From positions 1-21,759 of the forward strand of contig CAZGJX010000076.1 of NCBI GenBank assembly GCA_964525635.1: a DNA stretch of 21,759 bases, in the 5' to 3' direction. The notes beneath the pieces were generated by a model that saw only the letters and a list, made by a program, of their open reading frames with translations, did not search any database and was not told where the DNA came from. Positions within the stretch are counted from its first letter, which is position 1, and the number at the start of each line of letters is the position of its first letter. The position numbers were made by a program, and so were the translations under genes. Shown here piece by piece: positions 1 through 21,759 of this stretch. The stretch comes from an uncultured archaeon (lineage in GTDB: Archaea > Asgardarchaeota > Lokiarchaeia > Sigyniarchaeales > SOKP01).

Positions 1-55
1 TACAAAAATAAGCAAAAAAAATGAAAAAGATTAAGAGTAAAATTTACTCAATTAT
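1..55. repeat. Left copy of exact 55-bp inverted repeat at the window ends
   Basis: 1-55 is the exact reverse complement of 21705-21759 and identity stops at base 56. Contains the palindrome GAGTAAA-A-TTTACTC (35-49). Confidence 0.97.
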
Positions 56-170
56 TAAATTATTCTTTTTTTTTTATTTATTACTCTTTTTTTTTAAATG
101 CTCTATATTTATTCCTTAGGATATATCTCTAATTTCCATTTATAGAAGGTCTTATAGAATTATTTATTTA

Positions 171-1323
171 TAGCGCATTAAATTTATAAGCTTTTTTTGT
201 GTCATTTTTTTTATATCACACACGTATTACATCCTTACAAAAAGCTCGTTCACGCAGTTATATTCATGAAAAAGCTTTCTATCACGAGAAAAACGCCCGA
301 TCATGACGAATTAGTCGAGCTCTACAAGGTCGAGAAGAACTATCGCCTGAAAGAACGATATCATGCCCTTGTCTTGATGCATGAATTGAAAAGCTGCTAT
401 AAGGTTGCAAAAATAATGAAACGCTCGGACGTGACAATCCAATCTTGGGTAAAATCGTTTAACACGGGAGGTTTACCAATGCTTGCTCCAAAGGTCTCTC
501 CAGGACGACCATCGAGATTATCGGTGGAACAAAAAGAAGAATTAAAAAAAGACGTGTTAACGCACCCTCGAGAATTAGGCTACGATTTCAGCAACTGGGA
601 AGGTAAGCACGTTTCGAAACACGTCAAGAACAAGTTTGGCATTCTTTTAAAAGTGCGGCAATGTCAATATCTCCTTCAAGACCTTGGTTTTACCCTGCAA
701 AGACCGAGATATGCCTTTCCCAAGGCAAGTTGCGATGATCAAGAACGATTCGTCCAAGAGTTCAAAAAAAGCTCTACAATCTCGACCCAAACGATTTAAT
801 CCTTTTTCTTGACGAGGCAAGCATCCAATTTGCTTCGACCATCACGCGAATGTGGTCGCTCAAGGGGCAGCAACCAAAAATATATACTCATGGCAGTCGC
901 AAGCGTCAGTCGCTCATTAGTGCCGTCGATCCAATAGGAGGCAACTTGTACGTGGCCTTGACGGACGGCTTAAAAACGGAACAATTTCAGCATTTCTTAG
1001 AAGACCTTCTTGCAAGGTATCCGCATTCTAAAAAACTTGTCATCGTCTTGGATAATGCCAGGGTTCATCACGCCAAGCGGTTAACACCTTTTTTAGAGTG
1101 CAATGAATATCGACTTGAATTATTGTATTTACCACCTTATTCTCCTGACCTCAATCCAATGGAATGGTGTTGGAAGTTCTTGCGTAAAGAAGTCACTTAT
1201 AACACTTTTTTTGTTGATTTCAAGTGCCTCAAGCGCGAGATCGTGAAATTCGTGCTAAAACATAAACGATCATCTTCTGAAATTCAATCTCGATGCAATT
1301 ATACTAAACTATATAATGCGTTA
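171..1323 (+). mobile_element. IS630-family insertion sequence (~1.15 kb)
   Basis: Imperfect terminal inverted repeats TAGCGCATTA (171-180) and TAATGCGTTA (1314-1323), flanked by TA at 169-170 and 1324-1325 (IS630/Tc1-type target duplication). Encodes HTH plus DDE transposase and is visibly more GC-rich than its flanks. Confidence 0.9.
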
Positions 1324-1326
1324 TAA
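266..1326 (+). CDS. IS630-family transposase, two ORFs joined by a -1 frameshift at the A7 run (764-770)
   Basis: ORF1 (likely ATG 266, MKKLSIT) has the winged-HTH region with GRPSRLS and LGFTLQRPR. The -1 frame from the A7 run reads KLYNLDPNDLILFLDEASIQF into ORF 850-1326, supplying FLDEA, VLDNARVHH and LPPYSPDLNPME catalytic motifs. Confidence 0.9.
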
Positions 1327-1598
1327 ATAATAATAAACATAATGACTAATGGTAATGAATGATCTAAATTTTAGAAATTTATGGCATTTAATTCATTTCC
1401 AACTTTACTTTTATTCTGCTTGTTATATTTATTATCTTTTAAGAATTTGAATTTAATGTTTTCTATTCTTTGAATTCCTTATCCTATTTTTCTCCTAAAT
1501 AACTATAAAAGCTCAGTAGATCTCTAGAAATTCAGCCAATCAAAGGATCTTCTTGAATGCTTTTTAAGAATATTTTTACTTTTTCCTATATTTATAAT

Positions 1599-2612
1599 CT
1601 AATCAGAATAATCTGGAGGAAGTGCCATCGGATCTTCAACTTGTACAATCTCGGGTCCCTTTTCAGTTTCCAAACTTTTCAAATATTCAATATAATCTTT
1701 TTCAGTTGCTTTACTTCCAAGAAGAAATTTCAAGGAATTTTCATATTTGATCATATCTATAAATATTTTATCTAGTTTTACTAAATTAAAACAATTATGA
1801 CATCTAAATACATCTGAAATACCAATATTAGATATCTTAGCCCAATGTGCCCAACATTTCTTATGTGATATTGTTTCACAACGAGGACATTGGAATAATT
1901 CATTATCATCTTTTTGGAAACAAATAGAACAAGCATCAACTGTTTCAATGATTTTCAATTCTTCTGCTAAATTTCTATAAAAAGGATGAAATTCTTTAGG
2001 AATTACTTTTATTTCTTTTTTAAAAGGAATTAATGATCCAACTTCTCTTTTTAAGGCTAATATTTCTAAAATAGAATTTAATCCACGAAGATCATTTATT
2101 TCATGAACACTTCCATTGCATTTATTTGCTAAATTCATTAATTTTAAATCTTCTTCAAGATCATCATCAACATCAATCCTAATAATATCAATGAAAAAAG
2201 GCATATCTTTAACTTTTTCAATCAAGTTTTCCAAAGCAGGAATATATTGATCTGGTATTTTATGAGAACCTGAATCAGTTAATACAATTAACCTAAAACA
2301 TTTATCAGATACTCTTTTAAAAACATCAATTATAAAAGTTACAGCAACAAATATACCTCCAGCTATATTTGCTTTAACAAGCATTGGTTCAAGATTACGA
2401 AGAGCCATTAAGACATGTTCAGAATTTAATGTAAATTCTTCTAAGTAATTTGGACCAAAATCTTGAAATAATATTATATTAAATCGTTCACTAGCGTCTT
2501 TAAATGTTTTAAAGGTAAAAAATTTCCCCAATTGTTCAAAAACAGAAGTCAATTCGGTTATACCAGGTGTGAGTCCATATAATATTAGCGTATCTTCAGA
2601 TAAAGTTGGCAT
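1599..2612 (-). CDS. vWA-like domain protein with C-terminal C4HC3 (PHD/RINGv-like) zinc finger
   Basis: N-terminal alpha/beta pattern with ERFNIILF and RLIVLTDSG (vWA-like, MIDAS degenerate). C-terminal C-x2-C-x10-C-x2-C-x4-H-x2-C-x17-C-x2-C. Confidence 0.7.
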   Translation of the reverse strand: MPTLSEDTLILYGLTPGITELTSVFEQLGKFFTFKTFKDASERFNIILFQDFGPNYLEEFTLNSEHVLMALRNLEPMLVKANIAGGIFVAVTFIIDVFKRVSDKCFRLIVLTDSGSHKIPDQYIPALENLIEKVKDMPFFIDIIRIDVDDDLEEDLKLMNLANKCNGSVHEINDLRGLNSILEILALKREVGSLIPFKKEIKVIPKEFHPFYRNLAEELKIIETVDACSICFQKDDNELFQCPRCETISHKKCWAHWAKISNIGISDVFRCHNCFNLVKLDKIFIDMIKYENSLKFLLGSKATEKDYIEYLKSLETEKGPEIVQVEDPMALPPDYSD

Positions 2613-2741
2613 TTTTATTTCTCCATAAATTTATCAATTTCTTTTTAAATATATTATTAGTTTTTTTTTTATATTTTTTACAATATTTCAATTTTGGACC
2701 ATATCTCTTTATAAAAATAAAAATCCATTAATTTAATTTTA

Positions 2742-2944
2742 ATGCTAGCCATCACATTTTTAGATATTGGTAAAGATTTGGAGATTTATTATTGATTAAA
2801 ACCTCTTAATTCTGGATATGAGAGGCTTCAACCAGGAGATATACATTCTGATGGAACATTGTTAGAGATTGATTTTTCACCCATGAATCACCCTGGGATA
2901 ATGGAACAGTTCAAATTATCCGGTTGGAAAATTTCAATCAATGA
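2742..2944 (+). pseudogene. 5' remnant of a DM13-domain protein gene
   Basis: Reads MLAITFLDIGKDLEIYY*LKPLNSGYERLQPGDIHSDGTLLEIDFS, then after a frameshift WDNGTVQIIRLEN. This matches the start of the DM13 fragment at 4772 (WGNGTVQIIPLEN). Has an internal stop and a frameshift. Confidence 0.6.
2893..2932 (+). repeat. 40-bp direct repeat, copy 1
   Basis: ctgggataatggaacagttcaaattatccggttggaaaat; 38/40 identical to 4771-4810. Confidence 0.95.
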
Positions 2945-3134
2945 AAACATTATAAAAAAAACTGTTATTTAAACCTTTTTAGAAAGAAAATCTATAGAAT
3001 ATAATATTATAGATAAGAAAAATTAAGTTCAAATTAAATATAAGAAAAATTGGATTGATAAATTTTTTTCTTTTTTTCGGAATAAATATAAAACATAAAT
3101 TTTGATTCAAATTATTATATAAATTTATATAATT

Positions 3135-3791
3135 TTAAATTAGATTTTTTTTACTCAATTTTCTCCTGTTTATTATTAGAGTAATTAGTGCAAATAATCC
3201 ACTCGATAGCATTATAGTATCTTCATATACTCCAAATTGAGGAATTTGAATGAAAATTGGAAAGGGAATTGCCCATATTAAGAGTAAGATATATGGTTTT
3301 AAGTCTATTTTTGGGATTGAAAAAGCTAGTAAAATAAGAGCAAAAGCAGTTGTGGGACAAGGTAATGCTCCTAGGATCATCATCTGTGGAAAATTATGAC
3401 CGAATAAATAACCAAAAAGAGGATAACAAAAAATTATTATTAAGAGGATTGTCATAATGATTTTTATATCTTTTCTATTAGGTATTTGAAATTCAATTCT
3501 TTTTCTAAATATATCAATTCCCATAAAAGTTGAAATCGAAATAAATAAGAAAGCTGATAAGGCATTATTTGAAAGTTCTGAACCGAATATTAAGAAAAGA
3601 ACTATGCCAATCCATGCAAAGCTAAATGTAAAATAAATTTTGATTATCATATTCATCTTATTATTTGGTTTAATAAAAAATAATATGGTTATTACAATCA
3701 ATATAGCATGAAAGAATATTTGAACCGGAAAAATTGAGTTATTATAATTTCCTATTATATTCCACCAATCCTCAGCACTGATCATTATCAT
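3135..3791 (-). CDS. Multi-pass membrane protein, DUF6064-like
   Basis: Several hydrophobic helices. N-terminal WW..IGNYNNSIFPVQ and a LPCPTTAF motif typical of DUF6064. Confidence 0.75.
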   Translation of the reverse strand: MIMISAEDWWNIIGNYNNSIFPVQIFFHAILIVITILFFIKPNNKMNMIIKIYFTFSFAWIGIVLFLIFGSELSNNALSAFLFISISTFMGIDIFRKRIEFQIPNRKDIKIIMTILLIIIFCYPLFGYLFGHNFPQMMILGALPCPTTAFALILLAFSIPKIDLKPYILLLIWAIPFPIFIQIPQFGVYEDTIMLSSGLFALITLIINRRKLSKKNLI

Positions 3792-3976
3792 TTAACCACT
3801 TCATATAAGGTTTAATAAATATTATAAGTTTAATTAATAAAGCTACTTTAAATAATATATAAAATTATAATATTTAAATTAAAAAGTAGTACAAATAGAA
3901 CTAACTTTACTATTTTAAACTGACGAAATTATCTTTGATTTCAATAATATCTTTTAAAATGAGAAAGAATTTTTAG

Positions 3977-4423
3977 ATGTCATCAAGAAAAAAATCTGAA
4001 TTTTATGAAGCTTGGAAGGAGATGATAGATCTTATCCCAGAAATGCGTAAAGCAGTAAGAAAGGGAATGGAAAAAGATCAGAAAATGTTTATTCATGATA
4101 TCCCTCGAGTAAAAATGGAAAGAAATCTTATAAGAAATGTTCTTAATTTCTTTAATCGGAAATGGACTTTAGATGTTATTTATACAATTGTAAATTTGAA
4201 GAGACCATATTTTAATGAAATTAAAAAAACACTCTCAGATGTAAATTCCAGAACTTTATCAATGCGATTAAAAGAATTACAAAATTTAAAGATAATAGAA
4301 AGAAAAGTTGAGATGGGCCAACCTATCCGAGTTTATTATAAAATGACGGAATTTGGTATTGGTATATTCGAAATGATCTTACCATTTATATTTTATTTTA
4401 TCTTATCAAAAAAAAAAGATTAA
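3977..4423 (+). CDS. HxlR-family winged-HTH transcriptional regulator
   Basis: KWTLDVI...FNEIKK...SRTLSMRLKEL...PIRVYYKMTEFG signature; divergent from the membrane-protein gene. Confidence 0.88.
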   Translation: MSSRKKSEFYEAWKEMIDLIPEMRKAVRKGMEKDQKMFIHDIPRVKMERNLIRNVLNFFNRKWTLDVIYTIVNLKRPYFNEIKKTLSDVNSRTLSMRLKELQNLKIIERKVEMGQPIRVYYKMTEFGIGIFEMILPFIFYFILSKKKD

Positions 4424-4643
4424 CTCTCTAATGGGAGAATTCTGCTTTATGTTTTTTATGCTGGTCAAATTGAAAGATTATTAGAATAATAACTTAATTA
4501 TTTACTTTATAGTATTGTCTTGATTTTTCTGGTAATTGGATTTATATGGATTATGGTCATTGACAAATATTATATGCCTAAACACAAATATCGCATATTT
4601 CGCTTATACAACAGATTTTACTTATTATCCTTCCTATTGAAAA

Positions 4644-4772
4644 ATGACTCGTGGCGGACAATGGTCTTGTCCCTCCTGTAATTCTTATGATGTTGAAGTA
4701 TATTCAAGAGTTATGGGTTATTATAGTGAAATGAATCAATATAATCCAGGAAAAAGAGCTGAATGGGAAACT
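4644..4772 (+). pseudogene. nrdD: C-terminal fragment of class III (anaerobic) ribonucleotide reductase
   Basis: CPSC Zn-ribbon half, glycyl-radical loop VYSRVMGYY and YNPGKRAEW. Only ~43 codons, after which the frame runs out-of-frame through DM13 sequence. Confidence 0.7.
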
Positions 4773-4810
4773 GGGGTAATGGAACAGTTCAAATTATCCC
4801 GTTGGAAAAT
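4771..4810 (+). repeat. 40-bp direct repeat, copy 2
   Basis: ctggggtaatggaacagttcaaattatcccgttggaaaat; 38/40 identical to 2893-2932. Confidence 0.95.
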
Positions 4811-5062
4811 CTTGATGTTAAAGTTCAATTTTTTGAAGTTAAGATTGCAAATGAACCTGATTTGTATGTATATTTATCAAATAAATCCTCATTTACTGGA
4901 ATTTCTGATATTCCTGGTGATTTCATTAATTTAGGAAGATTACCATATAATCAGGGAAATTTTAGTTTTGGAATTTCATTAAGTATAAATCTTGAAGATG
5001 TTAACTCTGTTCTAATTTGGTGTCTATAGTTTTCTGTATTATTTACTTATGCTATATTAAGC
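4772..5062 (+). pseudogene. 3' part of a DM13-domain protein gene, with premature TAG
   Basis: GTVQII...(E)PDLYVYLS...NLGRL...GN...SVLIWC is the DM13 pattern. After TAG at 5027-5029 the frame continues FSVLFTYAIL, the usual DM13 tail. Confidence 0.75.
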
Positions 5063-5291
5063 TATATATTAAGAATAAAACTATGGAATTTATAATATAA
5101 TTCACTTTTTTTATAACTTTTAACTTAAAAACAAAATATATTTTAATAATACTATCTGTAATTTATTGATTTTTAAAAGATTATTCTTAAAAATCAGTCT
5201 AAAATTTGTTAAAGAATTTTTTTTACATTTTTAGATTAACCAAAAAGAAAAATTTATTATTTAAATTCTATAAAAAAAACGAGATTTTAAT

Positions 5292-6749
5292 ATGGAACAT
5301 AAAAAAGATATGAAAAAAAAATTAACTTCACAAGGAGGTGCTCCTGTATCAGATAATCAAAATTCATTATCTGCAGGTGAACGGGGACCCTTATTAATGC
5401 AAGATGTGCATTTATTTGAGAAAATGGCACATTTCAATAGAGAAAGAATACCAGAAAGGGTAGTTCACGCTAAAGGTGCTGGAGCATATGGTACTTTTAC
5501 AGTAACTCATGATATCACAAAATATACTAAAGCAAAAATATTTTCAGAAATTGGTAAAAAAACCAAACTTGTAGTTCGATTTTCAACTGTAGCAGGTGAA
5601 AGAGGTTCTGCAGATACAGTTAGAGATGTTCGAGGTTTCGCTATTAAGTTTTATACAGAAGAAGGTAATTGGGATTTAGTAGGAAATAATACACCCGTAT
5701 TTTTTATAAGAGATCCATTAAAATTTAGTGATTTTATTCATACACAAAAACGCATGCCACAAACAAATCTTAGATCTCAAATAATGTGGTGGGATTTCTG
5801 GTCACTTGTTCCAGAAGCTTTACACCAAGTCACAATTTTATTCTCTGATCGTGGTATACCTAGAGGATTTCCACATATGAATGGATATGGTAGTCATACT
5901 TATAGTTTTCTTAATGCAAATGATGAGCGTTTCTGGGTAAAATTTCATTTCAAAACTTTACAAGGTATAAAAAATTTCATGCAAGCTGAGGCAGATGAAC
6001 TTGCTGGTAAAGATCCAGACTGGGCAACGCGAGATCTTTTTGAGAGTATTGAAAGAGGTGATTATCCAAAGTGGGAATTATCTATACAAATCATGCCAGA
6101 GAAAGAAGCTGAATCATACAGATGGAATCCATTTGATTTAACCAAAGTTTGGCCCCATGGAGATTATCCTCTTATAAAAGTAGGGATAATGGAACTTAAT
6201 AAAAATCCTGAAAATTATTTTGCTGAAGTGGAACAGGCAGCTTTTGATCCATCTAATAGAATTCCAGGTATTTCTTTTTCACCAGATAAAATGTTACAAG
6301 CAAGGACTTTTTCTTATGCCGATGCACATAGATATAGACTAGGAGTTAATTACCAAAGCTTACCTGTTAATAAACCAAAAACAGGTAATGTTCACAACTA
6401 CCACCGGGATGGATCAATGAGATTTGATGGAAATAGTGGCCCTGCAGTAAATTATGAACCAAATAGTTTTGGCGGTCCTACAGAAGATCCTGCTTTTAAA
6501 GAACCTCCCTTAAAAATCTCAGGAGATGCTGATAGTTATGATCAACCCACAACGGACGATGATTTTGTCCAACCAGGCAATCTCTATAGATTATTACCCT
6601 CTGATGAACAAGATCGTCTTATTGAGAATCTTGTTAATAGTTTAATAACCATTCCCAAAAACATTCAGGAGCGAATGGTAAACCATTTCTTAAAAGCAGA
6701 TAAGACATGGGGAGAGAGAGTAGCAAAGAAATTAGATGTAAATATTTAA
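5292..6749 (+). CDS. katA: Monofunctional small-subunit haem catalase
   Basis: Distal His motif [35 protein letters not shown], and proximal Tyr motif [14 protein letters not shown]; 485 aa. Alternative start at 5310. Confidence 0.97.
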
Positions 6750-6810
6750 GAGATTTGGTTTAAAATATATCTAATCTTTTTTTTTATATTATTAAATAGG
6801 TGATTCCTGA

Positions 6811-7212
6811 ATGGATTTGAAAAAAAAAAATAATCATGATATCAAAAAGATAACAAAAATTCTTCTCTTTATTGCTGGAACTATCTGTTTATTATTAGGT
6901 GTAATTGGTATTATTCTTCCAATATTACCTACGACTCCATTTCTTCTTTTAACAGCTGCTTGTTATGCTAGAAGTTCAGAAAAATTTTATAATTGGCTTC
7001 TTAATAATAGAGTACTGGGATTTTATATTAATAATTATAAAGAAGGTAAAGGAATGCCATTAAAAATTAAGATTATTACAATAGCTTTATTATGGACAAC
7101 TATTTTACTCTCAGTTTTTCTATTTGTAAAGATTCTTTGGATTCAAATTTTATTATTAATTATAGCTACAGCTGTTTCTATACATATAAGCTTAATTAAG
7201 CCAAGAAAATAA
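6811..7212 (+). CDS. ybaN: YbaN/DUF454-family membrane protein
   Basis: LGVIGIILPILPTTPFLLLTAACYARSS...WLL signature; about 3 TM helices. Confidence 0.88.
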   Translation: MDLKKKNNHDIKKITKILLFIAGTICLLLGVIGIILPILPTTPFLLLTAACYARSSEKFYNWLLNNRVLGFYINNYKEGKGMPLKIKIITIALLWTTILLSVFLFVKILWIQILLLIIATAVSIHISLIKPRK

Positions 7213-7518
7213 ATAAATAATTTGATTATATTTAAAGATTATCAATTTCTTTATTTATAGGTCTTATTTACTTTCCTTAAATCATATTAATTATGAATAT
7301 CATTTTTTCTCAAGAATAGTAATCTTCAGGAATAAGAATAAAGTATCTAATCTCTTATTATAATATTTATAATATAACTTATGAGTATATAATTATTATT
7401 ATATCATAGTAAATGATTTTTATTTAAATATCAATCATATATAAAGCTATTCTATATTCAAAATATTTATTAATTAGGCAAAACTAATTATAAATATATC
7501 TTATATAAAATATTTTAG

Positions 7519-8388
7519 ATGAAAAAAATGAATAAAGCAATAAATCATGATTTACAATCACAATTAAATTTTTTTACCGAAATTATTAACAACTTATCTC
7601 AAAATTGTAATATAATTAAAACCGAATCGAATATATGGGAATATTGGGTCACAGGTGAAGGTCAAAATACAATAATTCTATTTCATGGAGGATTTAATGG
7701 TCCAGAAATGTGGTTTTATCTTGTAAATGCTTTGGAAAATTCATATCGAATTATTGTTCCTCAGATTCCTAAGAAAATATCGGGTGTTTCAGATATTGTT
7801 GAATTTTTTAATATACTCTTAGAAAAAGAAAATTTACAAAATCTAATAATTTTAGGATACTCATATGGAGGAGGAATTGCACAAATTCTTATTGATCAAG
7901 TTCCAAATAACATAAATTGTGTTATATTATCCCATACCGGTATTATGTGGGGTAGAAAACCTAAATCAATGAGGAAATTAAAATTTCTTATTAACATCAT
8001 ACCTAGTTCAACCTTTAGAAAAATATTTTTAAAAAAACGGATTCAAAATTTTCCTGATTCAAAATGGAATGATTTCCACAAATTTTATTTTACTCAATTA
8101 ATAAATAAATTAGAAAAAAGAGATTTTATTGATTTCCTTAATAATTCCCAAATAGTACTCAAAGATTTAAATTCTCTAAAATCAAATTTAGATAATTTTC
8201 ACGGAAAAGTAATATTATTAGGGACTAAAGGGGATGATGATACTTTTCATGCTATGAGTTTACTACATGAGAAATTTCCTAATTCATTAGAATATGTTTT
8301 CACTGGTTTTGGCGGTCATCATTTTATGTTTTTAAATCCAGAAATATATACATCTAAATTGTTAGATTTATTAGACCAAATAGAATGA
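7519..8388 (+). CDS. Alpha/beta-fold hydrolase
   Basis: Oxyanion motif ILFHGG, nucleophile elbow GYSYGG, acid region GTKGDDD, C-terminal GGHH. Confidence 0.88.
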   Translation: MKKMNKAINHDLQSQLNFFTEIINNLSQNCNIIKTESNIWEYWVTGEGQNTIILFHGGFNGPEMWFYLVNALENSYRIIVPQIPKKISGVSDIVEFFNILLEKENLQNLIILGYSYGGGIAQILIDQVPNNINCVILSHTGIMWGRKPKSMRKLKFLINIIPSSTFRKIFLKKRIQNFPDSKWNDFHKFYFTQLINKLEKRDFIDFLNNSQIVLKDLNSLKSNLDNFHGKVILLGTKGDDDTFHAMSLLHEKFPNSLEYVFTGFGGHHFMFLNPEIYTSKLLDLLDQIE

Positions 8389-8584
8389 AATATTATCAAT
8401 TATTTCAAAAAAAAATTTTATTGTCTATATGTTATTTTTAAAAATTAGTTTTCGTATCAATTTTTTAATCTTATTTTTTTTTTTTTCAATCCTACATAAT
8501 CATAGCATAAAAAATGTTCCAAGAATATAAGCTATTAATATATATATTTGATACATTAATTCATTTTGTACATTAATTAGATAA

Positions 8585-9013
8585 ATCGCATTTTCTGATC
8601 GAACTCCTAGTGAGATATCTCCAATTATCTTAGATTTTATCAAATCAGAAGAAAAAAATAAATACAAAATAACTCATAAGGAATTAGAGAAAAGTCATCT
8701 AATATACCTATTTCAGTCATTTAATGCATTTATGTATTCTATAATGCAACGTTTTATTCATTATATAGAGGATACTCATGGTAAAATCCCTTCTAAAGCT
8801 TTAAGTTCTTCAATCAGGCTTAATATAGTAGATCGTGAAGAATATAATAAAAAAATTAAAGCTTTTAATGAAATCTTAAATGATCTCCCTAAAGAATCAA
8901 TTTACTCACCACCCTCAAAGGATTCATATGCAATATTTACAATATGTTTACCATATGGAGAAATTTTTAAATCAATAATAAAAAAGAACAAACCTGTCAA
9001 AATTCAAGAATAA
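8585..9013 (+). pseudogene. Hypothetical protein, probably a 5'-truncated remnant
   Basis: Frame is open from 8585 (after TAA at 8582-8584) to 9013 with protein-like sequence, but the first ATG is at 8732. No recognisable motif. Confidence 0.4.
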
Positions 9014-9222
9014 AATAATAAATCTGAAAATTATCTAATTTCTTATAAATAATAACTTTAATTTTATTTAAAAAAAAAATAAGATAGAAATAAAAAATCC
9101 AATTTATAGTGAAAGAAAAATAAAATAATTTTCTAATATTCTGCTGTTATTATGAATTCTATGATTATTGAAATATATTTCATTATTTTAATTTTTAAAT
9201 ACTTTAAAAAATTTATATAATT

Positions 9223-11358
9223 ATGAGTGAAAATAAATATGAATTTAAAGCAGAAATTAAAAAATTGCTAGATATTCTTAGTAAATCTCTTTATCAACAT
9301 AAAGAAGTATTTTTAAGAGAGTTAATAAGTAATTCGGTTGATGCACTTAAGAAAGTTCATTTTATATCTCTAACAGACAAAGATATTCAAGATTTTAATG
9401 AAGAATTGAAAATTGAAATTATTACTGATTCAATTAACAACACTATTACTGTTAGAGATACAGGAATTGGTATGAATAAAGATGAATTAATTAGCAACTT
9501 AGGAACAATTGCAGGAAGTGGTTCTCAAAAGTTCTTGGAGCAATTAAATCAATCTCAACAAATAGATTCAAAAAAGCTTGATTTGGATGTTATTGGTCAA
9601 TTTGGAATTGGATTCTATTCGATTTTCATGGTTGCAGGTAAAGTAAATGTTATTTCTAGATCCTATAAAAAAGAAGAAGAAGCTTATCAATGGGAATCTG
9701 ATGGAACAGGAGAATTCACAATAACTAAAAATGATAAACAAAAACGTGGAACAGATGTGATATTATATATAAATGATGAGGATAAAGAATACTTGGATAA
9801 GTTTAAAGTTGAATCTATAATTAAGAAATATTCAAATTATGTATCCTTTCCAATTTATGTTTCTGAAATAAAAAAAGAAGAGAAAAAGGAAGAGAAAAAG
9901 GAAAAGAAAAAGGAAGAGAAAAAGGAAGAGAAAAAGGAAAAGAAAAAGGAAGAGAAAAAGGAAGAGAAAAAGGATGAAAAAGAAGCAGAAGAAGAGATAG
10001 AACCTAAACCTGTGAATGAATTAAATCCTTTATGGAAACGAGATAAAAATGAGATAAAGGATGATGATTATAAAAATTTCTATCATTTTATTTCTAATAG
10101 ATATGATGAATATACTCATATGATTAATTATAAAGTTGATGGAAGCGTACAGTTTCACACTATTCTCTTTATACCAGAATCAGATCCTCTCACGTTTTTA
10201 AGACCAGATGATGAATATGGATTATCTCTTTATTCTAAAAGTGTTATGATTATGAAAAATTGTAGTGAACTTATTCCAAAATGGATGAGATTCATTAAAG
10301 GTGTTGTAAATTCAGATGATATACCATTAAATATCAGTAGAGAAACGATACAAACAAATCGAGTAATGATGAAGATTGAAAAATTGTTGATTAAAAGAAT
10401 CCTTCGAGAGTTTGAAGAAATTGGAGAAAAGGACCTTGATAAATTTAAGAAGATATGGAGCAATTTTGGTATATATTTTAAGGAGGGAATGATTTCAGAT
10501 CCCTTTAGAGCAGATAAGCTCTTGAATTATCTTAGATTTAAAACCTCTAAAACCACTGATGATGAATATAGAAGCTTGGAAGATTATATAAAAGATTTTC
10601 AAGAGGATCAAAATGAGATCTACTATCTAGTAGGAGAAAATATTAGTACGATGAGACAATCTCCACACTTAGGTTATTATAAGGAAAATAACTTAGAAGT
10701 TATTTTATTTGATGAACCAATTGATAATTTTTTAATGATGAATATCCATGAGTATAAAAAATCTGTTGGAGAAGGCGATTCTGCCGAAATAATAACTCAT
10801 AAATTTTCACCTGTAGATGTAACTGAGCCTGTTAAAGATAAGGAGAAAGACAAAGAAGATGAAAAAGAAAAAAAAGAAAAATCAGATATAAAAATTCCTG
10901 AGAATATTAAAAAATTTTTGGAACATGTAAAGTCAATATTAGGAGAAAAAATATTAGATACAAAAATCTCTGATAGGCTTTATGATAATCCTTGTCGACT
11001 GGCTAATCCTACAGGAGGAATGACTTCAAGTATGCAAAGAGCTATGAGATATTGGACGAAGACGGAGTCAGGAAAAGAATTTCAAGCACCCCGTAAAATA
11101 TTAGAATTTAATCAAGACCATCCATTAATTAATGGACTTATAGAACTTTTTACCTCAAATCCTGAAGATAGTAAAATAAAACCAGTTATTAACCAATTGT
11201 TTGAAAATTGTCTCTTAGCAGAAGGAGATCTCCCCAATCCATCATTAATGGTACCTCGAATTAATCAATTAATTGAGATGTTGATTACTGATAAAATAGA
11301 ATTTAGTGAATCAAAAGATAATTCAGATGATACTAAAAAAGAGATTAAAGAGAGTTAG
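9223..11358 (+). CDS. htpG: Molecular chaperone HtpG (Hsp90)
   Basis: GHKL motifs FLRELISNSVDA, DTGIGM, NLGTIAGSG, IGQFGIGFYS, and middle-domain DIPLNISRETIQ. Confidence 0.97.
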   Translation: MSENKYEFKAEIKKLLDILSKSLYQHKEVFLRELISNSVDALKKVHFISLTDKDIQDFNEELKIEIITDSINNTITVRDTGIGMNKDELISNLGTIAGSGSQKFLEQLNQSQQIDSKKLDLDVIGQFGIGFYSIFMVAGKVNVISRSYKKEEEAYQWESDGTGEFTITKNDKQKRGTDVILYINDEDKEYLDKFKVESIIKKYSNYVSFPIYVSEIKKEEKKEEKKEKKKEEKKEEKKEKKKEEKKEEKKDEKEAEEEIEPKPVNELNPLWKRDKNEIKDDDYKNFYHFISNRYDEYTHMINYKVDGSVQFHTILFIPESDPLTFLRPDDEYGLSLYSKSVMIMKNCSELIPKWMRFIKGVVNSDDIPLNISRETIQTNRVMMKIEKLLIKRILREFEEIGEKDLDKFKKIWSNFGIYFKEGMISDPFRADKLLNYLRFKTSKTTDDEYRSLEDYIKDFQEDQNEIYYLVGENISTMRQSPHLGYYKENNLEVILFDEPIDNFLMMNIHEYKKSVGEGDSAEIITHKFSPVDVTEPVKDKEKDKEDEKEKKEKSDIKIPENIKKFLEHVKSILGEKILDTKISDRLYDNPCRLANPTGGMTSSMQRAMRYWTKTESGKEFQAPRKILEFNQDHPLINGLIELFTSNPEDSKIKPVINQLFENCLLAEGDLPNPSLMVPRINQLIEMLITDKIEFSESKDNSDDTKKEIKES
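9877..9972 (+). repeat. In-frame tandem repeat of 8 x 12 bp (GAAGAGAAAAAG / GAAAAGAAAAAG) within htpG
   Basis: Unit order A-A-B-A-A-B-A-A (36-bp higher-order period), purine-only on the + strand, encoding EEKK/EKKK. Confidence 0.95.
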
Positions 11359-11542
11359 ATCTAATTAATTATTTATATTTTTTTTAATATTTTTTTCAAG
11401 CATATAATATATTAATAGAAAATGTGATTTAGTTTTCTGAATTTATCATCATTACTAATCTTCATTATATTAGTGAATATAAAATAAAGGATTTTAAATT
11501 AAAAAAAATTAAAGTATAATGCTTCACAACTGTCATACTTCT

Positions 11543-12718
11543 TTAAAAACTAATTCCAGCCTGAGCGGACATTAACAGAAGTTCCGTCATTGTACCATTA
11601 TAATCATTTTCTATTTTGAAATAATTGTTTTTTCGAGTAAAAGGAATACTATAAATAAATTTATGGTTTTCAGTAGCAAATGGAACTTTTTCAACAAATT
11701 CCTTCATTAAAGGATGAAATTCAACTGGAATATTCTCTTTGGTCGGACATACCATACCGAAACATATACGTTCTATTACTTCAGATTCCCAGTTAAAAGT
11801 AAAATATATAGTCCTAGCGTCACAACATTTTTCTAATACTTCAGATGAATTTATTTCAAAGTTTAAATTTTCGAGGATATTTTTGTACAATTCTAGGCTT
11901 GATGTTTTTGGTTCTTTAACCATAAAGTAGATGTTCATAGATTTATGTAAAAAGTCTAATGCGATTAGAGAAAATTTGGTTAATCCAAATTTCTTAAAAA
12001 ATTTTGTATAATTTACAATACTCTTAGGTATATTTGACATAGAATATAAATTTTTGATTGATGTTGGAGCGATTAGAGACCATATTTTAGCTAATCCTTT
12101 TCTTACATCTAAATCTACCCCATAGCCTAGCACATTAAATTTCTCTTTGATTTCGGATAACATTTTATGCAAAGGGTGCCCGTTTAGATTGATTAAATCA
12201 TTATTTATTGCAATGACATAAGGATCTGGATTATGTGGGTTCATAAGTTCCACATATCGTACAGAAATATCTCTTAAATCTTTATGAAGGGTGGTTGTTC
12301 TAATCGAGAGCGATGAACCTGTGAAAAAAGTTTTGTAAGCGTTAATTACCTTCCAAATTTTTTTCTCATTACATTTTACTCCTGTGAAATTACTGATTTT
12401 TTTAAGATCTGAGACTAAGATATCCAAGTCTATATTGTGTTGGAAGCCCCCTTTGACCAATACTAAGTATTTCTCATAATCTACACCCAATTTTTTCAAA
12501 TCATCTATCATAGTCGGTTGAAACGCAGGCGGAGTGACTTCAAGCAGAGCAACAATTAAGTCAACTTCTTTAATTTGTATTCCCCCCCTTTCAGTACATC
12601 TTTTAATTGTTTTATCATAAAGCGCACTTGATATAATTGGTCTAACAGATTCAGGCATATTTAGAACTACATTATTGTATAAACTTTCAACTTCTGGGTT
12701 CCATTCCAATTTTATCAT
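11543..12718 (-). CDS. ABBA-type aromatic prenyltransferase (NphB/CloQ-like) with N-terminal DUF2621/PCP_red-like module, copy 2
   Basis: SIRTTT, DPY..A, GHP, YGVDLDV..GLAKIW, LDF..KS.NIYF, IYFTFNWES..IERICF and YFKIENDY match PT-barrel motifs of the NphB/CloQ family. Start overlaps the upstream stop (ATGA). Confidence 0.82.
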   Translation of the reverse strand: MIKLEWNPEVESLYNNVVLNMPESVRPIISSALYDKTIKRCTERGGIQIKEVDLIVALLEVTPPAFQPTMIDDLKKLGVDYEKYLVLVKGGFQHNIDLDILVSDLKKISNFTGVKCNEKKIWKVINAYKTFFTGSSLSIRTTTLHKDLRDISVRYVELMNPHNPDPYVIAINNDLINLNGHPLHKMLSEIKEKFNVLGYGVDLDVRKGLAKIWSLIAPTSIKNLYSMSNIPKSIVNYTKFFKKFGLTKFSLIALDFLHKSMNIYFMVKEPKTSSLELYKNILENLNFEINSSEVLEKCCDARTIYFTFNWESEVIERICFGMVCPTKENIPVEFHPLMKEFVEKVPFATENHKFIYSIPFTRKNNYFKIENDYNGTMTELLLMSAQAGISF

Positions 12719-14115
12719 CTCTTTTTATAATTTATTATTTTTCCATCTACATGTTTATGGTCGTTTTCATACCAACAGTATGGAAATGAACCTAAGATAT
12801 CACCTGTAAGTGCTTCAGTAAGAACTCTACAACCTCCACCACATAATTCAAGATGAGAACAATCTGCACATTTCCCGTGACGCTTTCGATCTCGGATGTC
12901 TTTATAGATCTGGGAATTTAATACATCTATAAAATCGTCAGTTAAAGCATTTCCGAGGGTCGTTGCTGTAGGATACCCGGTGGGATATATAGTCCCATCT
13001 ACTTCAATACCCATCATTGCTTTACAAGCTTGGCACCCAACACCCCAATCAATGGTGGCCAATTCCTCATCATTTTTTGGTACTTCCATAAAAGGTGTCA
13101 TTTCATAAATCTCAAACACAGGAATATTGCCCGCTTTTCCATTTCTGATCGCATTAATAGCTCGATTGTACTTGAATTCGTATAATCTCTTATACTGTTC
13201 CATATTAAGGCCAATTTCAGACCAGTATTCATCCGCTCGGCTACCCTTTTGTTTAACTACAGGTCTTAGAAAAGGAGCAGCACCCCATTTTTCTGCTAAA
13301 GCTTTCATTTCTTCTAATTCATCAATATTTTGTCTCATAATAGTCATGGAAGCACATACAAATAAGCCATACTTATGACAGGTTTTTATTGCTTTTTCCG
13401 CATAGGATAATGAATTTGGAAATCCACGTATTTTATCGTTCTTTTTTGGATCAGCACTATCAAAACTAACAAATACATGACTCATCTCGTAATCTTTGCA
13501 CATTTTCGCAAATTCTTCTGTAAATTTAACTCCATTGGTTATTATCGCATGATTATAATCTTTTTCGCAACAATATTTCATAATTTCTCCAATATCTTTA
13601 CGTAGAGTAGGCTCCCCTCCAAACCATATATAAGTTCCATGTCTCCCCTGCTTTTGTAGACTTGTTTCAAGATTTTCAATAATTTGGCACCATTTCTTTA
13701 CTGAAAGTTCGTCTCGAGGTTTGCGATCTGTTGCACAATGAATACAGTTCATATTGCATTTATCGGTAAGATACATAGCGAAATGTATCACACCAGGACG
13801 GAAGCCCTCAGCAAACTTTTCCCAAGAAACATTTAATCGGTCTCGATATTTTTTAATATTGATATATCGTTCCATATCCACTCCAAGAGATTCTAACTCC
13901 TCGACGATTTTCGATTTAAATGCTTCAGGAACAACATCAAAAGTCCCTAATATAAAATCCGATAAATTCACAATCGAACTTTGTCGGTCAATGCATCGTT
14001 TTTCAACTGCTTTAATTGTTGTTGGTTTTATTATTGAATGAAGGTTTTCTGGGAATTTTTCTAAAAGTTTTTGAAAGGTGTCTTCCGCTTCTTGATTCCA
14101 TTCTTTTTTTCTCAT
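12715..14115 (-). CDS. Radical SAM/SPASM protein with N-terminal DUF2621/PCP_red-like module, copy 2
   Basis: CNMNCIHC (CxxxCxxC), FGGEPTLR, ITNG, VSFDS; SPASM GCQAC...CADC...CGGGCR...PYC. Confidence 0.92.
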   Translation of the reverse strand: MRKKEWNQEAEDTFQKLLEKFPENLHSIIKPTTIKAVEKRCIDRQSSIVNLSDFILGTFDVVPEAFKSKIVEELESLGVDMERYINIKKYRDRLNVSWEKFAEGFRPGVIHFAMYLTDKCNMNCIHCATDRKPRDELSVKKWCQIIENLETSLQKQGRHGTYIWFGGEPTLRKDIGEIMKYCCEKDYNHAIITNGVKFTEEFAKMCKDYEMSHVFVSFDSADPKKNDKIRGFPNSLSYAEKAIKTCHKYGLFVCASMTIMRQNIDELEEMKALAEKWGAAPFLRPVVKQKGSRADEYWSEIGLNMEQYKRLYEFKYNRAINAIRNGKAGNIPVFEIYEMTPFMEVPKNDEELATIDWGVGCQACKAMMGIEVDGTIYPTGYPTATTLGNALTDDFIDVLNSQIYKDIRDRKRHGKCADCSHLELCGGGCRVLTEALTGDILGSFPYCWYENDHKHVDGKIINYKKR

Positions 14116-14187
14116 TTTATTTCTAACTCATTTTTTTTACTTTATTGTTTATTTTTTTACCTTTTTAGGTCGAAAGTATTTCTTCCG

Positions 14188-14227
14188 TCTTGCCCTTATT
14201 CTTGCGTGAAGGACAGGAAAGACAAGA
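14188..14227 (-). other. Putative intergenic stem-loop in the operon transcript
   Basis: On the transcribed strand UCCUGUCCUU (or the adjacent UCUUGUCUUU) pairs with AAGGGCAAGA around a loop containing C-GCAA-G. GC-richer patch in an AT-rich spacer. Confidence 0.4.
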
Positions 14228-14254
14228 AAAAAATTTTAATATTTGTAGATTTTT

Positions 14255-16261
14255 TTAATTTCCCATTGCATTTTTGTGAGCTTTTGCATATAGTGTGATT
14301 AGGGGTATACACTCCATCAGTTTTTCTGTATCTCCCTCCACAGCATATTTTCCACTCATAGTTGCTTTAATTGGATCCTCTTCTCCTAATAATATCTTTT
14401 GAATTGTGTCAAAATCTGTTTTATGAATCATCTTTGGAGCGTCCAAATCTGAACATTTACCCATCCCCCATTCTATTTTGGAATCAATAAAAGCTTGCCA
14501 GAAACTCATCTTTGAATTGTTTGTAACTTGATATTCAATTACTAAAGGAGCAATAGAAGTAATCAATGTTTGTAATTCCGATAGATCACTAAGTGAATTC
14601 ATAAATTGAGAGATGTAATCTTTCCAATCACCTTCATCTTTCAGATCTACTGAATCTTGAGTAGTGCTATTAGCAGTCTCTTCCAATATTTCTGAACTAT
14701 AAGGTTGTGCTTTTATAGTCTCAACTTCATCTTCACTCAAAAATTTTTTCAAATCAATTTCATTCTCAATCATTAGATCAAGTAAGTCATGTTGAAATTG
14801 TGGTGGCACTAATTTAATTAGAATCGCAATGACAAGATCCTTCGTTACTTCATCCATCTTTTTTCGCTCAGCAGTTCTTTCTGAGATATTTCTAATAGCT
14901 TTAGAAGCAGATTTTTGCATATTTTCAGGAATTAGTTCTAATGTCTCTTCAAAAAATTTTAGGGCTTCGGGTGTCCATGAAATTCCATAGATAGTCCCCT
15001 CTTTTGTGTCTTCTATTGGGCTGGTGATTGTTCTTTCATCTTTCGGTAAAAATTGTTGACCTGCGTTAAAATAATTATACAAATAAGCAGAATATTTTTT
15101 ATATGTTTCCGTTTTCTCTTTAGAAGGTAAGAAATAGGCCTTATTTACCCATTCATAGCAATACTTACATTTAACACCGCAATTTTCTATACATCTTGAA
15201 CCTTGAAATGGAAGATTTTCAATAAAACCATCCAATTTATCACATCTTAATTGTGCATCAAAATCCGGAATCCCAATTTGTAAATCATCATCACTTTGAT
15301 AACCTCCTATTTCTTCTTGAAGGGATGTATATTCAGGAAATTGACTTCCAGCTAGTTCCAAGGGATTTGTTTGAAAATTATATCCATTTAACATATTCCC
15401 AAGATTAGAATCATAGAATCTTTTTGCATATGCTTTTAAAGCATGAATTATCCAAGGTGTATGATATCTCCTTCCAGATATTTTATAATAGTTAATTCCT
15501 GTTTTTAGATAATAATCGATATCAGAAGGTTGAATCCATTTCGCCATCATAATCTGCTCTGGATTGAACGCTTTGGCACTTTGACATGCAATAACTGACC
15601 AATCATTATAGTATCCTTTTAATACATGATGCTCTTGACTTGCATGTGAAGTTTCAGAATAATGGAAAAATCTAAAAGGACACTCATTTACACAAGCATC
15701 ATTAAGGAGGATTTCCAAATCACAATCTAGTTCCTCTCTGAATTTTTTAAGCAATGGAAAATTTCGATTAACCATTACTGACAAGTTTATTATTCCTTCT
15801 TTCCCAATAATTTCTTGCCAATCATAACCCATAGTAAGTGTAGTTACTTCAGCAATTAAGGAAACTTTTACCTTGATATTAGGATGATAATACCGTACAA
15901 ATCTCGCTAAATAAGGATCTACAATCGTGATATATTCAACGCCCAGATCATCTAACCAATCCAATTCTTTAAGAGCTTTGTCTTGCGCTTTTGAATTAAA
16001 CTTGCTGAAGCCAAGACACTTTCCATTCCATAGCCATGTAAATCCCACACCTATATCATGGACTCTATTAATATAATCTTCCATCTCAGAGTAATCTTTT
16101 CTTGGCATTAAGAAAAAGGGACGCCCAGAGCCTGTAAAGCCAAGATCTCTTGTACCATAAAAATCATTTACAACTTTGAGTAAATCATGATTTTTTTCTA
16201 TCTCATCTAATAAATCTTTCTTCCAATTACATGGAACTGATATACGTAATGAATTAACCAT
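14255..16261 (-). CDS. U32-family Fe-S protein fused to an internal DUF2621/PCP_red-like module and a C-terminal SCP2 domain
   Basis: U32-like core (FYG...GSGR, LDWLDDLGV..ITIVDPYL, NRNF, LLNDACVNECPF..H, YKISGR) and Cys cluster CIENCGVKCKYC. Helical module at aa ~429-507. SCP2-type tail TDFDTIQKILLGEEDPIKATMSGKYAVEGD. Confidence 0.8.
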   Translation of the reverse strand: MVNSLRISVPCNWKKDLLDEIEKNHDLLKVVNDFYGTRDLGFTGSGRPFFLMPRKDYSEMEDYINRVHDIGVGFTWLWNGKCLGFSKFNSKAQDKALKELDWLDDLGVEYITIVDPYLARFVRYYHPNIKVKVSLIAEVTTLTMGYDWQEIIGKEGIINLSVMVNRNFPLLKKFREELDCDLEILLNDACVNECPFRFFHYSETSHASQEHHVLKGYYNDWSVIACQSAKAFNPEQIMMAKWIQPSDIDYYLKTGINYYKISGRRYHTPWIIHALKAYAKRFYDSNLGNMLNGYNFQTNPLELAGSQFPEYTSLQEEIGGYQSDDDLQIGIPDFDAQLRCDKLDGFIENLPFQGSRCIENCGVKCKYCYEWVNKAYFLPSKEKTETYKKYSAYLYNYFNAGQQFLPKDERTITSPIEDTKEGTIYGISWTPEALKFFEETLELIPENMQKSASKAIRNISERTAERKKMDEVTKDLVIAILIKLVPPQFQHDLLDLMIENEIDLKKFLSEDEVETIKAQPYSSEILEETANSTTQDSVDLKDEGDWKDYISQFMNSLSDLSELQTLITSIAPLVIEYQVTNNSKMSFWQAFIDSKIEWGMGKCSDLDAPKMIHKTDFDTIQKILLGEEDPIKATMSGKYAVEGDTEKLMECIPLITLYAKAHKNAMGN

Positions 16262-17405
16262 TTATTGCACCTCGTTCAATTTTTTGTAATTTTTTTTCTA
16301 TTACCGATAGTACTTCCTTTTTCACTGATACATTCGCTTCATTACATTTTTTTATATAATCCTTGCAAAATTCATTCATTTCATCCTCCTCTGGATAAAA
16401 ATGTTCATAAGGAAAATTTTCAACAAATTCCTTAATTACATAATCTGGAAGTGAAATCATTGACTCTTCGATTGTCTTTTCTAAGCCATAATTTCCATAT
16501 GGATTTGGTATATTAAGGAATTTACAGAAATCACCTTCAAACGATTTGTTCATATAAGAATTAAGAATATCTAATGTCTTTTCTTTAGAAAACCCATATG
16601 TAAAAAGTAGAAAAGTATCATATCCCATATTCTCATATTTTTCAATGTTAAATGGAGATATCCATCCTGCTTTTAGAATCCGTTCTGGTTCTTCTAAACG
16701 CTTTTTCCAACATTCTAATAAAGGAAAATCAAATGCATTTTCAACATCAGATATCTCAATCTGATTAGAAGATACAGGAGAATCCATAGTTCTATGACTT
16801 TGCATATTATGGTGATCAAACCAATAAATGCATCCCCAATTACATCCCAAATTAAGGGGCAATATGTAGCTTGTATCGCTAATTTTTTGATTTTCTTCTT
16901 GAATTTTTGTGAGATTATTCATTACATAGGAATATCTTAAGATATCCGGGTGTAAGATAATCGATTGAGATCCAATGTTGAAATAGAGTTTAGCACGATT
17001 TGTTGATGTTACAAATTGGGCATAGGATAAGAAAATGTTTAATGACGGATAATTTTTCTTTATAAATGCTAAGATATTAGGCGAAGAAACTAGTACATTT
17101 TCAAAGCCTAATTCAATCATATCCTCAAGAAATTTTCGATATGCCCTAAAATGATCAACATAAGATTCTAGATTTCCTTGGCATGAAGAATCAATGCCAA
17201 AAATAGGAGTTAATCCCTTATCTTGCACAAATTTAGTATAGTTCTCAAATTCTTCACGATCTGGTAACTTTTCCGGCAAAAAAATTGACCCATTTCCTAT
17301 GGGATTATGTGGCGTATGTAATATAATGTGCGTCACAGGAAGTTCCTTTTTTGTAATAGCGGAAATTAATTCCCTATTATAATCTCCTTCAATTATAAAT
17401 TTCAT
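16254..17405 (-). CDS. Divergent U32-family protein
   Basis: Colinear with the neighbouring U32 core (IGNGS, VLVSSPNIL, LNLGCNWGC-x5-H-x5-H, AGWISP) but lacks KISGR. Stop overlaps the next start by 8 bp. Confidence 0.72.
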   Translation of the reverse strand: MKFIIEGDYNRELISAITKKELPVTHIILHTPHNPIGNGSIFLPEKLPDREEFENYTKFVQDKGLTPIFGIDSSCQGNLESYVDHFRAYRKFLEDMIELGFENVLVSSPNILAFIKKNYPSLNIFLSYAQFVTSTNRAKLYFNIGSQSIILHPDILRYSYVMNNLTKIQEENQKISDTSYILPLNLGCNWGCIYWFDHHNMQSHRTMDSPVSSNQIEISDVENAFDFPLLECWKKRLEEPERILKAGWISPFNIEKYENMGYDTFLLFTYGFSKEKTLDILNSYMNKSFEGDFCKFLNIPNPYGNYGLEKTIEESMISLPDYVIKEFVENFPYEHFYPEEDEMNEFCKDYIKKCNEANVSVKKEVLSVIEKKLQKIERGAING

Positions 17406-17498
17406 TATTTAAATCATCTTTGTGGTTTTTTTTTTTCAATTATTTAAACACCTCATTTTTTTTTTATTTTTTAGTTAATTTTTAAAAAAAAGTTCATT

Positions 17499-18674
17499 TT
17501 ATAGATCTAATCCTCCTTCTGCCCCCATTTTTAAAATTTCAATCATCGTTCCTGTATAATCGTTTTCTACTTTGAACCAGTTTTCGTTGGGAGAAAATGT
17601 TAAACTATAAATAAAAGTCCGCTTGTCAGTAGCGAAAGGAGCTTTCTCGACAAAAGTTTTCATTAATGGATGAAAATGTATAGGGACTTGATCTTGTCCT
17701 TCAGGACAGAGAACTCCAAAGCAAACTCGCTCTATTTTATCAGATTCCCAATTAAAAGTGTAATAGATAGTAGTGGCCTGACGACACCGTTCCATTACTT
17801 CAGGAGGACCCACTTTATAATTAAGATCTTTAAGCATAGCTTCACACTTTTCTCGTGTCACCTTTCCCGGTTTTACAATGAAATATATATTCACCGTCTT
17901 ATGACAAAAATCGAGAGCAAATAAGCAAAAATCAGATAAACCATGTTTTTTAAAATAATCTTTCAGCGTTAATATGCTCTTCGGAAACGTTTCCATTGAA
18001 TAGACGCCTTCGACAGGACAAGGTGTGATAAAATTCCAGAGTTTTGTTAATCCTACTCTAACATCCAAATCTACGCCATGACCCATAATTTCAAACTTAT
18101 CGTAGATCTCATAGAACATTTTATGGAGAGGGTGTCCATTTTTTTCAAGTAAACCCTCATTAATAGCTGTAATATAGGGATCAGGATCATGTTTTACCAT
18201 CAACTCAACATATCTTATTGAAACATCTCTTTCTTCTTTTGGTTTAGTAGTAGTTCTAATTGAGATTGAAGAACCGGAGAAAAAAGTTTTATAGGCATTT
18301 AGAACCTTCCAGATTGCTTCTTCATTACATTTTACTCCAGTGATGTCTCCAATTTTATTTAAATCCTCAACGGTTTGATTTAGATCTACATTATTTTTAA
18401 ATCCACTTTTAACATAAACCATGTATTTTAAATAATCAATACCTAATGATTTTATATCTTCAATCATTCCAGGCTGTATCGCTGGGGGAGTTACTTCAAA
18501 TATAGCTACTACTAGATCTCTCTCTGCAATAGTTTTTCCTTTTCGATCCTCGCATTTTTTTTCTGCTGTGTTAAACAGAACTGGTCCAATAATAGGTCTA
18601 ACATTAACGGGCATTTTCAGAACCATATTTTCATAAAGTTGTCTAACTTCTGGTTGCCATTCCATTTTTTTCAC
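17499..18674 (-). CDS. ABBA-type aromatic prenyltransferase (NphB/CloQ-like) with N-terminal DUF2621/PCP_red-like module, copy 1
   Basis: SIRTTTKP..RDVSIRY, DPY..A..EGL, GHP, GVDLDV..GLTKLW, LDF..KTVNIYF, IYYTFNWES..IERVCF, WFKVENDY. Same 391-aa length as its paralogue. GTG start (or ATG at 18665). Confidence 0.83.
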   Translation of the reverse strand: MKKMEWQPEVRQLYENMVLKMPVNVRPIIGPVLFNTAEKKCEDRKGKTIAERDLVVAIFEVTPPAIQPGMIEDIKSLGIDYLKYMVYVKSGFKNNVDLNQTVEDLNKIGDITGVKCNEEAIWKVLNAYKTFFSGSSISIRTTTKPKEERDVSIRYVELMVKHDPDPYITAINEGLLEKNGHPLHKMFYEIYDKFEIMGHGVDLDVRVGLTKLWNFITPCPVEGVYSMETFPKSILTLKDYFKKHGLSDFCLFALDFCHKTVNIYFIVKPGKVTREKCEAMLKDLNYKVGPPEVMERCRQATTIYYTFNWESDKIERVCFGVLCPEGQDQVPIHFHPLMKTFVEKAPFATDKRTFIYSLTFSPNENWFKVENDYTGTMIEILKMGAEGGLDL

Positions 18675-18690
18675 TTTTATAATTTTATTT

Positions 18691-20106
18691 TTATTTTTTT
18701 GATTGAATTAATTTTGTTTCCTTCTCTGGAGATAGATAGTCTTCATAGTCATGATCATTCTCATGCCAACAATATGGAAACGATGCAAAAAAGTCACCCG
18801 TTTCACATTCGGCATGCACCCTACATCCTCCACCACATAATTCAAGATGATGACAAGTAGCACATTTTCCTGTTCGCTTTCTATCTCTGATATCTTTAAA
18901 CAGTTGAGAATTCATTATTTCTTCAAAATTCTGTTCTAAGACATTTCCAAGGATTAGTTCAGAAGGATAATCACATGGAAAAAAATCTCCATTGACATCA
19001 ACACCTGAGACCAAACGACATGCTTGACATCCAACGCCCCATTCTAAAGCTGTAAGTTCTTCATCATTTATAGGATATTCCATAAACGGTACCATATCAA
19101 ATGTATTAGCTCTATTTAGAGTAGTAGCTTTTCCTTCTCTTATGGCTTCAACCACGTTTTTATACTTAAATTCATAGAATTCTTTATATTGTTCAGGAGT
19201 TAATCCAATTTCATCCCAATTATTTTTAGCATTTCTTTGCTTAATTACGGCTCTAAAAAATGGGATGGCGCCCCAACTTTCGATTTTTTCTTTTAGATCC
19301 TCAAGTTCATCAATGTTTATTCTCATTATTGTTGGTGTGCATATGACAAAATGGCCATACTTTACAGCTAATTTAACTGCTTTCTCTGCAGTCTCATATG
19401 CATTTGGCACACCTCTTATCTTTGCAGCTCTCTCAGGGCGAGTACTATCAATACTAATAAAAATATGGCTCATCTTGACCTCTGCTAATAATTTTGCAAG
19501 ATCATCGGTAAACATTATACCATTTGTCGCTATTGCTTGAAGATATTCTTTTTTATAACAATAATCGATTAAATCCTTAAGATCTTTTCGAAGAGTAGGC
19601 TCTCCTCCAAACCATATATAGCAACCTTTTCTTCCTTGCTTATTCAATGTTTGCTCGATATTTTCCACAATCTGAATCCAATGCTCTGTAGAGAGTTCTG
19701 GACGCGCATCATGAACCTCAGCAGCACAATGCATACATTTTTGATTACAGCGATCAGTAAGATACATTGTTATATGATAAACATTAGGTAAAAATGCTTC
19801 CCCTATTTCATCCCAAGATTTATAATACTTTTGTCTTATCTCTGAAAGTTGGACATAACGTTTAGCATTAATTCCTAATTTATGTAATGTACTCACTAGA
19901 GTAGCTTTTAAAGACTCTGGTGTAATTTTTACTAATGCTGTTATCAAATCGTCTTTGCTTACATAACCAGAATTCCTTAATCTCGCATTCTCCTCTGCAT
20001 TATCATGTAAGAGAGGCTTTACTGCGGAGCGGAATCCTTCGGGAACTTGATTTGTAAGAGTTACAAATAGTTCATTTACTTCACTTTTCCATTCCAAATT
20101 TTTCAT
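18691..20106 (-). CDS. Radical SAM/SPASM protein with N-terminal DUF2621/PCP_red-like module, copy 1
   Basis: CNQKCMHC, FGGEPTLR, ATNG, ISIDS; SPASM GCQAC...GDFFPC...CATC...CGGGCR...PYC. Confidence 0.93.
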   Translation of the reverse strand: MKNLEWKSEVNELFVTLTNQVPEGFRSAVKPLLHDNAEENARLRNSGYVSKDDLITALVKITPESLKATLVSTLHKLGINAKRYVQLSEIRQKYYKSWDEIGEAFLPNVYHITMYLTDRCNQKCMHCAAEVHDARPELSTEHWIQIVENIEQTLNKQGRKGCYIWFGGEPTLRKDLKDLIDYCYKKEYLQAIATNGIMFTDDLAKLLAEVKMSHIFISIDSTRPERAAKIRGVPNAYETAEKAVKLAVKYGHFVICTPTIMRINIDELEDLKEKIESWGAIPFFRAVIKQRNAKNNWDEIGLTPEQYKEFYEFKYKNVVEAIREGKATTLNRANTFDMVPFMEYPINDEELTALEWGVGCQACRLVSGVDVNGDFFPCDYPSELILGNVLEQNFEEIMNSQLFKDIRDRKRTGKCATCHHLELCGGGCRVHAECETGDFFASFPYCWHENDHDYEDYLSPEKETKLIQSKK

Positions 20107-20196
20107 CTCTTTTTTTTTTAGTTTTTATTATTAAAAAGGAATAATTTCTAATTTTAAATGATAAAATTAGCATTAAATAGAAATAAAAATAAATAA

Positions 20197-20943
20197 TTAA
20201 CAAATTAGAACCCCTATTTTGCTTATATATATAGAAGAATTTTTAAAAAGAGTATTTAGGAAATTTTGTAACCATTCTAAATTTCTAGAATAATTAGTTA
20301 AAAAAGAGAAGAAGCAAGAACATAGAGGAAAGAAATATGGCAAAAAATAATAATGTTTTTTATAAAAAATAAGAAAAAAATAGAAAATTTCATTTTGAAA
20401 GAGTTTATACCGGAATTTTTCCTCACCTATAGTTCCCTTAAATTCCTCATAATTTATGCTATTAAAGTTTTCATTATTCTTTTGGTTTAAATGATGAAAT
20501 TCAAATAAATACCCAATATTATCATTTAAATCAAAATTATTAGAATTATTATCAAGATTTTTAAAATTATCATAAGAGCAAGGGAAATAAATATCATATT
20601 CATATAAATATCCTTCAATATAACTTTTTTTTATATATTGATAAAATAATCTTTCAAAATAACTAGCTAGATTAATAAGAATAAAAAAATCAATCACTTG
20701 ACCAAGGCTTAAATAAATTTTAGCATTTTTTTCTGTAATAAACCAAAAAATATTGATATCTGAAAACCATGGAACAAAAATTGAACTATTGGATGAAATA
20801 TAATTTTTTAATAAACTATCAAAATCTGTAATATTTTGTATGAAGAGATATAAAAATGAGATTGGTAGAGATAATGTAAGGAATACCAAAATTATAATAA
20901 CTAAAATCTTTAAATTTTTGGATTGTTTTTTATATTTGTCCAT
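20197..20943 (-). CDS. Hypothetical membrane protein
   Basis: 248-codon ORF in very AT-rich DNA with an N-terminal TM helix and an aromatic-rich C-terminal segment; no recognisable motif. Confidence 0.5.
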   Translation of the reverse strand: MDKYKKQSKNLKILVIIILVFLTLSLPISFLYLFIQNITDFDSLLKNYISSNSSIFVPWFSDINIFWFITEKNAKIYLSLGQVIDFFILINLASYFERLFYQYIKKSYIEGYLYEYDIYFPCSYDNFKNLDNNSNNFDLNDNIGYLFEFHHLNQKNNENFNSINYEEFKGTIGEEKFRYKLFQNEIFYFFLIFYKKHYYFLPYFFPLCSCFFSFLTNYSRNLEWLQNFLNTLFKNSSIYISKIGVLIC

Positions 20944-21125
20944 CTTTTAATAAAAATTGATATTTTTAAATTTGCTTTCAACACAAAGAGAAACGATAAT
21001 TCTTTTTAAAAAACCATTATATTAAAAACTTAGTTTTTAAAGGAGTAATTCTAATTTATATTTAAAAAAAGTCCTCATTGTTGATAATACTAAATTCAAC
21101 TCCAAAAATTAATCGAATTAACAAT

Positions 21126-21659
21126 TTAAGATTTAACTTTATGTTCTTTAAATTTCATATAGATAGAAGTTTTAGAAATATTATATTTATAATCTCTAGG
21201 AAATATTTTTATAATTTCTCTTATAAGATTATCAATTTTTTGTTTGGTTATCTCGGGGTGGGTTTGATTTAAATCAGGATCTAATTTGTGTAAATATACA
21301 GAAACTTCTATTTTAGAATCATTGTTGATCAATAAATTAACAATTTTCTGTAAAAAATCAAGAGATGGGGCATATTTTTTTTTATCTTGTATATCAATTA
21401 CAAATAAAATTTTTTTCGTATTAACCAAATAACTATAGAAATTCTTTAAATATTCATTTATGTATTCTTTTTGACCACCAAACTCCCAAACAATATATTC
21501 TTGATCAATTGCTTGATACTTAATAAAATCAATATGAATAGTAGGTTTTATTTCAGAAAAAGAGGATAAATTACGGAATCCTTGAAAATATTTTAAAATT
21601 GAGGTCTTTCCACTATTACTGAGTCCCAATAGTAACATTCTAGAATAAGGTTTAGACAT
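21126..21659 (-). CDS. Ras-superfamily small GTPase (Arf/Rag-like, Asgard type)
   Basis: G1 GLSNSGKTS, G2 KPT, G3 WEFGGQ, ILFVID, G4 HKLD, G5 KTSI. Confidence 0.9.
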   Translation of the reverse strand: MSKPYSRMLLLGLSNSGKTSILKYFQGFRNLSSFSEIKPTIHIDFIKYQAIDQEYIVWEFGGQKEYINEYLKNFYSYLVNTKKILFVIDIQDKKKYAPSLDFLQKIVNLLINNDSKIEVSVYLHKLDPDLNQTHPEITKQKIDNLIREIIKIFPRDYKYNISKTSIYMKFKEHKVKS

Positions 21660-21704
21660 AAATCCTTTAATATTTATTCAAAATAAAAAAAAAAACTGAT
21701 GTTT

Positions 21705-21759
21705 ATAATTGAGTAAATTTTACTCTTAATCTTTTTCATTTTTTTTGCTTATTTTTGTA
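21705..21759. repeat. Right copy of exact 55-bp inverted repeat
   Basis: Reverse complement of 1-55; lies 45 bp upstream of the GTPase start codon. Confidence 0.97.

Follow-up and report, generated by a model that had tools for sequence, protein, structure and literature searches.

A conserved Asgard archaeal operon of ABBA prenyltransferase, radical SAM/SPASM and U32 genes: a possible oxygen-independent route to a prenylated aromatic lipid

Organization of the operon

Which product would an Asgard archaeon make with two aromatic prenyltransferases, two radical SAM enzymes and two U32 proteins encoded side by side? The window (the whole stretch of DNA that was analysed, 21,759 nucleotides) contains six intact ORFs of this combination, all on the minus strand, and the host genome belongs to Promethearchaeota, which bears out the Asgard-like host proposed in an earlier note on this DNA. 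The genes are transcribed in the order radical SAM/SPASM, ABBA prenyltransferase, U32, U32-SCP2, radical SAM/SPASM, ABBA prenyltransferase, with intergenic spacings of 16, 93, -8, 139 and -4 bp; the coordinates, common orientation, overlaps and gaps described earlier were all confirmed. The features are listed below.

20197..20943, minus strand: seventh gene, 248 aa; no Pfam match; homologues lie 5' of the first radical SAM gene
18691..20106, minus strand: rSAM1, 471 aa; D domain, radical SAM and SPASM (Pfam)
19843..20106, minus strand: D domain of rSAM1, DUF2621/PCP_red-like, ~85 aa
17499..18674, minus strand: PT1, 391 aa, GTG start; D domain and ABBA aromatic prenyltransferase
18411..18674, minus strand: D domain of PT1; structure model with five helices (pLDDT 92)
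16254..17405, minus strand: U32a, 383 aa; U32-family Fe-S protein, with neither D nor SCP2
14255..16261, minus strand: U32b, 668 aa; U32 barrel, CX3CX3CX2C motif, D domain and SCP2
14729..14992, minus strand: D domain inside U32b (aa 424-511)
14303..14575, minus strand: SCP2 lipid-binding domain of U32b (Pfam, aa 563-653); UbiJ-SCP2 fold match
12715..14115, minus strand: rSAM2, 466 aa; D domain, radical SAM and SPASM
13852..14115, minus strand: D domain of rSAM2
11543..12718, minus strand: PT2, 391 aa; D domain and second ABBA prenyltransferase
12455..12718, minus strand: D domain of PT2

PT1 also has an in-frame ATG at 18665, which would give 388 aa. PTase_Orf2, Radical_SAM with SPASM, Peptidase_U32 and SCP2 were all found by Pfam, and the earlier part list was correct as far as it went; it was drawn up without the seventh gene, the shared D domain and a larger paralogous cluster on contig C15 of the same genome. 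The earlier view that the pathway is undescribed stands, as no published description of the operon was found in the literature searched. Promoter and terminator scans, which rely on a bacterial consensus, gave results at the level of shuffled sequences. The GC3 of the operon lies at the 92nd-96th percentile of the genome.

Prenyltransferases

PT1 and PT2 (57 % identity) matched PF11468 (PTase_Orf2) with E-values of 1e-54 and 1.5e-48 (186 and 166 bits, cut-off 22). PDB relatives of the prenyltransferase reached 5e-54 in a profile search, and solved relatives of PT1 include FamD1/AmbP3, EpzP and AmbP1 (1e-35 to 1e-38). With their PT-barrel domain, recognised by sequence, both proteins are assigned to the ABBA aromatic prenyltransferases of the CloQ/NphB type.

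R140, R154, K211, N262, Y264, R316, K368, E370 and Y373 were invariant in all 24 Asgard prenyltransferases. Among these, K211, N262, Y264, R316, K368 and R140 align to K117, N168, Y170, R223, K278 and R46, the diphosphate-binding set of AmbP1 (PMC6632223), and E370, mapped through the K-x-E motif, corresponds to E281, the phenol-binding base of CloQ (PMC5371340). Positions 250 and 266, the equivalents of CloQ R160 and R176 when located by counting from the N-x-Y motif, were Arg in 0/24 Asgard members; in CloQ and NovQ these two residues bind the carboxylate of 4-HPP. Since the carboxylate-binding arginines appear to be absent, 4-HPP seems an unlikely acceptor in the CloQ binding mode. The pocket holds an Arg/Glu pair as in CloQ, where we take it to restrict the donor to C5, and a Gly at the position of CloQ Y233 and AmbP1 Y227.

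Like the known members of the family (AmbP1, AmbP3/FamD1, EpzP, NphB and CloQ), the proteins score far over the PF11468 cut-off and keep the diphosphate-binding residues, the CloQ-type Glu and two arginines of the Mg-independent type. Known members are found in meroterpenoid clusters, whereas here a D domain is fused, the host is archaeal and the partner enzymes are Fe-S proteins, not oxygenases or halogenases. In the literature searched, no archaeal ABBA prenyltransferase was described. PT2 is missing in the two other genomes that share this gene order.

Radical SAM enzymes

rSAM1 and rSAM2 (49 % identity) are classified as radical SAM/SPASM proteins from their CX3CX2C motif and auxiliary-cluster cysteines. 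rSAM1 contains the radical SAM cysteines C120/124/127 and a SPASM region with eight Cys, all eight auxiliary residues being invariant in 32/32 subfamily members. The SPASM region of rSAM2 has seven Cys, with Thr as the C378 equivalent, and this Cys is missing in 24 of the 28 members of its subfamily (the radical SAM tree was a quick tree). The best NCBIfam matches of rSAM1 were NirJ, AhbC, AhbD and MftC with ~115-131 bits against cut-offs of 265-650, and none of the AhbC, AhbD, NirJ, MftC, PqqE and Tes equivalog cut-offs was reached.

The archaeal lipid radical SAM enzymes Tes, Gms, Grs, Gmm and Ted (10.1101/2025.10.20.683597, PMC13459092) would share anoxic radical SAM chemistry and lipophilic substrates with these proteins and likewise cluster among lipid genes; similarity to Tes is low (63 bits, cut-off 450). 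SCP2 is mentioned with these enzymes in neither paper, and U32 and prenyltransferase are also unmentioned in the preprint (10.1101/2025.10.20.683597).

U32 pair and SCP2

Peptidase_U32 was matched at 7e-5 and 2e-5 by the two U32 proteins, just over the Pfam cut-off, and SCP2 at 1.3e-4, also over cut-off. These weak calls hold because other searches agree: the U32b profile matches the solved U32 protein Mk0906 at 4e-14, and the AlphaFold model of U32b matches Mk0906 at 2.6e-9 and UbiJ-SCP2 at 1e-4 (Foldseek). Four cysteines of U32a (C75, C188, C192 and C232), invariant in 10/10 members, align with the four barrel cysteines of U32b (C82, C190, C194 and C226), which has the additional CX3CX3CX2C motif at 357-368. 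U32a was always directly upstream of U32b in the loci compared. In many other loci SCP2 has a gene of its own, and it is fused variously to U32, radical SAM or prenyltransferase proteins.

The likeness to UbiU/UbiV drawn in the earlier note holds for the U32 domain and the adjacent pair but not for the Cys spacing, which is C-Xn-C-X3-C-X31/39-C here and CX6CX16CX38C in UbiU or CXnCX12CX3C in UbiV. As in the UbiT/UbiU/UbiV system, which is restricted to proteobacteria (PMC6747719, PMC10990095), an adjacent four-Cys U32 pair and SCP2 are tied to a prenyltransferase step; here that enzyme is a soluble ABBA prenyltransferase rather than UbiA, and the extra U32b motif, two SPASM enzymes and the D domain are added. 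The pair is therefore regarded as distinct proteins that putatively work like UbiU/UbiV. The aligned invariant cysteines and the 8-bp overlap are consistent with a U32a/U32b heterodimer with one 4Fe-4S cluster each and prephenate-dependent hydroxylation, an activity so far not shown directly in vitro for U32 proteins (PMC10990095).

D domain and seventh protein

Five of the six operon proteins carry the D domain, found elsewhere in the genome only in the C15 cluster. DUF2621 Pfam scores for D (8e-4 to 0.05) were below cut-off, and its profile gave nothing below E 0.18 against PDB sequences. By fold, D matches DUF2621 clusters (Atlas TM 0.83-0.89) and the PCP_red NMR structures 2KRU and 2L09 (Z 6.0-6.8), with a best match of Z 8.3 (BchI lid), values common among small helical bundles. 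No paper on the function of DUF2621/PCP_red-type domains was found in the literature searched; compared with those families, D here recurs on three enzymes that share a pathway but are not related, and it occurs at either end of a protein or on its own.

The N-terminal ~100 aa of the seventh protein are hydrophobic and conserved, with one or two membrane helices, and its tail is divergent; the protein belongs to no known family that we found and is a candidate membrane anchor. In most of the Asgard module loci, two without a prenyltransferase among them, a homologue lies directly 5' of the first radical SAM gene or of whichever module genes remain. Of 8 loci that have the neighbouring B12-dependent radical SAM gene but not the module, 7 had no homologue.

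Distribution and genomic context

Prenyltransferase, radical SAM and U32 genes were all present in 21 of the 106 family genomes, and any of the three in 27. Conserved co-localisation, a check named in the earlier note, was borne out, since the gene set recurs in more than 20 genomes and the arrangement is thus not due to chance. The prenyltransferase was found in 24/106 family genomes and in none of three congeners (89-99 % complete), so the module is accessory and patchily inherited. This patchy spread and the high GC3 fit an acquired accessory pathway. Module relatives are scattered among bacteria and other archaea; NCBI labels Thorarchaeota, Hermodarchaeota and Deferrimicrobium on several loci were left out of this range, as they conflict with GTDB (the host's family or class).

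Compared with the common version of the module, the window version has no B12-dependent methylase, different prenyltransferase pockets and one extra prenyltransferase. Because of these differences, its product is probably a different or doubly prenylated congener of the C15 product. Prenyltransferase and radical SAM are fused in a single gene in one locus (L098).

The host assembly (100 % complete) encodes chorismate synthase, chorismate mutase and two polyprenyl synthases. Chorismate mutase occurs in 95/106 family genomes, so its presence says little and its co-occurrence was set aside as uninformative. GGGP synthase (PcrB family) was found in 104/106 genomes including the host, where it adjoins a UbiA-family gene. 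Replacement of GGGP synthase by the ABBA enzyme is thereby ruled out, and the idea that ABBA enzymes are used instead of UbiA was not upheld.

Proposed pathway and alternatives

We consider, with a probability of about one half, that the operon is an accessory O2-independent route to a prenylated, hydroxylated aromatic lipid (a membrane modifier, antioxidant or chemical defence meroterpenoid). A prenylated lipophilic product made without O2, as proposed earlier, stays the most likely output, with prenyltransferase and Fe-S motifs intact. Protein families, catalytic and Fe-S residues, operon, conservation and the shared D domain are all directly observed, and from them we infer the reaction steps. 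PT1 and PT2 would prenylate an electron-rich ring supplied by the shikimate or aromatic-amino-acid pool, Mg-independently and with E370 as base. rSAM1 and rSAM2 may then carry out radical steps on the prenylated intermediate (side-chain removal, oxidative decarboxylation or ring closure), and the U32a/U32b heterodimer would add hydroxyls with prephenate as the O donor. SCP2 would carry the greasy intermediate, the D domains may gather the enzymes or hand the intermediate on, and the seventh protein may tie the complex to the membrane. In favour count the residues matched to AmbP1 and CloQ, the L098 fusion, the changing fusion partners of SCP2, the chorismate and polyprenyl genes of the host and the signs of acquisition. 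Gene neighbourhoods count in favour as well: among Bacillota relatives, three loci have an adjoining type 1 IPP isomerase gene and one a DAHP synthase gene, a further relative adjoins NRPS and p-aminobenzoate genes, two type II PKS clusters contain D-bearing genes, and others with U32 and B12-dependent radical SAM genes adjoin a UbiA gene. Against it count the U32 Cys spacing, three module loci without prenyltransferase (L176, L177 and L103), and an operon in which neither an enzyme for ring formation nor a prenyl synthase dedicated to the pathway was found.

The persistence of modules without prenyltransferase also favours the main rival, in which the module modifies a membrane lipid of the isoprenoid ether or acyl/alkyl type: the radical SAM and U32 enzymes would act on an SCP2-held chain and the ABBA enzymes would add an optional prenyl or aryl-prenyl group. 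A neighbouring B12-dependent radical SAM gene was present in 24/24 prenyltransferase-positive genomes and 21/82 others, for which physical linkage accounts in part; on C15 this neighbour may encode a GDGT ring synthase or a relative. The B12-dependent radical SAM enzyme of the module itself best matches TIGR04072, a ladderane-cluster family (271 bits, cut-off 360). Frequent neighbours are CDP-alcohol phosphotransferase, GT2, LuxE-like ligase and sulfotransferase, a LuxC-D-radical SAM fusion adjoins LuxE, and the nearest D-less U32 relatives (Dehalococcoidia) adjoin fatty-acid genes, which also counts against the aromatic product, and flank an acyl-CoA ligase in 26 loci. However, the ABBA pocket retains its aromatic-type base, bacterial relatives adjoin shikimate, PABA and aromatic PKS genes, the widespread GGGP synthase leaves no ether-forming gap to fill and the Tes score is low, and we regard lipid modification as possible but rather unlikely.

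A respiratory electron carrier (a quinone or methanophenazine analogue), the idea of the earlier note, is weakened and seems unlikely. The combination of prenyltransferase, U32 pair, SCP2 and aromatic-type methylase resembles the way in which ubiquinone is made anaerobically (PMC6747719), and no known route to quinones is evident in the host, given no match to futalosine enzymes (MqnA/MqnD, PF02621) and MenB-like matches of at most 107 bits (cut-off 343), with controls matched in both searches. On the other hand, the module is accessory, being absent from the congeners as far as its prenyltransferase is concerned, and none of five quinone-linked membrane subunit families was above cut-off in the complete host: complex I/Mrp antiporter subunits, NarI/HdrE cytochrome b, cytochrome bd and Sdh cytochrome b gave nothing above cut-off and hydrogenase cytochrome b a single sub-threshold match, while controls matched. 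PhzA/B was unmatched in the host and likewise in the control genomes. Peptide or protein modification, with D as a shared substrate-recognition element comparable to the RRE in RiPP enzymes, is very improbable: SPASM enzymes frequently mature peptides and a small domain repeated over several tailoring enzymes is RiPP-like logic, but the 16-139 bp gaps leave scant precursor space, no ORF of at least 50 aa recurs in the neighbourhoods, D has PCP_red and AAA+ lid domains as its listed fold matches, with no RRE/PqqD fold among the best 50, and SCP2 indicates a lipid. Hardly more credible is tailoring of a tetrapyrrole or cofactor ring, suggested by the AhbC/AhbD/NirJ matches, the resemblance of D to the PCP_red domain of protochlorophyllide reductase and that of the module B12-dependent enzyme to BzaD; every score was below half of its cut-off, as is usual for generic SPASM proteins, and no tetrapyrrole gene recurs among the neighbours.

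Significance

Asgard specialised lipids and secondary metabolites are almost uncharted, and the operon offers a compact, conserved and clonable pathway for one, as well as a small-molecule setting in which to test a U32 subfamily that is so far uncharacterised. The D domain, of unknown function so far, gains a specific, testable role and also flags related bacterial clusters. More speculatively, D may be a general metabolon tag for oxygen-free aromatic tailoring in many microbes, with the Lokiarchaeia line leading to a new archaeal polyprenylated, hydroxylated aromatic membrane lipid. If this tentative reading is true, D would assemble ABBA or UbiA prenyltransferases, SPASM enzymes, U32 hydroxylases and methylases, and the Lokiarchaeia compound would be a lipid class unseen in any cultured archaeon.

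Organization of the operon and its paralogue

When the window was re-annotated, all six operon ORFs were recovered intact on the minus strand; they are separated by 16, 93, −8, 139 and −4 bp, in agreement with the overlaps and gaps of the earlier note. Its domain assignments were likewise confirmed by Pfam, which gave two PTase_Orf2 proteins (the ABBA prenyltransferases PT1 and PT2), two radical SAM/SPASM proteins (rSAM1 and rSAM2), two U32 proteins (U32a and U32b) and one C-terminal SCP2 domain. The U32 and SCP2 calls are marginal but gain support from a profile match to the solved U32 structure Mk0906 and from the fold modelled for U32b (668 aa), which matches Mk0906 and UbiJ-SCP2. The nearest homologues are from Promethearchaeota, in agreement with the Asgard-like host proposed before, and the top DNA matches are 2019 salt-marsh metagenomes, possibly from one campaign. 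The earlier note overlooked a seventh module gene (membrane gene), a domain shared among the operon proteins (D) and a larger paralogous cluster on another contig (C15) of the same genome.

Features of the window and the paralogous cluster
197-1326, IS630-like transposase, broken into HTH and DDE_3 frames
1599-2612, protein weakly matching Prok-RING near the C-terminus
4644-5029, overlapping remnants of the NrdD (anaerobic ribonucleotide reductase) C-terminus and a DM13 domain fragment
5292-6749, monofunctional catalase, in a presumed anaerobic Asgard archaeon
9223-11358, HtpG/Hsp90 whose charged linker contains a tandem Lys/Glu repeat
20106-11543, minus strand, operon rSAM1, PT1, U32a, U32b, rSAM2, PT2
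20197-20943, membrane gene
21126-21659, Gtr1/RagA-like small GTPase, immediately upstream of the module
G000:C15:5171-22992 (host genome, L001), three B12-rSAMs, U32-D (third U32), membrane gene, rSAM1, rSAM2, two rSAM/SPASM-SCP2 fusions, ABBA prenyltransferase, U32a and U32b-SCP2

The D domain

D (about 85 residues) is common to five of the six operon proteins; it forms the N-terminus of the two rSAMs and the two prenyltransferases and is internal in U32b. It is weakly DUF2621-like in Pfam and was confidently predicted as five helices, with a fold resembling DUF2621 clusters, PCP_red domains and AAA+ lids. Exactly ten host proteins contain D, every one encoded in the window operon or its paralogue. 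Among the top matches from 1.8 billion representatives, about half are ≤115 aa, and the longer ones mostly belong to families already present in the operon (U32, rSAM, prenyltransferase and SCP2). Since D occurs N-terminally, C-terminally, doubled or as a separate gene, it is an independent module, with a proposed role as docking tag or carrier. The neighbours of two free D genes were uninformative.

D was also observed in other settings. L194:5420-10850 encodes luxE, luxC and a LuxC-D-rSAM/SPASM fusion, and L195:2722-8488 (B12-rSAM, D, U32-D, D, B12-rSAM, UbiA) has a UbiA rather than an ABBA prenyltransferase. Type II PKS-like clusters with B12-rSAMs (L097:8001-16273 and L170:2381-18656) carry D either as a free gene or fused to HemN-like and U32 proteins. 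A third rSAM-D subfamily is followed by SCP2 (L045:5394-9836, L085:15948-20349 and L100), and in L045 then by a GlcD-like FAD protein and a CCG Fe-S protein, adjoining a PlsC-type acyltransferase.

Distribution and gene order

In the phylum sample, searches detected the prenyltransferase in 17 of the 68 genomes belonging to the host's family, in one genome of another family of the same class and in none of the other 231; a search of three genomes of the host's genus found none (0/3). When 106 family genomes (each at least 85 % complete) were compared, 24 carried the prenyltransferase, 23 the rSAM and 25 the U32. All three occurred in 21 of the 27 genomes with any. Co-localisation of the module genes is conserved.

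The usual order is membrane gene, rSAM1, rSAM2, B12-rSAM, prenyltransferase, SCP2 or U32 pair, and U32-D. The window order (rSAM1, PT, U32a, U32b, rSAM2, without B12-rSAM) also occurs in two other genomes (L003 and L004), each of which carries a common-type cluster as well (L041 and L076); in trees, genes of the window-order clusters group together. The trailing PT2 is found only in the host genome. GC3 of all six operon genes lies at the 92nd-96th percentile, which is compatible with acquisition.

Relatives were found in records labelled Bacillota, Acidobacteriota, Aminicenantes, Omnitrophota, Myxococcota and Thermoplasmata. In Bacillota the prenyltransferase adjoins IPP isomerase in three loci and DAHP synthase in one, neighbours pointing to the use of DMAPP and a shikimate-derived ring in those loci. 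Other relatives adjoin methyltransferases and an RND pump. One prenyltransferase-rSAM fusion gene was found, which links the two steps. In L047:8037-16154 (record labelled Proteobacteria), the gene for an ABBA prenyltransferase fused to D precedes an NRPS gene that includes a reductase domain, along with p-aminobenzoate genes.

Conserved residues

In the alignment, PT1 and PT2 retain the diphosphate-binding residue set of AmbP1 (PMC6632223) and an arginine pair of the Mg-independent type. They also keep E370, the equivalent of the phenol-binding base E281 of CloQ (PMC5371340). The CloQ arginines for the 4-HPP carboxylate are apparently missing from the prenyltransferases. Both enzymes have T302/Y304/S357, as do most bacterial relatives, against H/N/G in the common Asgard type; this difference suggests that acceptor or regiochemistry is probably not the same for the window and C15 clusters.

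The SAM motif is present in rSAM1 and rSAM2, together with eight and seven auxiliary cysteines respectively, and neither protein reached an equivalog cut-off. Each U32 protein contains four near-invariant cysteines that align between the two, at a spacing that fits the motif of neither UbiU nor UbiV; U32b has an additional four-Cys motif.

Possible functions

The membrane electron carrier suggested earlier is an unlikely product. Five families of quinone-linked membrane proteins were searched for in the host assembly (rated 100 % complete), with positive controls. Four of them (complex I/Mrp subunits, NarI/HdrE, cytochrome bd and Sdh cytochrome b) gave no match, and the fifth, hydrogenase cytochrome b, produced a single match below threshold. 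Neither a futalosine enzyme nor a true MenB was found in the genome. The missing membrane families, together with the patchy distribution of the module, argue against a core respiratory carrier. The earlier idea that the ABBA enzymes stand in for UbiA is not supported: the host keeps GGGP synthase and UbiA-family genes, and the ABBA enzymes therefore supplement the usual lipid route and do not replace it.

Modification of membrane lipids is somewhat doubtful, and several neighbourhoods keep it alive. Asgard clusters have SCP2 in addition and lie among lipid genes, all 24 prenyltransferase carriers have one particular neighbouring B12-rSAM, and prenyltransferase-free modules occur. In Dehalococcoidia (L116-L159), a U32 protein of this subfamily that lacks D adjoins acyl-CoA ligase in 26 loci, often near genes resembling fabG, fabF, acpP, plsX and MaoC dehydratases, read as fatty-acid synthesis; this U32 is a candidate for an O2-independent fatty-acid oxygenation step. 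A peptide system seems very improbable, and we rate tetrapyrrole or cofactor tailoring just as low.

We favour, at a probability of about one half, an accessory oxygen-free line, its acceptor, donor length, order of steps, product function and the role of D all provisional. Literature searches, with subscription papers outside their coverage, returned no matching described cluster, so the earlier view that no described pathway has this gene set stands to that extent. The prenyltransferases would prenylate an aromatic ring, radical chemistry would remodel it, the U32 heterodimer would hydroxylate it using prephenate, and SCP2 would carry the product to the membrane, with D as the docking tag or carrier. 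The operon would work like UbiTUV (anaerobic ubiquinone hydroxylation) and a meroterpenoid cluster joined.

Follow-up and report, generated by a model that had tools for sequence, protein, structure and literature searches.

A small helical module shared by unrelated enzymes of an Asgard archaeal operon: a possible pathway-level adaptor

Introduction

An operon in a 21,759-nt stretch of DNA from a Loki-type Asgard archaeon (the whole stretch is hereafter called the window) encodes enzymes of three unrelated folds that carry one and the same small helical domain. The question raised by this locus is what a single domain does on enzymes that are otherwise unrelated. An earlier note on this DNA regarded it as a possible docking tag. 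Two kinds of known system invite comparison. Dockerin-cohesin pairs of cellulosomes and docking domains of PKS/NRPS are tags that are attached through flexible linkers and bound by a distinct receptor; the Asgard module resembles them in that one small repeated module is found on unrelated enzymes at portable positions. RiPP recognition elements (PqqD-like RREs) are a single recognition domain that recurs on several unrelated tailoring enzymes of one cluster, among them SPASM radical SAM enzymes, where it is N-terminal. The logic of reuse is the same, but the RRE is a winged helix with a beta-sheet, whereas the Asgard module is all-helical and stands in a lipid-type context.

Results

Module copies in the window and in the host genome

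The features of the operon are as follows, from upstream to downstream. The pattern matches come from a six-frame scan of the window.

20197..20943, minus strand: membrane-like ORF P0230, 248 aa, directly upstream of the operon (long ORF, DNA 21% G+C)
18691..20106, minus strand: radical SAM/SPASM enzyme P0006, 471 aa (Pfam Radical_SAM 2e-22, SPASM 9e-11)
19843-20106, minus strand: module of P0006, residues 1 to about 88 (module profile E about 1e-35; pattern match 19855-20091)
17499..18674, minus strand: ABBA aromatic prenyltransferase P0005, 391 aa (Pfam PTase_Orf2 1e-54, residues 98-382)
18411-18674, minus strand: module of P0005, residues 1 to about 88 (module profile E about 1e-37; pattern match 18423-18659)
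16254..17405, minus strand: divergent U32 protein P0004, 383 aa, without module (Pfam Peptidase_U32 7e-5)
14255..16261, minus strand: U32-module-SCP2 fusion P0003, 668 aa (Pfam U32 2e-5, SCP2 1e-4, DUF2621 0.006)
14717-14992, minus strand: module of P0003, residues 424-515 (module profile E about 1e-32; pattern match 14741-14977)
14303-14575, minus strand: SCP2 of P0003, residues about 563-653, after a variable linker (Pfam SCP2 1e-4)
12715..14115, minus strand: second radical SAM/SPASM enzyme P0002, 466 aa (Pfam Radical_SAM 4e-25, SPASM 5e-7)
13852-14115, minus strand: module of P0002, residues 1 to about 88 (module profile E about 1e-35; pattern match 13864-14100)
11543..12718, minus strand: second ABBA prenyltransferase P0001, 391 aa (Pfam PTase_Orf2 1.5e-48)
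12455-12718, minus strand: module of P0001, residues 1 to about 88 (module profile E about 1e-37; pattern match 12467-12703)

The earlier note had described a sequence pattern that aligns without gaps in five proteins of the operon and is lacking only in the divergent U32 protein. When all six frames of the window are scanned with this pattern, exactly five matches are found, all on the minus strand and all at the places described: at the N-termini of the radical SAM/SPASM enzymes P0006 and P0002 and of the PTase_Orf2 prenyltransferases P0005 and P0001, and inside the U32-SCP2 fusion P0003 (residues 429-507). The alignment of the five copies is essentially gap-free, apart from a single one-residue gap, located in the U32 copy. 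Pairwise BLASTP comparison of copies from different enzyme classes gives E values of 3e-17, 1e-9 and 8e-6, and the similarity between classes is far beyond chance. A profile built from the five copies, as the earlier note had proposed, recovers them among all open frames of the window at E 1e-23 to 1e-38, while the best non-module frame gives E about 0.02-0.09; the relatives that it finds elsewhere are given below. No trace of the module is detected in P0004 (profile E about 7, which is noise), in agreement with the earlier note, and P0004 is similar to the U32 part of P0003 (BLASTP 5e-14). The stop codon of P0002 and the start of the P0001 prenyltransferase gene overlap by 4 nt.

The genome contains 10 copies of the module, every one of them within two clusters that are paralogues of each other. 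None of these sites coincides with the two housekeeping U32 genes or with the two genes for free SCP2 that the genome has in other places. In the second cluster a U32-SCP2 fusion and a U32 protein are adjacent, as P0003 and P0004 are in the window, and the B12-radical SAM enzymes and the SCP2-fused radical SAM/SPASM enzymes of this cluster do not carry the module. Neither a candidate electron-donor gene nor a receptor candidate for the module is found in either cluster. P0230 gives no Pfam match. A paralogue of P0230 is present within the second cluster (locus L011, 6287-7018; BLASTP 6e-14), and P0230 is probably a member of the cluster.

Family and fold of the module

Sequence relatives and predicted structure together place the module in the DUF2621/PCP_red superfamily, as a divergent member. 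In its AF2 model (pLDDT 89) it is a domain of about 85 residues that folds independently and has five helices and only a two-residue bridge. PCP_red forms the C-terminus of BchB/ChlB and of BchZ and has been solved by NMR (2KRU and 2L09). The module has the fold of DUF2621 and probably that of PCP_red, and it shares with both the motif W-x2-E ... P-x3-R ... A-E ... D ... T-P, but the window copies span only the C-terminal 85 of the 139 positions of the DUF2621 profile. A resemblance to both families had been noted earlier; it holds through relatives and, for DUF2621, through fold, but the window copies themselves lie below both Pfam cut-offs. Their DUF2621 (PF11084) scores are 15.9-24.2 bits against a gathering cut-off of 27.7, with no hit for P0005, and the best score in the whole genome is 26.4 bits. 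For PCP_red (PF08369) the U32 copy alone scores (15.1 bits, cut-off 32.5). Among the 146 module segments gathered by the profile, matches at E<=0.01 are obtained to DUF2621 for 108 (best 8.7e-13) and to PCP_red for 46 (best 2e-11). The relatives that pass the DUF2621 cut-off include P0042 (31.1 bits) and P0152 (48.1 bits), and Omnitrophota proteins named 'DUF2621 family protein' fall in the module family. Judged from these sequence matches, the module is homologous to bona fide DUF2621 members in a transitive manner.

The AF2 model of the module superposes on DUF2621-annotated ESM Atlas clusters with TM scores of 0.82/0.79 (rmsd 2.0, 89 aa) and 0.81/0.87, where both sides are predicted structures, and on BchZ with a TM score of 0.66 over 66 residues. 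Foldseek comparison of the model with 2KRU and 2L09 gives E 0.35-0.42 and TM scores by target of 0.57-0.60. VIA-align gives Z 6.9 for 2L09 and Z 6.1 for 2KRU with the whole small chains covered, in a range that is noise for helical models, because AAA+ lid and cyclin-fold rows score equally high. The positions conserved throughout the family (W6, P22, G45, D53, T62-P63 and G78) look like helix caps and core residues, and no universal binding surface is identifiable from sequence conservation. In the literature searched, neither a described function of DUF2621 or PCP_red nor a publication on the shared module is found, and the descriptions of the two families do not mention the tagging of several enzymes within one operon.

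Carriers of the module in other lineages

Only 273 relatives of the module are found at E<=1e-3 among 1.84 billion (1.84e9) representative proteins. About half of them are free-standing, and the others are mostly attached to U32, ABBA prenyltransferase and radical SAM/SPASM domains. When the module is masked, the multi-domain hits comprise 30 rows for U32 (28 database and 2 window proteins), 17 for prenyltransferase (15 database) and 9 for radical SAM/SPASM (7 database). Further fusion partners are SAM methyltransferase, HpaB, PNPOx-like and VOC enzymes, and, by fold search, FMN_red. An N-terminal module is present in 112 of the 118 close homologues of P0006, from Asgard archaea to Myxococcus; by sequence, the radical SAM/SPASM enzyme is the commonest carrier among close relatives and the other carriers vary by lineage. 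The module stands at the N-terminus in Asgard radical SAM enzymes and prenyltransferases, at the C-terminus in one bacterial radical SAM enzyme and in the prenyltransferase P0017, at the C-terminus or internally in U32 proteins, and in tandem in P0066, P0078 and P0134.

The set of tagged enzymes differs between lineages. It consists of radical SAM, prenyltransferase and U32 in Lokiarchaeia, of radical SAM and U32 at loci L039 and L040, where the prenyltransferases are untagged, and of radical SAM and SAM methyltransferase in Thermoanaerobaculia, where the prenyltransferase is untagged and SCP2 is free. In P0407 (762 aa) an untagged prenyltransferase is fused directly to a module and a radical SAM enzyme, an architecture consistent with a tag that the enzymes require only as long as they are not joined in one chain. 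Prenyltransferase relatives of 38-47% identity (306-316 aa) and bacterial prenyltransferases also lack the module. In one carrier two modules precede a NuoE-like 2Fe-2S domain and a NuoF-like gene adjoins; the gene for a fusion of the module to a thioredoxin-like 2Fe-2S domain has genes for a 2x[4Fe-4S] ferredoxin and a NuoF-like protein as neighbours.

Some genomes have only a single copy. In five Asgard genomes this copy is on a U32 protein, and in two complete Omnitrophota genomes it is free-standing. Therefore, pairing of differently tagged enzymes is not the general function of the family. Free-standing forms occur in a conserved Omnitrophota neighbourhood of AMP-binding, PNP_UDP_1, DUF2621, unknown and ApbA genes. 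SCP2 is not found in some of the module-bearing loci examined.

Attachment of the module to its enzymes

The connector between module and prenyltransferase is exactly 10 residues long in 56 of 56 orthologues (53% identity). In the full-length AF2 model of P0005 (pLDDT 91.9, pTM 0.85) the module is placed confidently against the enzyme; if it floated freely, the pTM would by our estimate not exceed about 0.76 (299/391 residues). The module is thus a rigid mount and not a tethered dockerin-like tag, because the connector is invariably 10 aa long and the packing in the model is confident. A tethered docking tag of the dockerin or PKS/NRPS type is accordingly rejected for want of a flexible linker, even though the same module does occur on several unrelated enzymes (three folds and five copies in the window; 10 copies in the two clusters of the genome). 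In the U32 fusion, the linker between module and SCP2 is 33-58 aa long (39% identity, 16 orthologues), and, as its sequence indicates, SCP2 alone is on a variable, flexible linker. The mean pairwise identity is 63% for the module and 61% for the catalytic domain. Because the module is conserved as well as the catalytic domain, it is under selection.

Discussion

From its genes, the operon looks like an oxygen-free pathway of a Loki-type Asgard host that makes a prenylated lipid. Our preferred reading, to which we give nearly an even chance, is that the module is a pathway-level adaptor on the enzymes of this pathway; the protein binding and the partner are what we infer. In this conserved pathway an ABBA prenyltransferase and a radical SAM/SPASM enzyme would work as a pair, and the greasy product would then be hydroxylated and methylated with an SCP2-type lipid carrier in attendance, by U32 and B12-radical SAM enzymes in anaerobes and by P450, HpaB and SAM methyltransferases in aerobes. 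The module would offer one common surface to otherwise unrelated enzymes, and this surface may keep together those that act on the same carrier-held hydrophobic intermediate or may let them alternate at the SCP2 carrier, which in the U32 fusion could swing on its flexible 33-58-residue linker beside a module. Another module, SCP2 or an untagged partner is a candidate for what the module binds.

Several results speak for an adaptor. The same domain is found on three unrelated folds of one operon, and its 10 copies are confined to two paralogous clusters. The family is rare (273/1.84e9) and tied to the pathway, the module is portable (N-terminal, C-terminal, internal or tandem) and as well conserved as the catalytic domain, and the tagged set shifts by lineage while the pathway stays. 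The NuoE-like carrier is a subunit of a multi-subunit complex without a lipid substrate. The rigid mount without a flexible tether, the single-copy genomes, the failure to identify a universal binding surface from sequence and the loci in which SCP2 is not found speak against it. The docking tag of the earlier note therefore survives in part: the domain is real and portable, restricted to two clusters and shuffled by lineage among pathway enzymes, and the untagged prenyltransferase of P0407 and the NuoE-like carrier agree with it, but the constant connector and confident packing do not, and the single-copy genomes contradict a general pairing of modules between enzymes. The untagged U32 protein P0004 might, as that note proposed, join through its U32 partner. 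It is possible, but doubtful, that the module represents a novel type of assembly domain that serves the whole pathway. It would pair with itself or with SCP2 and in this way form a soluble metabolon in which a prenylated aromatic lipid is handed on among radical SAM enzyme, prenyltransferase, hydroxylase and methylase, and evolution would have re-wired this complex by movement of the tag between enzymes.

The SCP2-organised ubiquinone complexes provide a precedent, by analogy, for an adaptor role. The SCP2 domain of UbiJ binds intermediates and organises a multiprotein ubiquinone complex (PMC6747719), UbiT has been proposed as a similar organiser for UbiU-UbiV (PMC6747719; see also PMC9499169), and ubiT and ubiU are fused in Zymomonas (PMC6747719). 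The UbiJ-UbiK metabolon and the UbiT-UbiU-UbiV system have in common with the operon a U32 pair (Fe-S proteins, putatively so in the operon), an SCP2 carrier and tailoring enzymes that act on one prenylated aromatic lipid. Two U32 paralogues and SCP2 in one operon, as in the UbiT/UbiU/UbiV type, are represented here by P0003 and P0004, as judged from sequence. In contrast, no DUF2621-like module is described for the Ubi systems, in which assembly is credited to UbiJ/UbiK, and their prenyltransferase is UbiA, whereas that of the Asgard operon is a soluble ABBA enzyme.

The constant connector and confident packing of the prenyltransferase module could also mean that the module acts in cis, as a lid or gate. 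It would then lie against the catalytic domain of its own chain, or against the second protomer of a homodimer, and shut the hydrophobic entrance for a prenylated aromatic substrate, without any assembly between different enzymes. Such a lid would resemble PCP_red at the C-terminus of BchB, which in DPOR structures covers protochlorophyllide from across the dimer. The presence of PCP_red on the tetrapyrrole-binding subunits BchB and BchZ, the existence of single-copy genomes, and the aromatic or hydrophobic nature of the small molecules on which almost every fusion partner acts (U32, prenyltransferase, radical SAM, SAM methyltransferase, HpaB, PNPOx-like, VOC and FMN_red) are in line with such a lid. 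We nevertheless consider it unlikely, though deserving of real weight: prenyltransferases of 38-47% identity and of bacteria function without the module, the fused one in P0407 has no copy of its own, a single lid would have to suit three unrelated folds, and neither the NuoE-like ferredoxin fusions nor the free-standing forms offer an obvious pocket to close. An external electron donor is required by most carriers, which are redox enzymes (radical SAM/SPASM, U32 Fe-S hydroxylases, HpaB, PNPOx-like, BchB/BchZ), and the module might instead dock a common one (ferredoxin, flavodoxin or reductase) for those pathway enzymes that contain Fe-S or flavin. The thioredoxin-like 2Fe-2S fusion with its ferredoxin and NuoF-like neighbours and the FMN reductase fusion point in this direction, but prenyltransferases and SAM methyltransferases are tagged though they need no electrons, in the second cluster the B12-radical SAM enzymes and the radical SAM/SPASM enzymes with fused SCP2 are untagged, and neither cluster contains a candidate donor gene. 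Docking of a donor is quite improbable.

It is very unlikely that the module is a stabilising or solubilising domain that has no specific ligand, comparable to the small helper proteins of other biosynthetic enzymes and spread by domain shuffling within clusters. A rigid mount would suit such a helper, and the free-standing forms do adjoin enzymes in the conserved Omnitrophota neighbourhood, but restriction to one pathway, reshuffling among its enzymes and conservation as strong as that of the catalytic domain are not expected of a generic one. Recognition of a RiPP leader peptide by a helical counterpart of the RRE is extremely improbable. The N-terminal placement on SPASM radical SAM enzymes parallels that of RREs, and the radical SAM domains match several peptide-maturase models (1e-21 to 1e-34, far below the cut-offs), but the SCP2 domains and ABBA aromatic prenyltransferases indicate a lipid-like small molecule and no plausible precursor-peptide ORF is seen on the operon strand. 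Membership of the RRE family itself is rejected, because the model is all-helical with five helices and not a winged helix with a three-stranded sheet, and for lack of that precursor gene.

If the module is an adaptor for assembly or hand-over, it would explain how unrelated soluble enzymes cooperate on a water-insoluble intermediate without oxygen, would assign a role to the Pfam families DUF2621 and PCP_red, the latter known from the chlorophyll enzymes BchB and BchZ, and would provide a small portable tag for the engineering of enzyme complexes. There appear to be two forms of the pathway, an oxygen-free one in Asgard archaea (U32, B12-radical SAM) and an oxygen-using one in bacteria (P450, HpaB, SAM methyltransferase). 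A tagged radical SAM enzyme is found in a cultured Myxococcus species, where it is known from that protein alone, and laboratory testing is therefore possible despite the uncultured Asgard host.

Module copies in the window and in the genome

The module, a helical domain of about 85 residues that resembles DUF2621 and PCP_red, is encoded within a single operon of the window.

11543 to 20106, minus strand: six co-oriented genes, in the order P0006, P0005, P0004, P0003, P0002, P0001
P0006, P0005 and P0004, minus strand: radical SAM/SPASM enzyme, then PTase_Orf2 ABBA prenyltransferase, then divergent U32 protein
P0003, P0002 and P0001, minus strand: U32-SCP2 fusion with an internal module, then second radical SAM/SPASM enzyme, then second prenyltransferase

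A prenyltransferase gene directly follows each radical SAM gene, with a 16-nt gap in one case and a 4-nt overlap in the other. When the window is translated in six frames, the residue pattern of the module is matched exactly five times, each time where an earlier note had placed a copy. The five copies were said to align without gaps; this is nearly the case, but one single-residue gap column is required for the U32 copy. Pairwise BLASTP of copies from different enzyme classes is significant (3e-17, 1e-9 and 8e-6). In a profile search of all window frames, the five copies are detected at E-values of 1e-23 to 1e-38, and everything else scores 0.02 or worse. The second U32, P0004, is without the module (profile E-value of about 7), as had been noted. 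The presence of five copies in the window is therefore confirmed as real.

The assembly of this genome (4.45 Mb, 245 contigs) contains ten module copies, all of which are located within two clusters. One is the window's cluster (contig C76), and its paralogue on contig C15 is larger.

Contig C15, about 8.7-23 kb (locus L011, 4772-18993): paralogous cluster

The carriers in the C15 cluster are a U32 with a C-terminal module, two radical SAM/SPASM enzymes, one prenyltransferase and a U32-module-SCP2 fusion. The members without the module are a B12-radical SAM enzyme, an untagged U32 and two radical SAM/SPASM-SCP2 fusions. According to the genome-wide search, none of the ten module sites falls on the two canonical U32 genes or the two free SCP2 genes that the genome has outside the clusters. 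The observation that a radical SAM/SPASM enzyme carries either the module or SCP2, never both, was considered as an argument for docking to SCP2, but this contrast is weak, because the SCP2-fused enzymes belong to a different subfamily (24% identity).

A membrane-like protein of about 245 residues without a Pfam family is encoded at the head of one cluster and inside the other, and the N-terminal 125 residues of the two proteins are 37% identical (BLASTP 6e-14). The C15 copy is a 243-aa ORF. Two further B12-radical SAM genes lie upstream of the C15 cluster.

20197-20943, minus strand (window), and 6287-7018 of L011: membrane-like proteins

Fold and family of the module

When the module is folded alone, a confident five-helix domain is predicted (pLDDT 89). 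Of Pfam DUF2621, the window copies cover no more than the C-terminal 85 positions, below the cut-off, and PCP_red is touched by one of them. The profile collected 146 module segments; a DUF2621 match is found in 108 of them (best 8.7e-13) and a PCP_red match in 46 (best 2e-11). The resemblance to these two families, pointed out in the earlier note, is thus solid by way of intermediate sequences, while the window copies themselves remain under the Pfam cut-offs. The module model can be superposed on predicted DUF2621 proteins with a TM of about 0.8 in both directions, and on BchZ, which bears PCP_red, with a TM of 0.66 over 66 residues.

Solved structures provide no comparable match. Searched by sequence with both profiles, the solved structures give nothing below an E-value of 0.07; histone folds and a helix-strand-helix motif in the lid domains of Lon/AAA+ proteins show a weak likeness, and 2KRU is found at 0.27. 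Foldseek against the PDB gives no match at E<=1e-3, a search of the ESM Atlas by features gives no usable match, and the best hit of a wide search with VIA-align (Z of 8.0, BchI lid domain) is inside the noise for helical models. Matches to solved structures, among them the PCP_red NMR structures 2KRU and 2L09, AAA+ lids and cyclin folds, do not leave the range of noise that helical domains give. Because the window copies match below the cut-offs but are linked to both families by intermediates and by the superpositions on DUF2621 proteins and BchZ, the module is not called a member by Pfam thresholds and is filed as a divergent relative inside the DUF2621/PCP_red superfamily.

A literature search returned no paper mentioning DUF2621, PF11084 or PF08369 and no relevant one for IPR013580, and the term PCP_red gave only unrelated items. 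It also returned no relevant paper on the combination of radical SAM/SPASM enzymes with ABBA prenyltransferases or on an Asgard aromatic prenyltransferase. A preprint on DPOR does not discuss the C-terminal helical domain of BchB.

Distribution of the module and its carriers

A profile built from the copies, the check proposed in the earlier note, detects 273 relatives at E<=1e-3 among 1.84 billion representative proteins. About half of the best 150 of these 273 are proteins of 80-100 residues, some of which are surely contig-end fragments. The longer matches were clustered, with the module masked, jointly with the six proteins of the window, and three groups are obtained: U32 (30 members, 28 of them database matches), prenyltransferases (17, of which 15) and radical SAM/SPASM enzymes (9, of which 7). 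Partners found in a single case are a SAM methyltransferase, HpaB, a PNPOx-like protein, VOC/glyoxalase, a LuxC-radical SAM fusion and a thioredoxin-like 2Fe-2S domain preceded by two tandem modules. Two adjacent VOC/glyoxalase-like proteins with a C-terminal module each, relatives of the proteins P0152 and P0137, are encoded at one further locus.

L058 (genome G403, contig C5, 179228-180114): two VOC/glyoxalase-like proteins
L053, 817-2877: U32 gene (415 aa) and, 30 nt on, a 260-aa gene (P0040) in which part of the module runs into SCP2

P0040 is not counted as a module-SCP2 protein in its own right. Because it starts inside the module after the 415-aa U32 gene, it has the appearance of a U32-module-SCP2 gene that has been split or frameshifted.

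In the phylum, 47 of 400 genomes contain the module, and most of them are from the window's own family, although the three further genomes of its genus lack it. Among close relatives, the module is carried most often by the radical SAM/SPASM enzyme: it is N-terminal in 112 of the 118 homologues of the catalytic part (54-79% identity), whose sources are a number of Asgard lineages, Thermoplasmata, Pseudobacteroides, Polyangiaceae and cultured Myxococcus stipitatus. All prenyltransferase relatives of at least 49% identity have the module. Those at 38-47% identity consist of 306-316 residues, which is about what the catalytic domain by itself would need, and a profile search of the contigs of one of them, P0225, detects no module. 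In a tree of the 146 segments, which has few columns and many unresolved forks, partner labels cluster beyond shuffled labels; the free-standing class is inflated by contig-end fragments, and the order of events is not drawn from this tree.

Mounting of the module on its enzymes

The connector between module and prenyltransferase is exactly 10 residues long in all 56 orthologues, for which the mean pairwise identity is 63% in the module and 61% in the catalytic domain. The full-length prenyltransferase model has a pLDDT of 91.9 and a pTM of 0.85, the latter above an estimated value of about 0.76 that would be expected if only the 299-residue barrel were confidently placed. In the U32 fusions, module and SCP2 are separated by a linker of variable length (33-58 residues) with only 39% identity, as compared with 56% for the flanking module and 66% for SCP2. 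The picture is one of a rigid enzyme-module unit, alongside which a lipid carrier would swing. Complex prediction of the prenyltransferase module with the module-linker-SCP2 part of the U32 fusion gives scores of 0.31, 0.31 and 0.10 against a mark of 0.32, which count neither for nor against an interaction. The net charge of the modules ranges from +4 to -11, neutral to strongly acidic, which makes binding to the membrane unlikely.

Gene contexts in other lineages

Several of the contexts are short metagenome contigs, and the high-G+C loci were read by crude ORF calls. In two related metagenome contigs, the radical SAM/SPASM enzyme and U32 carry the module and the prenyltransferases do not. 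In a contig of 53% G+C, both U32 proteins carry it, and the radical SAM/SPASM enzyme has it at the C-terminus. High-G+C bacterial clusters, together with the related enzyme of a cultured bacterium, are as follows.

L055, 783-6530, and L057: Thermoanaerobaculia
L054 and L056: Polyangiaceae
P0439: tagged radical SAM enzyme of cultured Myxococcus stipitatus

In the Thermoanaerobaculia genome, an untagged prenyltransferase gene ends 3 nt before a tagged radical SAM gene, which is followed by two P450 genes; about 12 kb off, the same contig has genes for an HpaB-like protein and for a free SCP2 of the type found in the cluster, as well as a module that adjoins a SAM methyltransferase gene. A Polyangiaceae contig encodes HpaB, a tagged radical SAM enzyme, an FAD oxidoreductase and two P450s, with a second module about 10 kb away. 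The genes around the methyltransferase fusion P0103 encode HpaB, HemN-type radical SAM enzymes, a P450, a flavin halogenase-like enzyme and an SCP2 that is again of this type. The module-radical SAM/SPASM enzyme is the same in the bacterial and Asgard clusters, with 58-78% identity between lineages. The bacterial clusters are probably oxygen-using counterparts of the Asgard clusters, in which P450 or HpaB would replace U32, and a SAM methyltransferase would replace the B12-radical SAM enzyme.

In P0407 (762 aa), an untagged prenyltransferase is joined to the module and a radical SAM/SPASM enzyme, and the partial P0405 (578 aa) likewise contains untagged PTase_Orf2, module and radical SAM/SPASM in one chain. 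These natural fusions tie the prenyltransferase to the radical SAM enzyme in the manner of a Rosetta stone.

Five Asgard genomes have one module only, on U32, and the sole copy in two complete Omnitrophota genomes is free-standing. A free-standing copy has the same neighbourhood at three loci, and the gene for the double-module 2Fe-2S protein is flanked by those for a ferredoxin and a NuoF-like protein.

L014, 3675-7274; L041, 3746-7088, and L042, 3741-7053 (both Candidatus Omnitrophota): AMP-binding enzyme, PNP_UDP_1 nucleosidase-like protein, DUF2621, protein of about 150 residues (194 in L014) without a Pfam family, ApbA-like reductase
L043, 97-2939: electron-transfer operon of 2x[4Fe-4S] ferredoxin, 243-aa protein without assignment, two modules with NuoE-like 2Fe-2S domain, NuoF-like FMN subunit

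The L014 neighbourhood adjoins type II PKS genes (KS, CLF, ACP, cyclases) and a polyprenyl synthase gene.

Possible role of the module

The earlier note had proposed a shared docking tag. A common surface on the enzymes of the pathway is plausible, but a classical tethered tag is a poor fit, because the mount is rigid and genomes with a single copy exist. A purely enzyme-intrinsic role also fits poorly, because the tag relocates among the enzymes of one pathway between lineages, and because one prenyltransferase that is covalently fused to a tagged partner has no tag of its own. Most of the facts are covered by a fixed adaptor surface common to enzymes that handle the same carrier-bound hydrophobic intermediate, and this explanation is tentatively preferred. 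Enzymes acting on one such intermediate would present a common fixed surface. The closest functional analogy to the module clusters is the SCP2-organised ubiquinone machinery. There, a multi-enzyme complex is organised by UbiJ, to which the intermediates bind (PMC6747719), and UbiT is proposed to have the equivalent function for UbiU-UbiV, a heterodimer of U32 proteins (PMC6747719, PMC9499169). The genes ubiT and ubiU are also known in fused form (PMC6747719). The machinery differs from the module clusters in that no DUF2621-like module is described there.

The main rival, a lid that acts in cis or in trans over a hydrophobic substrate entrance, is rather unlikely. The C-terminal domain of BchB (PCP_red, in DPOR) is said to be such a lid. 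A lid accounts for the rigid mount and for the aromatic-substrate bias of the partner enzymes, but leaves unexplained the ferredoxin fusions and the dispensability of the tag on prenyltransferases. Docking of an electron donor fails for the prenyltransferases and the methyltransferase, and is improbable. The chance that the module is a generic stabiliser is smaller again, and that it reads peptides like an RRE is very hard to credit.

Other genes in the window

The remaining features of the window are as follows.

197-1326, plus strand: IS630-type transposase, divided between two ORFs (HTH and DDE_3)
5292-6749, plus strand: full-length catalase (Pfam 5e-200)
9223-11358, plus strand: Hsp90/HtpG homologue (Pfam HSP90 8e-114)
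21126-21659, minus strand: Gtr1/RagA-like small GTPase, beside the operon

The host of the catalase gene is presumed to be an anaerobe. The small GTPase is among the grounds on which the window is assigned to a Loki-type Asgard archaeon. The Hsp90/HtpG homologue contains, after its N-terminal ATPase domain, a stretch of about 45 residues that are nearly all K and E, which we take to resemble the charged linker of eukaryotic Hsp90 rather than bacterial HtpG.

Follow-up and report, generated by a model that had tools for sequence, protein, structure and literature searches.

The window, that is, the whole stretch of DNA analysed here, comprises 21,759 nt from an uncultured Asgard archaeon (Lokiarchaeia; Sigyniarchaeales; SOKP01) and corresponds to positions 1-21,759 of contig CAZGJX010000076.1 in assembly GCA_964525635.1. 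Inside a biosynthetic cluster lie two overlapping genes of the U32 family, as a previous sequence-only reading of this DNA had described; both were recovered as minus-strand open reading frames, with an overlap of 8 nt. The features are the following:

11543..12718, minus strand: second ABBA aromatic prenyltransferase (Pfam, 166 bits)
12715..14115, minus strand: second radical SAM/SPASM enzyme, downstream of the long U32 gene (Pfam, NCBIfam)
14255..16261, minus strand: long U32 protein (P0001, 668 aa), with U32 barrel, distal four-Cys site, helical module and SCP2 domain
14303..14575, minus strand: SCP2 lipid-binding domain of the long protein (aa 563-653; Pfam, Foldseek)
14741..14980, minus strand: helical module of about 80 aa (aa 428-507), DUF2621/PCP_red-like (profile matches)
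15158..15193, minus strand: distal site C357-x3-C361-x3-C365-x2-C368, in the long subunit only
15584..15694, minus strand: long motif C190-x3-C194-x5-H200-x5-H206 ... C226, with C82 and C180 upstream
16254..16273, minus strand: gene junction, with the 8-nt overlap ATGGTTAA (16254-16261) and GAGGTG at 16268-16273
16254..17405, minus strand: short U32 paralogue (P0002, 383 aa; open reading frame, Pfam, fold, family alignment)
16710..16844, minus strand: predicted metal-binding motif of the short protein, C188-x3-C192-x5-H198-x5-H204 ... C232, with C75 upstream at 17181-17183
17499..18674, minus strand: ABBA (Orf2-type) aromatic prenyltransferase, operon neighbour (Pfam, 186 bits)
18691..20106, minus strand: radical SAM/SPASM enzyme with an N-terminal helical module, operon neighbour (Pfam, NCBIfam)
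20197..20943, minus strand: conserved membrane protein of 248 aa heading the cluster, assigned to no Pfam family

At the junction, GAGGTG is a Shine-Dalgarno-like hexamer standing 6 nt 5' of the ATG of the long gene, and its presence together with the overlap suggests translational coupling. Among solved structures, the nearest to the prenyltransferase at 17499..18674 are AmbP3, EpzP, AmbP1 and NphB. Homologues of the head protein also lead the clusters designated C15, Thor and BAJALOKI. An orthologous cluster includes two HMG-CoA synthases together with a possible type-2 IPP isomerase of the FMN_dh family, and a related archaeal cluster is flanked by the whole shikimate pathway and a chorismate mutase, the enzyme that makes prephenate. 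The window's own genome encodes chorismate synthase and chorismate mutase. Type II PKS and B12-radical SAM clusters surround members of the wider subfamily to which the pair belongs.

Place of the pair within the U32 family

Pfam matches to PF01136 (Peptidase U32) are marginal, with 24.4 bits for the long protein and 22.6 bits for the short one against a gathering cut-off of 22.4. A PDB search with either single sequence returned nothing significant, and the U32 structure Mk0906 (5d88) was reached by the family profiles only (E 2.4e-7 and 5.2e-6). The same structure ranks first in Foldseek for both models (E 6e-8 and 2.4e-6), and the model of the short protein (pLDDT 85) aligns with it at a VIA Z of 18.4 with an rmsd of 2.9 A over 225 residues, the next TIM barrel reaching Z 13.0. 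The short and long families are paralogous (hhalign probability of 98.1% over 341 columns), which, along with the U32-type fold, bears out the U32 pair read earlier from the DNA. A collagenase or peptidase function was dropped, as this is a historical family label and no feature of the pair supports it.

The Cys/His motif described below marks a large, uncharacterised subfamily with 1280 representatives that is split from UbiU, UbiV, RlhA and TrhP at support 99 in a tree built by a quick method only. Neither protein matches the NCBIfam models of UbiU (NF047963, at least 440 bits) or UbiV (NF047965, at least 275 bits) at E <= 0.01, and the UbiU pattern CX6CX16CX38C is also absent. The TrhP model gives 18.1 bits for the short protein and no match for the long one, with a cut-off of 534, and overall the resemblance to U32 enzymes already characterised is very low. 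Thus, the pair does fall in a different U32 subfamily, as had been proposed, and because this subfamily is separate from UbiU, UbiV, RlhA and TrhP, its UbiU-UbiV-UbiT-like layout would be of independent origin. Within the subfamily, the short clade displays a stem length of 2.87, open forks and a long-branch warning, so a sister status of short and long is not claimed; its sub-groupings mirror those of the long clade. When the long family is compared with a six-sequence canonical U32 alignment (hhalign probability of 87.7%), the match ends at residue 186, before the Cys motif, and a residue-by-residue mapping onto the UbiU/UbiV ligands is therefore not feasible.

Cysteine/histidine motifs and fused domains

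The motif reads C190-VNE-C194-PFRFF-H200-YSETS-H206 ... C226 in the long protein and C188-NWG-C192-IYWFD-H198-HNMQS-H204 ... C232 in the short one. The common C-x3-C-x5-H-x5-H with a later Cys noticed by the sequence-only reading is thus found in both proteins, and its residues do not vary among 27 long and 30 short homologues in the family alignments; in the wider subfamily, they are kept in 129-139 or, by another count, 122-139 of 139 representatives. This motif and an upstream Cys stand in place of the canonical U32 four-Cys motif CX6CX15CX3/4C (PMC6747719), and because of this replacement, the chemistry of the pair may differ. In the alignment, E. coli TrhP, RlhA and UbiU show the canonical pattern, as do two canonical U32 proteins of the genome, encoded on contigs C2 and C69, which score 202-211 bits on the TrhP model.

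The upstream Cys, overlooked earlier, is invariant in both proteins (C82 in the long one, C75 in the short one), and C180 is invariant only in the long one. UbiV has the motif CXnCX12CX3C, with its first Cys (C39) far upstream (PMC6747719). Since each Asgard subunit likewise carries a fourth invariant Cys upstream, the 3Cys/His-ligated cluster suggested before is weakened and no longer needed. The related statement that the Cys spacing is unlike that of UbiU and UbiV stands in part. The canonical motif is indeed absent, but the long protein's C82-Xn-C180-X9-C190-X3-C194 resembles the UbiV pattern, so that the spacing may be less divergent from UbiV than had been held.

Beyond this motif, the long protein has KISGR at residues 260-264, aligned with KIEGR of UbiU, TrhP and RlhA, and a distal site reading C357-IEN-C361-GVK-C365-KY-C368, which is kept in 136-138 of the 139 wider-subfamily representatives and is predicted to be a second metal or Fe-S site. 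The short protein lacks KISGR and keeps a single distal-site Cys (C347). Compared with the subfamily, its equivalents of R47, K260 and R264 are replaced and those of C357, C361 and C365 are lost. It is accordingly the degenerate subunit that had been announced, with subfamily-invariant residues and three of four distal Cys gone. The short family nevertheless has a mean column identity of 63% and represents an old, fast-evolved, yet well conserved paralogue.

KISGR, the distal Cys cluster, the helical module and SCP2, all noticed before in the longer protein, were found there. The SCP2 domain (PF02036) scores 22.7 bits within the full-length protein and, when taken alone, 26.9 bits, both above the cut-off of 21.3, which settles the identity of the C-terminus. 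It is modelled with a pLDDT of 83-93, and of the solved SCP2 structures, UbiJ-SCP2 6h6o fits it best (Foldseek E 4.6e-5, TMt 0.62-0.69; also 6h6n and 6h6p). Comparison with E. coli UbiT gave an hhalign probability of 1.2%, so that no specific kinship with UbiT is indicated. In related genomes, a split form is found in which a stand-alone SCP2 gene adjoins a single U32 gene of about 470 aa; these SCP2 genes match residues 530-681 at E 1e-61 to 1e-70. SCP2 domains are also fused to two radical SAM enzymes. The helical module resembles DUF2621 (E 3e-4) and PCP_red (E 0.027), all under the Pfam cut-offs. The same module occurs at the N-termini of the neighbouring radical SAM enzymes and, more weakly, in the prenyltransferases.

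Pairing, proposed function and rival explanations

Of 301 genomes sampled from the Asgard phylum, 6 have a full-length long gene, and the same 6 have a full-length short one. The short gene stands immediately 5' of the long one in eight of nine copies over these six genomes, the ninth lying at a contig edge, and consecutive locus tags in public MAGs are consistent with this pairing. Three runs of the complex model gave ipSAE values of 0.93, 0.93 and 0.94, against 0.00 for the best control; 58 of 80 solved complexes attain the mark used, as do 2 of 110 mismatched pairs, a calibration that is only rough as the runs used our own alignments and riding 4Fe-4S ligands. The runs have at least 97% of contacts in common, with a partner pLDDT of at least 90. 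The modelled interface involves residues 81-86, 191-199, 225 and 355-364 of the long chain, that is, the Cys/His loops and the distal-site region, and residues 74-83, 189-197 and 231 of the short chain, in the loops of its metal motif. The model and the strict adjacency and co-occurrence of the genes support the two proteins being predicted subunits of one heterodimer, in agreement with the earlier proposal.

That the proteins instead act as homodimers or alone, the model reproducing a paralogue homodimer interface, is unlikely. Close cousins of true partners are known to be accepted by the predictor, which does not distinguish a heterodimer from a paralogue homodimer, and many subfamily members are single genes. 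Against this, the short gene is never found without the long one, which it directly precedes, overlapping or abutting. Moreover, the short protein is strongly conserved despite its loss of residues that do not vary in the subfamily, the pattern expected of an obligate partner.

The preferred reading, to which a probability of roughly 0.55 is given, is that the pair forms a heterodimeric U32 metalloenzyme, probably an Fe-S one, that carries out an O2-independent, UbiU-UbiV-UbiT-like tailoring of a prenylated aromatic. Its metal content, chemistry, substrate and product are inferred from family knowledge and gene context. The long subunit would be the catalytic one, as it retains R47, the Cys/His site, K260 and R264 of KISGR, and the second four-Cys site, and its fused SCP2 domain would hold the hydrophobic substrate. 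The short subunit, which keeps the Cys/His site and the interface, is predicted to be non-catalytic or accessory, as a structural or electron-transfer partner comparable to UbiV, also devoid of KIEGR, beside UbiU. Judging from UbiU-UbiV-UbiT, RlhA and TrhP, the likeliest reaction would be an O2-independent hydroxylation with prephenate as oxygen donor, the substrate being the aromatic ring of a prenylated intermediate that the ABBA prenyltransferases and radical SAM enzymes encoded next to the pair would supply. The patchy distribution of the pair fits an accessory rather than a core pathway.

So far, three functions have been assigned to U32 proteins and most subfamilies are uncharacterised (PMC10990095). 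All function-assigned members are linked to O2-independent hydroxylation (PMC6747719, PMC10990095), the KISGR of the long subunit aligns with the KIEGR of the hydroxylases, and a chorismate mutase lies beside the related cluster. These points argue against the possible, though less favoured, idea that the same U32/SCP2 heterodimer performs another chemistry on a hydrophobic intermediate, which a differently ligated Cys/His centre could reduce, dehydrate, isomerise or cyclise. This idea draws on the replacement of the canonical four Cys, the two near-invariant His, the added second four-Cys site, the long branch parting the subfamily from all characterised hydroxylases, and the marginal Pfam and NCBIfam scores. 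The substrate is the matter of two further explanations. A RiPP-like maturation of a peptide or protein, with the helical module for recognition, ABBA enzymes for prenylation, radical SAM/SPASM enzymes for cross-linking, and the U32 pair hydroxylating or cleaving, appears quite improbable. It would account for one helical module being fused to enzymes of three folds and for each cluster being headed by a conserved protein with a variable C-terminal part; besides, radical SAM/SPASM enzymes are typical peptide maturases, and the matches include the MftC, PqqE, SkfB and PapB models. It would not account for SCP2 being fused to the U32 protein and to two radical SAM enzymes, for prenyltransferases nearest to the small-molecule enzymes AmbP, EpzP and NphB, or for mevalonate and shikimate neighbours in related clusters. 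Furthermore, no short precursor gene was seen, and the head protein is a membrane protein of 243-305 aa. An RNA hydroxylase like RlhA or TrhP, to which SCP2 would be incidental, is very improbable. Although both the short protein and the wider subfamily find their best NCBIfam match in the TrhP model, these matches reach 18-43 bits, far under its cut-off, and the genome's two canonical U32 genes can serve RNA modification. The pair, in addition, is patchy, SCP2-fused and located inside a biosynthetic cluster.

The preferred reading can be extended, only tentatively, into a joint one that is rather doubtful as a whole. The pair would be the founding example of an independently evolved archaeal UbiU-UbiV-UbiT-like machine and its subfamily the general O2-independent hydroxylase of anaerobic natural-product or lipid biosynthesis. 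The Asgard product would be a prenylated and hydroxylated aromatic, a redox-active, quinone-like lipid so far undescribed. Lastly, each subunit's upstream Cys, which in the model stands at the interface beside the partner's His/Cys loop, might complete the partner's cluster, giving inter-subunit Fe-S clusters.

As regards the product, a search of the 100%-complete genome for MqnA and for NuoH, the mark of a NuoH-type membrane complex, found neither. A classical respiratory quinone is therefore hardly evident as the product and is not proposed here. The genes around the pair encode ABBA prenyltransferases and radical SAM enzymes, not a known quinone pathway. A methanophenazine-like pathway was dropped because the control genome of Methanosarcina acetivorans yielded no match to the Orf2 prenyltransferase family. 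The genome has a single UbiD-family match, which is uninformative in archaea.

Apart from U32 proteins, no enzymes are known to use an organic oxygen donor, here prephenate, for the hydroxylation of aromatic rings. The present analysis defines a large and sharply marked U32 subfamily, in which Asgard members would have independently taken on the layout of UbiU-UbiV-UbiT, with one subunit intact, the other degenerate, and a lipid carrier besides. In the closest archaeal relatives of eukaryotes, it further indicates a biosynthetic pathway where ABBA prenyltransferases come together with SCP2 domains and with many radical SAM and B12-radical SAM enzymes. This pathway is absent from the literature searched, as no paper on the cluster was found among Asgard/Lokiarchaeota publications on U32, UbiU/V/T, or ABBA prenyltransferases with radical SAM enzymes. 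The two genes offer a clonable target for the spread of prephenate-dependent hydroxylation and the variability of metal centres.

Comparison with known U32 and SCP2 systems

UbiU and UbiV make up a heterodimer in which each subunit carries one [4Fe-4S] cluster; ubiT adjoins ubiU, and Zymomonas has a ubiT-ubiU fusion (PMC6747719). Prephenate is the oxygen donor of the hydroxylation by UbiU-UbiV-UbiT (PMC10990095). The Asgard locus is alike in having two adjacent U32 paralogues, for which a heterodimer is predicted here and shown for UbiU-UbiV, and in keeping K-I-x-G-R in one subunit (long, UbiU) and not in the other (short, UbiV). Further likenesses are the predicted Cys-rich metal motifs, which like that of UbiV include a far-upstream Cys, an SCP2 partner fused or next door as with ubiT, and an anaerobic setting in a genome able to make prephenate. 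However, the pair is not orthologous to UbiU and UbiV, as shown by the missing NCBIfam matches and its position on the other side of the 99-supported split, and it carries C-x3-C-x5-H-x5-H...C where UbiU has CX6CX16CX38C and UbiV has CXnCX12CX3C. The long subunit adds the C-x3-C-x3-C-x2-C site and the helical module. Whereas UbiU-UbiV-UbiT is proteobacterial, the host is here an Asgard archaeon, and genes for ABBA prenyltransferases and radical SAM enzymes, rather than Ubi genes, flank the pair.

Mk0906 of Methanopyrus kandleri (5d88), the closest solved structure by profile and fold, shares with the pair a P-x-x-F-F...S-H-A stretch and an upstream T-C-x-G segment. This protein of 254 aa lacks the C-x3-C pair, with T and D at those alignment positions, as well as the distal Cys site, the helical module and SCP2. 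RlhA and TrhP, presumed to be prephenate-dependent, have in common with the pair the U32 barrel and, for the long subunit, the K-I-E-G-R-like motif, but they are single proteins with the canonical four-Cys motif that act on RNA. Finally, UbiJ-SCP2 provides the closest solved match for the SCP2 domain, which, unlike UbiJ, is fused to its enzyme in the Asgard protein.

Gene row and U32 assignment

The minus strand of the window carries a single tight row of seven genes (11543-20943), listed here from high to low coordinates.

Genes of the row
20197-20943 (-), membrane protein without Pfam family
18691-20106 (-), rSAM/SPASM protein
17499-18674 (-), ABBA (Orf2) prenyltransferase (PTase_Orf2)
16254-17405 (-), short U32 protein (P0002, 383 aa)
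14255-16261 (-), long U32 protein (P0001, 668 aa)
12715-14115 (-), rSAM/SPASM protein
11543-12718 (-), ABBA prenyltransferase (PTase_Orf2)

The reading frames of the two U32 proteins share 8 nt (ATGGTTAA), with GAGGTG standing 6 nt 5' of the ATG of the long gene. Their contig, C76 (21,759 bp), belongs to a genome of 4.45 Mb in 245 contigs with about 30% G+C, and homologues of the window proteins occur solely in Asgard MAGs labelled Promethearchaeota/Lokiarchaeota, Thorarchaeota or Hodarchaeota. At the contig start (197-1326, +), an HTH ORF (HTH_33/HTH_32) and, after it, one for a DDE_3 transposase together resemble an insertion sequence of IS630 type split between two frames. The plus strand also encodes a haem catalase of full length (5292-6749; Pfam Catalase, 665 bits) and a homologue of Hsp90/HtpG (9223-11358), the catalase hinting at oxygen exposure in a genome otherwise anaerobic-looking. 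A small Arf/RagA-like GTPase gene lies within a few kb of the cluster in three genomes (window 21126-21659, -; loci L003:18587-19195 and L018:12388-12927), either by chance or as a conserved part of the neighbourhood. The protein at the head of each cluster (243-305 aa; window 20197-20943, -; L011:10286-11017; L003:510-1241; L018:258-1175) has no Pfam family; conservation (27-37% identity between clusters) is found in a hydrophobic N-terminal stretch of about 110 aa, and the sequence towards the C-terminus varies and is of low complexity.

The long protein displays C190-x3-C194-x5-H200-x5-H206 ... C226, KISGR at 260-264 and C357-x3-C361-x3-C365-x2-C368, then a DUF2621-like helical stretch (428-507) and SCP2 (563-653). 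The short protein displays C188-x3-C192-x5-H198-x5-H204 ... C232, has no KISGR and retains only C347 of the distal site. All features listed by the sequence-only reading are thus present in the two translations. To them can be added an upstream Cys invariant in both (C82 in long, C75 in short), C180, which is invariant in long only, and R47, K260 and R264 of long, which short has lost.

Because the Pfam U32 scores stand at the cut-off (24.4 bits for long and 22.6 for short versus 22.4), the assignment was tested independently by profiles, fold and family-family alignment. Profiles built from 27 long (A1) and 30 short (A2) homologues match the U32 structure Mk0906 (5d88) with E-values of 2.4e-7 and 5.2e-6, respectively. 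The AlphaFold model of short (pLDDT 85, pTM 0.88) superposes on 5d88 with Z 18.4 and an rmsd of 2.9 A over 225 residues, versus 13.0 for the next TIM barrel. An alignment of the two families reaches 98.1% probability across 341 columns and sets C82/C190/C194/H200/H206/C226 of long against C75/C188/C192/H198/H204/C232 of short, all invariant among the 27 and 30 homologues. Long is an ordinary member of its subfamily to which two domains have been added. Short derives from the subfamily by strong divergence, but is itself well conserved, with a mean column identity of 63% within its family.

A wider U32 subfamily

An exhaustive HMMER search retrieved 1280 representative clusters at E <= 1e-3, of which 223 reach E <= 1e-30; the majority have 360-500 aa and about 30% identity to long. 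Conservation was counted over 139 of them.

Residues of long kept among 139 subfamily representatives
R47, 129/139
C82, 122/139
C190, 135/139
C194, 139/139
H200, 133/139
H206, 129/139
C226, 138/139
K260, 137/139
R264, 135/139
Four distal Cys, 136-138/139

The motif is the mark of a large subfamily extending beyond the short/long pair. None of the 10 representatives scanned reaches an NCBIfam cut-off, the best match being the TrhP model with 20-43 bits versus 534, and the literature searched contained nothing on this cluster or subfamily. A quick IQ-TREE phylogeny (LG+C20) included E. coli UbiU, UbiV, RlhA and TrhP and the two canonical U32 proteins of the genome; a branch with support 99 separates these six from the whole C-x3-C subfamily. 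The pair is therefore not orthologous to UbiU-UbiV. Within the subfamily, the long clade (support 100) is nested among single-gene members, and the short clade (support 99) has a very long stem (2.87) and no defined place.

Among loci L016:3981-15788, L017:4418-8115 and L001:1-20633, subfamily members sit within a type II polyketide synthase cluster, stand once as three tandem genes among rSAM and B12-rSAM genes, and belong to a cluster resembling those for glycosylated, methylated natural products. These settings suggest that the subfamily serves widely to tailor products of anaerobic secondary metabolism.

Pairing of the two U32 proteins and the SCP2 domain

In a survey of 301 genomes sampled across the phylum for full-length long genes and strong short matches, both occur in the same six genomes, all within the window's own taxonomic family. 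Short lies directly 5' of long in eight of nine copies, the ninth long copy beginning at a contig edge. A further pair, paralogous to that of the window, is encoded on contig C15 of the same genome (P0109, short; P0032, long). Sub-groupings are mirrored between the two clades: the pairs of the window and of BAJALOKI fall together, and P0007/P0056 pairs correspond to P0137/P0134.

A complex was modelled from long residues 1-420, short and three riding 4Fe-4S clusters. Its ipSAE was 0.93, 0.93 and 0.94 in three runs versus 0.00 in all three controls, with a predictor that does not distinguish a heterodimer from a homodimer of paralogues. In the calibration, which is rough here (own alignments, riding ligands), 58 of 80 solved complexes attain this mark, against 2 of 110 mismatched pairs. 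The runs share at least 97% of contacts, with partner pLDDT of at least 90. The modelled interface contains the loops that bear the metal motifs in the two chains; long also contacts short through its distal Cys loop (355-364), and its residues 84-85, beside C82, contact H204 of short. No solved U32 heterodimer was found by sequence search of solved structures, so recall of a known complex by the predictor is unlikely. The best reading is that short and long work together as a predicted heterodimer encoded by an obligate gene pair; that they form none at all seems improbable. The narrower claims (U32 paralogues, obligate gene pair, degenerate subunit, SCP2) carry high confidence, above that of the proposed mechanism.

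The C-terminal domain of long, scanned alone, scores 26.9 bits, above the Pfam SCP2 cut-off, and is modelled with pLDDT 83-93. Its best solved structure match is UbiJ-SCP2 (6h6o; E 4.6e-5, TMt 0.62), and no specific sequence tie to UbiT was found. Many other genomes of the same taxonomic family have a stand-alone SCP2 gene (about 136-160 aa) that matches long-profile residues 530-681 (E 1e-61 to 1e-70) and directly adjoins a U32 gene of about 470 aa carrying the helical module. These two genes are the split counterpart of long, and the argument from fused and split forms is that of Pelosi et al. for ubiT and ubiU (PMC6747719). The split form (G192:C63, G207:C4, G065:C8, G150:C329, G258:C10, G141:C1, G204:C13 and G219:C19, as genome:contig) is commoner than the pair, with about 17 further genomes of the 301 sampled.

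Biosynthetic setting and comparison with UbiU-UbiV-UbiT

Both window prenyltransferases match PTase_Orf2 strongly (186 and 166 bits); for the copy searched against the PDB (17499-18674), the nearest solved proteins are the small-molecule aromatic prenyltransferases AmbP3, EpzP, AmbP1 and NphB. A helical module of about 80 aa recurs in long (window 14741-14980), at the N-termini of 18691-20106, 12715-14115 and 11543-12718, and in C15 genes. It scores below Pfam cut-offs (DUF2621, E 3e-5 to 0.014; PCP_red, 0.027), and for the N-terminus of the prenyltransferase at 17499-18674 Pfam returned no match; the module may serve in docking or in substrate recognition.

A larger paralogous cluster occupies about 5171-23000 of C15 (L011:5171-19744, L012:572-4992). 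Besides P0109 and P0032, it includes three B12-rSAM genes, a U32 gene with the helical module (435 aa), a 243-aa membrane protein, two rSAM/SPASM genes, two rSAM/SPASM-SCP2 fusions and an ABBA prenyltransferase. A Thorarchaeota MAG (L003) repeats this layout with a free SCP2 gene and a FAD_binding_4/CCG pair; both clusters exceed the window by three B12-rSAM, further rSAM/SPASM and a third U32. As SCP2 is also fused to two of the C15 rSAM/SPASM enzymes, the architecture points to a hydrophobic intermediate passed between enzymes. Several B12-rSAM-rich clusters also house members of the wider subfamily.

In another Lokiarchaeial MAG, an orthologous six-gene cluster is followed by two HMG-CoA synthase genes and by one gene each of the FMN_dh and FA_hydroxylase families (L018:8696-16530). 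These neighbours link the cluster to isoprenoid supply, and the FMN_dh-family protein may, from its Pfam family, be a type-2 IPP isomerase. A related archaeal cluster with two U32 genes, B12-rSAM enzymes and a rSAM/SPASM-prenyltransferase fusion adjoins a complete archaeal shikimate pathway ended by chorismate mutase, the prephenate-making enzyme. Chorismate synthase and chorismate mutase are both present in the window's genome.

The pair is proposed, with a probability of roughly 0.55, to hydroxylate a prenylated aromatic intermediate without O2 or, failing that, to be an Fe-S enzyme that tailors it. SCP2 would hold this intermediate, long would be the catalytic subunit and short its obligate partner, structural or electron-transfer. 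A respiratory quinone is an unlikely product, since neither NuoH nor MqnA was found in a genome rated 100% complete and the pair is patchily distributed (6/301 genomes), as it would be in an accessory pathway. The main rival, the same complex performing a different chemistry, draws on a metal site so altered and is possible, if rather unlikely. Maturation of a RiPP-like peptide would fit the rSAM/SPASM enzymes and a module common to all enzymes, but neither the SCP2 fusions, nor the prenyltransferase kinship, nor the mevalonate and shikimate neighbours fit it. An RNA hydroxylase or a peptidase is very unlikely; RNA modification can be covered by the two canonical, TrhP-like U32 genes of the genome (202-211 bits).

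For the proposed tailoring enzyme, the closest comparison is UbiU-UbiV, a heterodimer in which each subunit binds one [4Fe-4S] cluster (PMC6747719) and for which prephenate donates the oxygen (PMC10990095). In a MAFFT alignment, the K-I-E-G-R motif is kept in UbiU, TrhP and RlhA and absent from UbiV, so that UbiV without KIEGR parallels short without KISGR. The upstream C39 of UbiV counts as its fourth Cys, as C82 and C75 do here. With four invariant Cys per subunit once the upstream one is included, the 3Cys/His-ligated cluster envisaged by the sequence-only reading is not needed. The different four-Cys spacing that it claimed holds in part, as C82-Xn-C180-X9-C190-X3-C194 of long resembles CXnCX12CX3C of UbiV, a resemblance whose residue equivalence the alignment does not settle. 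The two His, near-invariant across the subfamily, must presumably matter, whether for ligation or for catalysis. Systems that pair U32 Fe-S enzymes with a SCP2 carrier are known as a kind; new are the subfamily with its metal motifs, the way the domains are fused, the occurrence in an archaeon and the biosynthetic setting.

Follow-up and report, generated by a model that had tools for sequence, protein, structure and literature searches.

Characterised soluble aromatic prenyltransferases (PTs) of the ABBA type come from bacterial and fungal secondary metabolism. A contig of 21,759 nucleotides (the entire stretch analysed, henceforth 'the window') from an apparently archaeal genome encodes two candidate members of this family, PT_A and PT_B, and raises the question of whether these are genuine ABBA enzymes, whether their host is indeed an archaeon, and what they are likely to make. 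Literature searches (full-text, some by title/abstract) found no paper on ABBA, or soluble aromatic, PTs in archaea or Asgard archaea, and none combining Loki terms with PF11468 or UbiU.

Two soluble PT-barrel enzymes

The earlier note on this DNA had described two diverged, full-length paralogues of the soluble ABBA family. Both open reading frames are located exactly where that note had placed them, on the minus strand (Table 1), and the two proteins share 56% identity over their full length; with a further copy on contig C15 of the same genome, there are three PTs in total. Read from GTG, PT_A comprises 391 residues; an identical protein in the database (P0007) is 388 residues long, which makes the ATG at 18665 the likely true start.

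Table 1. Features of the window discussed in the text.
Feature	Coordinates	Strand	Description	Evidence
PT_B	11543..12718	-	second adaptor-PT barrel paralogue; 391 aa, ATG start	Pfam PF11468
rSAM_B	12715..14115	-	adaptor + radical SAM/SPASM	Pfam Radical_SAM E 4e-25, SPASM 4.5e-7
U32b-adaptor-SCP2	14255..16261	-	U32 aa 1-~420, adaptor ~428-507, SCP2 ~563-653	Pfam
U32a	16254..17405	-	diverged U32-family protein; sole operon protein without adaptor	Pfam PF01136, 22.6 bits
PT_A	17499..18674	-	adaptor aa 1-~92 + ABBA PT barrel aa ~96-391	Pfam PF11468, AF2 model, Foldseek
rSAM_A	18691..20106	-	adaptor + radical SAM/SPASM; CX3CX2C = C120/C124/C127	Pfam Radical_SAM E 2e-22, SPASM 9e-11
orf248	20197..20943	-	conserved membrane protein upstream of operon	hydropathy maximum 2.92
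Gtr1/RagA/Arf-like small GTPase	21126..21659	-	Asgard-type gene, same contig	Pfam Gtr1_RagA E 2.9e-19, Arf 3.9e-15

Several lines of evidence bear on family and fold. Against a cut-off of 22 bits, PT_A and PT_B match the Pfam family PTase_Orf2 (PF11468) with 186.2 bits (E 1.1e-54) and 166.1 bits (E 1.5e-48), respectively, profile positions 3-284 of 287 being covered (282/287). A profile of the PT family searched against PDB sequences retrieves AmbP1, AmbP3 and FamD1 (E 1e-64 to 2.5e-62, with AmbP3/FamD1 at 1e-64), and further EpzP (4e-57), NphB (2e-44) and CloQ (2e-23). The AF2 model (mean pLDDT 92.8, pTM 0.87) exhibits ten β-strands alternating with helices, and its Foldseek matches in the PDB are led by AmbP3 (5y7c; E 5e-28, target-normalised TM-score 0.94, r.m.s.d. 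2.0 Å, 293 columns), followed in this order by FamD1, AmbP1, EpzP, NphB and CloQ. Neither PT_A nor PT_B contains an (N/D)DxxD motif as found in membrane UbiA-type prenyltransferases, and no 19-residue window exceeds a mean Kyte-Doolittle hydropathy of 1.6 (maxima of 1.42 and 1.14 in the two PTs). Pfam, PDB profile, ten-stranded AF2 barrel, Foldseek and hydropathy thus agree with the proposed soluble ABBA family, and the PT barrel, on whose presence in a predicted structure the earlier note had made its reading depend, is there. We regard it as confirmed that PT_A and PT_B are genuine soluble ABBA/PT-barrel enzymes.

Active site and acceptor

Comparison with NphB, CloQ and EpzP, suggested in the earlier note, revealed a diphosphate site of the EpzP type, with S152 at the position of NphB Asp62 and E370 at that of CloQ Glu281. 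The EpzP site comprises R49, R62, K117, N172, Y174, Y220, R232 and K283 (PMC3485228). In our alignment these residues correspond to R140, R154, K211, N262, Y264, Y304, R316 and K368 of PT_A, and all of them are kept in both PT_A and PT_B, a correspondence read from a ligand-free alignment. Among 53 homologues, K211, Y264 and K368 are invariant, conservation of R154, N262 and R316 is 96% or higher, and the position of E370, which is joined in the PT_A site by D372 and Y373, is occupied by Glu in 51 sequences. NphB Asp62, which we take to be a Mg2+ ligand, aligns with S152 of PT_A (HMMER alignment). Arg140 is located at the position of EpzP R49, where Mg-independent enzymes carry a basic residue and NphB does not (PMC3485228). 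EpzP A285, the equivalent of CloQ Glu281, aligns with E370. The aromatic-pocket residues W213 and F215 are conserved in the PT family, PT_B having Leu instead of F215 at the position of the EpzP pocket residue F121.

A connection with CloQ/NovQ and their substrate 4-hydroxyphenylpyruvate (4-HPP), also put forward in the earlier note, finds no specific support. In CloQ, Arg160 and Arg176 anchor the 4-HPP carboxylate and Glu281 is the base (PMC5371340). Via the EpzP alignment, the position of Arg160 falls on a gap or on Cys250/Leu251 of PT_A (PMC3485228, PMC5371340), and that of Arg176 lies inside an unalignable loop; from the CloQ/NovQ-type anchor set, PT_A thus has Glu370 at the Glu281 position, and a counterpart of Arg160 was not found. 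CloQ is, moreover, the most distant of the solved relatives (E 2e-23). The basic residue of Mg-independent enzymes together with the Glu common with CloQ would nonetheless fit a phenolic acceptor in general. Counting against a phenol, the closest solved enzymes, AmbP1, AmbP3 and FamD1, prenylate indole derivatives and carry Asp at the position of Glu370.

Operon partners

PT_A and PT_B belong to a six-gene operon in the order radical SAM (rSAM)/SPASM, PT, U32, U32-SCP2, rSAM/SPASM, PT. The U32b and U32a genes overlap by 8 bp, and the start of PT_B overlaps the stop of rSAM_B by 4 bp, with otherwise short gaps. The same gene set is found beside a PT gene in 20 Asgard loci as well as in bacterial and Thermoplasmata loci, and homologues of residues 27-110 of orf248, for which no Pfam match was found, are encoded upstream of rSAM_A in the majority of related clusters. 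The window operon is a reduced and rearranged version of a larger canonical operon on contig C15 (50 kb) of the same genome. The canonical operon contains the third PT and B12-radical SAM genes, the latter being absent from the window operon, and is followed by genes for a GT2 glycosyltransferase, a hexapeptide transferase and a LuxE-like acyl-protein synthetase. SCP2 domains are present in every version of the operon.

Only the PT is duplicated within the six genes. rSAM_A exhibits 57-77% identity to PT-gene partners of bacteria and archaea. rSAM_B is 49% identical to rSAM_A but 61-65% identical to the rSAM_B type of other clusters; it is orthologous to the canonical operon's second rSAM and not a recent copy of rSAM_A. 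An A-B-C-D-A'-B' scheme, in which an rSAM-PT pair had been duplicated, was considered and rejected: rSAM_A and rSAM_B represent two ancestral types which are adjacent in all canonical clusters. The nearest NCBIfam models of both are AhbD, AhbC and NirJ (NirJ2/AhbD for rSAM_A), with scores of ~130 bits versus cut-offs of 500-650 bits; the nearest solved relatives are SkfB, PqqE and SuiB.

The U32 pair is strongly diverged, and its matches to PF01136 are marginal (24.4 and 22.6 bits versus a cut-off of 22.4). A chain of similarities connects the two proteins with the family, namely a U32-adaptor protein of locus L025 (E 1.8e-15, ~30% identical to U32b) and the BLASTP match between U32a and U32b (E 5e-14); the Pfam E values for the U32b fusion are 2e-5 (U32), 1.3e-4 (SCP2) and 6e-3 (DUF2621). 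Invariant cysteines are C75, C188, C192, C232 and C347 in U32a, and include C180, C190, C194 and C226 as well as C357, C361, C365 and C368 in U32b, with spacings that differ from the CX6CX15CX3/4C motif of the U32 family and from the UbiV motifs. In hydroxylases of the UbiU/UbiV type, each subunit binds a [4Fe-4S] cluster through four conserved cysteines. Orthology to UbiU/UbiV was not found (NCBIfam UbiU, 11.9 bits versus a cut-off of 440), and when the U32 alignments were compared with the two Escherichia coli proteins by hhalign, no significant match resulted (E 0.011-0.39, 17-51 columns). The genome encodes chorismate synthase and chorismate mutase, so that prephenate can be made, and the U32 pair may use it.

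A shared adaptor module

Alignment across five enzymes reveals that five of the six operon proteins have in common a module of ~90 residues resembling DUF2621 and PCP_red. Of 40 module sequences, 36 match DUF2621 (PF11084; best E 4e-8) and seven match PCP_red (PF08369; best E 0.021), with the window's own copies falling below the Pfam cut-off. The module is N-terminal in the Loki PTs and C-terminal in those of Helarchaeota, Thermoplasmata and Deferrimicrobium, and in a midpoint-rooted tree of 114 ABBA representatives the adaptor-bearing PTs are all located within one 28-member subclade. Its fold is all-helical and not of the winged-helix RRE type. A fold search with the adaptor alone yielded PCP_red (2kru; TM-score 0.58, Z-score 5.8), asr4154 (2l09; Z-score 6.5) and AAA-lid domains (Z-scores 7-7.9), as well as cyclin-box and histone-fold domains, all at levels which constitute background for small helical domains, and the adaptor profile retrieved nothing significant from the PDB sequences.

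Proposed function and alternatives

Two PTs carrying a tag common to neighbouring oxygen-independent enzymes suggest that a prenylated aromatic compound of greasy nature is made by a pathway not yet described. We consider it rather probable that PT_A and PT_B are catalytically intact aromatic PTs which act on a phenolic acceptor, within a docked complex encoded by a six-gene, O2-independent tailoring operon, and their most likely function is the Mg-independent prenylation of such an acceptor in an O2-free tailoring pathway. In this scheme, the PT would hold the prenyl diphosphate in a Mg2+-free site ringed by basic, Tyr and Asn residues, the diphosphate would then ionise, and an electron-rich aromatic acceptor, probably phenolic, would be alkylated, with Glu370 anchoring the phenolic hydroxyl group and deprotonating the sigma complex as Glu281 does in CloQ. 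The two rSAM/SPASM enzymes would functionalise the substrate or the product; the diverged U32 pair, as putative Fe-S proteins, would hydroxylate without O2, prephenate serving as the oxygen donor by analogy with UbiU/UbiV; the fused SCP2 domain would hold the greasy intermediates; and the DUF2621/PCP_red-like module would dock the five enzymes into one complex. The second PT of the window operon suggests a second prenylation, or else a different acceptor or position. SPASM rSAM enzymes act mostly on peptides, which counts against this scheme.

It is tempting to speculate further, although here our confidence falls somewhat short of even, that a hitherto undescribed class of prenylated and hydroxylated phenolic lipid or cofactor is produced, entirely without O2, in Loki-type Asgard archaea as well as in scattered anaerobic bacteria, by means of tag-recruited enzymes assembled around an SCP2 carrier, and that the second operon in the present genome leads to a doubly prenylated or distinct variant.

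Alternatively, the operon might tailor an archaeal isoprenoid membrane lipid or glycolipid, the PT taking a non-aromatic or head-group substrate and the rSAM and U32 enzymes modifying the chains. The lipid-binding SCP2 domains in every operon version are in line with this proposal, as are weak matches of the rSAMs to the tetraether synthase Tes/GDGT-MAS (E 2e-17; 8e-8) and the GT2, hexapeptide transferase and LuxE-like genes that follow the canonical copy. However, in every PTase_Orf2 enzyme characterised, the acceptor that is alkylated is aromatic (PMC3485228, PMC7253389). W213 and F215 are conserved, as is Glu at the CloQ base position, bacteria, which have no archaeal lipids, carry this core too, and the adjoining glycosyltransferase genes are not kept across loci, so that we deem a lipid substrate improbable.

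RiPP-like modification of a peptide or protein, with the SPASM enzymes crosslinking or oxidising a precursor, the PTs prenylating Tyr or Trp, and the module recognising the peptide, appears a little less plausible still. The nearest solved rSAMs are peptide maturases (SkfB, PqqE and SuiB), many NCBIfam matches are likewise to peptide maturases, the ABBA superfamily includes peptide prenyltransferases, and U32 proteins were originally classed as peptidases. Yet no small conserved precursor open reading frame was seen, the sole conserved upstream gene encoding a membrane protein of ~240 residues; the all-helical DUF2621/PCP_red-like module is not the winged helix of an RRE; an SCP2 domain is ill-suited to a peptide substrate; and the PT is a member of the small-molecule Orf2 family.

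A respiratory quinone or a tetrapyrrole is an unlikely product. The layout of a U32 pair plus SCP2 does copy that of UbiU/UbiV/UbiT, and prenylation combined with hydroxylation (and, in the canonical operon, with B12-rSAM methylation) follows the logic of quinone synthesis, as would be expected for an archaeal O2-independent pathway to a ubiquinone- or menaquinone-like cofactor. The U32 enzymes, however, are not orthologues of UbiU or UbiV, quinone-interacting subunits of the NuoH and NrfD types were not found in the 100% complete genome, and absence from the three congeners and from 368 of 400 genomes of the phylum is unlike a core respiratory cofactor; moreover, to our knowledge, quinone pathways use membrane UbiA-type prenyltransferases. 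Less credible again is the tailoring of a tetrapyrrole, for which one may cite the AhbD, AhbC and NirJ models that match both rSAMs best, the resemblance of the module to the PCP_red domain of the protochlorophyllide reductase BchB, and the B12-radical SAM genes of the canonical operon: porphobilinogen synthase (ALAD/HemB) was not found in the 100% complete genome, the rSAM scores (~130 bits) are far under the equivalog cut-offs of 500-650 bits, and we know of no ABBA enzyme acting on tetrapyrroles.

Host, distribution and origin

The earlier note placed the two PTs in an apparently archaeal genome, and homologues and marker-type genes do identify this genome as archaeal and of the Asgard/Lokiarchaeia type. 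Since a search of the metagenome-assembled genome (MAG) yielded no archaeal SSU rRNA, the taxonomy relies on marker-type genes and on named contigs that bear homologues. Contigs of Promethearchaeota and other Asgard archaea harbour the closest homologues (70% identity) as well as about 35 further loci, some of the named contigs (Promethearchaeota, Helarchaeota and similar) being 0.46-1.5 Mb, up to 1.48 Mb, in length. The Rag/Arf-like GTPase gene is encoded on the window itself, and an actin-like gene adjoins the cluster in L025. Placement of the contig in a bacterial bin, which the earlier note had named as speaking against its reading, was not found. The sequencing runs listed as carrying the sequence are all of salt-marsh DNA, with no RNA run among them.

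The PT family is patchily distributed, being present in 32 of 400 genomes of the phylum and in none of three congeners, and it also occurs in anaerobic bacteria. The composition of the operon stands out from that of the genome: among the long open reading frames, all six genes rank at the 92nd-96th percentile for GC3 and at the 5th-11th percentile for the codon-adaptation index, with flanking genes of typical composition. The tetranucleotide distance of the contig (21.8 kb) ranks 84th of 100, below the 90th percentile. In the tree, which is arbitrarily rooted, the Loki-type PT clade is monophyletic with a long stem, and PT_B is placed on a long branch as sister to PT_A plus G274/G275; in the clusters of ten ABBA representatives names are nearly absent, with Streptosporangiaceae and Nocardia for two distant clades. 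The family has thus long been present in Asgard archaea, although its inheritance is patchy or it is mobile. Hence, when the earlier note inferred an old acquisition and retention from AT-rich, host-like codon use, the AT-richness and an old Loki clade hold, whereas the codon use is atypical in GC3 and codon index, and the distribution is patchy and shared with bacteria. That the contig is bacterial and mis-binned, making the archaeal context an artefact, is barely conceivable: the bacterial family members, the atypical GC3, the short contig (21.8 kb) and its rank of 84th are outweighed by 70%-identical homologues and about 35 loci on Asgard contigs of up to 1.48 Mb, the GTPase gene and host-like flanks, the canonical operon on a 50-kb contig of the same genome, and a tetranucleotide distance still below the 90th percentile.

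Implications

A conserved, adaptor-tagged PT family is embedded among enzymes of strictly anaerobic type (radical SAM, U32, SCP2), both in anaerobic bacteria and in the archaea most closely related to eukaryotes. Should the product prove to be a prenylated phenolic lipid, it would represent a new class of metabolite and possibly a biomarker for Asgard archaea, the operon would put U32-type O2-free hydroxylation to a second biological use beyond ubiquinone and RNA and provide a new case of pathway assembly via a shared docking domain, and the Mg-independent PTs might be of value for biocatalysis.

Comparison with known systems

AmbP1, AmbP3 and FamD1 (PDB 5yk9, 5y4g/5y7c and 5ynt) are the best matches in both sequence (27-30% identity) and structure, having the same ten-stranded PT barrel and, in the last strand, the K-x-(D/E)-x-D-Y motif in common with the PTs described here. 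They belong, however, to the aerobic cyanobacterial secondary metabolism of hapalindoles and ambiguines, use indole isonitrile and hapalindole substrates, lack the N-terminal adaptor, have Asp where the present family has Glu370, and, unlike PT_A and PT_B, are not encoded next to rSAM/SPASM, U32 and SCP2 partners.

The Mg2+-independent diphosphate site of EpzP/PpzP (dihydrophenazine-1-carboxylate PTs from Streptomyces; 4ee6) is matched in the PTs described here, and CloQ (4-HPP PT; 2xlq) has Glu281 at the position of Glu370, with its Arg160 lacking a counterpart; these enzymes act in actinobacterial antibiotic pathways and have neither adaptor nor anaerobic partner enzymes. NphB/Orf2 (Streptomyces sp. 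CL190; 1zb6), the founder of PTase_Orf2, shares Pfam family and fold, but is Mg2+-dependent, whereas PT_A has Ser152 at the presumed Mg-ligand position and Arg140 where NphB is not basic.

The UbiT/UbiU/UbiV proteins constitute the O2-independent ubiquinone hydroxylation system of Proteobacteria (PMC6747719), and prephenate is the oxygen donor in UbiU/UbiV-type hydroxylation (PMC10990095). The proteins of the present operon are not orthologues, their cysteine spacing is different, SCP2 is fused to a U32 protein, and the PT is of the soluble ABBA type instead of the membrane UbiA type, in a genome without obvious quinone-using complexes. Both systems nevertheless combine two adjacent U32 proteins, each with several invariant cysteines, and an SCP2 domain beside a prenylation step.

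Two ABBA prenyltransferase paralogues in an archaeon

The paralogues PT_A and PT_B are intact, soluble ABBA prenyltransferases. Both match nearly the entire Pfam model PTase_Orf2 (PF11468, cut-off 22 bits; E 1.1e-54 for PT_A and 1.5e-48 for PT_B), with the match beginning only at about residue 98 in either protein, and both lack hydrophobic segments and the (N/D)DxxD motif. Since an identical database protein has 388 residues, the probable start codon of PT_A is the ATG at 18665. A profile built from 53 homologues and searched against the solved ABBA enzymes ranks AmbP3/FamD1 first (E 1e-64), followed by AmbP1 (2.5e-62), EpzP (4e-57), NphB (2e-44) and CloQ (2e-23). Likewise, the AlphaFold2 model calculated from the 53-homologue alignment (pLDDT 92.8, pTM 0.87), in which five N-terminal helices precede ten strands alternating with helices, finds AmbP3 as its first Foldseek match (E 5e-28; target-normalised TM-score 0.94; r.m.s.d. 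2.0 Å), followed by all other Orf2-type structures and, far lower, by DMATS-type enzymes.

The window is a complete contig (21,759 bp) of a 4.45-Mb MAG (245 contigs, 26.8% GC) rated 100% complete and 2.98% contaminated. Its archaeal context is independent of the binning of this contig, based on the following evidence: (i) about 80 homologues (∼390 residues, 50–70% identity) carry names of Lokiarchaeota/Promethearchaeota or Hodarchaeota MAGs, and a scan with one genome per species yields 43 loci with labels of Promethearchaeota, Hermod-, Hod-, Thor- and Helarchaeota, plus one Thermoplasmata chromosome, among them loci on contigs measuring 1.48 Mb, 498 kb and 461 kb; (ii) an actin-like gene (L025, 6286-7428, minus strand) lies three genes downstream of a canonical operon on the 461-kb Promethearchaeota contig; (iii) the window encodes a small GTPase of eukaryote-signature type, typical of Asgard genomes; and (iv) the genes flanking its operon have a composition typical of the host. 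Hence, the Pfam match, the predicted barrel and the Asgard-named homologues bear out the claim of an earlier note that ABBA enzymes occur in this archaeon, and the two open reading frames, 56% identical as proteins, are indeed paralogues as it proposed. We found no paper on ABBA prenyltransferases or a PT/rSAM/U32 operon in Asgard archaea.

Features of the window
Feature	Coordinates	Strand	Remarks
IS630-like transposase	197-1326	+	contig start; split into two ORFs (HTH_33/HTH_32 and DDE_3)
Catalase	5292-6749	+	∼5 kb from operon
HtpG/Hsp90, full-length	9223-11358	+	Pfam E 8e-114; convergent with PT_B
PT_B	11543-12718	-	391 aa; operon gene 6
rSAM/SPASM B	12715-14115	-	operon gene 5
U32b-adaptor-SCP2	14255-16261	-	operon gene 4
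U32a	16254-17405	-	operon gene 3
PT_A	17499-18674	-	391 aa; operon gene 2
rSAM/SPASM A	18691-20106	-	operon gene 1
Conserved membrane protein (orf248)	20197-20943		upstream of operon
Gtr1/RagA/Arf-like small GTPase	21126-21659	-	Pfam E 2.9e-19; two genes upstream of operon

Among the neighbouring genes, the transposase has no second copy in the MAG (blastn), and Hsp90 is uncommon in archaea. A catalase 61% identical to that of the window is located 3.5 kb from an rSAM-PT locus of an uncultured bacterium (L072:3719-5158); the presence of catalase near both loci may be due to chance or may hint at an oxidative-stress link.

Operon architecture

The six minus-strand genes overlap by 4 and 8 bp or are separated by gaps of 16–139 bp. 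Comparison of their products by tblastn with 20 related Asgard loci yields a canonical order of membrane ORF, U32-adaptor, rSAM_A, rSAM_B, B12-radical SAM and PT, followed by SCP2 or by U32a and U32b-SCP2. Such a canonical operon is located on another contig (C15) of the same genome, where it includes one more PT and two additional rSAM-SCP2 fusions; the genome thus holds two operons and three PTs. The two fusions (L024, 6098-9215) are radical SAM/SPASM proteins of 525 and 502 residues with C-terminal SCP2-like regions; the C15 operon also encodes the B12-binding radical SAM protein, whereas the compact operon of the window lacks both this gene and the rSAM-SCP2 pair. The compact order without the B12-rSAM gene is common only to the window and the MAGs BC1 (G274) and Bin_204 (G275), whose operons stop after rSAM_B and do not contain PT_B. 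At first sight, the window carries a duplicated rSAM-PT pair. However, rSAM_A and rSAM_B are only 49% identical to each other versus 61–70% to their own orthologues: they are two ancestral types, only the PT is duplicated, and the apparent pair therefore represents rearrangement combined with PT duplication.

Five of the six operon proteins share a readily alignable module, located in the N-terminal ∼92 residues of PT_A, PT_B, rSAM_A and rSAM_B and at residues ∼428–507 of U32b. When 40 diverse copies were compared with Pfam, 36 matched DUF2621 (best E 4e-8) and seven PCP_red. Modelled alone, the module forms a five-helix domain with a two-residue β-bridge (pLDDT 88), and its structural matches to PCP_red 2kru, Nostoc asr4154 (2l09) and AAA-lid domains are at background level (Z-score at most 7.9). 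In Helarchaeota (L021, 9614-10822, on the 1.48-Mb contig), Thermoplasmata (L069, 10001-11206) and Deferrimicrobium (L068) it is found C-terminal to, or directly downstream of, the PT barrel and not N-terminal, so it has been shuffled independently. We prefer to regard it as a putative docking or recruitment domain.

Distribution and evolutionary history

HMMER, run exhaustively on 1.84 billion representatives, retrieved no more than 210 ABBA relatives (E ≤ 0.001), and the module is present in 21 of the sequences scanned, both window proteins counted. In the resulting tree, every adaptor-bearing protein placed belongs to one 28-member subclade (SH-aLRT 92), with the window proteins inside a 12-member clade (SH-aLRT 100). 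Within the phylum, 32 of 400 genomes carry PF11468, a few of them in the same class; the proportion is 28 of 134 in the window's family and none of three in its genus. Bacterial PT loci are found in Pseudobacteroides, Clostridia, Bacillota, Aminicenantes, Thermoanaerobaculia, Anaerolineae and Deferrimicrobium; the PT adjoins an rSAM_A homologue (52–62% identity) where that gene exists, and in some loci U32-adaptor or SCP2 genes.

When 48 PT barrels are placed in a tree, the Asgard clade with N-terminal adaptor comprises 35 rows and is monophyletic (SH-aLRT 100, stem 0.66). PT_A clusters with G274 and G275 (support 98), PT_B is the long-branch sister of this group (support 87), and the C15 copy lies deep inside the main clade. 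Tandem PT pairs exist in at least four other Asgard MAGs (L047:10286 and 11572; L058:231 and 1451; G155:C144:1666-3806; G203:C284:397-2471); the copies in L047 and L058 belong to different PT subclades, so that PT duplication is recurrent and partly old.

The codon use, described as host-like in the earlier note, is so only in part: orf248 and the GTPase, HtpG and catalase genes have ordinary GC3 and codon adaptation, whereas the six operon genes (11543-20106), ranked against 1,416 long ORFs from this MAG, fall within the 92nd–96th percentile for GC3 and the 5th–11th percentile for codon-adaptation index. The GC3 enrichment recurs in the orthologous block of G275 and, in part, in the C15 operon. 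Taken together, patchy distribution, bacterial loci, tree and atypical codon use point to an old Asgard-associated family that was patchily inherited or is laterally mobile, and not to simple vertical retention.

Possible product and active site

Chorismate synthase and chorismate mutase, both encoded in the genome, make prephenate and aromatic precursors available. The U32 assignment of U32a and U32b is marginal by Pfam, and neither is an orthologue of UbiU or UbiV; the proteins retain several invariant cysteines, in agreement with the U32 family being of Fe-S type (PMC6747719). Prephenate is a described oxygen donor (PMC10990095), and by analogy might serve the U32 pair as such. Tailoring of a tetrapyrrole by the operon is a weakened reading, although AhbD and NirJ are the best models for the rSAMs, since the genome lacks porphobilinogen synthase. 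Synthesis of a respiratory quinone is argued against by the absence of NuoH and NrfD from the genome and by the patchy distribution of the PT family.

The diphosphate site of EpzP (R49, K117, N172, Y174, Y220, R232 and K283, with R62 water-mediated; PMC3485228), transferred by HMMER alignment (chain index equal to native number plus 2), corresponds to R140, K211, N262, Y264, Y304, R316, K368 and R154. Three of these (K211, Y264, K368) do not vary among the 53 homologues; conservation is 96–98% for R154, N262 and R316, R140 is Arg in 41, and position 304 is Tyr or Asn. All mapped residues are kept in PT_B, which differs by F215L where EpzP has pocket residue F121 (Phe in 50 of 53). In this alignment, Ser152 stands opposite Asp62, the Mg ligand of NphB, and R140 occupies the position held by Arg in Mg-independent enzymes; PT_A and PT_B are probably Mg-independent as well.

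EpzP A285, the stated equivalent of the catalytic base Glu281 of CloQ, aligns with E370 (Glu in 51 of 53 homologues) in the invariant strand K368-x-E-x-D372-Y373. Glu370 would fit a phenolic acceptor, and together with the Arg of Mg-independent enzymes makes such an acceptor plausible. The proposed link to CloQ and 4-hydroxyphenylpyruvate finds no specific support: of the solved relatives, CloQ is the most distant, and its carboxylate-anchoring Arg160 has no counterpart here. The position of its catalytic Glu281 is shared.
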